Virus record (IMG/VR): IMGVR_UViG_3300045988_014027
Span: 1 to 43,907 of that record
DNA: 43,907 nt
Reading direction: 5' to 3' (one strand)
Source: a virus
Position numbers and translations under genes: made by a program. Shown in pieces: positions 1 through 43,907 of the stretch. How positions within the stretch are numbered: position 1 is the first letter of the stretch; each line of letters begins with the position of its first letter. The notes under the pieces were generated by a model that saw only the letters and a program-made list of their open reading frames with translations, did not search any database and was not told the origin of the DNA.

Positions 1-55
1 GTGGACAAAAAGCTTTGAAGTAGCGATTTTACGGGCAATTACATAGTCTATCATA
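1..55. repeat. Left copy of the exact 55-nt terminal direct repeat
   Basis: nt 1-55 are identical to nt 43853-43907. The right copy contains the last 23 nt of the integrase CDS. Confidence 0.95.
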
Positions 56-88
56 ACAAAACTGGATAAACAATAGAATAAAATAAAA

Positions 89-126
89 GCTATAAATACT
101 TATTTTAGTGTGTTTATAGCTTTTTT
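89..126 (+). terminator. Rho-independent terminator downstream of int, probably bidirectional
   Basis: 11-bp stem (89-99 gctataaatac with 110-120 gtgtttatagc, one G:U), 10-nt loop, then T6 at 121-126. An A-rich tract on the 5' side allows function on the other strand. Confidence 0.7.
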
Positions 127-159
127 ATTTTTATTTATTCCCGTGATTTTCTAAAAAAG

Positions 160-186
160 GTGGACAGAATTGTGGACAAAAAAAGA
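160..186 (+). repeat. GTGGACAGAATTGTGGACAAAAAAAG, a near copy of the integrase 3' end (43842-43866)
   Basis: Matches gtggacagaatgtggacaaaaagc at the int 3' end apart from one inserted T and the A-run length. The GTGGACA heptamer occurs at 1, 160, 172, 43842 and 43853. Confidence 0.6.
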
Positions 187-304
187 CTTGGCAGCCTATG
201 CTACCAAGCGGCATGAAAAAAACAAAAACATTGAACGTTAAGTCCATATATAGTGTACCTCTATTTGAATTAAATGTCTAATGTTATATCGAGAAGACAC
301 AAAA

Positions 305-325
305 AGGCTAGGATAACCCTAGTCT
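305..325 (-). terminator. Hairpin terminator at the end of the two-gene accessory cassette, usable on both strands
   Basis: aggctagg (305-312) pairs with cctagtct (318-325), 5-nt loop, flanked by an A5 run and a T4 run, immediately after the stop at 328-330. One mismatch on the minus-strand RNA becomes G:U on the plus strand. Confidence 0.5.
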
Positions 326-327
326 TT

Positions 328-879
328 TCATCGGATATTTTCTAAATTGTTTTCAATCCACTCGAGCCTATTTTGGCGGCCAGACGGAATAGGTTCTTGC
401 CCCTTTGAATAGTCTTTAAATCTCATTTGAAGCATATAGCCACCACCACCGAGAGAGCTAGATTCTAACGCCACTTCTAAGTAAGCGCTAGAAATCCAGT
501 TTCCACTTGCCGTATACATTCTACCGGCACCGCCGATGATGTCGTCACGGCTATTTTCAAGCCATTTTAAGAGCTGCTGTTTTTTGAACATGTCATAGTA
601 AGCATAAAATGGCATGTTTAGTTTAAGTGAATTGTCAATGTAGTAATCAGTTTGAGCCTTTCCGATCATAGCAAGCTCGAAATCATCAAACAAGCAGTCG
701 AGCATGGCATTTACTCGTGCTGCACCCATCTTCTCGATAGAGGTTCCTCCATTCTTAAACTTCTGCCAATTGGCGTCGGTGAATTTGATGTCAGGCAATT
801 TGTAGAAATCATTTTCAAATCGAAAATATCTCCCTACGTACTCCAAAATTAGGCTCTTGATGTCGTTGTTGATAATCAT
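328..879 (-). CDS. Hypothetical protein (183 aa), second gene of the accessory cassette. No family recognised.
   Basis: ORF track 328..924. I prefer the ATG at 879 (MIINNDIK...) because AAAAGGAG sits 7 nt upstream. The longer start would overlap the upstream gene. Confidence 0.75.
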   Translation of the reverse strand: MIINNDIKSLILEYVGRYFRFENDFYKLPDIKFTDANWQKFKNGGTSIEKMGAARVNAMLDCLFDDFELAMIGKAQTDYYIDNSLKLNMPFYAYYDMFKKQQLLKWLENSRDDIIGGAGRMYTASGNWISSAYLEVALESSSLGGGGYMLQMRFKDYSKGQEPIPSGRQNRLEWIENNLENIR

Positions 880-896
880 GTTTATTCTCCTTTTTA

Positions 897-1241
897 TTAA
901 GCAATTACACTTTTTGGGTACCATTTAGCAGAAACTCCATAAGGTGTCACGATTTCAAGTTTAACTGCTTTATCAGTTTCTTCGACCAACCCTTTTACGC
1001 TGATTGCACTTACTGACATAAATGCCAAATCTTTCTTGTTGCGTCCACGAAATTCTTTTTCAGCAAACCATTTCTTAACACCTTGGAATTTAACGTTTGA
1101 AGAACGGAAGAAGTAGAAATCATCCGCCATGTTTTGACGTTTAACGGCTTTCCAAGCAAATTTCAACGCTTCAGAAAAAGTCACGTCATTTTTTTCATTT
1201 TTGAAGATTTTCCATGCTAGGCTCATTACTTGTGATTTCAT
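897..1241 (-). CDS. Hypothetical basic protein (114 aa), first gene of the accessory cassette. No family recognised.
   Basis: ORF with AAGGAAGGAAG 8 nt upstream of the ATG at 1241, directly downstream of a consensus promoter. Confidence 0.75.
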   Translation of the reverse strand: MKSQVMSLAWKIFKNEKNDVTFSEALKFAWKAVKRQNMADDFYFFRSSNVKFQGVKKWFAEKEFRGRNKKDLAFMSVSAISVKGLVEETDKAVKLEIVTPYGVSAKWYPKSVIA

Positions 1242-1274
1242 TTCGTTTACTTCCTTCCTTTATCTTACATGTAT

Positions 1275-1303
1275 ATTATATATCATACATGATAGTTTGT
1301 CAA
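1275..1303 (-). promoter_or_regulatory. Consensus sigma-70 promoter for the accessory cassette
   Basis: On the minus strand: TTGACA (1303-1298), a 17-nt spacer, then TATAAT (1280-1275), about 35 nt upstream of the ATG at 1241. Confidence 0.75.
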
Positions 1304-1340
1304 CACTTTTGATAAAGAAATTTAGATTTTTTTGCAAAAT

Positions 1341-1395
1341 AAAAAACCGCCCATAAAAGGGCGGCGTCTACCTATGAAGGCTATTCTCAAAACCA
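1341..1395 (-). ncRNA. Candidate small RNA unit 2: extended -10 promoter plus intrinsic terminator, no ORF
   Basis: Minus strand gTGtTATAAT (-10 at 1406-1401). About 50 nt downstream is the hairpin CCGCCC/GGGCGG (1347-1352 with 1359-1364), followed by U6. No ATG or RBS in between. Confidence 0.35.
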
Positions 1396-1420
1396 ATACT
1401 ATTATAACACAAAAAAATAA

Positions 1421-1460
1421 AAAAACGCACCAGACCCCGTAGAGTTACTGGCACTTTCCT
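1421..1460 (-). ncRNA. Candidate small RNA unit 1: promoter plus a hairpin with a UACG tetraloop and a U7 terminator
   Basis: Minus strand TTGCTG (1495-1490), 17 nt, then TGgTATAAT (-10 at 1472-1467). The hairpin GUGCCAG..CUC-UACG-GGG..CUGGUGC spans 1454-1427 and is followed by U7. Confidence 0.35.
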
Positions 1461-1478
1461 AGATATATTATACCAAAT

Positions 1479-1506
1479 AAAAAAAGCCCCAGCAAGACGC
1501 TGAGGC
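1479..1506 (-). terminator. Rho-independent terminator after the endolysin gene
   Basis: Minus strand GCCUCAGC-GUCUU-GCUGGGGC (8 bp, one G:U) followed by U7. Confidence 0.7.
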
Positions 1507-1589
1507 TCGACCACTACTGCCATGGTATCCCTACTGCAGTGTGAGGGGAGGTGATATACTCCTTTTCGTTTATTTGATTCGTGGTCTGA

Positions 1590-2996
1590 TTATTTACCAG
1601 TTTGGCCTTGTGTGGCTTGTGCTCGGTCTTCGACTTGCTTGATAACTGCCACATTTGCTTCACGGATAGCTTGTTCTACTCCTTTAATGTCGTTGCTTTG
1701 ACTTTCAAGGAAGCGTTTAAAATCACCATCATCCAATTGCAAGCGTTTAGCGCCTACTCCTTCAAGGGTGTCAACCGTACTCATTGAACCGATACCGAAT
1801 ACACGGCCATTAACGACTGCTACCCAGCCTTCTGCTCCACTTTCACTACGTACTACAAAATTCATAATATCTTCTTCCTCTTTCTTTTTCTTAAAACTGT
1901 CACCGACGATTACCACATTTTTATCCAAACCGCCCGCAATTCCCGTACTTGTAAATTGCCACCATTTCGTGTGGCTCATGTTAGGGTAAATCTCCCAGAC
2001 CGGATGCGGTGTTACATCGTAGTTTGGATAAGCCGCAATCCATAGACTGTTGGGATAGCGTGCAGTGATTTGATCTACATACACATTAGCTAGTGTGTAC
2101 GGCTTGTAACTGTAATAGATAGGCTCGAAGCCGTTTGACTTACAAACGTCCATGAATGCCAATACTGCATTGGTGTTAGCTTGCTTGTCCCCACTAGCGC
2201 CATCCTCATAGTCACATACAAGGTATTTAGGTCGTGATGGTAGATTACTAACAAAGTAATTTGCTTCAGCTTGTGCCGTTGCCACATCTCCACCGAAACG
2301 AGCAAAGTGATAGTAACCAATACAGTTACTTGTGTTTGTTTGTTGTGCCATAACTGGACTTAACCATCCGACACCCTCAGACACTTTAATAATCGTGTTC
2401 CTAGTGCCAGACGCTTGGCAAATTCCAGTGAGGTCTGCTGATTGATAGGCTGATACATCGATGAAGTAATCGCCTTTGTTCATGCCTTCGATTTCTAAAT
2501 CGTCTCCAGCACCATCAAATGGCAATTCAAACCATCCAACCATTTGTTGAGTTGGTGCATTCCAGTCGATATAGCTGAAATTACCAGCGCTATCGAGGTT
2601 TCTTGTGACCTTGCGTGTCCACCCCCCATTATAGAGGGCGTCACCATTACCGTCGATATTCTGCTCGACTGTGGTAACGGTACCGTCTGGGTTCTCTGCC
2701 ACTACGAAACCGATATGCCCAAATTGATGGTATGGCAAGCAGTTAGTTACCCATACACTCCCTACCGGTGGATTGTTAGCCCCGTTAAAGCGTGTGACTT
2801 TAAGTCCTTGACTTTCTGCTCTACTTAAGCCATCAATGGCATTCAGATAGCTGAAATCAAGGTTAAACAAGCCGGCGTACTGCAAAACGTAGTCAATCAA
2901 ACTTATACACTGCCCGCCATAAGGATTGGTTGGAACAGTGACACGCTGATTGACTAGGCTCTCAAGCGTGTTTAATAATTGTGTTTTTGAAGTCAT
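1590..2996 (-). CDS. Endolysin: N-terminal CHAP peptidase, central GH25 muramidase, C-terminal wall-binding region
   Basis: CHAP Cys/His motifs (GGQCISLIDY, GHIGFV). GH25-like DVSAYQ and YHFARF motifs. Architecture resembles streptococcal B30/PlyGBS-type lysins. RBS AAAGGAG. Confidence 0.85.
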   Translation of the reverse strand: MTSKTQLLNTLESLVNQRVTVPTNPYGGQCISLIDYVLQYAGLFNLDFSYLNAIDGLSRAESQGLKVTRFNGANNPPVGSVWVTNCLPYHQFGHIGFVVAENPDGTVTTVEQNIDGNGDALYNGGWTRKVTRNLDSAGNFSYIDWNAPTQQMVGWFELPFDGAGDDLEIEGMNKGDYFIDVSAYQSADLTGICQASGTRNTIIKVSEGVGWLSPVMAQQTNTSNCIGYYHFARFGGDVATAQAEANYFVSNLPSRPKYLVCDYEDGASGDKQANTNAVLAFMDVCKSNGFEPIYYSYKPYTLANVYVDQITARYPNSLWIAAYPNYDVTPHPVWEIYPNMSHTKWWQFTSTGIAGGLDKNVVIVGDSFKKKKEEEDIMNFVVRSESGAEGWVAVVNGRVFGIGSMSTVDTLEGVGAKRLQLDDGDFKRFLESQSNDIKGVEQAIREANVAVIKQVEDRAQATQGQTGK

Positions 2997-3013
2997 GTCT
3001 CTCCTTTCTTAAA

Positions 3014-3277
3014 TTATTTTTGTTTAATCTCCGCAAGCATTCTTTCCAAATCGGCAACCTTCTGTTTTAATTCATCAATTTCGCTCGTTGGTAATTGAGA
3101 TTTAGTCACAAGTGGGTCTTCCGCCCATTTATTTTGTTCCATTACCTGTTGAAAAAAGTTATTATACGTTGGAAATAACCCATACGCTTGGCTAATAGAC
3201 AAAGATGAAGATTGTTTATCTTTAATTTCCTTAACATCCGCCCCCACAGCTTGAGCAAATTCTGTGAACTTACTCAT
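3014..3277 (-). CDS. Small coiled-coil protein, paralog of 3283..3591
   Basis: The N-terminus MSKFTEFAQAVGADVKEIK aligns with MSKLHDFAQAVGADIKEIK of the neighbouring gene. The ATG at 3277 is preferred over the GTG at 3286. Confidence 0.6.
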   Translation of the reverse strand: MSKFTEFAQAVGADVKEIKDKQSSSLSISQAYGLFPTYNNFFQQVMEQNKWAEDPLVTKSQLPTSEIDELKQKVADLERMLAEIKQK

Positions 3278-3282
3278 AGCGC

Positions 3283-3591
3283 TCACGCTTTCGCAGTATT
3301 ATAGACGCTCACAAGGTCTTCTTGCTCGATTGTGTCGATACGAGTTCCCAATTCAGTCATTTTCGCAATGATGCCACTGTCTGTATTGCCACCAGCTGCG
3401 GTGATTTTATCAGCGATTTCTTTGAGCGTATCAAGTTCTTCTGGGGCATTGCCAATGATGTCAGCTTTAGCCTGTGTAATAGCTTGCGTCAAGCGTTCTT
3501 CTGTGACACCAGTAGCCTTGCTAGCAATAGATGCCTTGATTTCTTTGATATCAGCACCCACAGCTTGGGCGAAATCATGTAATTTACTCAT
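3283..3591 (-). CDS. Small fibre-like coiled-coil protein
   Basis: Contains GNAPEELDTLKEIADKI, which resembles a motif common in phage tail-fibre proteins. The C-terminus EDLVSVYNTAKA is shared with the 150-aa neighbour. Confidence 0.6.
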   Translation of the reverse strand: MSKLHDFAQAVGADIKEIKASIASKATGVTEERLTQAITQAKADIIGNAPEELDTLKEIADKITAAGGNTDSGIIAKMTELGTRIDTIEQEDLVSVYNTAKA

Positions 3592-3605
3592 TTATGTAAT
3601 TCCTT

Positions 3606-4058
3606 TCATATTTTAGCTAGATTGTAGATATTAACGAGGTCTTCCGTGGTATCACTGCCACCAGCGATTAACCCAGACTCTCGCAATTCGTCCGCTAGTA
3701 ACTTTAATTTAGGGCTCTTGTCCGATGGAATAGCACTGTCAGCGTTCAACGAGTTCTTCACTTTCACTTTGAAATTATTTGACGGGAAGATATGCCCATC
3801 TAGTTTAATCTCCAGGTAATAAGTACCAGTAGTTACCACGTTACCCATTGAGAATGAGAACGTCCCGTTTTCAACGGTGACATCTTGATAGAGTGCTACT
3901 GTTTCGTTGTTGGAAAGTGTTAGCTTACCAGTGCCGGACAATTCCATGCGTTTCCCATCGTACCCTAGAATCTCAAAACCAAAAACGGAAGTGATGTCCC
4001 CAGATTTGAGAACATCACCACCTTTAATTTGGTTGATGGAAGTCATGAGTCTAGCCAT
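3606..4058 (-). CDS. Hypothetical structural-like protein (150 aa)
   Basis: ORF with GAGGA RBS. Beta-rich sequence. The C-terminal EDLVNIYNLAKI motif is shared with 3283..3591. Confidence 0.6.
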   Translation of the reverse strand: MARLMTSINQIKGGDVLKSGDITSVFGFEILGYDGKRMELSGTGKLTLSNNETVALYQDVTVENGTFSFSMGNVVTTGTYYLEIKLDGHIFPSNNFKVKVKNSLNADSAIPSDKSPKLKLLADELRESGLIAGGSDTTEDLVNIYNLAKI

Positions 4059-4061
4059 AGA

Positions 4062-4337
4062 CTAGTCCTCATAAGGTTTAGTGTATGATAGTGCTCGTTC
4101 GCTATCGCCTAGACCTTTAGTCGTTGGGTCTGGGAACATATTCAAGGCGTTAACCACTGTCAAACCTACCAAGTAAGGGTTTGATAGGAATTTACCAAAC
4201 AATCCAAACAATGCCCCCCAGCTTGTGATATCCTCGAATTTGATACCAAAGTAAGCCAAAACCGGCAATACCAAGGCGAGTGCAAAACGTGTTACGAATG
4301 TACGGTTTTTAAAACGAATAGACCAATTAATTTTCAT
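4062..4337 (-). CDS. Holin, phiLC3/LLH family
   Basis: 91 aa with two hydrophobic segments and the family signature DPTTKGLGDSERALSYTKP. Confidence 0.8.
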   Translation of the reverse strand: MKINWSIRFKNRTFVTRFALALVLPVLAYFGIKFEDITSWGALFGLFGKFLSNPYLVGLTVVNALNMFPDPTTKGLGDSERALSYTKPYED

Positions 4338-4339
4338 GT

Positions 4340-4756
4340 TTAATTCCTCACTTCTAAATTAATGTATTTTTTATAAAGGGCATCAATGTACCCATTGCCA
4401 CCTAATTTTTTATAACTGGAGTGCATTTTGTGAATCACATCGGAATTGTGAACCGTGGTATATCCACGCTCTAATTCTTTAGAAATGTCACGCTCTAAGC
4501 GTAGATACATGGTGACAAGATGCGCTTCATCATGCACTGCTAGTTTGTCGCTTAATTCGTTGATTTTCTCGTTGTTTGATTCACCGATTTGTTGAATAGT
4601 TTCAACCGAATCATGAATATTGTTCAACTCGCCTTTTAAATCTCCGAATTGTGATTTGCTTAAATTAGCGGACTTGCTAGCCTTCATGCCAAACCACCCA
4701 GTCGCTATTACCCCGATAGTAGGGGCGAGGTGGTCAATCAAATCAGAAATATTCAA
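4340..4756 (-). CDS. Hypothetical protein with an N-terminal transmembrane segment and a coiled coil
   Basis: 138-aa ORF. Hydrophobic APTIGVIATGWFG near the N-terminus. Confidence 0.6.
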   Translation of the reverse strand: MNISDLIDHLAPTIGVIATGWFGMKASKSANLSKSQFGDLKGELNNIHDSVETIQQIGESNNEKINELSDKLAVHDEAHLVTMYLRLERDISKELERGYTTVHNSDVIHKMHSSYKKLGGNGYIDALYKKYINLEVRN

Positions 4757-4791
4757 TGTACTTTACCTCTTTTATTTTTTACCCCCATTTT

Positions 4792-6777
4792 TTAATTATC
4801 TTCAGTTAGATATGTGACTGTACCGGTGTAGATGGCACGGTCTTGCGATTGATTGGTAAGCCTAATCGAACCATCGGGTGCAAGGTGCCAGACAGCCACG
4901 CCCGCATGGTTAGTACCGACATTTTTATTAGCAACTAAATGCACTTGAATAGCTGGTCTGAAACCACTTGGGATAGTATTAGTCATTACCCCATTCTCGT
5001 ATACACCCACGACATAGTCGGAACGGATAAGGCTGGCAGTCACCACTGAGCCTTTTCGAGCAAGCGACATTTTAACACCCCAGCCAATATCAACCTCTTG
5101 TTTAACCAACGCTGGTTCTTGCTTTTCTGGTTTAGGTGTGTACTCAATCCATGTACCGGCGGAATTACTGGTTACTGTCCGTTTAAACATGCGACCAGAA
5201 ACAGTCGTTAATGTTTGGAGGGAACCGAAACCACCTTCCACGACTTCCAAAAAACCACCCTCGCCAATAGCTGGATGGTTCTTATAATTACCGGCTATCG
5301 AATAAAAACCAGTAGTCTTGTAATCGTTTAGATTAGCAACCTTGTTGTCGATGGCAGCACCGTCAGGCTCGGTCAGTTTGTGGTGTTGTATCTGCTTACG
5401 GTTTGAATAGATTAAACCGTTAACGTCCAACGCTCCCATTTCACGGTACTTGCCTATACCAACGCCATCACGTTCGTAGCTCATTACTACTTTATCAGTT
5501 GATACTGTGATAACAAATTCTGTGTACGAGAACTTATCTTCAACACGCCCTAAAACCTCCCAAGAGGTATCGGCTGGATATTTTCCATTAAGATTGGCAT
5601 CAGAACCGTTTAATTCAGAAATATTCTGCCATTCGTTCGTGCTATCTGTCGTGTAAGTATCCGTACCGACCTTCCTTGTTTTAAAGGTCAGCTTGGTTGT
5701 ATTTTTTTGTGTCCCATTAACGGACAAGGGCGCTACTTTTAAGAATCGTTTCAGCGTGATCGTGTCTAGCTTCTCTCCCGTTCGTTTGGCTTCAAAACGT
5801 AGTGTAGGGTTAAAGTAAGCCAATACTGTTATGGTTTGCTCTCGCCAGTCTGACCACAAGCCACGACTATCTTGGACTTTAGCTCTAACTGTCATTTGTT
5901 TGTCAGTAACGGTCGATGGAACTGTAAGCGTGCCATTATTCGACTGTATCGAACTATTCCCGCTTACAATTTCGGCATAGTATCCAGTTATTGAAGACCC
6001 AGCAGCACCTTGACCGCCATTAAAAACGACTTTGATACGTGACAAAGTGCTGACAAAATACGTAGGGCTAGGAATGAGATTTTGTGTCACTGGGTTTGTG
6101 TCCGATAAACTAAAACCAGTGAAACCCGGCTTAAAGAGATTGGTCGGGATATTGACCGTGATTCTTCGAATATCCTTACCGACTTCGACTCCGTTGTTGT
6201 AAGTTACATAAGTTATTGTACCTGTACCGCTAGCCGAGTTAGGGAATTGATTAGCTATCTCAACGGGTGGAATCCATGTGAAACTAGAATCTACATCATC
6301 ACCAGCTATTTTTTTGTCATAACTACCGATAGTCACCCAAATAGAGTGTCTCATCCACGCTTCACGCTTGGTGATGTTGATGATCACTGGTTTAGCGATT
6401 TCAGCCGTCACGTCCGAGCCATAACTAGCACGGGAAATGGTAGTTAAGACAAGAGCTGCATTGTTAATAGGTATTACCTTATTATTGCTCTTATTCTTAA
6501 ACTCTCCACGATAATACATTGTACGAGTACCATCTCCATCATGTCGGATAGTGACCTCTTGGTCAATCAACATAGCGGTCTGATTAGGTTCAACGGTTAG
6601 CGTGCCAGAATTGGCTAAACGCTTTCCACCGTCATAGTCGATGTACGCTTCCCAAGGAACACCAGACACCTTAGTGTCTCCGTTTTCCCAATAGAGTTGT
6701 AAACGCACTTGTGATGTATTGCTATCAATATTCGAGCTAGCTTCATAAGCACGTAGGACTGCTTTTCCTCCAGCCAT
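4792..6777 (-). CDS. Tail fibre / baseplate-associated structural protein (661 aa)
   Basis: Large beta-rich ORF immediately downstream of Tal, in the position of streptococcal phage distal tail or receptor-binding proteins. Confidence 0.6.
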   Translation of the reverse strand: MAGGKAVLRAYEASSNIDSNTSQVRLQLYWENGDTKVSGVPWEAYIDYDGGKRLANSGTLTVEPNQTAMLIDQEVTIRHDGDGTRTMYYRGEFKNKSNNKVIPINNAALVLTTISRASYGSDVTAEIAKPVIINITKREAWMRHSIWVTIGSYDKKIAGDDVDSSFTWIPPVEIANQFPNSASGTGTITYVTYNNGVEVGKDIRRITVNIPTNLFKPGFTGFSLSDTNPVTQNLIPSPTYFVSTLSRIKVVFNGGQGAAGSSITGYYAEIVSGNSSIQSNNGTLTVPSTVTDKQMTVRAKVQDSRGLWSDWREQTITVLAYFNPTLRFEAKRTGEKLDTITLKRFLKVAPLSVNGTQKNTTKLTFKTRKVGTDTYTTDSTNEWQNISELNGSDANLNGKYPADTSWEVLGRVEDKFSYTEFVITVSTDKVVMSYERDGVGIGKYREMGALDVNGLIYSNRKQIQHHKLTEPDGAAIDNKVANLNDYKTTGFYSIAGNYKNHPAIGEGGFLEVVEGGFGSLQTLTTVSGRMFKRTVTSNSAGTWIEYTPKPEKQEPALVKQEVDIGWGVKMSLARKGSVVTASLIRSDYVVGVYENGVMTNTIPSGFRPAIQVHLVANKNVGTNHAGVAVWHLAPDGSIRLTNQSQDRAIYTGTVTYLTEDN

Positions 6778-9700
6778 TAATAACTACCTCCTACCCATTT
6801 GATTACGTTTCGATTTGGGTCAATCAAATCTTGTTCTTCTCGGTAATAACCAATTTGTATTGATTTAGAAAATATACCGTTCTCGATGTGGATAACACCT
6901 TTATCAATGTACATTACTTCAGCACCGGCACTAAACATAGAAATACGCTTATCTGACACCAAAACCGAGTTAGAACCGTCGTTCTTACCAATAATAAGTC
7001 CCTCGTTAGAAGCCTTCATGTAATTGTCAAGGAAACTCCAACGTTCTGAGGTTTCACCCAAATCATTTTGCAATTTGACGATGCGTTGACTAGCTTCAAC
7101 CAATGCTTTTTCAGTCTTGTTCTTATTCTCTTGATTAGTAGACAAGAAATCTTGATAAGCCTTCACCCACTGATTGACCACTGACAAGCTAGCTTTGGCT
7201 TTCAATTCTGCTTGTACGATCGAGTTAAGCTCATTCAGTTTATTGATTTGGTCTTGCGTCAACGCACTGTCTGCCTTGCTATCCAATTGTTTTTTTAAAT
7301 CTTTCGGCGACGCTTGCCACGCTCGGTCAGTAGTACCCTCGTAGCAATCTAGCTCTGTGAAGAACAACAACGATTCACTGCCGTTAGTCGTACCTTTGTT
7401 ATCGATACGGATGAAGCCTTCATCACATTCCCCAGAATTAAACGTTAAGTGCCATTTAACCACCCCACTAGTGGATGGTGAGCCGTTATGCGACTTGAAA
7501 TTAACTACTTTAGTAAAAGTTTTGCTAGTTTCATCAGACCTACGACCAAGGAAATAAATGTCAACACCCTTGACGTTCCCTGTCCCAAATGTCTGCATAT
7601 TGAACGAATAATCAGTGTTGCGTTTGACTGGAAAACGTAGCGTAGACGCTGGGACCGCTGATGATGATGTTTTCAGACAAAACATTGGCTTAGTGCCGTT
7701 GTAGTAAAACGCATGACTAAAAATGGATAGGTTTGCGTTTGCTTGCGGATATTCCCAAAGTCCCCAATTATCCAAATTCTCTGGAAAGGCTGAGTTGGTG
7801 ATTAGGTTTTCACCACCAACCGAAACACTTCCCGTCATATCATTCCAAGTGTAGTCTGCTGGATTGGTACTGTCCGTTCTATCGAAATTAGTACATACAC
7901 CCAAATAGCGTTTGCTACCGTTTTGTGTCAGACTGAAACCAGTCCGACCATCCGAGCTATCAGCGTAAGCAAAGTGGACATAAGGTGTTCTTCCGTCCGC
8001 CCCAGCTTTGCCGGGAATACCATCCCGTCCGTCAGTACCTTTCCACTTAGACCAACGATAATCTTGCGGGTTTCGGCTATCCGTGGCATTGAAATCTTGA
8101 TACATCCCAATGAATGGTTTAGTGGTATCGGTTTGACTAAAACCGCCGCCGGAAACCGTGTCAGCATAGGCTATATGGGTGTACTGTGTTTTACCATCAG
8201 CACCCTTAACGCCGGGTATACCTTGGTCACCTTTTGGCCCTTGCAAACCTTGTGGACCACGTTCACCCGGTAAACCTCTAGGTCCTTGCTCTCCACGGTC
8301 TCCTTTAGCACCGTCATTCCCTTTAGGGCCTTGTTCACCTTTAGCACCTTGAGGTCCTTGCTCACCAATTTTAGACACTGAATAGCCGGTTTCAGTGGTG
8401 TTATCCGTATAACTCCAAACGGTTTTAGTCCATAAGAATTGTCCAGCTGGCACGTTAGGTACTTGACTAACCCAACCAGTTGTTGGTGCTACTGTTCCGG
8501 ATGTTCCTTGCGCATAAGTAATCGTTGTACTACGAATACCGACACCATCTTTACCAGCTATACCATTATTCCCGTCGTTACCATCTCTTGCAACGTAGGT
8601 TTTCTGATACCCCGTTTCAGTGGTGTTGTCAGTATAGGTCCAGACGGTTTTCGTCCAAAACCATTGCCCTTTAACTAATGATGGTGGGTTTTGATACCAC
8701 GCCGTAGGTGGCACGGTTTCAGCCATAGATAGTCCATATAGAACGCTAGTATTTCTAATTCCAATACCGTTCTTGCCCGGTATCCCATCGTTCCCACGGT
8801 CTCCCTTTGGTCCTTGCTCGCCCATCTTAGCAACAGAAAAACCTTGCTCACTCGTACCGTCTGAATAGAACCATGTCGTTCTTGTCCATAGGTATTCACC
8901 GGGGTTAACTGTTGGGATGTCTGGCGACCATGTACCATCTTCAAATACGATGTTTTTAATCCATACTGAATTATCTGTAGTGTAGGTGTTGACACGAATC
9001 TCATATTCACCAGTAGGACGGTTATGCGTGTATCTCGTACCGTTTGCTGTGTTGCTATCAGAAATAATAGCCCATGTACTGAAGCTAGGGTTAACAATCC
9101 AAACCGTAGCATTGTTACTACTTGCGGTCGTATTGTGCTGATTAGTGAAACTGCCGTTAGTTTCAGCGGATAGAATGTAAGTTTTTCCTTGTTCCAATCG
9201 AACACGCTGACCTGTCATAATAAGGTTGTCTATGGTTGAACCAGACGGTTGGTATTTGTTGTTTAAGGCTGCTACCGCACTGCCAGACGGTTTGTTGACA
9301 CCGTCCGTTGATTTCGCATAACGCAAGGTAGTATTCACTAGCCCCACGCCATCCTTACCGGGGAGACCATCATCACCTTTAGAACCGTTCTGTGGAATGT
9401 ATGTTTTTTGGTATCCAGTTTCACTAGATAGGTCCGTATACATCCATTGCGTTTTAGTCCATAGGTACTTACCCTTGACTAAAATAGGTGGATTTGCCGT
9501 CCAGCTAGTAGGCATGGTGGTTTCATTGTCACTCATGCCATAAGTAATAGTAGTAGATTTGAGACCTACACCGTTTTTTCCGGGTAAGCCGTCATTACCT
9601 CTATCGCCTTTATCCCCTTTAGGTCCGGGGTCGCCTTTAGCACCATTCTTACCGTCCGAGACATTTAAAAAAGTAACTTCTTCTGAAGCTACTTCTTTGT

Positions 9701-11120
9701 TGTCAACCCATGCCGAAACCGTCACGGCTGTCGGTTGGGTAATCTCTGACGCTACCATGTCATAGGTCATACCGACATATTTAATTTCACCGTTAATCAC
9801 AAAACGCCATGTCGCATTAACTGTTTTATCACCTTGTTTCAATACTGGACGAACGGTAGAACGACCAACGCCATTTTTAAACGCTGTACCGTTTGTTGTC
9901 GTGATCTCGACACGATAAGGCAAGGCTCTAGCTGCGATTTCATCAATGCGCTGTTGTAACTCGTTTGATGGCTTATTAACGATTTTACGGTAATTCGAAA
10001 ACACCACCGAATTATTCAACGGCATGTCAAAACTGACAATCATTTCAGTTACACGAGCTTCAAGCGCTAGACCACCCCTAAAATTGTTGTTGATAATTTT
10101 AACGGTGTCCCCTAGGTTAACATCCTTATAGTTTGCCATGAAACTAGAATGGACATCAACCGTGTAGGTCATCAACGGATAAGCGTATTGCTTAATAGTA
10201 CGTAATGCGTAGCCTTTTAGTGAATTGACATCCTTGTACTCGGTTTGAAAATCCTTACGTGTCCAGTTATCAGCGTTGTTTGGATTCATCGTTGATGGAT
10301 AACGCTCCCTAGACAAAGGTGCAAACACATAGCTACTGCCACGCTTTGAATAGAACTCTACTTGTCCAAGCTCGTTCTTTTCCTCAAACTCGACGCTTTC
10401 GAGGTTGACGCCCTCAGCACCAGTAAACACACCAGCATTAAATAGCTGGGTTTTGTCACTTGTTACTTGGACACCTTTAAGTTCATTCTGATAATGTAGC
10501 ACCACATCCCCACGAGCCTTTCCGATACCGTGGTGAGTTTCGTCTGGAATCTGGTAGATATCGATAGTGAAACGCTTGATCGTACCGTCTCGATTCAATT
10601 CGGTACGGAAGGCAAATTCAGCATCAAATTTAGACATGAGACTGTGTAATTGTGCCAATTTTGTTTCTTGTGGTTCAAATTCAAGCGTTCTTGTTTTATC
10701 AGAAACCTCGTTAACGCCAATTTCAAGATTTGTAAACCCTAGAATTTCAAGATGTTCCAAATACCATGCAATGCTTTGAGGGCCGTTGCTTTTAAGCGCA
10801 ACAGACTGCTCTTGTGCCAATTCCAAGTTAGTGTTATTACAAGTGACTTGGAATGTTGTATCGTTTTCGACTAATTGCGACACATAGAAAACATGGTAGG
10901 AGTTGTCGTAATAAAACGAGACAAACATATCGTCTTTGATATATTTGATGTCTTCATGCAACTTACCATTGACGATTTTAGGAATCGTAAAATCAAACGT
11001 ACTCGTTGCGTATTCAAGATAAGGGTGCCACTGACTGTTGGAATATGGCAACATGCCCGGAACGTTGTTATTCAAGGCACAAACCTTACGCATGTTCTTG
11101 TCATGAATCCAAATCTGCAT
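6777..11120 (-). CDS. Tail-associated protein (Tal) / host-specificity protein with collagen-like repeats
   Basis: 1447 aa from the ATG at 11120, which overlaps the Dit stop as TAATG. Multiple G-X-Y tracts (for example [25 protein letters not shown]) separate repeated WTKT.W.YTD..TETGY modules. Confidence 0.85.
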
Positions 11121-12685
11121 TAAACGAAACGCTCCTTCCAAGTTACTTCAACCGTTGGGTCAGTCCTTGTCCAACTAGATGTGTAGATGTCGATTTCAGT
11201 TTCACCAGTGCCGATACTAAACGGCTCGGATAAGTAAGTTAGCTCGTTAGACGCTGGCAAATTGTCAACTAATGTTTTACCCTTCGCCATGTCGATTTCA
11301 AGAATCGAACCCTTACGGAATCGGTTCGGGATGTCTTCCTCTTTGTTAACATAATCTTTTCGATAGACAAAACTATCCAGATACATGTGGGTTACAAGCG
11401 GTGCATCACCAAGACCAAAGAAACCAACACTTATTTTTGCTGATTTTTTTCCTTTGATTTCGGGTATCTTAAATCTAGGATATCCGCCTTGATAATAAAA
11501 TTGTATTTCATCATCAAAGCGTTGCATATCTGCCCATCCTTGCGGTTCGTTGAATGGGTTTTGTGTCATGACATGCGTACCCCAAAATGATTTTCTGTCT
11601 AGCGTACGATAACTACCGTTACCATCACTGGCAAGAAAACGGTACTCACAACCGAGACCGTTAACATGCTTGAGTGTTTCCACACCGTACAGAAATGTGC
11701 CGTTTGCATCCGTTACAGATATCTTAATATATCCGCACTCATTAGATGCGCCAAGCCAAAAAATCTGCCTCCACCACATATACTCGTAGAGTGAGCCTTT
11801 TTCACCGTTGCTATCCGCTGGGATATCCCATGTAATCGAGCTACCACGGAGCAAGGTTGAGCCACTACCTCGATTAGTTAAGGCAATGTGTGGTCTGCCC
11901 CATGCGTTATCAATCGCAAGCGTTCCATTCAAACTTTGCAAGTTGTCGTTGAAACGCCCTTGATTTTTAGCACCAACCGCAAAACCATTAGTAATCCAGT
12001 TGTTAGAAACATAGTCAAACAGAATTTCAGATTGCTTAACTGTACGTGTATCAGCTTCATTCGGATTGCCAATCTCATAGCTTTCGCTAGACGATTTCAC
12101 AACACCAACCCAACCATTATCTGAGTTGAATTTCAGTTTAATATCTGGGTAAGTTTCAGCCGTACCAAAGTTTTTTAGCGTAGCCTTGTAGTGTCCAGTA
12201 GATACTTTTTTAATGCTACCGTACTTAGTTTCACCGTCACTACTTACTAGAGCTTGTGCCTTGTTCTCACCGTAACTTTTCGGAACGTCAAACGTAACCG
12301 TTACTGTGGCAGTGATTGGTGCCGTGTTCTTATCAACCGTTAATGACGCTTGACCAGACGGGATGGCTTCCCAAACTTTGTTAGGCTCATCGCCAAAAAT
12401 CAAAGTTTTCGGTTTATCAACATTGAGATATCCGCCCAGTGTCTCAGCAACCGTATTAAAGTAGTCGTAGTTTCCGACCAAGTTAAACGATACTTGAATC
12501 TGCTTAACTGACAAGGTGCTGTATAGGAATTGCTGACCATAACGCCTACGCCCTTGGTCTTGATAGTTATTGTTGAAATTAGATGCCACGTTTTTTGTGA
12601 CATCTACTGGAACGGTACGCCCTTGCCCCTCATTGAATAATTCGGTTAAGTTTTTACCGTCAAAAATTACTGACATTCCTATCAA
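11120..12685 (-). CDS. Distal tail protein (Dit), long form
   Basis: 521-aa ORF between the tape measure and Tal. TTG start with GGAGG 9 nt upstream. Overlaps the tape-measure stop. Confidence 0.7.
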
Positions 12686-15600
12686 ATAATGCTACCTCCT
12701 AACAGCGCTTGTCTGCGCTCATAATCGTTTGTTGCCTTGGTCATGAACGGTGCGAGACCGTTTGACACGCTTCTACCATCAATGATGTTTCTAACTTCGA
12801 TAGGGTTAGAGCCGTTAGTTACCAACTGACCAAGTAGGTCAATCATGATGTCTAGCTTGCTTTCTAGTACAGAAACACGCTCATGATCTGAAGTGTTATC
12901 GTGGTTGCCTTGTGGGGCATCACCGGCAAAACGTGCCACTGCTTCAGTAAGTAATTGCCATGCTCTACCACGTTTGGCGATATCCGTTGGAATGACATAC
13001 TCTGGCATGTCGCCCTCAGCCAACTCATAAACACCATTTTTATGGACTAGTCCACCGTTAGCATAGCCATAGGCAGCTACACGGTTAAAGGCTGCGTCTG
13101 ATGTTCCGTAGCGGTGTTTGATATAGTTGATTGCAGCAAGCAAGTTATCATAACCGTTACGGATATTATTATGTCCTGCGTGCTTATAAGCGTCAAATGT
13201 TGGTTGAATAGTTTGCATCAAACCAATTGACGGGGTACCAGCTCTTGCGTTACTGTCCCAGTTATTTTGTACGTTAGGGTTACCACCAGATTCACGTTGA
13301 ATTGTCGCCAAAATCTTAGACACACGGAAACTGTTAGCTTCGATGCCGTTAGCTTCCAACGCTCTAACAACAGAACTGCGCCATCTTTCAACTCCAGACC
13401 CTTGAGGACCGTCTTCACCACCACCGGCTGGGCTAAGCAATGGACCAAGGGTTTTCTTAATCCAGTCGAACATGCCACCAACTTGTCGTTTAATCAACGT
13501 TTGTAGTGGACTGTTACGGTCTTTAAGTGGTTTGCTATTATCTTCACCGCCACCGCCACTATCACGAACACCGAAATCAAGGAAGGTCGCAGCGTTTGAA
13601 ATATGACGGCCAGCGTATTGGTGGTACTGACCGTTACCGCCATAGTTATACTCTTCACCATCGTAAGTGTCCCCATGAACAGCAGTTACAAAGTCAACGT
13701 GGTTACTTGAAATAGGTCCACCAGTGTAGACGGCTACTGTACCCGGTTTAGGTCTGCTTAAGTGTGGCACCTTAGCTGAGATCCACTGATTACCATTACC
13801 GAGATAACTAAACAAGCTTGAATTAACACCAAGGTTTGCCAAACGACTAGCAACGAATGACACACACTCACGATAGAAGTAACCCCACGGGTCAGCCCCA
13901 GCGTCTTTTGCCTTATCTTTGAAACGGTAGTCATCACCTTTGGCACCCATTGCCACCGTGCCTTCATCCATTGAGGCATTAGCCATAGACCAAAGCTCTT
14001 TCCACCAGTTTTTAGCTTCTTCGATAGGTTTCTTATAAAGCGCATTACCGAGCGGGTTAAACATGCCGGCTAACTTATCAGCGTTAGGGCTGAATTTCTT
14101 GGCTAGCGATCCAACCGGGTCTTTGACAACATCACCGACAAATTCAATCATCTTCATGAATTTATCGACACCGTTCTTCATAGCGTCCCAAACTGAGCCT
14201 GCTACATTTGTGGCAGTGTCCCAGATTTTAGACCAGAAACCAGTCCCTTTAGCAAAGGCTCCACGTTCTACGCCCATAAGCATTGCTAATTCACTGGCAT
14301 TGATTACCTCCGAACCAGCAGGCAAGAGATACTCAACGTTTCGCCCTTGTGGCAAAAATGACTTACCGTTTGGCAAAATAACCATCTCTTGGTTATTAGT
14401 TTCTGGACTATCGTAGCCATCATTTAGAGTGGCAAGCGTAGGTCTAGTGATTGGGTTTCGGTATGAGCTAAACATACCAGTACCACCGGCAAACTTAACT
14501 TTCGGAATTTTAGAAATAGCTTCCTTGCTACCACCAAAATCAGAAATCAGTTTATTGATACCATCGATACCAGCGTTTGGCAGTGCGATGACAGCGTTGA
14601 TACCATCACCGGCAAGTTTCTTCATGCCGTCCCACATCTCACCGAAGCCTTTTTTCACGTTATCCCAAGTATCTTTGAAAAACTTAGCGATATTGGTCAG
14701 TGCGTCGGTAATCAGCTTGGTAATGTTAACACCAAATTTTTCTTGTGTTAACGCTCCGATTTCGTCCCATTTTTTAGACAGGAATTTTTTAGAGTTTTCC
14801 CAACCGTCAAACCAATTCTTATTGATGCCTTTGTGATGCTTATCGATATCTTTACCAAGGGCGGTCATTGCTTCAGTAGCGTTGCCCTTGATACCTTCCC
14901 ATGTTTTAGATGCGAATTTCTTGACGTTGTCCCACTTTTCGCCCCAATCTTTTTTAAGGCTAGTCATGTGTTTCGCAACGCCTTTAGCCATTTCTTTAAC
15001 GTGGTCCACTGTTCCATCGACAAACTTCTTGAATGGTTTGTTATGCTTGTACATCAATTCAAACCCAGCTACTACTGGATTGGAGATAACAAGCAACTTC
15101 TTAGCGGTGTTTGTGAAGGCTTTGATACCTTTTTCACCACCAGTGAAGTAATTCTTGGTTTTTTCGAAGCCTTTTTTGGTGCTCTTGGTCATTGAATCCA
15201 TCGCACCAGTCCAAGTCTTCTTCATGCCATCCCATGTCTTACCGAGCCATTTACCAGCATTAGAAAAACCGTCCTTGATGCTCTTAACGATACCATCAAC
15301 GAATTTCTTGAATTTCTTGTTGTGCTTATAAATTAAAGCAAACGCCCCAGCAATCGGATTGGCAATAAATAAAAGGACTTGTTTCCAGTCCTTTTTGAAG
15401 AAATCAATGATCTTGCCAAAGATTTCTTTTGTTACTTTGAAAATCTTGTCAAAGGCTTTTTTGGCAGCACTAAACATGCCATCTACAAAGGCTTTAAATT
15501 TCTTATTGTGTTTGTAGAGTAGAACTAGGGCGGTTATCGCACCAGCTACGGCTACCGCAATCAAGCCAATAGGGTTAGAAGCCATCGCTAAATTCCACGC

Positions 15601-17667
15601 TTTTTGGGCTACTGCCGATGCTTTTTGGGCTACGGTCATAGCTACTGTGGAATTTTTCAACATATTGATAGCTTTGGCGACTTTTATAACTCCCGAAGCA
15701 ACTTTAGAGCCTACGAAGTAAGCAGCGAACAAAGAACCGACGGTTTTAATAGCCGTCTTATGTTCAGCAATGCCACCTAAAGCTTTTGATAGCGATGTTA
15801 CTGGTGATTTAGCTTTCTTGCCGTTGCCAGTCATTAGGTTAAGCGCTTCGGCAACACCTTTAATCATGCCTACGGCAGTTTCCCAAACACCGCTAGCAAA
15901 GTCTTTACCAATGCTGAACACCGAACCTAAACTATCTTTAACCTCTTTGAAAAAAGCTACAATTTTAGGGGCGTTATTAGCAATGGTTTTACTAACATTA
16001 TCAACGACCTTGTTGAGACCGTCCATGAAGCTATTCAGCTTGTCCTTGCCATCACCGAGATTAAAGACTTTAGAAAAGGCATCCATGATAGTGCCTAGGC
16101 CTTTGGAAACGTGTTCTCCTAAGTCTTTAAACTTAGTTTCAGTGTTAGGATCAGCAACCCAATCCCCAATCTGTTGTAAGAATGGGTTTTTCATTTTATC
16201 GATTGGGTCACGAAACGCTGCGACTACCGCTGGCATACGGGACTGGATTGTTCTTTCAAGACCACCAATGGTAGTTGAGAAGTTAGCAGTGGCGTCCTTG
16301 TACTTGTCTTGCAACTCAAACAAGGCTTTTTGCGCCATTTCAGCGGTAATCTTACCATCTTTTTGAAGTTCTGCATATTTATCGGCGGTCATGTCTGCAA
16401 TGCCAAGCTCTTGCGCAGCTACTTCTTTAAGTTGGTTTTTCATTTCTGGGAAGACATTGATAATTGACATCATGTCTTGCCCTTGAACCTTGCCATTGGC
16501 AATCATTTGTGCCCACTGTGTAGCGAAATTCTCAACGGCTGCATCGGTTTGACCGAATGCGTCTTGCAAGGTCAAGATGGCTTGTGTTTGTTGTTTGGTT
16601 AACTCTGTGTTGTGAGTAACGGCATAGAATTTTTGGTTCATGCCGTCAACCATTTCGGTTGAGTTAGCTGCCGCTTGCGCCATTTGGTTGGTCATATCGA
16701 CCATTTTTTTACCTTCTTCGGCATTACCGGTTAGGGTTAACCAAGTGGCGTTCATAGTTTGTTGATATTTAACATATTCGGCACTTGATTGGGCGATTTC
16801 GTCAAACTTACCTTTGATAGCTCCCAACGCATTCTGGAAACCGTTGCTAATGAGGTTAGCCGCAAACGTAGCGCCAAAGATACCTTTCAAGCGTGAGGTT
16901 TTATGTTCAGTCTCACTGACTTCACTACCTAAGCGTTTGAAGCTCTCTTTCAAGCGTCCAATGAACGTACTAGACCGTTGACTTTGCTCAATTTCATCAT
17001 TAAGCTTGTCAGCGGCGTTCCTAGTGTGTGCGAGACTAGTAGCAGTTTCGTCTAAACGTTGCTTTTGCTTGCGGTATTCATCGCTAGTTCTTCCAGACTG
17101 TTTAGCGACACGCTCAAGCATTTCTTTTTGGGTCTCATACTGTTTATTTAAGTTAGTAATCGAGCCCTTGTATTGCTTAAGTTGCTCTTGCCTAGCTTCA
17201 TCCTCTTTGCCCTCTGCTTTCAGACGCTTGATATAAGTGTCTGAGGCTTCGTTTTGGGCTTTGTACTCACGTTGCAATTCAGAAAGCCCAGACTTGTGAT
17301 AATCTAGGCTATTCTTGGCTTGCCGTTGTTGGTTTTCCAACGATGCCAAACGTGTCGTGGCTTGGTCAATCTGTTGTTGGTACTTAAGGTACTGCTCAGC
17401 CGTTTCAGCGGTACTCCCTTTAAGCTGAGACTGTTCTTGTTTCAATTTCTCAATCTTATGTTGTTGGTTTTGGATAGCATTACCCAAACCATCGTACTTA
17501 GCTTGTGCTGCTCCCAAATAGTCACCAGCGCTACGCATTTGGCTTTCTTGCGCCTTCCATGCGTTCGTAGAGCTATTGACCAACTGAGTTAGTCTCTTAA
17601 TCGAGTTAGCCGCTTGTAACGTGTCTAAGGCGATTTCAGTGGACATGGTAGCTTGTACTTTTGCCAT
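12682..17667 (-). CDS. Tape measure protein with C-terminal CHAP and lytic transglycosylase (SLT) domains
   Basis: 1661 aa. Coiled-coil N-terminus and hydrophobic central segments. CHAP motifs YRECVSFVA and NHVDFV (about 13570-13899). SLT motifs QRESGGNP and GLMQT (about 13090-13392). Confidence 0.9.
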   Translation of the reverse strand: MAKVQATMSTEIALDTLQAANSIKRLTQLVNSSTNAWKAQESQMRSAGDYLGAAQAKYDGLGNAIQNQQHKIEKLKQEQSQLKGSTAETAEQYLKYQQQIDQATTRLASLENQQRQAKNSLDYHKSGLSELQREYKAQNEASDTYIKRLKAEGKEDEARQEQLKQYKGSITNLNKQYETQKEMLERVAKQSGRTSDEYRKQKQRLDETATSLAHTRNAADKLNDEIEQSQRSSTFIGRLKESFKRLGSEVSETEHKTSRLKGIFGATFAANLISNGFQNALGAIKGKFDEIAQSSAEYVKYQQTMNATWLTLTGNAEEGKKMVDMTNQMAQAAANSTEMVDGMNQKFYAVTHNTELTKQQTQAILTLQDAFGQTDAAVENFATQWAQMIANGKVQGQDMMSIINVFPEMKNQLKEVAAQELGIADMTADKYAELQKDGKITAEMAQKALFELQDKYKDATANFSTTIGGLERTIQSRMPAVVAAFRDPIDKMKNPFLQQIGDWVADPNTETKFKDLGEHVSKGLGTIMDAFSKVFNLGDGKDKLNSFMDGLNKVVDNVSKTIANNAPKIVAFFKEVKDSLGSVFSIGKDFASGVWETAVGMIKGVAEALNLMTGNGKKAKSPVTSLSKALGGIAEHKTAIKTVGSLFAAYFVGSKVASGVIKVAKAINMLKNSTVAMTVAQKASAVAQKAWNLAMASNPIGLIAVAVAGAITALVLLYKHNKKFKAFVDGMFSAAKKAFDKIFKVTKEIFGKIIDFFKKDWKQVLLFIANPIAGAFALIYKHNKKFKKFVDGIVKSIKDGFSNAGKWLGKTWDGMKKTWTGAMDSMTKSTKKGFEKTKNYFTGGEKGIKAFTNTAKKLLVISNPVVAGFELMYKHNKPFKKFVDGTVDHVKEMAKGVAKHMTSLKKDWGEKWDNVKKFASKTWEGIKGNATEAMTALGKDIDKHHKGINKNWFDGWENSKKFLSKKWDEIGALTQEKFGVNITKLITDALTNIAKFFKDTWDNVKKGFGEMWDGMKKLAGDGINAVIALPNAGIDGINKLISDFGGSKEAISKIPKVKFAGGTGMFSSYRNPITRPTLATLNDGYDSPETNNQEMVILPNGKSFLPQGRNVEYLLPAGSEVINASELAMLMGVERGAFAKGTGFWSKIWDTATNVAGSVWDAMKNGVDKFMKMIEFVGDVVKDPVGSLAKKFSPNADKLAGMFNPLGNALYKKPIEEAKNWWKELWSMANASMDEGTVAMGAKGDDYRFKDKAKDAGADPWGYFYRECVSFVASRLANLGVNSSLFSYLGNGNQWISAKVPHLSRPKPGTVAVYTGGPISSNHVDFVTAVHGDTYDGEEYNYGGNGQYHQYAGRHISNAATFLDFGVRDSGGGGEDNSKPLKDRNSPLQTLIKRQVGGMFDWIKKTLGPLLSPAGGGEDGPQGSGVERWRSSVVRALEANGIEANSFRVSKILATIQRESGGNPNVQNNWDSNARAGTPSIGLMQTIQPTFDAYKHAGHNNIRNGYDNLLAAINYIKHRYGTSDAAFNRVAAYGYANGGLVHKNGVYELAEGDMPEYVIPTDIAKRGRAWQLLTEAVARFAGDAPQGNHDNTSDHERVSVLESKLDIMIDLLGQLVTNGSNPIEVRNIIDGRSVSNGLAPFMTKATNDYERRQALLGGSII

Positions 17668-17697
17668 GTATTATTTATTCCTCCTTTCCTTAAATAT

Positions 17698-18242
17698 TTA
17701 GAGTAAAGATGTTGGGTCTACCATCCTATCTTCTTCCTCTTTTGCGTTTAGAATTTTCATCAATTCGTAATAGTCGGTATCGTAGTATTGATCTAGCGTC
17801 CACCCAAAACCTTGAATTGATTTCTTAGCAACAAGCTTCAAGTCCTCAATGCTATTTTCTAAATCAAAAATCTGTTCCCCTCTAGACTTTACTCTTTTGG
17901 GTCAATTTCACCAGTGGCGTTTTCAAGTTGTTCGTCAGTCAAACCGTACATATAGCCCACCAATTTTTCAGCAATCTCTTGTGTACGTTCATTGTCTAAA
18001 TCAAGCAATTTGTCATAGGCTTCATCATCCAAGTTGAGAACGGCACGAATGAAACCAAGCATTTCCTTAAGAGTTGTGAAGCTTGCTTGCGCTTGCTCTA
18101 GTGTGTCACCATCTTCGACAGTATCGCTGATTTTAAGGACTGCCAATTGGTATTCGTGCATACGCAACACATTGCGGTTGCTTGTTGTCACTTTGAATGC
18201 TTTCTTACTGATTTCTGGGATTTGAATAGTTCTGATTTCCAT
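17698..18242 (-). CDS. Tail assembly chaperone -1 frameshift product (gpGT analogue)
   Basis: C CCA AAA (17901-17895, minus strand) lies in the zero frame two codons before the stop. The -1 frame then stays open for 65 codons to the TAA at 17700-17698. Confidence 0.65.
17889..18242 (-). CDS. Tail assembly chaperone (gpG analogue)
   Basis: 117-aa acidic ORF between the major tail protein and the tape measure. Ends just after the slippery heptamer. Confidence 0.8.
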   Translation of the reverse strand: MEIRTIQIPEISKKAFKVTTSNRNVLRMHEYQLAVLKISDTVEDGDTLEQAQASFTTLKEMLGFIRAVLNLDDEAYDKLLDLDNERTQEIAEKLVGYMYGLTDEQLENATGEIDPKE

Positions 18243-18267
18243 TTTATCTTTACTCCTTTTTTAACAA

Positions 18268-18300
18268 AAATAGAGGTCAGGCCATGAGCCCGACCTCTTG
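18268..18300 (-). terminator. Hairpin plus U-tract after the major tail protein gene
   Basis: Minus strand AGAGGUC-N13-GACCUCU followed by AUUUUUG. Confidence 0.5.
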
Positions 18301-18307
18301 CGAATTA

Positions 18308-18922
18308 TTAAATACTATTTGATGCAGCAGAAAGGGCATAGCCCCCGAAGACTTCTTTGAACATGTTAGTTTTATCGAAAGTAGATGCTCCAGAATAGTA
18401 TTTCTTGTAAGGCTCACCACCGAACGCAGTCGCTGACAAGGCGTTAAATGTCATGTTGTCGTCTTGGCGAGTTTGGGCAGTATCAGTATCAGTTGCAACG
18501 TTTTGAGTTGATTCTTGCATAATGCCGTTAGCGAAACCAAAGAATACTGAGTGTTTGCGGTCAAGTGTTTCAGATTCAATCAATACCGCTGTGTGAGGTT
18601 TTTCGCCATCCATAACGTAACCACCCTTGCCGTCTGGTTTGAAACCAAGCATTTTTTGTTTGATTTCAAAGTCAAGGTTGTTGAAGTCGAAAGCGACCGT
18701 TGGTGAACCTGGGGCAATCATTACATCTTGTACTGAGTTGTTCCCTGGAATCTTAGTCGCTTGACCTTCCAAGTTGGAAATGTTAGCGGTACGAGTACCA
18801 AGCATTTTAGAATCGACTTCGATAACGCCTTCTGTTGAAAGCCCATCATTGCCTTTAAGTAGTTTTTGGGTTTTAGGGTCAACCAATGCAAGGCGGACCA
18901 TTTTCAAACCTACAATTGCCAT
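18308..18922 (-). CDS. Major tail protein
   Basis: 204-aa ORF in the canonical position. N-terminus MAIVGLKMVRLALVD is typical of phi13-family major tail proteins. Confidence 0.8.
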   Translation of the reverse strand: MAIVGLKMVRLALVDPKTQKLLKGNDGLSTEGVIEVDSKMLGTRTANISNLEGQATKIPGNNSVQDVMIAPGSPTVAFDFNNLDFEIKQKMLGFKPDGKGGYVMDGEKPHTAVLIESETLDRKHSVFFGFANGIMQESTQNVATDTDTAQTRQDDNMTFNALSATAFGGEPYKKYYSGASTFDKTNMFKEVFGGYALSAASNSI

Positions 18923-18940
18923 ATAGTAATTTCTCCTTTG

Positions 18941-19312
18941 TTAAATTAGCTTATCGAGAGCAACAAAAAAGACCGCCGTAATCTGCAATGTATCGGGGTC
19001 TATGCTATGTTCTCTCATATCTGTAATTGAGTAGTGTTCAGATTTTAGGAATTTCAGCAATTCCATCTCAAAGGCTTCAATATCGAAATCAATATCTGCC
19101 TTGTAAAAAATCTGTACCTCTACTCTATCCGTTTTACTGAAAAAGGTATTGTTTCCGCTTAAGTCAAGGGATGGATTGCTTTCGGTGAGCAAAACGATTG
19201 TCTTATCGGTGTTTTCTTCGAGTTCTTTAGGCAAGTTGTTTGCATATACTTCGCTTATTTCACCAAATTCTTTGCCGTCAATCAGCTCTTTTAGTTTTAC
19301 GGTTGCTAACAC
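18941..19312 (-). CDS. Tail completion / tail terminator-like protein
   Basis: 123-aa ORF (GTG start) between the gp10-like gene and the major tail protein gene. Confidence 0.55.
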   Translation of the reverse strand: MLATVKLKELIDGKEFGEISEVYANNLPKELEENTDKTIVLLTESNPSLDLSGNNTFFSKTDRVEVQIFYKADIDFDIEAFEMELLKFLKSEHYSITDMREHSIDPDTLQITAVFFVALDKLI

Positions 19313-19316
19313 TTAA

Positions 19317-19739
19317 TCACTTCCCACCTTTCCTACGGATAAATTTTTCATATTCCTCTTTTTCTGCCAATAGCACTTTCTTTTGAACACTGCTATCGTT
19401 TTGGACGTTGGTAACGAAATGATCAGCACGGTATTTCTTGGTGCCGTCATTTAAACGTCTAGCATTTTGGGCATGGTAATTATTTTTCCATCCTACGGTT
19501 GCCACGCCAGTTTTTCTGCCATCCGCATTAGTGGACTGGACAGATAAACCGTCAGCCATGTGCCCATACTTCAAATGTTTCTTATTTGAGTAGTGTTTCT
19601 CACGGGTTACATCTTCTAACTCCTTTTGAAACACCTTTGCACCAGCGGTGGTAATCTTAGCTTGTTCCGCTGGTGTTAAATCGCCAATACTGGCTACTGT
19701 TTCAAGCCAGCCCTCTAGCGCCTTATCAAGCCCTACCAT
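19317..19739 (-). CDS. HK97 gp10-family head-tail joining protein
   Basis: 140-aa ORF. Call rests on position and size. Confidence 0.6.
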   Translation of the reverse strand: MVGLDKALEGWLETVASIGDLTPAEQAKITTAGAKVFQKELEDVTREKHYSNKKHLKYGHMADGLSVQSTNADGRKTGVATVGWKNNYHAQNARRLNDGTKKYRADHFVTNVQNDSSVQKKVLLAEKEEYEKFIRRKGGK

Positions 19740-19745
19740 AAGCCA

Positions 19746-20096
19746 TCACCCAACTTTCTTGCGCTTTCTCAAAGTCAGAAAGTCGTAGCGGTTAAGCCCA
19801 AAGTTTTCGTTGGGGCTAACTCGCACAATGTCATACTGAGTGCCATTTAGGACGGCCACTTGACCTTCAACTACTTTGGCATTATGTCGAATAACGATGA
19901 CTTTGGTGTCGGTTTCGCCATTTTGTTGAGCCAAATACTCTTGATTGAGTGTGCGAGTGTGTGGCTTATAGTGCAATGTAAACTGTTTGACGAATTTAGG
20001 CACATTAACACCCGTGAATTTATTGGGTGTGCTTTGGTATGTACCAAAATCAGCCTTAAAACGAAAATCTGAGGGTAAGTATCTAACTTTAGCCAT
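19746..20096 (-). CDS. Head closure / head-tail adaptor protein
   Basis: 116-aa ORF overlapping the upstream stop as TAATG. SPP1 gp16-like position. Confidence 0.65.
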   Translation of the reverse strand: MAKVRYLPSDFRFKADFGTYQSTPNKFTGVNVPKFVKQFTLHYKPHTRTLNQEYLAQQNGETDTKVIVIRHNAKVVEGQVAVLNGTQYDIVRVSPNENFGLNRYDFLTLRKRKKVG

Positions 20097-20410
20097 TAGT
20101 CACCTCTTTCCTCGCTATACGTTGCGTATAAGCCCCTTAATTGCCCGATTATGCTATTCAAAGTGAGATTGATAGGATAAGTTACCGTATCAGTTAAAGC
20201 CACTCTGTAAGTGAAATACGAGCTTGTGAGAGCTATTACAGCCGTGTCAAACAAAGATTCTACACTGTCAAGGTCATAGAATTTTGGGTCGTTACCGACT
20301 GCATTGATAATATACTGTTGAGCTGATTCAATGTAAGCTGGAATGAGTGCGGTGTCGTCTGTCTCATCCAGATTGAGGGTCTGCATGATAGTTTCCTTAG
20401 ATACACTCAT
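20096..20410 (-). CDS. Head-tail connector (gp6-like, QLRG family)
   Basis: 104 aa. Contains the QLRG motif (IIGQLRGLY). Located directly after the capsid gene. Confidence 0.7.
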   Translation of the reverse strand: MSVSKETIMQTLNLDETDDTALIPAYIESAQQYIINAVGNDPKFYDLDSVESLFDTAVIALTSSYFTYRVALTDTVTYPINLTLNSIIGQLRGLYATYSEERGD

Positions 20411-20424
20411 TACTTACCTCCTAA

Positions 20425-21615
20425 TTAGGCTCCTGGTGTAAGATTAGCTTTTTGGTCAGCGATTGCTTTGAATGATGCTGGCACAAACGCTTCTTCATCC
20501 GTTTTAACAACATCGAAGCGGTCAATAACACGTACTTTAGTAGTGTCGGTTTCGAAAGCTCCACCACCGATGTTTGTTGAAAGCAATGACAAGTGTTGAC
20601 GGTCAAACAATGTTACTGCCTGTTTCAAATCACCAAAGTAAAGTGGCATAGCTCCACCAGTACCATTAGCAAGCCAGCGGTCAGATACTTCTTTAACTGT
20701 GAAACCATCGATTGAGTAGCCAGTTGGTGATTTCACATCACGTTCCATCAAGTAGTCACCCATTGCATTCTTAACTTTCTTAAGAGCAGTGAAGCCTGAA
20801 GTGTTAGTCAAGAAGAATGAGGTTTGTTTAATTGCTGGGTCAACTTTAGCTTCAAGGTCAATGATGTCGTCCCATTTAGCCAATGTTGGTTTAGTTGGGA
20901 GTGTAGCAATAACTTCCAAGATAGCTTTGTTGCGAGTTACAACGACTTTCTTAGCAATCCATCCAGACAACCAAGCAAGGATATTTTCAGCAGAATCAGC
21001 AAGCAAGCTGTTAGTTACTGTTGAGATACCAGCATAGCGCTTGATAGCGTAGCGGATAAGAGAAAGTTTTGGATCGTCGTTTTGACCAATTTGACCAGCT
21101 TCATCATCAATTTTATTGAGACCAGTAATATCAGCCCATTTTTCGTAAACACGAGAACCAGTAAGAGTCGTTACGTTTTCGACATTAACATACTCTTGCA
21201 ATGAATCGTATTGACGAACCAATGTATTGATAGCTGTACGGATATCTTGAGGGATAGTCAAGCCAGCGTCAGAGCCAGTAGCGTCTGTTTTAGAATCAAG
21301 CAAGTTTTGGTAACGACCACGAACGAGGTTTTTAAAGTCTTTAACAAAAGAAGCTTTAACTTCTTCTTCGTTCTCAGTCAATGGTTTCTTGTCTTCTTCA
21401 GACATGTTAACTACTTCATTAGCACGCGCTTCTGTGTATTGTTCTTTGAACATATCACGCTTCATTTTAGCGGTGTCACGCTCGTTTTTGATAGCTTGCA
21501 ATTCTTCAGCGGTTACTGAATCATCAAGCATAGCTACGTTAAGTTTTTCATTAAGATTTTCGACCTTGTCGCCTTGAGCAACCCAAAGGTCATGCAATTC
21601 GTTTGATGTTTTCAT
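20425..21615 (-). CDS. Major capsid protein, HK97 family
   Basis: About 396 aa with a coiled-coil delta-like N-terminus, downstream of the ClpP-type protease. ATG at 21615 has an AAAGGAAG RBS. Confidence 0.85.
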   Translation of the reverse strand: MKTSNELHDLWVAQGDKVENLNEKLNVAMLDDSVTAEELQAIKNERDTAKMKRDMFKEQYTEARANEVVNMSEEDKKPLTENEEEVKASFVKDFKNLVRGRYQNLLDSKTDATGSDAGLTIPQDIRTAINTLVRQYDSLQEYVNVENVTTLTGSRVYEKWADITGLNKIDDEAGQIGQNDDPKLSLIRYAIKRYAGISTVTNSLLADSAENILAWLSGWIAKKVVVTRNKAILEVIATLPTKPTLAKWDDIIDLEAKVDPAIKQTSFFLTNTSGFTALKKVKNAMGDYLMERDVKSPTGYSIDGFTVKEVSDRWLANGTGGAMPLYFGDLKQAVTLFDRQHLSLLSTNIGGGAFETDTTKVRVIDRFDVVKTDEEAFVPASFKAIADQKANLTPGA

Positions 21616-21629
21616 CAATCATCTTCCTT

Positions 21630-22298
21630 TCATTTTTCAAGTAAAATCGCCAATTTCTGCTCACGCAATGAATTGGTTTTAGGTGTAGCAATCATATTCT
21701 TAAATTTAGTGATTGCTGCTTTGCTTGGTAGTTGATGTACTGCATTAGTAACCATGATTTCTTCTTCGTCATCGTTGAAAAACATGATTTCGTCCGCAAA
21801 ACCTTTATCAACGGCAGTTTTGGCGTTAAGCCATGTCTCTTTAGCCATGAGATCAAGTAATTCTGGCTGTTTAAGTCCAGTTTTCATCTCATAAGCCAAA
21901 GCAATGGATTCGTCAATACTATTCAATACTGCCGATTGATGTTCTAGGTCATCGCTATTACCAACGATACCAGTTGACGCTTTGTGAATCATAATATGCG
22001 CCGTTGGACTGATACGAACAGTATCGCCAGCCATAGAAATGACACTCGCAGCACTAGCCGCAAGTCCTTGCACATTAACCACAATACGCTTGCCACTAGC
22101 TTTAAGCATGGTATAGATTTCGCTTGCTGCAAACACATCACCACCATTTGACGCAATATTAAGCGTGATTTCTTCGTCTTCATCGTTAGCAATGGCATCC
22201 TGTACCAGTTTTGGATAGGTACTAGACATACCAAAATACTCATAGAAAGCACCAGCATCATCACTTACAATATCGCCTTTAATGTCAATCTTGCCCAT
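21630..22298 (-). CDS. Prohead (head maturation) protease, ClpP/S14 family
   Basis: Motifs IASNGGDVFAA, GLAASAASVISMAG and MIHKA. Confidence 0.85.
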   Translation of the reverse strand: MGKIDIKGDIVSDDAGAFYEYFGMSSTYPKLVQDAIANDEDEEITLNIASNGGDVFAASEIYTMLKASGKRIVVNVQGLAASAASVISMAGDTVRISPTAHIMIHKASTGIVGNSDDLEHQSAVLNSIDESIALAYEMKTGLKQPELLDLMAKETWLNAKTAVDKGFADEIMFFNDDEEEIMVTNAVHQLPSKAAITKFKNMIATPKTNSLREQKLAILLEK

Positions 22299-23445
22299 TT
22301 ATCTCACCTCCTTTCAATGTGGTCCTATTAGGGTTCTTACCCTCTGGCAACTCTTTAGGTAAAATTTCAGCTTGTTGCAAAATATACAAACCTTGATTCT
22401 GTGCGAGTGTGCCACTCTTGACCATGCTATTGATACGGCTGATATAGTTAGCACCAGTCGGATCAACCGCTGGGAAAATATCTGCGTCCACATCGCATGA
22501 AAGTTTCTGAGATAGCTCACTAAGAAACGGTCTTAAATAGCGTGCTACTGCTTTAGAGTACACATTGGAACTCATTTCTAGTGATGATTGTTGGTCTCCT
22601 TGTCCTCCGACAACGTTCTCTGGGATACCGTAGACTTTGGCAAATTGTCCGGTCGTCCAGTCCGCTTGCTTAAGTAGTTGGGCCACGTTGGATTTAATTT
22701 CAAGAGGTGTGAAGTCCTCTAAATCATCCAGTACCAACGGACCGCCTTGCATTTGCTTCATCGCTTGTCGTGAGCGTGAGACCTTTGTTTTAAAATCAAG
22801 CAACCCACCGCCTTTGATTTTCAAGATACCATTGGCGTTTAGGGCATTCTTAAGTGAATTAAGCGTTAGCTTATCGCTGGCTTTCTGAATGTCCAATTCT
22901 CTACCAAGAGCCATCAACGGACTTACGCTTGTCAAACCACCATCCACTGACAACAATCTAAAGTGTAAGATGTCGCTTTGTGGAACATGCTGTTTTGGCG
23001 GAATGCGTGGATCATCAAAAGTGATGTTATAGTATAGACCGTTTTGATTATCCAAACGGTTAAACGAGACTTGAGATGGTCTCAAATACTCCCACTTCAT
23101 ATCACGCCCATTGTCATTTCTCCAACGATAAGCAAAGGCTTCCCCACCCAATAGCATTTGAGCAAAGATAGACTGATAGAAATTAAAGCGGTTAGCGTTA
23201 TTTGATGGGTTATCTACGATACCTTGTAATTGTTTACGGCTAGTCGTTAACTTGGCGGTCGCAAGGTCATTGGATAGTTGACTGATAATAGAGAATAGGT
23301 CTGAGTTTTTAAGAGCAGTTTCGGCTGAAACCCACTCGCTACCATTCAAGGTAGCTAAAAACTCTGGATCAGTAATATCAAAAAAGCCCCCTTGATTACT
23401 AGGTGGGCTCTCTGTTGCGAGATTGGTTATATTAAATACTGGCAA
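22285..23445 (-). CDS. Portal protein, HK97 family
   Basis: 386-aa ORF between TerL and the protease. TTG start with GGAGG 9 nt upstream. Confidence 0.85.
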   Translation of the reverse strand: MPVFNITNLATESPPSNQGGFFDITDPEFLATLNGSEWVSAETALKNSDLFSIISQLSNDLATAKLTTSRKQLQGIVDNPSNNANRFNFYQSIFAQMLLGGEAFAYRWRNDNGRDMKWEYLRPSQVSFNRLDNQNGLYYNITFDDPRIPPKQHVPQSDILHFRLLSVDGGLTSVSPLMALGRELDIQKASDKLTLNSLKNALNANGILKIKGGGLLDFKTKVSRSRQAMKQMQGGPLVLDDLEDFTPLEIKSNVAQLLKQADWTTGQFAKVYGIPENVVGGQGDQQSSLEMSSNVYSKAVARYLRPFLSELSQKLSCDVDADIFPAVDPTGANYISRINSMVKSGTLAQNQGLYILQQAEILPKELPEGKNPNRTTLKGGEINGQD

Positions 23446-23462
23446 TCGTTATCACCTCCTTT

Positions 23463-23642
23463 CTAGCCTTTCTTGCTAGCTAGTTCACTAACCAACCCAG
23501 CTAGTACGAATGTGATGGTCATACTAACGCCAAACCACACATAGCCAATGTGGTAAGTGGTGACATTAAGCGAAATTGCAGCTAAAATGAACATCAAAAT
23601 GTCAAAAATAGCCCAAATTGCCTTAAAAAACTTTAAAATCAT
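23463..23642 (-). CDS. Small membrane protein (59 aa)
   Basis: Below the ORF-track size cutoff. ATG at 23642. Translation MILKFFKAIWAIFDILMFILAAISL...GVSMTITFVLAGLV has two hydrophobic helices and fills the TerL-portal gap. Confidence 0.45.
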   Translation of the reverse strand: MILKFFKAIWAIFDILMFILAAISLNVTTYHIGYVWFGVSMTITFVLAGLVSELASKKG

Positions 23643-23645
23643 GTA

Positions 23646-25523
23646 TTAATACTCCTCTAATAGCCCACTATCTGGGTTTTTTAGCCAATTTAAAACGGCT
23701 TCTTGACTCATGTGTTCTACCTTCCACGTTGGATTGTTAGTAATAGCGTAATCTTCGAACGCATACATGCCGTCATAGAATGCGTCAATAAGAGCATCCA
23801 CCACGTCGATTTTATAGGTGGATTTCATTTTATCTACTTGGATACCGATGTTGTCTTCTTTAATCACCGCATTTATCAAGGCTTTACGCATGATTTCATC
23901 ATCAAGGCGAGTGATATTCCCTTCGATAAAGAGCGTTTGAAGGAATTTTGTAGGGTCTTTCAGTTCACTTGTACGCTGTCTAATAGGCATCATTGGGAAA
24001 CTAGTGTTAGATTCCAAGGCCTTGATAATTTTTGATACTCCCATAGCATCGTAGCCAAAAAAGACCACATCAAGCTGATTATCCTCTACATACTCACAAA
24101 ACCAGCGATACACTTCCTCTGGGTTAATAAGTCCTTGTGGATGGCTTGTAATCGTGCAAAAACCCTTGGTTTCCAAGTCTCGATAGTTGACACCGTCCTG
24201 TTCCATCTTGGCTTCTAGCGAACCCGCTTGTTGCCAAGGGATAAAACTGTGCTGTTCGATGTGCCATTTCTGACTGCCATCTTCAGTAACGTAGGGATAG
24301 ACGAAACCAATAGCCGTGTTATCGCTAAACATTGACGCATCCAACCCGACATAAACACGCTTACCCTTGATATCAAATTCATCAACGACTGCATTCTCAA
24401 TATCGTCTAAATCAAGGAAACTGTTGCTATCTGCCAATAGCCAGCAATTCATGTTCTTAACTTGGAAGTCAGCAAGTTTTCCCATAAGCAGCTTTTTATC
24501 ACGCTCGGAAAGTAGCCCCTTCATCAATCCATCTTTTAGTTTCGGATGGTTAAGCAACGGGTTACTTTTTGCCCACGTTTCTGGTTTAAACACTTCTTCC
24601 AAGTTATCTTGCGACCAGATTAAACATAACTGATCATCACCAGAACGGTCAAAGTCACGTTCCATGATTTCAATTAATTTCTTTTGCTCTTGATGAAATG
24701 GAACATCGGGCGTTTGGTAAGAAGTTGAAATTTCAATGAAGCGTGAGCCTTCAGTATTAACTTGCCCGGATGTGATTTTAGAAATACCTTCATCCGTTCT
24801 AAGCTCACCGACTTCATCGGCCACAGCCAGTTTAAAGTGTTTACCGTCAAATTTACCAGATTCAAACGAAATGGTGTGAATAGTATTGGCATCTACGAGA
24901 GATTTAATTTCTCGTGAATATAATTGGACTTGCGTTTCCTCTGCTAACGACTTAAACGGTTCATTCTCTATGATTCTAGCCATCATAGATTTAACATAAG
25001 TATATAGCTTCATCGTTTGGTCAAAGTTTAGCGAACTAACAAGAAAATCTTGGTTACTTTGTCCAATAATTTCAATCAGATAAGAGAAATTAAGGCAAAT
25101 ACCAGCTATCATCGTTTTCCCTTGCGAACGTGCAATAGAAATAATGATATTTGAAAACCTTGGTACATCGTCTAAGTCAAACCACGCAAAGAGTTGAGCG
25201 AATATAAAATACTGCCAATCCATCGGCTCTAGCTTTTGGCTTAGATCATCAACGTTTGGCACTAATGATAGGAATTTCAAGAAACGGTTAAATGCATCAA
25301 CCGAATAGACATAAGGAAAATCGCTATCCCCTTGTCTTTGCAAGTCTCGGAGGTGTCGGAAACATGCTAATTGGATATTGTAGCCAGCGACAATCTTGCC
25401 ATCTAGCACGTTAAAACAGTATTGTGTGCCATAGTCGGTATAGGTTTTTCGCTCGTAAGAAAAATCGATGCTATTATAAGCACCGATTACATCTTTTGAT
25501 TTGGTTAAATCAATCTTTTGCAT
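23646..25523 (-). CDS. Terminase large subunit
   Basis: 625 aa. P-loop-like SQGKT, Walker B-like LAVADEVG, C-terminal nuclease region. RBS AAAGGAGG. Confidence 0.9.
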   Translation of the reverse strand: MQKIDLTKSKDVIGAYNSIDFSYERKTYTDYGTQYCFNVLDGKIVAGYNIQLACFRHLRDLQRQGDSDFPYVYSVDAFNRFLKFLSLVPNVDDLSQKLEPMDWQYFIFAQLFAWFDLDDVPRFSNIIISIARSQGKTMIAGICLNFSYLIEIIGQSNQDFLVSSLNFDQTMKLYTYVKSMMARIIENEPFKSLAEETQVQLYSREIKSLVDANTIHTISFESGKFDGKHFKLAVADEVGELRTDEGISKITSGQVNTEGSRFIEISTSYQTPDVPFHQEQKKLIEIMERDFDRSGDDQLCLIWSQDNLEEVFKPETWAKSNPLLNHPKLKDGLMKGLLSERDKKLLMGKLADFQVKNMNCWLLADSNSFLDLDDIENAVVDEFDIKGKRVYVGLDASMFSDNTAIGFVYPYVTEDGSQKWHIEQHSFIPWQQAGSLEAKMEQDGVNYRDLETKGFCTITSHPQGLINPEEVYRWFCEYVEDNQLDVVFFGYDAMGVSKIIKALESNTSFPMMPIRQRTSELKDPTKFLQTLFIEGNITRLDDEIMRKALINAVIKEDNIGIQVDKMKSTYKIDVVDALIDAFYDGMYAFEDYAITNNPTWKVEHMSQEAVLNWLKNPDSGLLEEY

Positions 25524-25535
25524 GTTTCACCTCCT

Positions 25536-25994
25536 TTATTTGAAGAATGCCGCCATTTTATCTTTCATTGAAGAATTATCCGCTTGACTTCCGGCTATTT
25601 CTGCTAATTCTGCCCGTCCTTTAGGGGTCAAACCTAGCTGAATCCCTATTTTATTAAGGGTTTCGGTAGCATCTTTCATTGTCGCAACGGCTGGGTTTTT
25701 TTTAAAGCCCATAGACTGCTCGCCTAGAATCTCGCCACTACCTTGTGCTTGGATAAGTTTTTTAATTTCGGTTTGGATACCGTTTTCTTTGACATCCTCA
25801 TAGGCTTTTTTGTAGATCTCGTAGTTAGTACAGTAGGTTTCCACAAGAAACGTGTCAATGCGTTCGACCTTTTCTGTTGCTTCTAAAAACGGAATGATTT
25901 TGCGCCAAGTCTCTCTAGCCACCGTACCTAAGTAGTTCGGAGGGTCCGTTGGTAAACGCCCCGAATTTTGCTTGAAGTATGGATTCTTGACCAC
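25536..25994 (-). CDS. Terminase small subunit, P27 family
   Basis: 152 aa (GTG start, GGAGGG RBS). The region PPNYLGTVARETWRKIIPFL is typical of P27-family TerS. Confidence 0.8.
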   Translation of the reverse strand: MVKNPYFKQNSGRLPTDPPNYLGTVARETWRKIIPFLEATEKVERIDTFLVETYCTNYEIYKKAYEDVKENGIQTEIKKLIQAQGSGEILGEQSMGFKKNPAVATMKDATETLNKIGIQLGLTPKGRAELAEIAGSQADNSSMKDKMAAFFK

Positions 25995-26084
25995 ATCGCA
26001 CCCTCCTTTCTATTTTCAATTATGACACCGCTTAAAAATCCTCAAAATTGGCGTGCGATACAAGACAACACCTTGTGGCGGCTC

Positions 26085-26115
26085 TCCTTGGCACGAGAGA
26101 GGGGCGGGGGTCAAT
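26085..26115. other. Candidate cos site: GC-rich island between HNH and TerS
   Basis: ggcacgagagaggggcgggggtc (26090-26112) stands out in an AT-rich intergenic region just upstream of terS. An adjacent HNH gene is typical of cos-type HK97-like packaging. Confidence 0.4.
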
Positions 26116-26174
26116 TTTAAATCGTGTCGAGGGTTATTACACCACCCTTATTATAGAATCGTGCTATGGGCTTA

Positions 26175-26693
26175 TTAGAGGGGTTTAACGACGTCCTCTT
26201 TTTTGCGGGCTATTAACCCTGCCCACGTTGCCACGGAAAGTCGTAGCTCGGTGTTTTGTTTCGTTCTATTTTGACCAGTACCATAGATTTCTTGCTCTAG
26301 TGTACGCTTGGTATTATCGCAGCTTCTGCACGTTGCTACCACGTTTGAAATTTCCGTCCTAAGTTCTGGCGCAATTTCAACGGGTGTAACGTGGTCGCCT
26401 ATGCGTGCGTCTGGTGTGGTCACACCCAACGCTAGACAGTACTGACATAGATAGTTGTCACGTTCTAATGCAATCTTACGAATAGAAGACCAAGTCTTTG
26501 AATGATAGAACGCATACCGTTCCTTGCTTTCATCGTCTCGGTTCCTTACTCGTTTGTTGTATCTAGTGCGTGAGTATCTCTGCCTCTCTTCCATGTATGC
26601 TGCTTCCATACTGTGGTGTGTCGTACAGTAGTGTGCTGGTCTCTCTGCTAAGGCACGGCACCCCTCTGCCTTACATCGTCTGACCATCGGCAT
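26175..26693 (-). CDS. HNH endonuclease (packaging-associated)
   Basis: CQYC...GDHV...CRSCDNTKR is an HNH/zinc motif. Start ambiguous (three ATGs). The ATG at 26693 has the best spacing to GGAGG. Confidence 0.85.
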   Translation of the reverse strand: MPMVRRCKAEGCRALAERPAHYCTTHHSMEAAYMEERQRYSRTRYNKRVRNRDDESKERYAFYHSKTWSSIRKIALERDNYLCQYCLALGVTTPDARIGDHVTPVEIAPELRTEISNVVATCRSCDNTKRTLEQEIYGTGQNRTKQNTELRLSVATWAGLIARKKEDVVKPL

Positions 26694-26754
26694 TGGCATA
26701 CCTCCTTTCAGATAAAGTAAAAGAAGAACACTACTGTGTCCTTCTGATTCGATA

Positions 26755-26811
26755 ATACTATATTACCACGACCATAGTATAGTGGAGTATAGATTGGTAT
26801 ATACCACTATA
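26755..26811 (-). promoter_or_regulatory. Repeat cluster (TATAGT/ACTATA hexamers, 8-bp inverted repeat) upstream of the packaging operon; candidate late promoter or activator site
   Basis: tatagtgg (26778-26785) and ccactata (26804-26811) form a perfect inverted repeat with an 18-nt spacer. More ACTATA/TATAGT copies at 26756-26792. Confidence 0.35.
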
Positions 26812-26813
26812 GA

Positions 26814-27212
26814 TTAATCCAAATACTTCTCAGCTTGTCTTAGCTTAACGTAGTAGGTAGCCTTACTAAAGCCCATGCGGTCACATATCTGCCAGATATC
26901 TAGCTGGTCTATGTACACCATTTGCAGTAGGGATCTAGCGTCTATATCCCCCACGTTTGCTATCTGCCGGCGAAACTCCAGCTTTTGTTTGATAGCTTCA
27001 GCAGTGAAGCGTTCTACTTCTTCACGAGCCGTCATAAGCTCCACATAGATATCATCCTTGCCTTTACGCTTACCACCTTGTACCCTGTCAGTCTGCATAG
27101 CTCCAGCCGTTACTTTGAGTGCTTGCGATTCCAGCCGTTTTATCTGTTCTATCTGACTGTCAATGTATCTATCAAGTGCCTTGATTTGTTGCAGCCGTTC
27201 AACCGTTCTCAT
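26814..27212 (-). CDS. Putative late-gene transcriptional activator (sigma-70 region-4-like HTH; ArpU/RinA/DUF1492-like)
   Basis: The C-terminus LLQMVYIDQLDIWQICDRMGFSKATYYVKLRQAEKYL looks like a region-4 HTH. Located just upstream of HNH and terminase. ATG at 27212 has an AAAGGA RBS. The track's N-terminal extension has no RBS. Confidence 0.65.
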   Translation of the reverse strand: MRTVERLQQIKALDRYIDSQIEQIKRLESQALKVTAGAMQTDRVQGGKRKGKDDIYVELMTAREEVERFTAEAIKQKLEFRRQIANVGDIDARSLLQMVYIDQLDIWQICDRMGFSKATYYVKLRQAEKYLD

Positions 27213-27524
27213 AAATTTGTTTCCTTTATGGTATAATATTATTATTAGCGTTTGAACAGTCCTGGGCATTAGTCTGGGTCTTTTTTTATACAAGAATAAA
27301 GAAGGATTAGGGTACCACCTCCCATGCTTTAGATTTAGCCTTGCCACCAGCAATGCAAGACTAGGATTGAAAAAAATAAAAAGGATTCCTCGATTCTATA
27401 ACTTATTATTTACTGGATTTTTGGTGCCGAGGTCTGTCAGCTCGACGGTGTTAAAAAAGTGTCTCTTGGATATTTTGACAGACAATAGCTAGCAAGGGAG
27501 TCGAACCCTCGTAAACCGTTCTAG

Positions 27525-28235
27525 CTACACACCTAGTGCATAGTCTGTATATAGGGCTTTTCTAACCGTTGCTTTATCACGACCTATCTTGCCCTTAGTT
27601 CTATATTTAAGAATGATGCGATCAACTTCATCGTCCAACCTTTCAGACCACTCGTAGTTATTGAAAACGTAATCAATGATTTCGCTGAACAACTCTCTCG
27701 AAAGTAGCCCTTCCATTTGAATAGCCTTCAACGGTGTTAGGGCGGCTTTTTCCGCATAGCACAGATTGAGGGCGTTTTGGGTTCTGTTAGCATTTTTCTG
27801 GTCGCAGTCCTTAACCTCTCTAATGTAGTTGTTTAGGTTGTTAGGGTGTTCCTTGCGTAGTTCTTCCACTTCCTCCTGGAACAGTTTAAATAGCCCCTCT
27901 GGCAGTCCTGCGTTGGTTTTATCCAACACTGGGCGCGTGGTTTTACCTCTTGTGTAATTAGTGGACAGATAATCTTGAAGGTCGTCAAATAACTCATCAG
28001 AAATGATGCCTTCTAGTCTATCGACTGTCGCTGGCGATATCCTCGCACGTTCCACGACTGCACTATTAAACGCTTGATAAATGATGCGAGCTTGTACTTC
28101 ACTGCACTGTCGCACCTCTTGAAAGAACTGCTTATAAGAGCCTTTTTTGTACGTCTCTCTCAGCGCCGCATGTTCACTGACTAACCGTTGGTATAATTCC
28201 TCGGTCAGCCCGGAATATTTGTATTTCACGCTCAT
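27525..28235 (-). CDS. Hypothetical protein (236 aa) made of two tandem repeats of about 85 aa
   Basis: Repeat 1: LTEELYQRLVSEH...GIISDELFDDLQDYLSTNY. Repeat 2: LPEGLFKLFQEEV...GLLSRELFSEIIDYVFNNY. Confidence 0.7.
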   Translation of the reverse strand: MSVKYKYSGLTEELYQRLVSEHAALRETYKKGSYKQFFQEVRQCSEVQARIIYQAFNSAVVERARISPATVDRLEGIISDELFDDLQDYLSTNYTRGKTTRPVLDKTNAGLPEGLFKLFQEEVEELRKEHPNNLNNYIREVKDCDQKNANRTQNALNLCYAEKAALTPLKAIQMEGLLSRELFSEIIDYVFNNYEWSERLDDEVDRIILKYRTKGKIGRDKATVRKALYTDYALGV

Positions 28236-28612
28236 GAGCTCACCTCTGCCAGTTCCGGATTTTCGTAGATGTTGCCGATAATTTCTCTTGAATTAGCTAT
28301 GCTGCATAACCGTTCAAAATTATTGTATCTAAGCAAACTATTCGTCCACATTCCTAAGTCAATATTGAATTTGACTACACCGTTCAACAGTCCGTCTTTT
28401 GTCCCAAGAATGTCCCCTTCAAAGATTTCTTTGCCATATTTATCGGTTAGTCCAGTTGATTGCATGAGAACAAGGTCATTATTCACAATCCATTCATTTG
28501 ACTCTGAATCTTCATCAAATATCCAAATGTCTGAATCGCAAACCATTACTTCTTCTGGACTGTACATGCGGCATAGCGAGCTGCCGTCCCACGCTCTAAA
28601 TTTAGGTATCAT
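28232..28612 (-). CDS. YopX family protein
   Basis: MIPKFRAWD...LMQSTGLTDKYGKEIFEGDI...IIGNIYENPEL are hallmark YopX motifs. Confidence 0.8.
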   Translation of the reverse strand: MIPKFRAWDGSSLCRMYSPEEVMVCDSDIWIFDEDSESNEWIVNNDLVLMQSTGLTDKYGKEIFEGDILGTKDGLLNGVVKFNIDLGMWTNSLLRYNNFERLCSIANSREIIGNIYENPELAEVSS

Positions 28613-28917
28613 TGCCCTCTCCCTTTCAGATAGCTGGGAATATCGTCCCCGACTTGCACGCTATCGTACTGCTCCTTGCTTACAAGGAATTTCCCGTAAG
28701 CACCGCAATCAAGCGTATAGAGCTTTCCGACCATGGATTTTCCAGTGACCTTTCCATGCAATTCAACGGCATTATCTGCCTTATGGATAATCATTGTCTC
28801 AATAGGTCGGTTGACCACTCGCAACACTGTAGTCACGTTAATTGCCAGTGATACCAGTAGTAGAATCGTTGCTATTGTTAGCTGGTTGTCTCGTTTTCGT
28901 TTTGATAAAGTTATCAT
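28609..28917 (-). CDS. Signal-anchored small protein (102 aa)
   Basis: N-terminal KRKRDNQLTIATILLLVSLAINV transmembrane segment. ATG at 28917 has GGAG 9 nt upstream. Confidence 0.6.
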   Translation of the reverse strand: MITLSKRKRDNQLTIATILLLVSLAINVTTVLRVVNRPIETMIIHKADNAVELHGKVTGKSMVGKLYTLDCGAYGKFLVSKEQYDSVQVGDDIPSYLKGRGQ

Positions 28918-29200
28918 CAATCATTACTCCTTTTCTGTCTTTGATGTCGTTATAAGCGATTGTGAGGCACTCTTCCACGTCGTAACCGAGCTGCAAACAT
29001 AAAACTATTAGCGTCACGATAGAATCGCCTATAGCATCTTTCAATGACCATTCTGGGTCAGTAAAATTATTGGGCTTTAGAAACACGTCTCTAATCTCGC
29101 CCACCTCTTCCGTAACCTTCATCCATTCGATTTTAGGATTGCCCTTGTCTAGCCCGTGGCTAATAGCCCATTGGTTAATTTTATTGATTAGATTATTCAT
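28838..29200 (-). CDS. MazG-like nucleotide pyrophosphohydrolase
   Basis: The spacing EEVGEI...DAIGD with a helical core is typical of the MazG/NTP-PPase fold. RBS GGAGG. The 3' end overlaps the next gene by about 80 nt. Confidence 0.65.
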   Translation of the reverse strand: MNNLINKINQWAISHGLDKGNPKIEWMKVTEEVGEIRDVFLKPNNFTDPEWSLKDAIGDSIVTLIVLCLQLGYDVEECLTIAYNDIKDRKGVMIDDNFIKTKTRQPANNSNDSTTGITGN

Positions 29201-29260
29201 CAGTCACCTCCAAACAATGTGCGCCAAGCGTAAACCGCAGCTACGAACGCCAAAATGAAT

Positions 29261-29779
29261 TTAATCGTTTCCATCGTCCACCTCTTTCACTTCAACGCCT
29301 GGGCAGTCAAACACCCAGCCGAAGTCGGCTTCTTCTAGCTCTTTGCGGGTGTGGGCTACTCTTACCCCCTTCGCGCCTTTACCATCATCAAAAGTCCAGT
29401 CTTTAAAAGATGTACCATAGTTCAAAAACTTGTAATTGTCGTCAATCCCTTTAAACTCAACTATATATTTAGGTTCTTTCTCGACCTCGTAGCCTAAAGT
29501 CCAAGCGAGGGCGAAAGTTTCTTGGTTTGTCTCTGTTCCTAGAAATTCTTTTAGTTTTGAACAATCTTCTTGACTTTCATAATTGTAAAAATCTATATCA
29601 CTAATAAATAAAGCCCGCCCCAGATTAACGTTAGTAAATTTACAATACTTAATCCAATCTGCCACAAACTGCGGAATTACTGGTTTAGGGAAGAACGAAT
29701 CATATAAGTCTTCTGCATGGGCTATTGAAAGGCGTCCTGCTGTTGCTAGTTTCTGTACTGCTTCATCTTTATTCATCAT
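29261..29779 (-). CDS. DUF1642-like phage protein
   Basis: ORF track 29261..29812. The ATG at 29779 (MMNKDEAV) has GGAGG 9 nt upstream. The sequence resembles the DUF1642 family common in streptococcal phages. Confidence 0.6.
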   Translation of the reverse strand: MMNKDEAVQKLATAGRLSIAHAEDLYDSFFPKPVIPQFVADWIKYCKFTNVNLGRALFISDIDFYNYESQEDCSKLKEFLGTETNQETFALAWTLGYEVEKEPKYIVEFKGIDDNYKFLNYGTSFKDWTFDDGKGAKGVRVAHTRKELEEADFGWVFDCPGVEVKEVDDGND

Positions 29780-29930
29780 CGTCAATTTCCTCCATCCAAA
29801 CAGTGACATCACCCACTGCTAAACTCAAACGCTTCAATATCTCAATGCGTTCCAGTGCTTTCTCCCTGTCAGTGAAATAGCACTCTTTCACATCATCCAT
29901 ATTTCTCGCCACTCTTACTATCCACCGCAT
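29769..29930 (-). CDS. Small hypothetical protein (53 aa)
   Basis: Hand-translated as MRWIVRVARNMDDVKECYFTDREKALERIEILKRL... GGAG lies 8 nt upstream. Overlaps both neighbouring genes. Confidence 0.35.
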   Translation of the reverse strand: MRWIVRVARNMDDVKECYFTDREKALERIEILKRLSLAVGDVTVWMEEIDDDE

Positions 29931-30076
29931 TCAACTAACTCCACTGTATACTTCTTCGAATTACGATATTTAACACCTCTTAGGCGGTGCAATTCATTGA
30001 TAGCGTCGTTCTTATCGTTGAATACATGGACACTGTCTTCCATGTTGTCGTAATACACTACTACCGCATATTTCAT
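29918..30076 (-). CDS. Small hypothetical protein (52 aa)
   Basis: Hand-translated as MKYAVVVYYDNMEDSVHVFNDKNDAINELHRLRG... Its ATG overlaps the upstream stop as ATGA. Confidence 0.4.
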   Translation of the reverse strand: MKYAVVVYYDNMEDSVHVFNDKNDAINELHRLRGVKYRNSKKYTVELVECGG

Positions 30077-30243
30077 AACTTAACTAATCTCCTTCCGTTC
30101 TCGCTGGTTCTTCTAGCATATACTGGTGTACCATAGTGACTGATTGAGTTAACTGACACACCTAGTTGTTCAGCTATCTCACGTTTGGTGCCCATAGCCA
30201 GTAATTCATCGCCCTTGTATAAGGCATATTCCTTTACTTGCAT
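30073..30243 (-). CDS. Small HTH protein (56 aa)
   Basis: Hand-translated as MQVKEYALYKGDELLAMGTKREIAEQLGVSVNSISHYG..., an HTH-like pattern. Start and stop overlap the neighbouring genes. Confidence 0.5.
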   Translation of the reverse strand: MQVKEYALYKGDELLAMGTKREIAEQLGVSVNSISHYGTPVYARRTSENGRRLVKL

Positions 30244-30476
30244 AGCTCTACCATCCTTGCTAATAGTTCATTGTCTGGTAACTGCTCCAGCGTCAGAATG
30301 CGATTGAGTTTCTTATTCCCAATTCCTAATTTCATTGCCACTGCACCTTTCTTTTGATGTGTGGTATAAAACCAGTGACTAAAACACTCTACACGTTCTA
30401 ACACTGTTACCTGTTTTTCGTATGGCCTTGGTGCATATTTAATGCCAGCCATGCGATCATTCCACCGTTTTACCAT
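30234..30476 (-). CDS. Hypothetical protein (80 aa)
   Basis: ORF-track entry. First gene after the origin-like region. Confidence 0.55.
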   Translation of the reverse strand: MVKRWNDRMAGIKYAPRPYEKQVTVLERVECFSHWFYTTHQKKGAVAMKLGIGNKKLNRILTLEQLPDNELLARMVELCK

Positions 30477-30479
30477 TTT

Positions 30480-30820
30480 CTTTTGTCCTAGTTTTTTTAT
30501 TAATTTTTTTTGAATATTATTCTGTGGTTACCGAGTTACCGTATTTTTCCAAAAACTTGTTAAAAAATGTTCTTTCCTTTCTTTATTTTCACTACAAACC
30601 CTATAACTATAGTATTTCATACTATAGTTATATATATATATATACTTTTATTATTATTTATAGTAACTAGGTAACCTATATAGTATAAAACCAACAGCCA
30701 CAAGGGATTAAGTAGGTTACCGTATTTTTTTTTTACGGTAACCTACAGTCACCTTTGGGGTAAAAGTTACCGTACGACCTAACCGGTTACTACATTTTGG
30801 TAACCTTTCATTCTGCTTTT
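30480..30820. promoter_or_regulatory. Candidate origin of replication: GGTTACC/GTTACCGTA iterons, two perfect palindromes, (TA)n tract
   Basis: GGTTACC or its complement occurs at 30526, 30670, 30715, 30737 and 30799, with a six-base GGTTAC copy at 30785. GTTACCGTA occurs at 30535, 30716 and 30766. A 14-bp palindrome spans 30602-30615 and 30619-30632. A 13-bp palindrome gtaggttaccgta-T9-tacggtaacctac spans 30712-30746. A TA run lies at about 30629-30645. Confidence 0.6.
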
Positions 30821-32161
30821 TTATTCAGAATAATCTTCATTACGGATATAACCCTTAAAGGTTTTTCCGTTTCGTTTGAAGGGGCGTTTCTCCCACTCTG
30901 GCAACCCGTCGACAATAATGCTGATTTTACGAGATAGTTTTCTGTCGCTTGAATTTCTCATGAATAGGTTATACATGATTTCACGAGTTGATACCTTAGA
31001 CATTTTGCTATCACCTTTTTCCATTTCGGGATCATTATCGAAATAACGTTGCGTGTACTGATGTTGTTTTTGAATAGACCATAAATTCCATTCTTTAGGC
31101 ACGGGCATGTCCAAGTAATCGATAACTTGTATCTCTACTTCGTCTCGAAACATGAACCGCTCTCGATATTTGTTAAGTTCTTCTTCAGTAGCATCACCAA
31201 ACATGAGCGGATGACCGTTTTTGTATAGCGTGACAGCCTCACCCCAGATTTGCTTGATAACTTCTTCTTGCATCTCCATCGGGTGTTTGATCTGTTTATC
31301 TTTGTTGACTAGGATAGGAAGGAAACGCCTTTCACCGGTTTTATCTTTCAGATATTCACGTTGATTCGTAGTTCTTGCGAGGACAAAATTCTTTGCAAAT
31401 TCTTCAGTCCGTCGCATATATGGTTTACGAAATCTAAGACTTGTCTTTGAGATAAAAGCTTTTGTCTCAGCGAACGACATACGCTCACTAGCCACCATCT
31501 CATCATCGTTGACAATAAGAGCTTTCAACATAATGTCGTAATTATCCTTGTTAGAAAAGTCAGTGACGGCATCGGTATACCATTTACCACCTATTTTTTG
31601 AAGAAAGGAGGTTTTACCGACACCTTGCCCACCAACCAAATCAAGAACATAGTCGACTTTTGCATAAGGATCATAAACTTTGGCTACTGCACACACCAGC
31701 CACATCTTAGCGATTTTGGAGGTGATAGGTGTATCTTCAGCACCGAGATAGACTTGTAGGATGCGACTGACACGTTCTCTACCGTCCCATTCTTCAGCAG
31801 CTTTTTCCATATAGTCTTTAACCGGATTGTAGAACCGTTCCGAGAAGAATGTTTCCATACCATCAAGCATGGCTTGACCAGAAAAGGCAACACCCAAAAC
31901 ATCTTCAAAATAGACTTTAACAACAGAATCAAAGTTAGAGGGTAATTCACCTTTTTTTAAGAAGGTGTTACCGATTTTAATATCCTTTGTAATCTCGTGT
32001 TCTTGCGAGAACTCGTTGTGTTTTAGATAAATACTTAGCTGGTCATCCGATTTAAAAGCTTTCAGGACGTTGCTTGGACTATTAGATTTGATATTACCGT
32101 CCTTGTTTAGCGTCATTTTTGCATTCGTATCTATACTTATTACATTGCCGATTGTTATCAC
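30821..32161 (-). CDS. VirE-like / primase-associated P-loop NTPase
   Basis: 446 aa. Walker A GGQGVGKTSF. Located downstream of Prim-Pol, as in Sfi11-type replication modules. GTG start overlaps the upstream stop as GTGA. Confidence 0.75.
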   Translation of the reverse strand: MITIGNVISIDTNAKMTLNKDGNIKSNSPSNVLKAFKSDDQLSIYLKHNEFSQEHEITKDIKIGNTFLKKGELPSNFDSVVKVYFEDVLGVAFSGQAMLDGMETFFSERFYNPVKDYMEKAAEEWDGRERVSRILQVYLGAEDTPITSKIAKMWLVCAVAKVYDPYAKVDYVLDLVGGQGVGKTSFLQKIGGKWYTDAVTDFSNKDNYDIMLKALIVNDDEMVASERMSFAETKAFISKTSLRFRKPYMRRTEEFAKNFVLARTTNQREYLKDKTGERRFLPILVNKDKQIKHPMEMQEEVIKQIWGEAVTLYKNGHPLMFGDATEEELNKYRERFMFRDEVEIQVIDYLDMPVPKEWNLWSIQKQHQYTQRYFDNDPEMEKGDSKMSKVSTREIMYNLFMRNSSDRKLSRKISIIVDGLPEWEKRPFKRNGKTFKGYIRNEDYSE

Positions 32162-32979
32162 CTCCTGTCTTTTTTGATCATACTTTCAACTGTTCTATCA
32201 ACTTCTCTAGTGCTTAGAGGGTTTGGGCTGTTGTTATTAGCAATATGGGCTAGTTGAAGAACGAGTTCATCATCGACTGCCCTAATGAGCAAACCTCCGA
32301 CAAAACTAGCTAATTTGTCATTCCGTCCACCTTCGTCACCAAAGCCAACTACTATAGTTTCGAACAGGTCTGTAGTATTAGTTCTCTCACGAGTGTATGT
32401 TCTGTTCTTGAGAGCCCTTAAGCCGTCAGCACCATCACCTCTAAAGCCGTTGGTAAGCTGGTATTGTCTTTTAATAACTTGGATAAGTTCTTTCGATGGC
32501 GTTACCATCGTGAGACCTTCTTTTGATTTTTCTAGGTCCCACTCGTAAATACCTTTGTCTGTCGCTGATGGTGCTACGAGAACATAGTTGTTTTCATGAG
32601 CTTTGATATCAACGCCAGGGAGAAAGCCAATCATTTGAGAAATCGGGGCATCATCCCGTTTAAAGTAGAATAGATGTTTACCACCACTTGCAGTTTTGGC
32701 TTGTAAGGTAGGCTCTATTAGATTCAAATAAGGCCATTTTTTTAAAGAATCGAAGCCATTACTCTTACCGTGCTTGTCAATATCAACGACAAAGAAACTA
32801 GTTGTCCTTAGTGCAATATTTGCGTTCGGGAAACCGTCCCAGAAATTGCTGATGTCTTCTTCAGTCATCGCTGGTTTGTCAGCGAAGTCGATTAGAGGAC
32901 GTTTGTTTTTTGGGTGAATCGGGATGACTGAGAAACCCATTTTTTGATATTTCAAAGCGTAGTCTTTCATGCTAGCCAT
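32158..32979 (-). CDS. Bifunctional DNA primase/polymerase (Prim-Pol N-terminal domain)
   Basis: GFSVIPIHPKNKRP and FFVVDIDKHG are typical Prim-Pol motifs. ATG at 32979 has GAGGAG 8 nt upstream. Confidence 0.8.
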   Translation of the reverse strand: MASMKDYALKYQKMGFSVIPIHPKNKRPLIDFADKPAMTEEDISNFWDGFPNANIALRTTSFFVVDIDKHGKSNGFDSLKKWPYLNLIEPTLQAKTASGGKHLFYFKRDDAPISQMIGFLPGVDIKAHENNYVLVAPSATDKGIYEWDLEKSKEGLTMVTPSKELIQVIKRQYQLTNGFRGDGADGLRALKNRTYTRERTNTTDLFETIVVGFGDEGGRNDKLASFVGGLLIRAVDDELVLQLAHIANNNSPNPLSTREVDRTVESMIKKDRR

Positions 32980-33151
32980 CACATTCACTCCTCTTGACAG
33001 ACATAGACCAACTCTTGAGCAAAAAAGTCGTTGTAGTATTCTGCTTCCGTCATTTTTAAATATTTGAGCATTTCGCTAAACGCTTTATCGTACGTATCGA
33101 ACGGGCCAATATCTGAAGCAGTAGTATCTACTACCCAGAAATGCCCGTGTT

Positions 33152-33667
33152 TTAGAAAGGGAGGTCTTCGTCCGAGATATCCATTGGGTTACTGTTTCCA
33201 AAAGGTTGCGAAACATCTTCCTCAAGGTCGTAGTTTCGATAAACTTTATCACTTTTACCTTGCGTTTCTGTGATCACAAGGTTGTAGTAAGATCCGACTG
33301 CTTTACGTTGGAGCGACTCTTCCAAATCTTTCCCGTCTTGTTCAGTTCCTTGCATGTTGTCTCCTGCAAGGACAAGAGCCTTGATGAAGAATTTCATAGT
33401 GCGTTCAACAGACCATTTAATGTCTTTTCCTTTCCATTCAGACAATGTCCCGAAACTTGCGTATTCAGTGCGTCCGTCATAATCACCGCCACGGATTTCA
33501 AACTGGTAAGAGATGCTTTCCCATCCGCTTTCGGATACGTTGAATTTAGCGTCTTTCAAAACTACCGGATAAGTGCCCGCTGGAATTGGTGCTGGTCCGT
33601 TTGCACTATCTTTACGTGGGTCGAAACCTTCTTTTTTAATTGATTTTGCGATATCTAGTAAACTCAT
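33152..33667 (-). CDS. DUF669-like protein (possible ssDNA-binding role)
   Basis: 171 aa between the AAA ATPase and Prim-Pol, as in Sfi11-like modules. IPAGTYPVVLKDAKF resembles DUF669. Confidence 0.6.
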   Translation of the reverse strand: MSLLDIAKSIKKEGFDPRKDSANGPAPIPAGTYPVVLKDAKFNVSESGWESISYQFEIRGGDYDGRTEYASFGTLSEWKGKDIKWSVERTMKFFIKALVLAGDNMQGTEQDGKDLEESLQRKAVGSYYNLVITETQGKSDKVYRNYDLEEDVSQPFGNSNPMDISDEDLPF

Positions 33668-33700
33668 TTGTTATTCTCCTTTTTCTGTGTATTTCTTGTT

Positions 33701-34510
33701 TTAAAATAGATCTGCATCGTTAGTAGCATTGACTTGTTTCTGTGCTACTTGTTTAGGTTGCGTGTTTTCTTGTTTATTTTTTGTTTTTTGCTGTCTAGGA
33801 GGCTCAACAGCACCTCGAATGGTTGCTAAAATCTTAAGGATAGCTTTGTCGTCAACTTGGTCGGCATAGTAAGTTTTGCGTTTTCGATCGACACTGCGAT
33901 TATAGTTATTCCCGATTTTTTCAGTGTGGATCATCAAGTCCGAGTTACCATTGATTAGATTGACATATTTATCTTTAAGACTTGGTTTATCCTTAGTAGC
34001 ATTTCCCTTGTCGTCGTATTCTGAAACTTGACGGCTAATGTAAATCACATTCATAGGTAGAGCTTTTAAATCAATAACTAACTCTGTGATAGCTTGGTTA
34101 AAGAAATCATAACCTTTCCCGTAAGGAATTTCAGACAGTGATTTTAAACGAGGGTTACCTTTTGGCGTAAGCTCGTCACAAACCGCAATCTTAATCATTT
34201 CAATAACATCATCGATAACATCGATAACTACTGTTTCGTAAGTGTGTTTTTGCGTTTGAAGTGCAAGTAAGACTTCTCCTAACTGCTTGATCACTGAGTT
34301 AGTGATTCGTCCGCTAGGATCCTTGGCGTTGACTAGTTGAATGCTAGGCACGCTATTAGCTTCAGCATTCCCGTCGGTATTCAAAACGATAGGATTGGGA
34401 AATTCGTTAGCTAGATAAGACTTACCGCTCATGGTTTCCCCGTAAATAAAGTAGTTGCGAGGCGTATCTTTCGGGCTACGTGGTTTATTTTCTGGTAAAG
34501 TAAAACTCAT
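33701..34510 (-). CDS. AAA_24-type (RecA-like) ATPase
   Basis: Walker A YGETMSGKSY. Walker B-like VVIDVIDD. Its ATG overlaps the helicase stop. Confidence 0.75.
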   Translation of the reverse strand: MSFTLPENKPRSPKDTPRNYFIYGETMSGKSYLANEFPNPIVLNTDGNAEANSVPSIQLVNAKDPSGRITNSVIKQLGEVLLALQTQKHTYETVVIDVIDDVIEMIKIAVCDELTPKGNPRLKSLSEIPYGKGYDFFNQAITELVIDLKALPMNVIYISRQVSEYDDKGNATKDKPSLKDKYVNLINGNSDLMIHTEKIGNNYNRSVDRKRKTYYADQVDDKAILKILATIRGAVEPPRQQKTKNKQENTQPKQVAQKQVNATNDADLF

Positions 34511-35643
34511 TTTTTCTCCTTGTAATAAAATTCGATAACATTCACATCATGTTGTTGTCTGCTTCCAGTGATCCGCCAAAGGAGTTGCCGGTAATCGTCA
34601 TACTCTCCAGATTCTTCATCGACTGGATCAAGAATAACAATCGTGTGGTATTTGTGTTGCAAGCCGTCCACTCCTACACCTAGGACTTGGCTAGTGGCTA
34701 CAACTACTTTTTTATCAAGCCCTTCTTGGACATCTCCTGTCCAGATACCAATATCTGGATGTCTCTCGTGAATGATGTTTACAACCTGCTTAGACTTGCT
34801 AATGATTAACATGTCGTGAGGGGCCCTCTCAATCAAACCGTCAATGGTGAGCATAAGAGGGGTGTCTTTGTTAACTGCTTTTAGTTTTGGAAAGTCGATA
34901 TCGACGCCAGTTTGGATAAGATAACGCTCAAACGTTTTGCGGCCAAATGATTGCTTGGCCATTGCGTATTTACCATTAGCTTCGACAATGTTATTTTCTT
35001 TAAAGAAAGCTAACTTTTCTGGATTTCCTGCGTGAATGGTGTTTTTAAAAAACTTGATTTCGAAACCGTTATTTTCTTTGGCATTTTCGATTTCTTCGAT
35101 TTCTTCCCATCTAAAAAAGTTTGGAAGGTGACTAACGTAACTTTCGTAATCTCTAAAATCTTCCCATTTCTCCTTCGAATACGAGAATCTATCGTATACC
35201 ATCTTGCCGTGTTGTTTTTGCCAGTCAAATTTTCGGTTAGGTTCTGCATATCCGAAGATAGTTTTTTCTAGCGGATAGAAGTTTTGACCTTTTTTTCGAA
35301 TTGGTGTGGCAGACAATCCTATGGTGTATTTGCGTTTTATTTTGCGATATAAGGCTACTTGCTTATCTGAAGACATATTCTGCCATTCGTCAATGATAAG
35401 TAGGTCACAATCCAAACTAGAGCCTTTTTTGAGCGTGTTTTGTAACTTTCTGTCCGTCTGGATGATGAAAGTTACATCATCATCAAAACCAAACGCTTTA
35501 ATAGATTCTTCCCATCCTTTGAGGATAGAAAGACGATTGTTTAGAATCGCAATCTTTTTAGCATTTTTATGTTTAGCGATAGCTAGTGCACAGAATGTTT
35601 TACCACGACCGCCCAAGGCCTCTAGGAATATCCCAGGTTCAAT
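34507..35643 (-). CDS. DEAD/SNF2-like helicase, start codon uncertain
   Basis: Motif I GGRGKT, motif II LLIIDEWQ. The only canonical start (TTG at 35616) sits directly on motif I and lacks an RBS. An in-frame ATT at 35643 has AAAGGAG 7 nt upstream. Confidence 0.7.
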   Translation of the reverse strand: MEPGIFLEALGGRGKTFCALAIAKHKNAKKIAILNNRLSILKGWEESIKAFGFDDDVTFIIQTDRKLQNTLKKGSSLDCDLLIIDEWQNMSSDKQVALYRKIKRKYTIGLSATPIRKKGQNFYPLEKTIFGYAEPNRKFDWQKQHGKMVYDRFSYSKEKWEDFRDYESYVSHLPNFFRWEEIEEIENAKENNGFEIKFFKNTIHAGNPEKLAFFKENNIVEANGKYAMAKQSFGRKTFERYLIQTGVDIDFPKLKAVNKDTPLMLTIDGLIERAPHDMLIISKSKQVVNIIHERHPDIGIWTGDVQEGLDKKVVVATSQVLGVGVDGLQHKYHTIVILDPVDEESGEYDDYRQLLWRITGSRQQHDVNVIEFYYKEKK

Positions 35644-35680
35644 CCTGTCACTCCTTTTGACTGCTTCTGATTGCCATTTT

Positions 35681-36151
35681 CTAAGTGTGATTGATATACC
35701 CGCTCACCGCCTTCCCGATATCATGGACAACTTCTTCGATGTCATTACGCATTGCCCAAAACAAGCCCAATCTTGCAGCGGCCCTGACGTCTTGGTGATG
35801 GGATTTGTCGAACTTCCAAAGCCCTAGTTTTTTTAATAAGGCATTTGGTATGTCCGATTGATACCCGGCGTTACGCTGAAGGATAGCATCCGGAAACAAG
35901 ACTTGAAACAATGCGATTGTTTCTAAAACACTGTTATCTTTTGCGATGTCGTTATCACGAGCTTCATATTTTTCGATAACAACGACATCACGCTTTATAA
36001 AACGCCCTTCGGTTTCATACCAGTTCCGGATATCCTTTACGCAATACCCAACCACCCAATGCTTGACCAACCTTGCGTTATCTAACAAGACGATTCCGTT
36101 GGTGCTTGTTTCTGCTTTTGCTGAAGATGGATCAATCGCAAGGATTTTCAT
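35681..36151 (-). CDS. RuvC-like Holliday junction resolvase
   Basis: MKILAIDPS (Asp7), VVIEKYE (Glu) and HHQDVRAAARLG (His/Asp) have the spacing of the RuvC fold. Its ATG overlaps the Gp157 stop. Confidence 0.55.
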   Translation of the reverse strand: MKILAIDPSSAKAETSTNGIVLLDNARLVKHWVVGYCVKDIRNWYETEGRFIKRDVVVIEKYEARDNDIAKDNSVLETIALFQVLFPDAILQRNAGYQSDIPNALLKKLGLWKFDKSHHQDVRAAARLGLFWAMRNDIEEVVHDIGKAVSGYINHT

Positions 36152-36621
36152 CGGATACTTAAATTACTCCTTTCTTCAAGGGCAGCACCCTTAATATGCT
36201 TGCCAGATTTAAGTAACTCTTTGAGTGTTTTTTTGTCCGGTTTGTAAGTCGCTACTTGATATTTTTTAGGTAGTTTTGTTTCGTCAACCACTACTGCTTC
36301 AGAATTTCTAAAACCAACCTTGAACAGTGTGGTGTCTAACTTATCGTGCTGAGTTAAACGCATAGCTTCCGAGATACTACTCTTAATTCTCTCGACTGCT
36401 TTTTCTTCACTTGATTTCAAGGCTTGTAGTCGCTTGATTTCAGTTTTATAACTTTCAATCCTAGCGTCTTTATTTCGGATAACCTTGATACAGTTTTCAA
36501 TTTTTTCTGAGAAATCATGTTCCCAATTAATCGAATCTAGGGTGTCGAGTTTTGTTTCATCATCGACATCCATTTCATCGATTTCTAAGAAGATTCCTGT
36601 CAGTTCATATAGTTTTGCCAT
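36148..36621 (-). CDS. Siphovirus Gp157 family protein
   Basis: 157 aa. N-terminus MAKLYELTGIFLEI and the coiled-coil layout resemble S. thermophilus phage Sfi11 gp157. Confidence 0.7.
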   Translation of the reverse strand: MAKLYELTGIFLEIDEMDVDDETKLDTLDSINWEHDFSEKIENCIKVIRNKDARIESYKTEIKRLQALKSSEEKAVERIKSSISEAMRLTQHDKLDTTLFKVGFRNSEAVVVDETKLPKKYQVATYKPDKKTLKELLKSGKHIKGAALEERSNLSIR

Positions 36622-36663
36622 AGTTTTAATGCCTACCCTCCCACCGCTTCAATTATTTATTAA

Positions 36664-36981
36664 TTATTCAAAAAGTTCCATAAGCTCTTTGATGCCATCA
36701 TCCAAGGATTCTTCACGCTCTGTACGTTCGAAGTACGAACCGTCAAGTTTAGTCACGTTGTATTCGGCTTCTACGATAAGCACTTCGCAGCCAAACGCTT
36801 CAGCAAGCTTGTCAAGCTCGTCTTTTTGGTCTTCATACGACTCAATCGGCATATATAGAGCTTTTCGTAAATGTTTGATGAATCCTGCTTCAAATGCTAG
36901 ACTCCCTCTGTCTTTGTATTTTCCAAGAAATGCATCTTTTTTAGCACTGTAAAATACGACTTGTTTGTTATTTTCTTTCAT
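36664..36981 (-). CDS. Hypothetical acidic protein (105 aa)
   Basis: ORF-track entry. Starts 2 nt after the adhesin stop. Confidence 0.55.
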   Translation of the reverse strand: MKENNKQVVFYSAKKDAFLGKYKDRGSLAFEAGFIKHLRKALYMPIESYEDQKDELDKLAEAFGCEVLIVEAEYNVTKLDGSYFERTEREESLDDGIKELMELFE

Positions 36982-36983
36982 GA

Positions 36984-38705
36984 TTATTCTTCCTCACCTT
37001 CGTTGTACTTCTTGAAACTCAATGTCAAACTTGCGATACCTGCTGCAATTACCACAAGCCCAAGAGTTGACATGATGCCTTCTTTTTCGCCAGTGTTTGG
37101 CAAGGCTGCGCGGTATGGTGTATTTGCCACCTCAGACGGCTCAGAATCGTTTTTATAAACGACCTCGGTAATTTCTACCTCTTTTGTCTTAGGCGCATCT
37201 ACGGGCTTGCTAGGCACCTTTTTAGGCTCTGCTGGTTTTTCTGGTGTTGGTTCCTCTGGGATGTGCAACTCTGGCAAATCGAGGATAGGAGCGTCGTTTG
37301 GAATTACTCCACCTTCAAACTCAGGTTTGTAATGTACTGGAGCTTCATTTGGCACTGCGCCACCACTCCATTCTGGTTTATCGTATACTGGTGCATCGTT
37401 TGGAACAGTTCCAATCGGTTCGGTATACTCCGGCAACTCTCTAACCTCTGGGATGCCGGGGATGCCACCTTGGAATTCTGGGATATCAACTTTTGGGGCT
37501 TCACGAGGAATTTCAAACGTTGGTTCTGGCTTGTTTTCACCGCTTGCGTCACCTCGTCCGCCAACAAGTTGAATCTTCATATATGAAACCGCGCCGTCTG
37601 ATTCAGCTTTCAGTTCAATTTTGTTAGTAGGGTTAGTTGAGTCCTTAACAGCATTTACAAGCTTAGTCTTGTAGTACAAGTAGACCATGCGGTCTAGTCT
37701 ATCCATTTTAATTTCAAATCCATGCTCAGATTTTGAGATAGACTTAACTAAGTCCATAGCTGAGCCTTTGTCAATCCAAGGATCTACACTTTCAATGTTC
37801 TCAATTTCAAAGTAGTTATCAACTAACTTTTGATTTTCTGACATTTCATCAACGATAGTCACATAGTTAAGTACCTTCTTTGCATAGTTAACTCGTGCTG
37901 TCCAATTAATCACAGTAGGGTCTTCTTTGTCTTGGAATCCCCATTTAGAAATCAATTCATCTTTACCGATGACCCCCTCATTACCAACATTGACTGTTAC
38001 TACAGTTCCATTGAAATTGATATTTACTGGCTTACCTGCCACAACTTTATCTGTCCAACTTGCATCTAGTTTTAAGTTCATGATCTTATTCAAAGGGTGT
38101 GATTTGAAATAGTCATTGAATACAGTTGTCACCTTGTTAGTGGTAGCATCCGCTGTAGCTTTCCCAACCACTGCTTTATCTGGATTGTGCACATCAAACT
38201 CGTAAGAGGTTTGGAATTTCACTTCTTCGGGCAGGTCAAAAGTAACCTTGTCGCCCTCATTCACTGGCACATTATCCGGAATTTTAATATCTTTATACTC
38301 AACTTCGAATGGGCTATATTTACCAGTGCCGTTAGGGAAAGTAACTTCCACCTCTGGATTGGTAACAGTGATCGTAGTGTCTTCTTTAGTAACTGTGGTA
38401 GGTGCTGCTGGACTTTCAGCAATCGGTTGAGATTCCACTGGTGCTGGTGGAGTAAATACTGGTGTTTCAGCTACTGGTGCCACTGTTTCACTAGGTGTCA
38501 CCGTAATATTCCCAGCATTATCGGCAGTGTAGACATTAGACACGGCTGGTTGTGCATCTGCCACTGGTTGAGTTGCTTCGTCTGCTGATACTGTGCCAGC
38601 ACCGATAAGCAATGCTGTAGCTAGTGCAAGCGTTCCGCACAAGCCATAGGCTTTGCTTTTTGTGAATCCAGTTTTTGCGATTGTTTGAGTGTTGAAAGAT
38701 TTCAT
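36984..38705 (-). CDS. LPXTG cell-wall-anchored surface adhesin, MSCRAMM / collagen-binding-domain-like
   Basis: ATG at 38705 with AAGGAG RBS. Signal peptide ending ...GAGTVSADE. Cna-like A-region patterns (GDKVTFDLPEEV, TTVFNDYF, INWTARVNY, GGRGDASGE). Pro-rich repeats VPNDAPVYDKPEWSGG, AVPNEAPVHYKPEFEGG, VIPNDAPILDLPE. LPNTG (37089-37103) followed by a hydrophobic segment and a charged tail. Confidence 0.85.
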   Translation of the reverse strand: MKSFNTQTIAKTGFTKSKAYGLCGTLALATALLIGAGTVSADEATQPVADAQPAVSNVYTADNAGNITVTPSETVAPVAETPVFTPPAPVESQPIAESPAAPTTVTKEDTTITVTNPEVEVTFPNGTGKYSPFEVEYKDIKIPDNVPVNEGDKVTFDLPEEVKFQTSYEFDVHNPDKAVVGKATADATTNKVTTVFNDYFKSHPLNKIMNLKLDASWTDKVVAGKPVNINFNGTVVTVNVGNEGVIGKDELISKWGFQDKEDPTVINWTARVNYAKKVLNYVTIVDEMSENQKLVDNYFEIENIESVDPWIDKGSAMDLVKSISKSEHGFEIKMDRLDRMVYLYYKTKLVNAVKDSTNPTNKIELKAESDGAVSYMKIQLVGGRGDASGENKPEPTFEIPREAPKVDIPEFQGGIPGIPEVRELPEYTEPIGTVPNDAPVYDKPEWSGGAVPNEAPVHYKPEFEGGVIPNDAPILDLPELHIPEEPTPEKPAEPKKVPSKPVDAPKTKEVEITEVVYKNDSEPSEVANTPYRAALPNTGEKEGIMSTLGLVVIAAGIASLTLSFKKYNEGEEE

Positions 38706-38920
38706 GGTATAATCTCCTTGTAAATGTTTTTTTCTTGCACAGGCCCTTACCTGTGCTTTTTTTAGTGCTTCAATCCGCACCCATAGCCCACCGTTTCATG
38801 TTTTTCAATATTTTTTAGAAAGGTATGTGTGAATATGTGTGGGTAAAGTTTATATTTTTTGGGGAAAGGTATAAGTTACACTCCACGGTGAGCCGTGGCT
38901 ACGGATTGAAGAATGTGATC

Positions 38921-39076
38921 TTAACGGTTTCCGTATTTTGCTAAAAGCTCTTGTTCACGTTTTTTGCGTGCTTCATATTTGCGTTCATTTTCCTCGTATG
39001 GTGTCCATACTGGTTCGAAGAAATATTCTGGTTCTTGTTTTTCTTTTACAAATAGCCATTTAAGTAGTTTTTTCAT
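38921..39076 (-). CDS. Small hypothetical protein (51 aa)
   Basis: Hand-translated as MKKLLKWLFVKEKQEPEYFFEPVWTPYEENERKYEARKKREQELLAKYGNR. AAAGGAA upstream. Confidence 0.35.
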   Translation of the reverse strand: MKKLLKWLFVKEKQEPEYFFEPVWTPYEENERKYEARKKREQELLAKYGNR

Positions 39077-39245
39077 TTTTAATTTCCTTTCTATTCCCTA
39101 ACCGCACTAGAGAGCTAGCGAGGACCGTGTTTTTAATTTCATATATATTTGAGGAGACAATTATGAATATCAAATCGTTGTAGTTTTCGGTAGGTATTGC
39201 TTTTATATCTCCTCACTAGCTCACTGCTACGGCTAGGGTATTGTG

Positions 39246-39527
39246 CTAGGCAATCTCTTGCCAGTTATTGTTAAACCAATCTCTTACGGCGTCCCGTGGG
39301 TATCTGATTTGACTCCCTCGCCCTTTGTCGATTTTTGGGAAACCGTCAAGGTTGGTTATCCGCAAGAATTCGGTATAGTTGCCGATTCCCAACATTGACT
39401 GGCACTGCTTGGCAGTCAGAATCAGTGGGAGTGTTTGGTCTATGTCAAACGCTTTTGTTTTATCTGCTATAACAGTGGTCAGCATACTGTCAAATCGGTC
39501 AGCTAATGGTTTGAATGGGTCTGTCAT
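39246..39527 (-). CDS. Excisionase-like / MerR-type HTH DNA-binding protein
   Basis: LTAKQCQSMLGIGNYTEFLRI...IRYPRDAVRDWF has the Xis/HTH_17 pattern. Confidence 0.55.
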   Translation of the reverse strand: MTDPFKPLADRFDSMLTTVIADKTKAFDIDQTLPLILTAKQCQSMLGIGNYTEFLRITNLDGFPKIDKGRGSQIRYPRDAVRDWFNNNWQEIA

Positions 39528-39532
39528 AGGCG

Positions 39533-40066
39533 TTACCCTTTTTCAAGAGCGATAAGCTCTTTTTGTTTTGGTGTCTCACGAATTTCAAATTTAGTGAAGT
39601 CGTCGTAAGATAGATTTTCCAAAAACTTAACTGCATTCTCAGCGTCAACGTGCTTGATATTAGTGTATTTAGTCACGTTAAAGGCTTTCTTCAAGCGTGA
39701 GTACATCAAGCGAATAAACTGACCTTTCTTCGAAGCGAACAGATTATCACTAGGATGTGATTTTTGCTCATTGAAGTACATATCTGCGAAAACGCCAGCT
39801 TTTCGGAAAACAATGCTCTTGATTTTCGTAGCTTCACCGTCATCGATATGGACTTTTTTGTTAACTTCTTCGACAAGCAACTCAATGTCAGTGAGCTTTT
39901 GATTTGTCTTCTTAACATTTCTGTCCATTTCTTCCTTGATTCCGATAACTTCTTCCAAAAGCTGTTGGTTGACATTGCTTTGTGCCACAAGGTTCATGGC
40001 TTGTTTTTTCTGCATTTCAACCGTTTCAGCAAGTAGAGTTTCTTTTTTCTTGTTCTTCTTACTCAT
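39533..40066 (-). CDS. ORF6C-domain protein (antirepressor-associated domain)
   Basis: 177 aa. Coiled-coil N-terminus. C-terminal IKSIVFRKAGVFA...LMYSRLKKAFNV resembles ORF6C. Confidence 0.5.
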   Translation of the reverse strand: MSKKNKKKETLLAETVEMQKKQAMNLVAQSNVNQQLLEEVIGIKEEMDRNVKKTNQKLTDIELLVEEVNKKVHIDDGEATKIKSIVFRKAGVFADMYFNEQKSHPSDNLFASKKGQFIRLMYSRLKKAFNVTKYTNIKHVDAENAVKFLENLSYDDFTKFEIRETPKQKELIALEKG

Positions 40067-40958
40067 TGATAATTTCTCCTTCTATGATTGTTCTTCCGTT
40101 CTCTGGGACAATCTTGTTCATTTCGTCTAACCAGTTTTCAGTTAGCGTCAAGATGTCTCTGAGTTTTTCAATCTGGGCGTCTTTGCCAATCCCTTGGACA
40201 AGGGTTTTAAATCTAAGCGGTGCCATTTCTTCATCAAAGAAGTTTTCAAACTTGGTTACGAGCTTACTTAGGTTAAAGATATTAGTAACGCTGTTTTCTA
40301 GTTTTTCTTTATCCGCTCGTAAGTGTTCGATGGATTCTTTCAAGGCTAGGGCTTCCGAGGTTTCTTTCTCGAGCATTTCATAAGACGCTTCTTTAAGTCT
40401 TAGGCTACGTTTGACTGAATCAAGCTCATCCGTTAGGTCTTTGTTCTTGCCTAGTAGTTGCTTGTTAAGGTCTTGCGTGGCTTGGTAATCTTGTGGGATG
40501 ATTTCCTTTTCGATTACTTTCTCGGTTGTCTTGGTTTGTTTGACACGCTCAAGCTCGCCTTTGACCGCTTCAAGTGCTTGGTCTTTGAGTTTTAGACGAC
40601 GCTTCACCTCTTCCAATTCTCTGACCGTTGGTGATTCGCCTTGCTCAATTTTTTCAATTTGCTCTTGCTTTTCTTCCTCTGGAAGTGTAGCAATTAGGTA
40701 GAGGGCTCTATCCCCTAAATGCGACCACGTGGTCGTATTTGGAAGCTCGTTAGCAATCTTCATCATTCTTTGAGCTTCTCGGATATGTATTCCTTGGCGT
40801 TCCACCCAATCAGAAAACTGCCCGTGTGTTAAGTCGTTTTCTTTAACGTGTTTTAACCGTCTTCCGATTTCCCAAATTGATTGTCCAGCAATTTGCTTGT
40901 GGTGTTTTATTTCCAATTCGATTTGAGAAAGGTTATTTGATAATGCTATTTCGTTCAT
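40059..40958 (-). CDS. DUF3102-domain protein
   Basis: The N-terminus IKHHKQIAGQSIWEIGRRLKHVKENDLTHGQFSDWVE is characteristic of DUF3102. Long coiled-coil C-terminus. Confidence 0.65.
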   Translation of the reverse strand: MNEIALSNNLSQIELEIKHHKQIAGQSIWEIGRRLKHVKENDLTHGQFSDWVERQGIHIREAQRMMKIANELPNTTTWSHLGDRALYLIATLPEEEKQEQIEKIEQGESPTVRELEEVKRRLKLKDQALEAVKGELERVKQTKTTEKVIEKEIIPQDYQATQDLNKQLLGKNKDLTDELDSVKRSLRLKEASYEMLEKETSEALALKESIEHLRADKEKLENSVTNIFNLSKLVTKFENFFDEEMAPLRFKTLVQGIGKDAQIEKLRDILTLTENWLDEMNKIVPENGRTIIEGEIINE

Positions 40959-40975
40959 TTTTCCCTTTCTATTTT

Positions 40976-40984
40976 TGATATAAT
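40976..40984 (+). promoter_or_regulatory. Extended -10 promoter (TGaTATAAT) for the plus-strand gene 41010..41336
   Basis: TG at 40976-40977, TATAAT at 40979-40984, GAGG RBS 7 nt before the ATG at 41010. Confidence 0.5.
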
Positions 40985-41009
40985 AGTTTTAAAAAAACGA
41001 GGTTTTAGT

Positions 41010-41336
41010 ATGATTATCATTTCACGAAAAGCTAGAAAATTATTAAAATCATTGCTTGATATTCGAAATTCCCAGGAATCTCCTCGCATTAAACCTGAAC
41101 AGTATGAAAAACTGATAGATGAACAAGGTGAACCGCTCGGCGAATTGATTTACCACAAGTTAGTGGTTCAAGACATCACCCATGACATCGCCGTTACTGA
41201 CGAGGGGATTTATTTTTATCAAGCTTACAAAGAACATAATAGATATCTTTGGTTGACTTCGTTTTGGTTTCCACTAGCCGTTGCTTTCGTGACGACTGCT
41301 ATCACACTAGCTGTCAATTTTTTATTTTTTAAATAA
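41010..41336 (+). CDS. Hypothetical protein with a C-terminal transmembrane anchor, encoded opposite to the early operon
   Basis: 108-aa ORF. C-terminus LWLTSFWFPLAVAFVTTAITLAVNFLFFK. Has its own promoter-like and RBS signals. Confidence 0.65.
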   Translation: MIIISRKARKLLKSLLDIRNSQESPRIKPEQYEKLIDEQGEPLGELIYHKLVVQDITHDIAVTDEGIYFYQAYKEHNRYLWLTSFWFPLAVAFVTTAITLAVNFLFFK

Positions 41337-41456
41337 AATCCAAAAAATCAACGTTCCCAGAAATACCCCTATAAGACTTCCGATAATTGCAAGTGCAACA
41401 TCATATCCGTCTAAGTTTGTCTCAAAGAATTCTTTGAGCTTTTTTAGTGTCTTCAT
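41322..41456 (-). CDS. Small hydrophobic protein (44 aa) downstream of cro
   Basis: Hand-translated as MKTLKKLKEFFETNLDGYDVALAIIGSLIGVFLGTLIFWILFKK. AAGGAG RBS. Its 3' end overlaps the convergent gene by 15 nt. Confidence 0.45.
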   Translation of the reverse strand: MKTLKKLKEFFETNLDGYDVALAIIGSLIGVFLGTLIFWILFKK

Positions 41457-41487
41457 TTTGTTTAAGCTCCTTTTAACTTTTTAAGTT

Positions 41488-41507
41488 ATATACGATTTTT
41501 CGTATAT
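41488..41507. promoter_or_regulatory. Perfect 8-bp inverted repeat ATATACGA-TTTT-TCGTATAT, operator-like
   Basis: Shares TACGATTTT and TTTTCGTA with the two sites in the cro/repressor intergenic region. Confidence 0.45.
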
Positions 41508-41522
41508 CTAGGTTAAAAAAAT

Positions 41523-41726
41523 TTAGGCTTCGACACGTTCGCTGAACAGGTATTCTAATTCGTATTCTGGGAAGAATGCCCGTTTGATGGCTACTGTTTC
41601 ACCAAAACTGAAATCTGTAACACCGTTAATCTTGCTACGAACCGTGCGATAATCAACTTCTAGCAAATCGGCAATGTCTACTAATGTAATGCCTTTGCTC
41701 TTACGAATTTCTTCGATGTTTTTCAT
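41523..41726 (-). CDS. Cro-like XRE-family HTH regulator
   Basis: 67 aa. HTH ITLVDIADLLEVDYRTVRSKING. Divergent from the repressor gene. Strong GGAGG RBS. Confidence 0.8.
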   Translation of the reverse strand: MKNIEEIRKSKGITLVDIADLLEVDYRTVRSKINGVTDFSFGETVAIKRAFFPEYELEYLFSERVEA

Positions 41727-41878
41727 TTGCTTCCTCCTTCCTTAAGCTTGATTTAAGTATATACTAATTTTCGTACACTGTCAACACAAAAGTACGATTT
41801 TTTTTACTTTTTTTATTTACCTATACAATTTTCTGTGCTACTATATATGTAGAAAGAAAAAAATGTGGGGTACAAAAT
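41727..41878. promoter_or_regulatory. Genetic switch region with divergent promoters and TACGA-type operator half-sites
   Basis: Minus strand: TTGACA (41784-41779), 17 nt, TATACT (41761-41756), reading toward cro. Half-sites TTTTCGTAC (41768-41776) and GTACGATTTT (41792-41801). Plus-strand TTTACC-17-TACTAT lies upstream of the repressor gene. Confidence 0.6.
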
Positions 41879-42223
41879 ATGCAAGCTGAAGAAAGAATTA
41901 AGGAACTTATTGTTGCCAAGTATGGTAATGTAAGGGCGTTTGCAACAGAAAGCGGCATCTCTTATACGACTGTCCGTTCTATTTTGGAACGTGGAGTGAT
42001 GAACGCAAAAGCGGAAAATGTTTTTAAAATGTGCCGATTGCTAGGAATATCGCCAGACACGCTAGCTGATTGGAAGTTGGAGGACAGTCCGACTAAAACT
42101 TCGCACGACATAGATGAAGCAATAAAAAATGCCGTCATGTATAACGGCAATACTCTTAGTGAAGAAGATAAACGTACAATCCGTGGGATTGTGGCTGGTT
42201 ATATGAGTAGTAAGGAAAGGTAA
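41879..42223 (+). CDS. CI-like XRE-family repressor (HTH only, no peptidase domain)
   Basis: 114 aa. HTH VRAFATESGISYTTVRSILERG. In the position of a lysogeny repressor. Confidence 0.75.
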   Translation: MQAEERIKELIVAKYGNVRAFATESGISYTTVRSILERGVMNAKAENVFKMCRLLGISPDTLADWKLEDSPTKTSHDIDEAIKNAVMYNGNTLSEEDKRTIRGIVAGYMSSKER

Positions 42224-42232
42224 GGAAATAAT

Positions 42233-42688
42233 ATGAAACTTTTGAAAAAATACAAATGGTACATCTTAACAATTATAGTTTTGTTCTGTCTTGGCTTAAT
42301 GTTTGTGCCACGGTCTGGGAAGGAACCAAAGGAAACAAAACAGTCTAAGACTGTCAAAGTAACAAAACACTCCAAAAAGTCAAGCAAGCATAGTTCTTCT
42401 TCGACTTCAAAAGTTTCTAGTAGTTCGAGTTCAGAGCAACCGCAACAACCACAAGAACAAACGCAAACTGAAGCTTCCCAACCTCAGCAAGAAAAACCTA
42501 TTGACGGTGTAGGCCCTACACAATCACAAGTAGACCAAGCAACTGAACAATACGGCTATACACCAGGATATGGCGGAGTCCCTTCTGATTCTCCCGAAGT
42601 AGCAAGAGAACAAGCAGACCAACAAGCACGTCAAAACTGGCATGACAGTCAAGTTGAGTGGGCTAAACAACAAGGACTTATGGATTAA
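42233..42688 (+). CDS. Signal-anchored, Ser/Gln/Pro-rich extracytoplasmic protein (151 aa); candidate superinfection-exclusion factor
   Basis: N-terminal KKYKWYILTIIVLFCLGLMFV transmembrane segment. Low-complexity SSSSTSKVSSSSSSEQPQQPQEQ linker. Lies between the repressor and int, where TP-J34-type phages carry ltp. Confidence 0.6.
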   Translation: MKLLKKYKWYILTIIVLFCLGLMFVPRSGKEPKETKQSKTVKVTKHSKKSSKHSSSSTSKVSSSSSSEQPQQPQEQTQTEASQPQQEKPIDGVGPTQSQVDQATEQYGYTPGYGGVPSDSPEVAREQADQQARQNWHDSQVEWAKQQGLMD

Positions 42689-42695
42689 AACAAAA

Positions 42696-42719
42696 TAAAA
42701 AAACCAGTCTTTCGACTGG
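42696..42719 (-). terminator. Hairpin with its U-tract on the minus-strand side only
   Basis: ccagtc (42704-42709) pairs with gactgg (42714-42719), preceded on the plus strand by A8. On the minus strand this reads as hairpin plus U8. Confidence 0.5.
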
Positions 42720-42804
42720 CCAAACTATATCAAGGGAGTGTGTGAGATAAATAGTAAAACCCTCACCACCACCCTTTTATTATACCACAAAAGAGGACTA
42801 AACA

Positions 42805-43875
42805 ATGGCATCATACAGAAAACGCCCAAACGGGTGGGAATACCGCATAAATTACTACGATTCTACTGGCAAACGAAAGCCAAAGTCAAAGGGTGGTTTT
42901 AGGACGAAATCTGAAGCTATTAAGGCTGCTGCTGAAATGGAGTTAAAGCTACAAGATACCGTCAATGTTGATGAAAACATTACATTCCTTGCCTATTTTA
43001 AGCAATGGTGCGAGGTCTACAAACGCCCGAATGTGTCAGACTTAACATTCAATCTGTATGTCGTTACTCAAAAACAGATAGCGTCATTTTTCGGTGACAA
43101 GAAACTAAAAGATATAACTGCCACCGAGTATCAGCGTGTACTGAATCAATACGCTGAGACACACGCTCACACGACTGTCAAACGGTTCCATACTCAAATC
43201 AAGGCTTGTGTTGAAATGGCTGTCCATGAAGGCTATATCAAGCGTAATTTCTGCAAGTTTGCCAAAATCAACGCTAAAGTTAAAAACCGTGATATTCAAT
43301 CAAAATTCCTAGAAGTTGAGGAATACGAGCGATTGATCTATGAGACCAGAAAACACCCAGATAATACCGCTTATGCCGTGCTCTATATGATTGCTAAGAC
43401 TGGTATGCGATTTGCTGAATGTCTCGGTTTGACCGTGGATGATATCGATTATGAGAACGGCACGCTGTCAGTCAATAAAACATGGGATTATAAAAATAAC
43501 ACTGGTTTCATGCCTACAAAAACAAAAAGCAGTATCCGACAGATACCACTTGATGATGAATTTTTGGATTTTGTTAAACAACTAACACCGCAACCAGATG
43601 GCAGATTACTGCCAAGAATGTTTAACAATGCCGTCAATAGAACACTACGCAAAATAGTTGGGCGTGAGGTGCGTGTCCACTCGTTAAGACACACTTATGC
43701 CAGTTATTTAATCTCACACGATATTGACTTAATATCAGTATCGCAAGTTTTGGGGCATGAAAATCTAAACATCACACTGGAAGTGTACGCCCACCAACTC
43801 CAAGAGCAGAAATCACGAAACCACGAAAAGATTAAGCAAATGTGGACAGAATGTGGACAAAAAGCTTTGAAGTAG
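42805..43875 (+). CDS. int: Tyrosine recombinase / phage integrase
   Basis: 356 aa. Catalytic signature R (GMRFAE), HSLRHTYAS, LGHENLNITLEVYAH. The last 23 nt lie inside the terminal repeat. Confidence 0.9.
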   Translation: MASYRKRPNGWEYRINYYDSTGKRKPKSKGGFRTKSEAIKAAAEMELKLQDTVNVDENITFLAYFKQWCEVYKRPNVSDLTFNLYVVTQKQIASFFGDKKLKDITATEYQRVLNQYAETHAHTTVKRFHTQIKACVEMAVHEGYIKRNFCKFAKINAKVKNRDIQSKFLEVEEYERLIYETRKHPDNTAYAVLYMIAKTGMRFAECLGLTVDDIDYENGTLSVNKTWDYKNNTGFMPTKTKSSIRQIPLDDEFLDFVKQLTPQPDGRLLPRMFNNAVNRTLRKIVGREVRVHSLRHTYASYLISHDIDLISVSQVLGHENLNITLEVYAHQLQEQKSRNHEKIKQMWTECGQKALK

Positions 43876-43907
43876 CGATTTTACGGGCAATTACATAGTC
43901 TATCATA
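43853..43907. repeat. Right copy of the exact 55-nt terminal direct repeat
   Basis: Identical to nt 1-55. The repeat runs exactly to both window edges. Confidence 0.95.

Follow-up and report, generated by a model that had tools for sequence, protein, structure and literature searches.

A phage-encoded, MSCRAMM-like LPXTG surface protein, a probable adhesin, in the early region of temperate phages of oral streptococci

The whole 43,907-nt stretch of the IMG/VR record IMGVR_UViG_3300045988_014027, the window analysed here, represents the full circular genome of a temperate phage that belongs to the Streptococcus salivarius group. Among the genes of the circular contig are those for an integrase, a repressor, cro, anti-repressors, Gam, a helicase, and Sak4. 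The phage backbone shares 82–89% identity with S. salivarius and S. thermophilus phages. A first-pass annotation had placed a surface adhesin gene on the early strand, 2 nt ahead of the following gene, in a slot flanked by an Xis-like gene and the replication module. In every respect, this placement was confirmed by the gene map. Upstream of the adhesin gene lie a 51-aa ORF (38921–39076) and the HTH/Xis-like gene (39246–39527); downstream, a 105-aa gene is followed by a Gam-like gene, the helicase, and the Sak4-like gene. The features that define the locus are listed below.

41756..41784, minus strand: early promoter candidate, TTGACA-17-TATACT (promoter scan, 11/12 matches)
38706..38920, minus strand: 5' leader without coding signal (fold z-score, covariation, presence in phage records)
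36984..38705, minus strand: coding sequence of the LPXTG surface protein, with its stop codon at 36984–36986 (ORF list, Pfam and NCBIfam)
36664..36981, minus strand: next early gene, 105 aa, of the function-unknown family phrog_2486, starting 2 nt past the adhesin stop codon

In the ORF list, the gene at 36984..38705 (minus strand) encodes a 573-aa protein from an ATG, ahead of which stands the ribosome-binding site AAGGAG at 38714–38719. Four database proteins, P0001–P0004, are 100% identical to it. A longer reading of 598 aa from a GTG at 38780 was rejected. That start lies within the non-coding, paired and structured leader, and it was judged spurious because the leader differs by single-base indels among phages. 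Tandem Repeats Finder detected no DNA-level tandem array in the adhesin gene; therefore, slipped-strand phase variation is unlikely. A PHROGs search with the 573-aa protein returned no family, and no structural family was matched. The protein is divided as follows.

38577..38705, minus strand: signal peptide, aa 1–43 (read from the sequence; sub-threshold TIGR03726; conserved in the alignment)
38382..38576, minus strand: Pro/Thr/Ala-rich N-terminal segment of variable length, aa 44–108 (homologue indels; low pLDDT)
37971..38381, minus strand: first IgG-like subdomain (Big_8, MSCRAMM N2-like), aa 109–245 (PF17961, SdrE profile, Foldseek)
37563..37970, minus strand: second IgG-like subdomain (Collagen_bind, Cna N2-like), aa 246–381 (PF05737, Foldseek)
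37536..37562, minus strand: GG[RK]GDASGE, candidate latch, aa 382–390 (AlphaFold2 strand, alignment)
37266..37505, minus strand: four proline-rich SIALI-17 repeats, aa about 401–480 (NCBIfam NF043031)
37104..37265, minus strand: Pro/Lys/Glu-rich spacer, aa 481–534 (least constrained segment)
36987..37103, minus strand: sorting signal, LPNTG (37089–37103) with hydrophobic helix and KKYNEGEEE (TIGR01167)

The A-region was assigned by Pfam, by structure prediction, and by profile searches. Pfam placed Big_8 (PF17961) at aa 139–223 with an E-value of 2e-13, above the curated cut-off, and Collagen_bind (PF05737) at aa 250–356 with an E-value of 2.4e-10 (41.2 bits vs. a cut-off of 27.5). The same search, at E up to 1, found no Cna_B domain or repeat in the 573-aa protein. 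The AlphaFold2 model of aa 105–400, built from a 70-sequence alignment that included a second clade, had a pLDDT of 74; its confidence is moderate, and aa 217–244 have a pLDDT below 50. A full-length model from 27 near-identical homologues (pLDDT 36) was unusable and was discarded. The strong PDB matches of the A-domain model in Foldseek were MSCRAMM A-domains only. ClfA, RspB, Bbp, SdrE, SdrG, Cna, Cnm, and Ace were matched with E-values of 1e-14 to 1e-11 and TM values of 0.5–0.63, along N2N3 or N1N2 over about 310–330 aligned columns, a similarity of fold that comes at 11–17% identity. For the second subdomain, the TM values to RspB and Cna were 0.60–0.63. There was a single strong viral structural match, a metagenomic phage protein named 'Clumping factor'.

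Sequence searches against the PDB agreed with SdrE at greater depth only. Single-sequence and shallow-profile searches yielded nothing significant, and only the diverse family profile, A3, reached the N2 domain of S. aureus SdrE (E = 3e-6). In this profile match, TTVFNDYF of the first subdomain was aligned with the TYTFTDYVD signature of SdrE, and a motif of this type was found in 95 of the 96 homologues. The Big_8 and Collagen_bind pair and the MSCRAMM-only PDB matches bear out the Cna/collagen-binding-like A-region that had been proposed from the sequence. The first-pass annotation had named a phage structural fold as an outcome that would speak against it, and no such fold was present among the strong matches.

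The segment GG[RK]GDASGE was predicted as the last beta-strand of the A-domain (AlphaFold2 strand E278–286), and its G, A, and G residues are conserved in alignment A3. According to the model, it is a candidate latch strand. The RGD tripeptide noted at first pass was located within this segment as described (residues 384–386, 37548–37556), but its conservation failed: the 96 homologues carry RGD in 44 cases, KGD in 50, and RGG in one. With KGD in about half of the homologues, we rejected RGD as a conserved integrin motif. An integrin-binding role is without support, because KGD is as common as RGD and the motif falls in the predicted last beta-strand.

The signal peptide was identified by inspection. 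It consists of a K-rich n-region that holds the YSIRK-like FTKSKAYG, the hydrophobic stretch LCGTLALATALLIGAG, and a cleavage site between VSA and DE. The streptococcal YSIRK-like signal model, TIGR03726, scored 17.9 bits, below its cut-off of 20.85; the segment is conserved in an alignment of 27 homologues, and inspection and conservation together uphold the signal peptide claimed earlier. A lipoprotein reading of GLCG in this segment was rejected, since YGLCG mismatches the lipobox [LVI][ASTVI][GAS]C.

Beyond the A-domain, the SIALI-17 model NF043031 scored 64.2 bits vs. a cut-off of 30 over four stretches; the model spans the repeats alone, and the A-domain lies outside it. The units follow the pattern PExxGGxxPxxAPxxxK, and their copy number differs among homologues. 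Three proline-rich repeats had been counted at first; their proline-rich nature was right, and the number is corrected to four SIALI-17 units. These repeats are probably a wall-spanning stalk. The C-terminus has the anticipated order of LPNTG, a hydrophobic helix of about 22 residues, and, after KK, a charged tail. The LPXTG anchor model TIGR01167 was matched above its cut-off (16.2 vs. 15.9 bits), and LPxTG is present in 95 of the 97 homologues, the other two having LPNAG. Among the Pfam families that had been suggested for checking, Collagen_bind was found, Cna_B was absent as described above, and Gram_pos_anchor (PF00746) scored 14.4, below its threshold of 20. Beyond KK the tail turns acidic (NEGEEE), an uncommon feature of sorting signals; in more distant homologues the sequence closes with KKEN or KKK. 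S. salivarius has been reported with an intact SrtA and LPNTG substrates (PMC3231929).

The adhesin gene is the first coding position after the leader. The leader has a fold z-score of −5.2, shows covariation over 76 sequences, and was found in 281 phage records; in phage TP-J34 it bears a stem_loop annotation. Its long-range stem pairs 38909–38879 with 38800–38770, and hairpin 2 is formed by 38756–38737. A search of Rfam with the whole window, and a permissive one with the leader, gave no family, with two weak matches far below the gathering scores. In relatives without the adhesin gene, the leader precedes the replication module, as is the case in hundreds of S. thermophilus phages.

The candidate at 41756–41784 was the only strong promoter-like site on the minus strand upstream of the adhesin gene. 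It precedes a cro-like gene at 41523–41726 (phrog_3 match), and the scan found no minus-strand terminator-like site between it and base 36000. Neither the scan nor inspection by eye revealed a sigma-70-like promoter belonging to the gene itself on its strand within 38706–39250; the scan was a simple consensus search, which a weak or non-sigma-70 leader promoter could escape. On the 3' side, no more than 5 nt separated the adhesin gene from the next gene in 57 of the 97 surveyed loci, which leaves no room for a terminator after the adhesin gene. A homologue of the 105-aa gene is carried by about half of these loci. It starts within 5 nt downstream in about 40 of the 97, and the gap is exactly 2 nt in 36, the window included. 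Early transcription in the related phage 2972 is driven by a single promoter located upstream of cro (PMC13575424). That the adhesin gene lacks a promoter and terminator of its own favours expression tied to the early promoter. Two properties used to recognise morons gave different answers. The gene can be there or missing at a junction whose flanking genes are neighbours in relatives, as it is missing from phage CHPC1282, where the leader abuts the Gam-like gene; an own promoter together with an own terminator was not detected in the consensus-based scan.

Related genes occupy the same slot in phages YMC-2011, Javan534, Javan535, Javan536, Javan539, and SA-TP2, and a relative is encoded in about 297 IMG/VR stretches. 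Relatives were also found in prophages of S. mitis and S. parasanguinis, giving at least four streptococcal species in all. All 11 reference-genome matches sit within prophage early regions, and the close relatives found were all in phage contexts, none of them chromosomal. Other gene contexts were seen in Javan311, between two helicases, in Javan371, after replication-initiation genes, and on phage-like contigs of 233–275 kb, among nucleotide-metabolism genes. Matches to Listeria phages at 28% identity came from unannotated contigs labelled 'UNVERIFIED_ORG'.

Across the 97 loci of the survey, the reading frame is intact almost without exception. The dN/dS ratio of the A-domain is about 0.07 (0.067 for the first and 0.082 for the second subdomain, at dS above 1), rising to 0.21 in the N-terminal segment, aa 44–108, and to 0.51 in the Pro/Lys/Glu-rich spacer, aa 481–534; these values are approximate because dS is near saturation. 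As judged from these alignments, strong purifying selection acts on the adhesin gene across about a hundred phage genomes.

No S. thermophilus phage with the adhesin gene was present in the collection of 50,697 records, an absence that could stem from recombination history rather than selection. Alignment of the S. thermophilus phage CHPC1282 showed that it retains the leader, the ribosome-binding site, the ATG, and 8–9 codons. This stub looks like a remnant of the first codons of the adhesin gene. The missing part is delimited as follows.

36643..38679, minus strand: segment missing from CHPC1282, the adhesin gene minus its first 8–9 codons together with the 105-aa gene (blastn break points)

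Sortase A and LPXTG proteins have decayed in S. thermophilus and are intact in S. salivarius (PMC3231929).

The gene itself was known before, having been annotated previously in YMC-2011 and other deposited phages. Ssal_phage00024 of YMC-2011 (GenBank CP002889 / NC_018285) and its counterparts share 64–79% full-length amino-acid identity with the window protein and have the same architecture. Across YMC-2011, the four Javan phages of that slot, and SA-TP2, the gene comes after the 51-aa ORF and then the structured leader, and 2–4 nt separate it from the next early gene. The group differs from the window in the N-terminal spacer, in the repeat number, and in the x of LPxTG, a position occupied by S, N, or V; it also differs in the replication modules downstream, a sign of mosaicism. 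The YMC-2011 gene already bears the annotation 'lpxtg cell wall surface protein, collagen binding domain protein'. The annotations 'sialidase' and 'putative outer membrane protein' on the adhesin gene are wrong. In the literature outside Chou et al. 2017 (YMC-2011), we found no functional study of this phage adhesin family, and papers citing YMC-2011 make no mention of the gene.

Among chromosomal adhesins, the collagen-hug MSCRAMMs Cna of S. aureus, RspB of Erysipelothrix, Cnm of S. mutans, and Ace of E. faecalis share the Big_8 and Collagen_bind pair and the LPXTG anchor with the window protein. The best superpositions gave TM values of 0.63 for RspB and Cna and 0.57 for Cnm. However, identity to these four is 14–17%, the stalk is made of SIALI-17 units without Cna_B repeats, and the protein is encoded by a phage rather than a chromosome. 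SdrE, SdrG, ClfA, and Bbp, the staphylococcal MSCRAMMs of the dock-lock-latch type, are similar in the profile of the first subdomain, including the TYTFTDYVD-type motif, and had the lowest Foldseek E-values. The model also suggests that the A-domain shares with them a Gly-rich strand at its C-terminus, where the latch would sit. In contrast to this group, the second subdomain is Collagen_bind and not SdrG_C_C, and there is no Ser–Asp repeat region.

Other phage-encoded surface proteins are more distant. S. mitis phage SM1 encodes PblA and PblB, through which adhesion to host components is mediated; both are virion proteins related to the tail, lack a signal peptide and LPXTG, and bind the cell surface after lysis. 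The likeness to the window protein lies in their being phage-encoded adhesion proteins of an oral streptococcus, and the difference in the signal peptide and LPNTG of the latter. SasX was reportedly linked to colonisation by Li et al. 2012, and the SasX/SesI gene is not known to sit within an early or replication operon. SasX/SesI is an unrelated protein without an MSCRAMM A-domain, found in a different kind of phage, the phiSPbeta-like staphylococcal prophages, and it is likewise a prophage-carried LPXTG surface protein (PMC7047976). In the phiD12-like group A prophages of Streptococcus agalactiae, an LPXTG gene has been interpreted as a probable adhesin gene on genomic grounds only (PMC6546898). 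Finally, the Ltp-type superinfection-exclusion lipoproteins of S. thermophilus phages have a lipobox whose Cys is lipid-modified and a gene between repressor and integrase, neither of which applies to the window gene.

We interpret the gene as cargo of oral-streptococcal temperate siphophages that encodes an MSCRAMM/Cna-type, sortase-anchored, early-expressed, and adhesive protein. For this account as a whole we put the probability at roughly 0.7. The gene would be transcribed with the replication genes from the early promoter upstream of cro. The product would be exported and then covalently linked to peptidoglycan by the host sortase A, and the stalk would keep the A-domain away from the wall. 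The predicted fold suggests that the A-domain may bind its ligand, either a protein or a peptide, through dock-lock-latch or 'hug' binding; a host matrix, the salivary pellicle, or a partner bacterium might supply this ligand. Since the wall-displayed A-domain would bind its ligand, cells with an active early operon, whether infected, induced, leaky, or episomal carriers, would acquire an altered adhesive surface. Such an adhesin may be of use in the mouth and gut but of none in milk, and this would account for the lack of the gene in S. thermophilus phages.

Classical lysogenic conversion differs from this account in the time of expression. Here, the repressed prophage would express the gene on its own, by an unrecognised leader promoter or by read-through, and the lysogen would gain an extra colonisation adhesin like SasX. 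The phage family is temperate, with integrase and repressor; the strong purifying selection, the high prevalence in mouth and gut commensals, and the lack of the gene in dairy phages fit this explanation as well. YMC-2011 is said by Chou et al. 2017 to persist as a multicopy episome, and if so, the replication genes and the adhesin might be on in carriers. There are precedents in the prophage protein SasX (PMC7047976) and in the phiD12-like LPXTG gene of group B Streptococcus (PMC6546898). However, the gene's strand offers no sigma-70-like promoter within 38706–39250, and what is conserved in the leader is paired RNA arms rather than promoter hexamers. Because no terminator follows the adhesin gene, a promoter of its own would turn on the replication genes in the lysogen as well. 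The classical moron slot beside the integrase, moreover, is occupied by another gene. We consider lysogenic conversion rather unlikely.

The protein might instead serve the phage during the lytic cycle. Made early, it would mask or occupy the cell surface or tether the doomed cell; the benefit could be superinfection exclusion, progeny that do not adsorb to debris, or a burst among susceptible cells in a host-rich biofilm. The gene lies within the early or replication operons of several unrelated backbones (the window, Javan311, Javan371, and the 233–275 kb contigs) and is tightly coupled to the next early gene. Among phages of this group, the Ltp lipoprotein is already an example of a surface-exposed exclusion protein (PMC3952083). 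On the other hand, S. thermophilus phages meet the same superinfection problem and yet lack the gene. The usual receptor for these streptococcal phages is wall polysaccharide, whereas MSCRAMM A-domains are known to bind host proteins and not bacterial wall polysaccharide. Septal sortase anchoring requires ongoing wall synthesis, and this would leave little time in a lytic cycle. Overall, we consider a lytic-cycle function unlikely. The same low rating goes to its more specific form, in which the adhesin is a lytic-cycle protein encoded by the first gene of a replication-module transcript that is freed by processing at the double-stranded leader. If it were true, display would occur only where the early promoter had fired, and the protein would fix the infected cell in a biofilm or exclude competitors. 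The family would then form a phage-specific MSCRAMM-like lineage, ranging from small temperate phages to 230–275 kb phage-like genomes of oral and gut Gram-positives.

Ig-like domains are common on phage structural proteins, and the IgG-like domains could accordingly decorate the particle or act as a receptor-binding module, but the gene lies in the early module about 6 kb from the morphogenesis genes, the Sec signal peptide and LPXTG direct the protein to the host wall, and neither a PHROG structural family nor a structural fold among the strong matches was found, so that a virion role is very improbable. Hardly more credible is a decaying passenger from a host chromosome without current function: the G+C content of the gene is slightly above that of its neighbours (0.42–0.43 vs. 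0.385–0.40), but the near-universally intact frame, the dN/dS of 0.07–0.08 at dS above 1, and close relatives in phage rather than chromosomal contexts argue against it.

Few colonisers of the human mouth and upper gut arrive earlier or become more abundant than S. salivarius and its relatives, whose success there depends on surface adhesins. The preferred account, an early-expressed adhesin carried as phage cargo, is of moderate practical value: the protein is a candidate determinant of the adhesion of probiotic S. salivarius, and its gene is a marker that separates oral from dairy phages. The placement in the early operon raises the question of whether the adhesin is displayed by the quiet lysogen or only after the phage wakes. 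A conserved phage-borne adhesin would make these phages a vehicle for the exchange of colonisation traits among commensal streptococci.

The adhesin gene runs on the minus strand from an ATG at 38705 to its end at 36984 (573 aa), with an AAGGAG ribosome-binding site 8 nt ahead of the ATG. A 598-aa reading from a GTG start, used in one database entry, was rejected. The GTG begins inside the non-coding, base-paired leader of the gene, and this leader shows single-base indels between phages; for this reason, the ATG was taken as the real start. The first-pass annotation had all coordinates right, including those of an RGD tripeptide at 37548-37556.

Layout of the adhesin protein, from N- to C-terminus
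Signal peptide: N-terminal, 43 aa; K-rich, YSIRK-like FTKSKAYG, hydrophobic core, VSA|DE
Pro/Thr/Ala-rich spacer: variable, between signal peptide and A-region
A-region: folded
GGRGDASGE: conserved segment between A-region and repeats; candidate latch
Proline-rich repeats: four, 17 aa each
Pro/Lys/Glu spacer: between repeats and LPNTG
Sorting signal: C-terminal; LPNTG, hydrophobic helix and tail KKYNEGEEE

The signal peptide described earlier was recognizable by its K-rich n-region, hydrophobic core, and VSA|DE. LPNTG, the hydrophobic helix, and the charged tail were likewise present, and the NCBIfam LPXTG anchor model scored barely over its cut-off. The Pro-rich repeats were also real, but instead of three units of 13–17 aa we found four 17-aa SIALI-17 repeats (64 bits against a cut-off of 30, NCBIfam). 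The tail at window 36987-37016 has an acidic YNEGEEE after the usual KK, as do most S. salivarius-phage alleles; in S. mitis and S. parasanguinis phage alleles, the tail is KKEN or KKKEN.

The proposed resemblance of the A-region to Cna and collagen-binding domains held in Pfam, where Big_8 (aa 139-223, E 2e-13) and Collagen_bind (aa 250-356, E 2.4e-10) both exceeded their curated cut-offs. The protein had no family in PHROGs. A full-length AlphaFold2 model from near-identical homologues reached a pLDDT of 36 and was set aside. A second homologue clade was gathered through a search seeded with the distant copy in phage CJLB-5, and with this clade in the alignment, the model of aa 105-400 reached a pLDDT of 74. 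Its best 44 PDB matches were A-domains of wall-anchored Gram-positive adhesins, and surface adhesins made up nearly all of the best 50. The matches included ClfA, RspB, Bbp, SdrE, SdrG, Cna, Cnm, ClfB, SdrC, SdrD, Ace, and UafA (E 2e-14 to 1e-10), with top TM-scores of 0.63 for RspB and Cna. From sequence alone, the family profile matched the N2 domain of S. aureus SdrE (E 3e-6), with the window's KVTTVFNDYFKSHP aligned to the signature motif of MSCRAMMs, QITYTFTDYVDKYE. The Pfam domains, the fold matches, and the SdrE match argue that, by structure, the predicted protein qualifies as an MSCRAMM-type adhesin. A phage structural fold in the A-region, which the first-pass annotation considered contrary to an adhesin, was absent: among predicted viral structures, the sole strong match was a metagenomic siphovirus protein named 'Clumping factor', and no virion fold appeared. 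The domain pair is that of Cna-like proteins; unlike these, the window protein has no Cna_B stalk, for which a search had been proposed, and carries the SIALI-17 repeats in its place. The RGD did not prove to be a conserved feature of the family, as judged from the GG[RK]GD segment of 96 homologues (KGD in 50, RGD in 44, RGG in 1).

Window bases 1-56 are identical to 43852-43907, so the window is a circular assembly and a complete phage genome of ~43.85 kb. The phage belongs to the temperate siphophages of the Streptococcus salivarius/thermophilus group. At the right end, the plus strand encodes a cI-like HTH protein, a membrane protein of 151 aa, and the integrase. The lytic genes all lie on the minus strand, in the order cro-like, anti-repressors, HTH/Xis-like, 51-aa ORF, adhesin gene, 105-aa gene, Gam-like, helicase, Sak4-like, other replication genes, morphogenesis, and lysis. 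This order agrees with the slot first reported, between the Xis-like gene and the replication module, and the 2-nt distance from the adhesin stop codon to the next ATG was confirmed. The only strong minus-strand promoter-like site upstream of the adhesin gene was TTGACA-17-TATACT at 41756-41784, before cro, and no minus-strand terminator-like site was found from there to base 36000. In the related S. thermophilus phage 2972, early transcription starts from one promoter upstream of cro (PMC13575424). By position and predicted signals, the adhesin is thus an ordinary early-operon gene lacking transcription signals of its own, and does not have the appearance of a self-contained moron. Two plus-strand genes were seen nearby.

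Plus-strand genes near the early region
42233-42688, plus strand: 151-aa protein, N-terminal membrane helix, Ser/Gln-rich tail, phrog_30975
41010-41336, plus strand: 108-aa ORF, C-terminal membrane helix, phrog_12206

The 151-aa protein fills the classical cargo slot between repressor and integrase, which in TP-J34-type phages holds the Ltp exclusion lipoprotein instead. Within the early region, the 108-aa ORF sits between cro and the anti-repressor genes but in the opposite orientation; YMC-2011 and SA-TP2 have annotated, oppositely oriented genes near this place, a comparison based solely on position.

The leader extends over 215 nt, from the 51-aa ORF to the adhesin ATG, and folded much more stably than shuffled controls (z = -5.2). 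Two elements were kept in 76 distinct homologous leaders.

Paired elements of the leader
38909-38879 with 38800-38770, minus strand: long-range stem, 25 pairs
38756-38737, minus strand: hairpin, 7 pairs

Across these 76 leaders, 99.2% of the stem and hairpin cells were paired and compensatory changes were seen at 12 pairs; one run of three adjacent pairs was CG/CG/CG in 38 sequences and UA/GC/UA in 37-38. The covariation score was 0.305, compared with at most 0.078 with the partners slid. G-U accounted for ~15% of the paired cells, and since G-U pairs exist only on the early-mRNA strand, the predicted structure belongs to the RNA of the early transcript. It matched no Rfam family, and the TP-J34 annotation lists only a 'stem_loop'. 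The leader occurred in 281 phage records, most of them of S. thermophilus phages that lack the adhesin; there, the replication genes follow it. Its role may be to stabilize the mRNA or to serve as a site for processing by RNase III. The plus strand at 38685-38763 has an extended -10 promoter-like site, TTGAGT-17-TGGTATAAT, in which TGGTATAAT is the complement of the spacer between the adhesin ribosome-binding site and the ATG. A terminator-like hairpin plus T7 lies downstream, and across the leaders, conservation covers both the -10 and the T-run. Speculatively, transcription from this site could yield an antisense RNA of ~40 nt against the 5' UTR of the adhesin gene.

A protein search gave at least 8000 matches, many of those listed being on 38–47 kb contigs, and 297 IMG/VR stretches matched the gene. 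In reference genomes (one per species), all 11 matches were inside prophage early regions. The frame was intact across the 97 loci examined; 95 had LPxTG (x = N, H, S, V, K, L, or A) and the other two LPNAG. In 57 of the 97, at most 5 nt separated the gene from the next one on its strand; across the loci, this neighbor varied (105-aa gene, 437-aa protein, 760-aa primase-helicase, or Gam). On the sequence evidence, the gene is restricted to phages of commensal streptococci, and its homologues bear diverse labels.

Annotations of adhesin homologues
YMC-2011: 'lpxtg cell wall surface protein, collagen binding domain protein'
SA-TP2: 'LPXTG cell wall anchor domain-containing protein'
Javan536: 'hypothetical protein'
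Javan311 (S. mitis): 'putative peptidoglycan bound protein'; flanked by two helicase genes
Javan371 (S. parasanguinis): 'WapA'
Javan534/535/539: 'sialidase' (Javan535, 4744-6465)

Other database entries use 'putative outer membrane protein'. The 'sialidase' label is wrong and probably stems from the SIALI-17 repeats; the homologue has no sialidase domain. 'Campylobacter phage CJLB-5' (MW057932) encodes a 476-aa homologue with a C-terminal LPKTG at 4815-6245, in the same slot between excisionase and replication protein. Its genome has a Gram-positive temperate layout with Streptococcus as nearest protein relatives, and its host label looks wrong. More distant LPXTG homologues were found on a 275-kb (L101, 8001-9533, LPQTG) and a 233-kb metagenome contig (L102, 8001-9641, LPKTG), beside same-strand genes for thymidylate synthase, DHFR/UDG, glutaredoxin, RtcB, D5 primase, NAD synthase, and CHAP; this context looks like that of a jumbo phage. 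A 279-aa S. sanguinis protein (P0220) fuses a YopX-like phage domain to the end of the second subdomain, the repeats, and LPKTG; it lacks a signal peptide and is probably left over from a recombination event.

Selection was estimated by the Nei-Gojobori method on 600 pairs, with dS near saturation.

dN/dS along the adhesin (Nei-Gojobori, 600 pairs, dS near saturation)
First IgG-like subdomain: 0.067
Second IgG-like subdomain: 0.082
Candidate latch segment: 0.05
Spacer before LPXTG: 0.51

The low values in both subdomains indicate that the predicted binding module is kept by selection. In the searched phage collection, the gene was not found in any S. thermophilus phage. The lytic S. thermophilus phage CHPC1282 matches the window at 89% on the replication-module side and 87% at cro and the early promoter. 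Its bases 7040-7110, aligned with window 38679-38720, retain the leader, the ribosome-binding site, the ATG, and ~9 homologous codons (MKTFKITTI, MKSFNTQTI in the window), fused immediately upstream of a Gam-like gene. This remnant suggests that deletion in the dairy lineage is simpler than insertion in the oral lineage. Such a loss agrees with a published comparison in which sortase A and LPXTG proteins are decayed in S. thermophilus relative to S. salivarius (PMC3231929).

The concept of LPXTG proteins encoded on prophages is established, with examples in staphylococcal SasX (PMC7047976), an LPXTG gene of phiD12-like prophages from group B Streptococcus (PMC6546898), and ecbA, an MSCRAMM gene located within predicted E. 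faecium prophages. The adhesin gene itself has carried a GenBank annotation from the YMC-2011 genome onwards. In a literature search whose reach did not extend to the YMC-2011 paper, no publication was found that analyzes this family, how common it is, its place in the early operon, or the lack of it in dairy phages.

Judged from sequence and model, the phage carries a strongly selected, LPXTG-bearing protein with an MSCRAMM fold and an export signal. The adhesin gene would be transcribed from the cro promoter along with the replication genes; the host's sortase A would anchor the protein, and its proline-rich repeats would cross the wall. The two IgG-like subdomains would bind a peptide or protein ligand between them, and cells with the early operon on would show altered adhesive behavior. 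The adhesin may chiefly benefit the lysogen through conversion, or chiefly the phage through lytic-cycle display, exclusion, or tethering; these two views are not exclusive. The missing promoter and terminator tilt the balance towards expression coupled to early-operon derepression. The phage adhesin gene is real, well supported, and easy to test experimentally.
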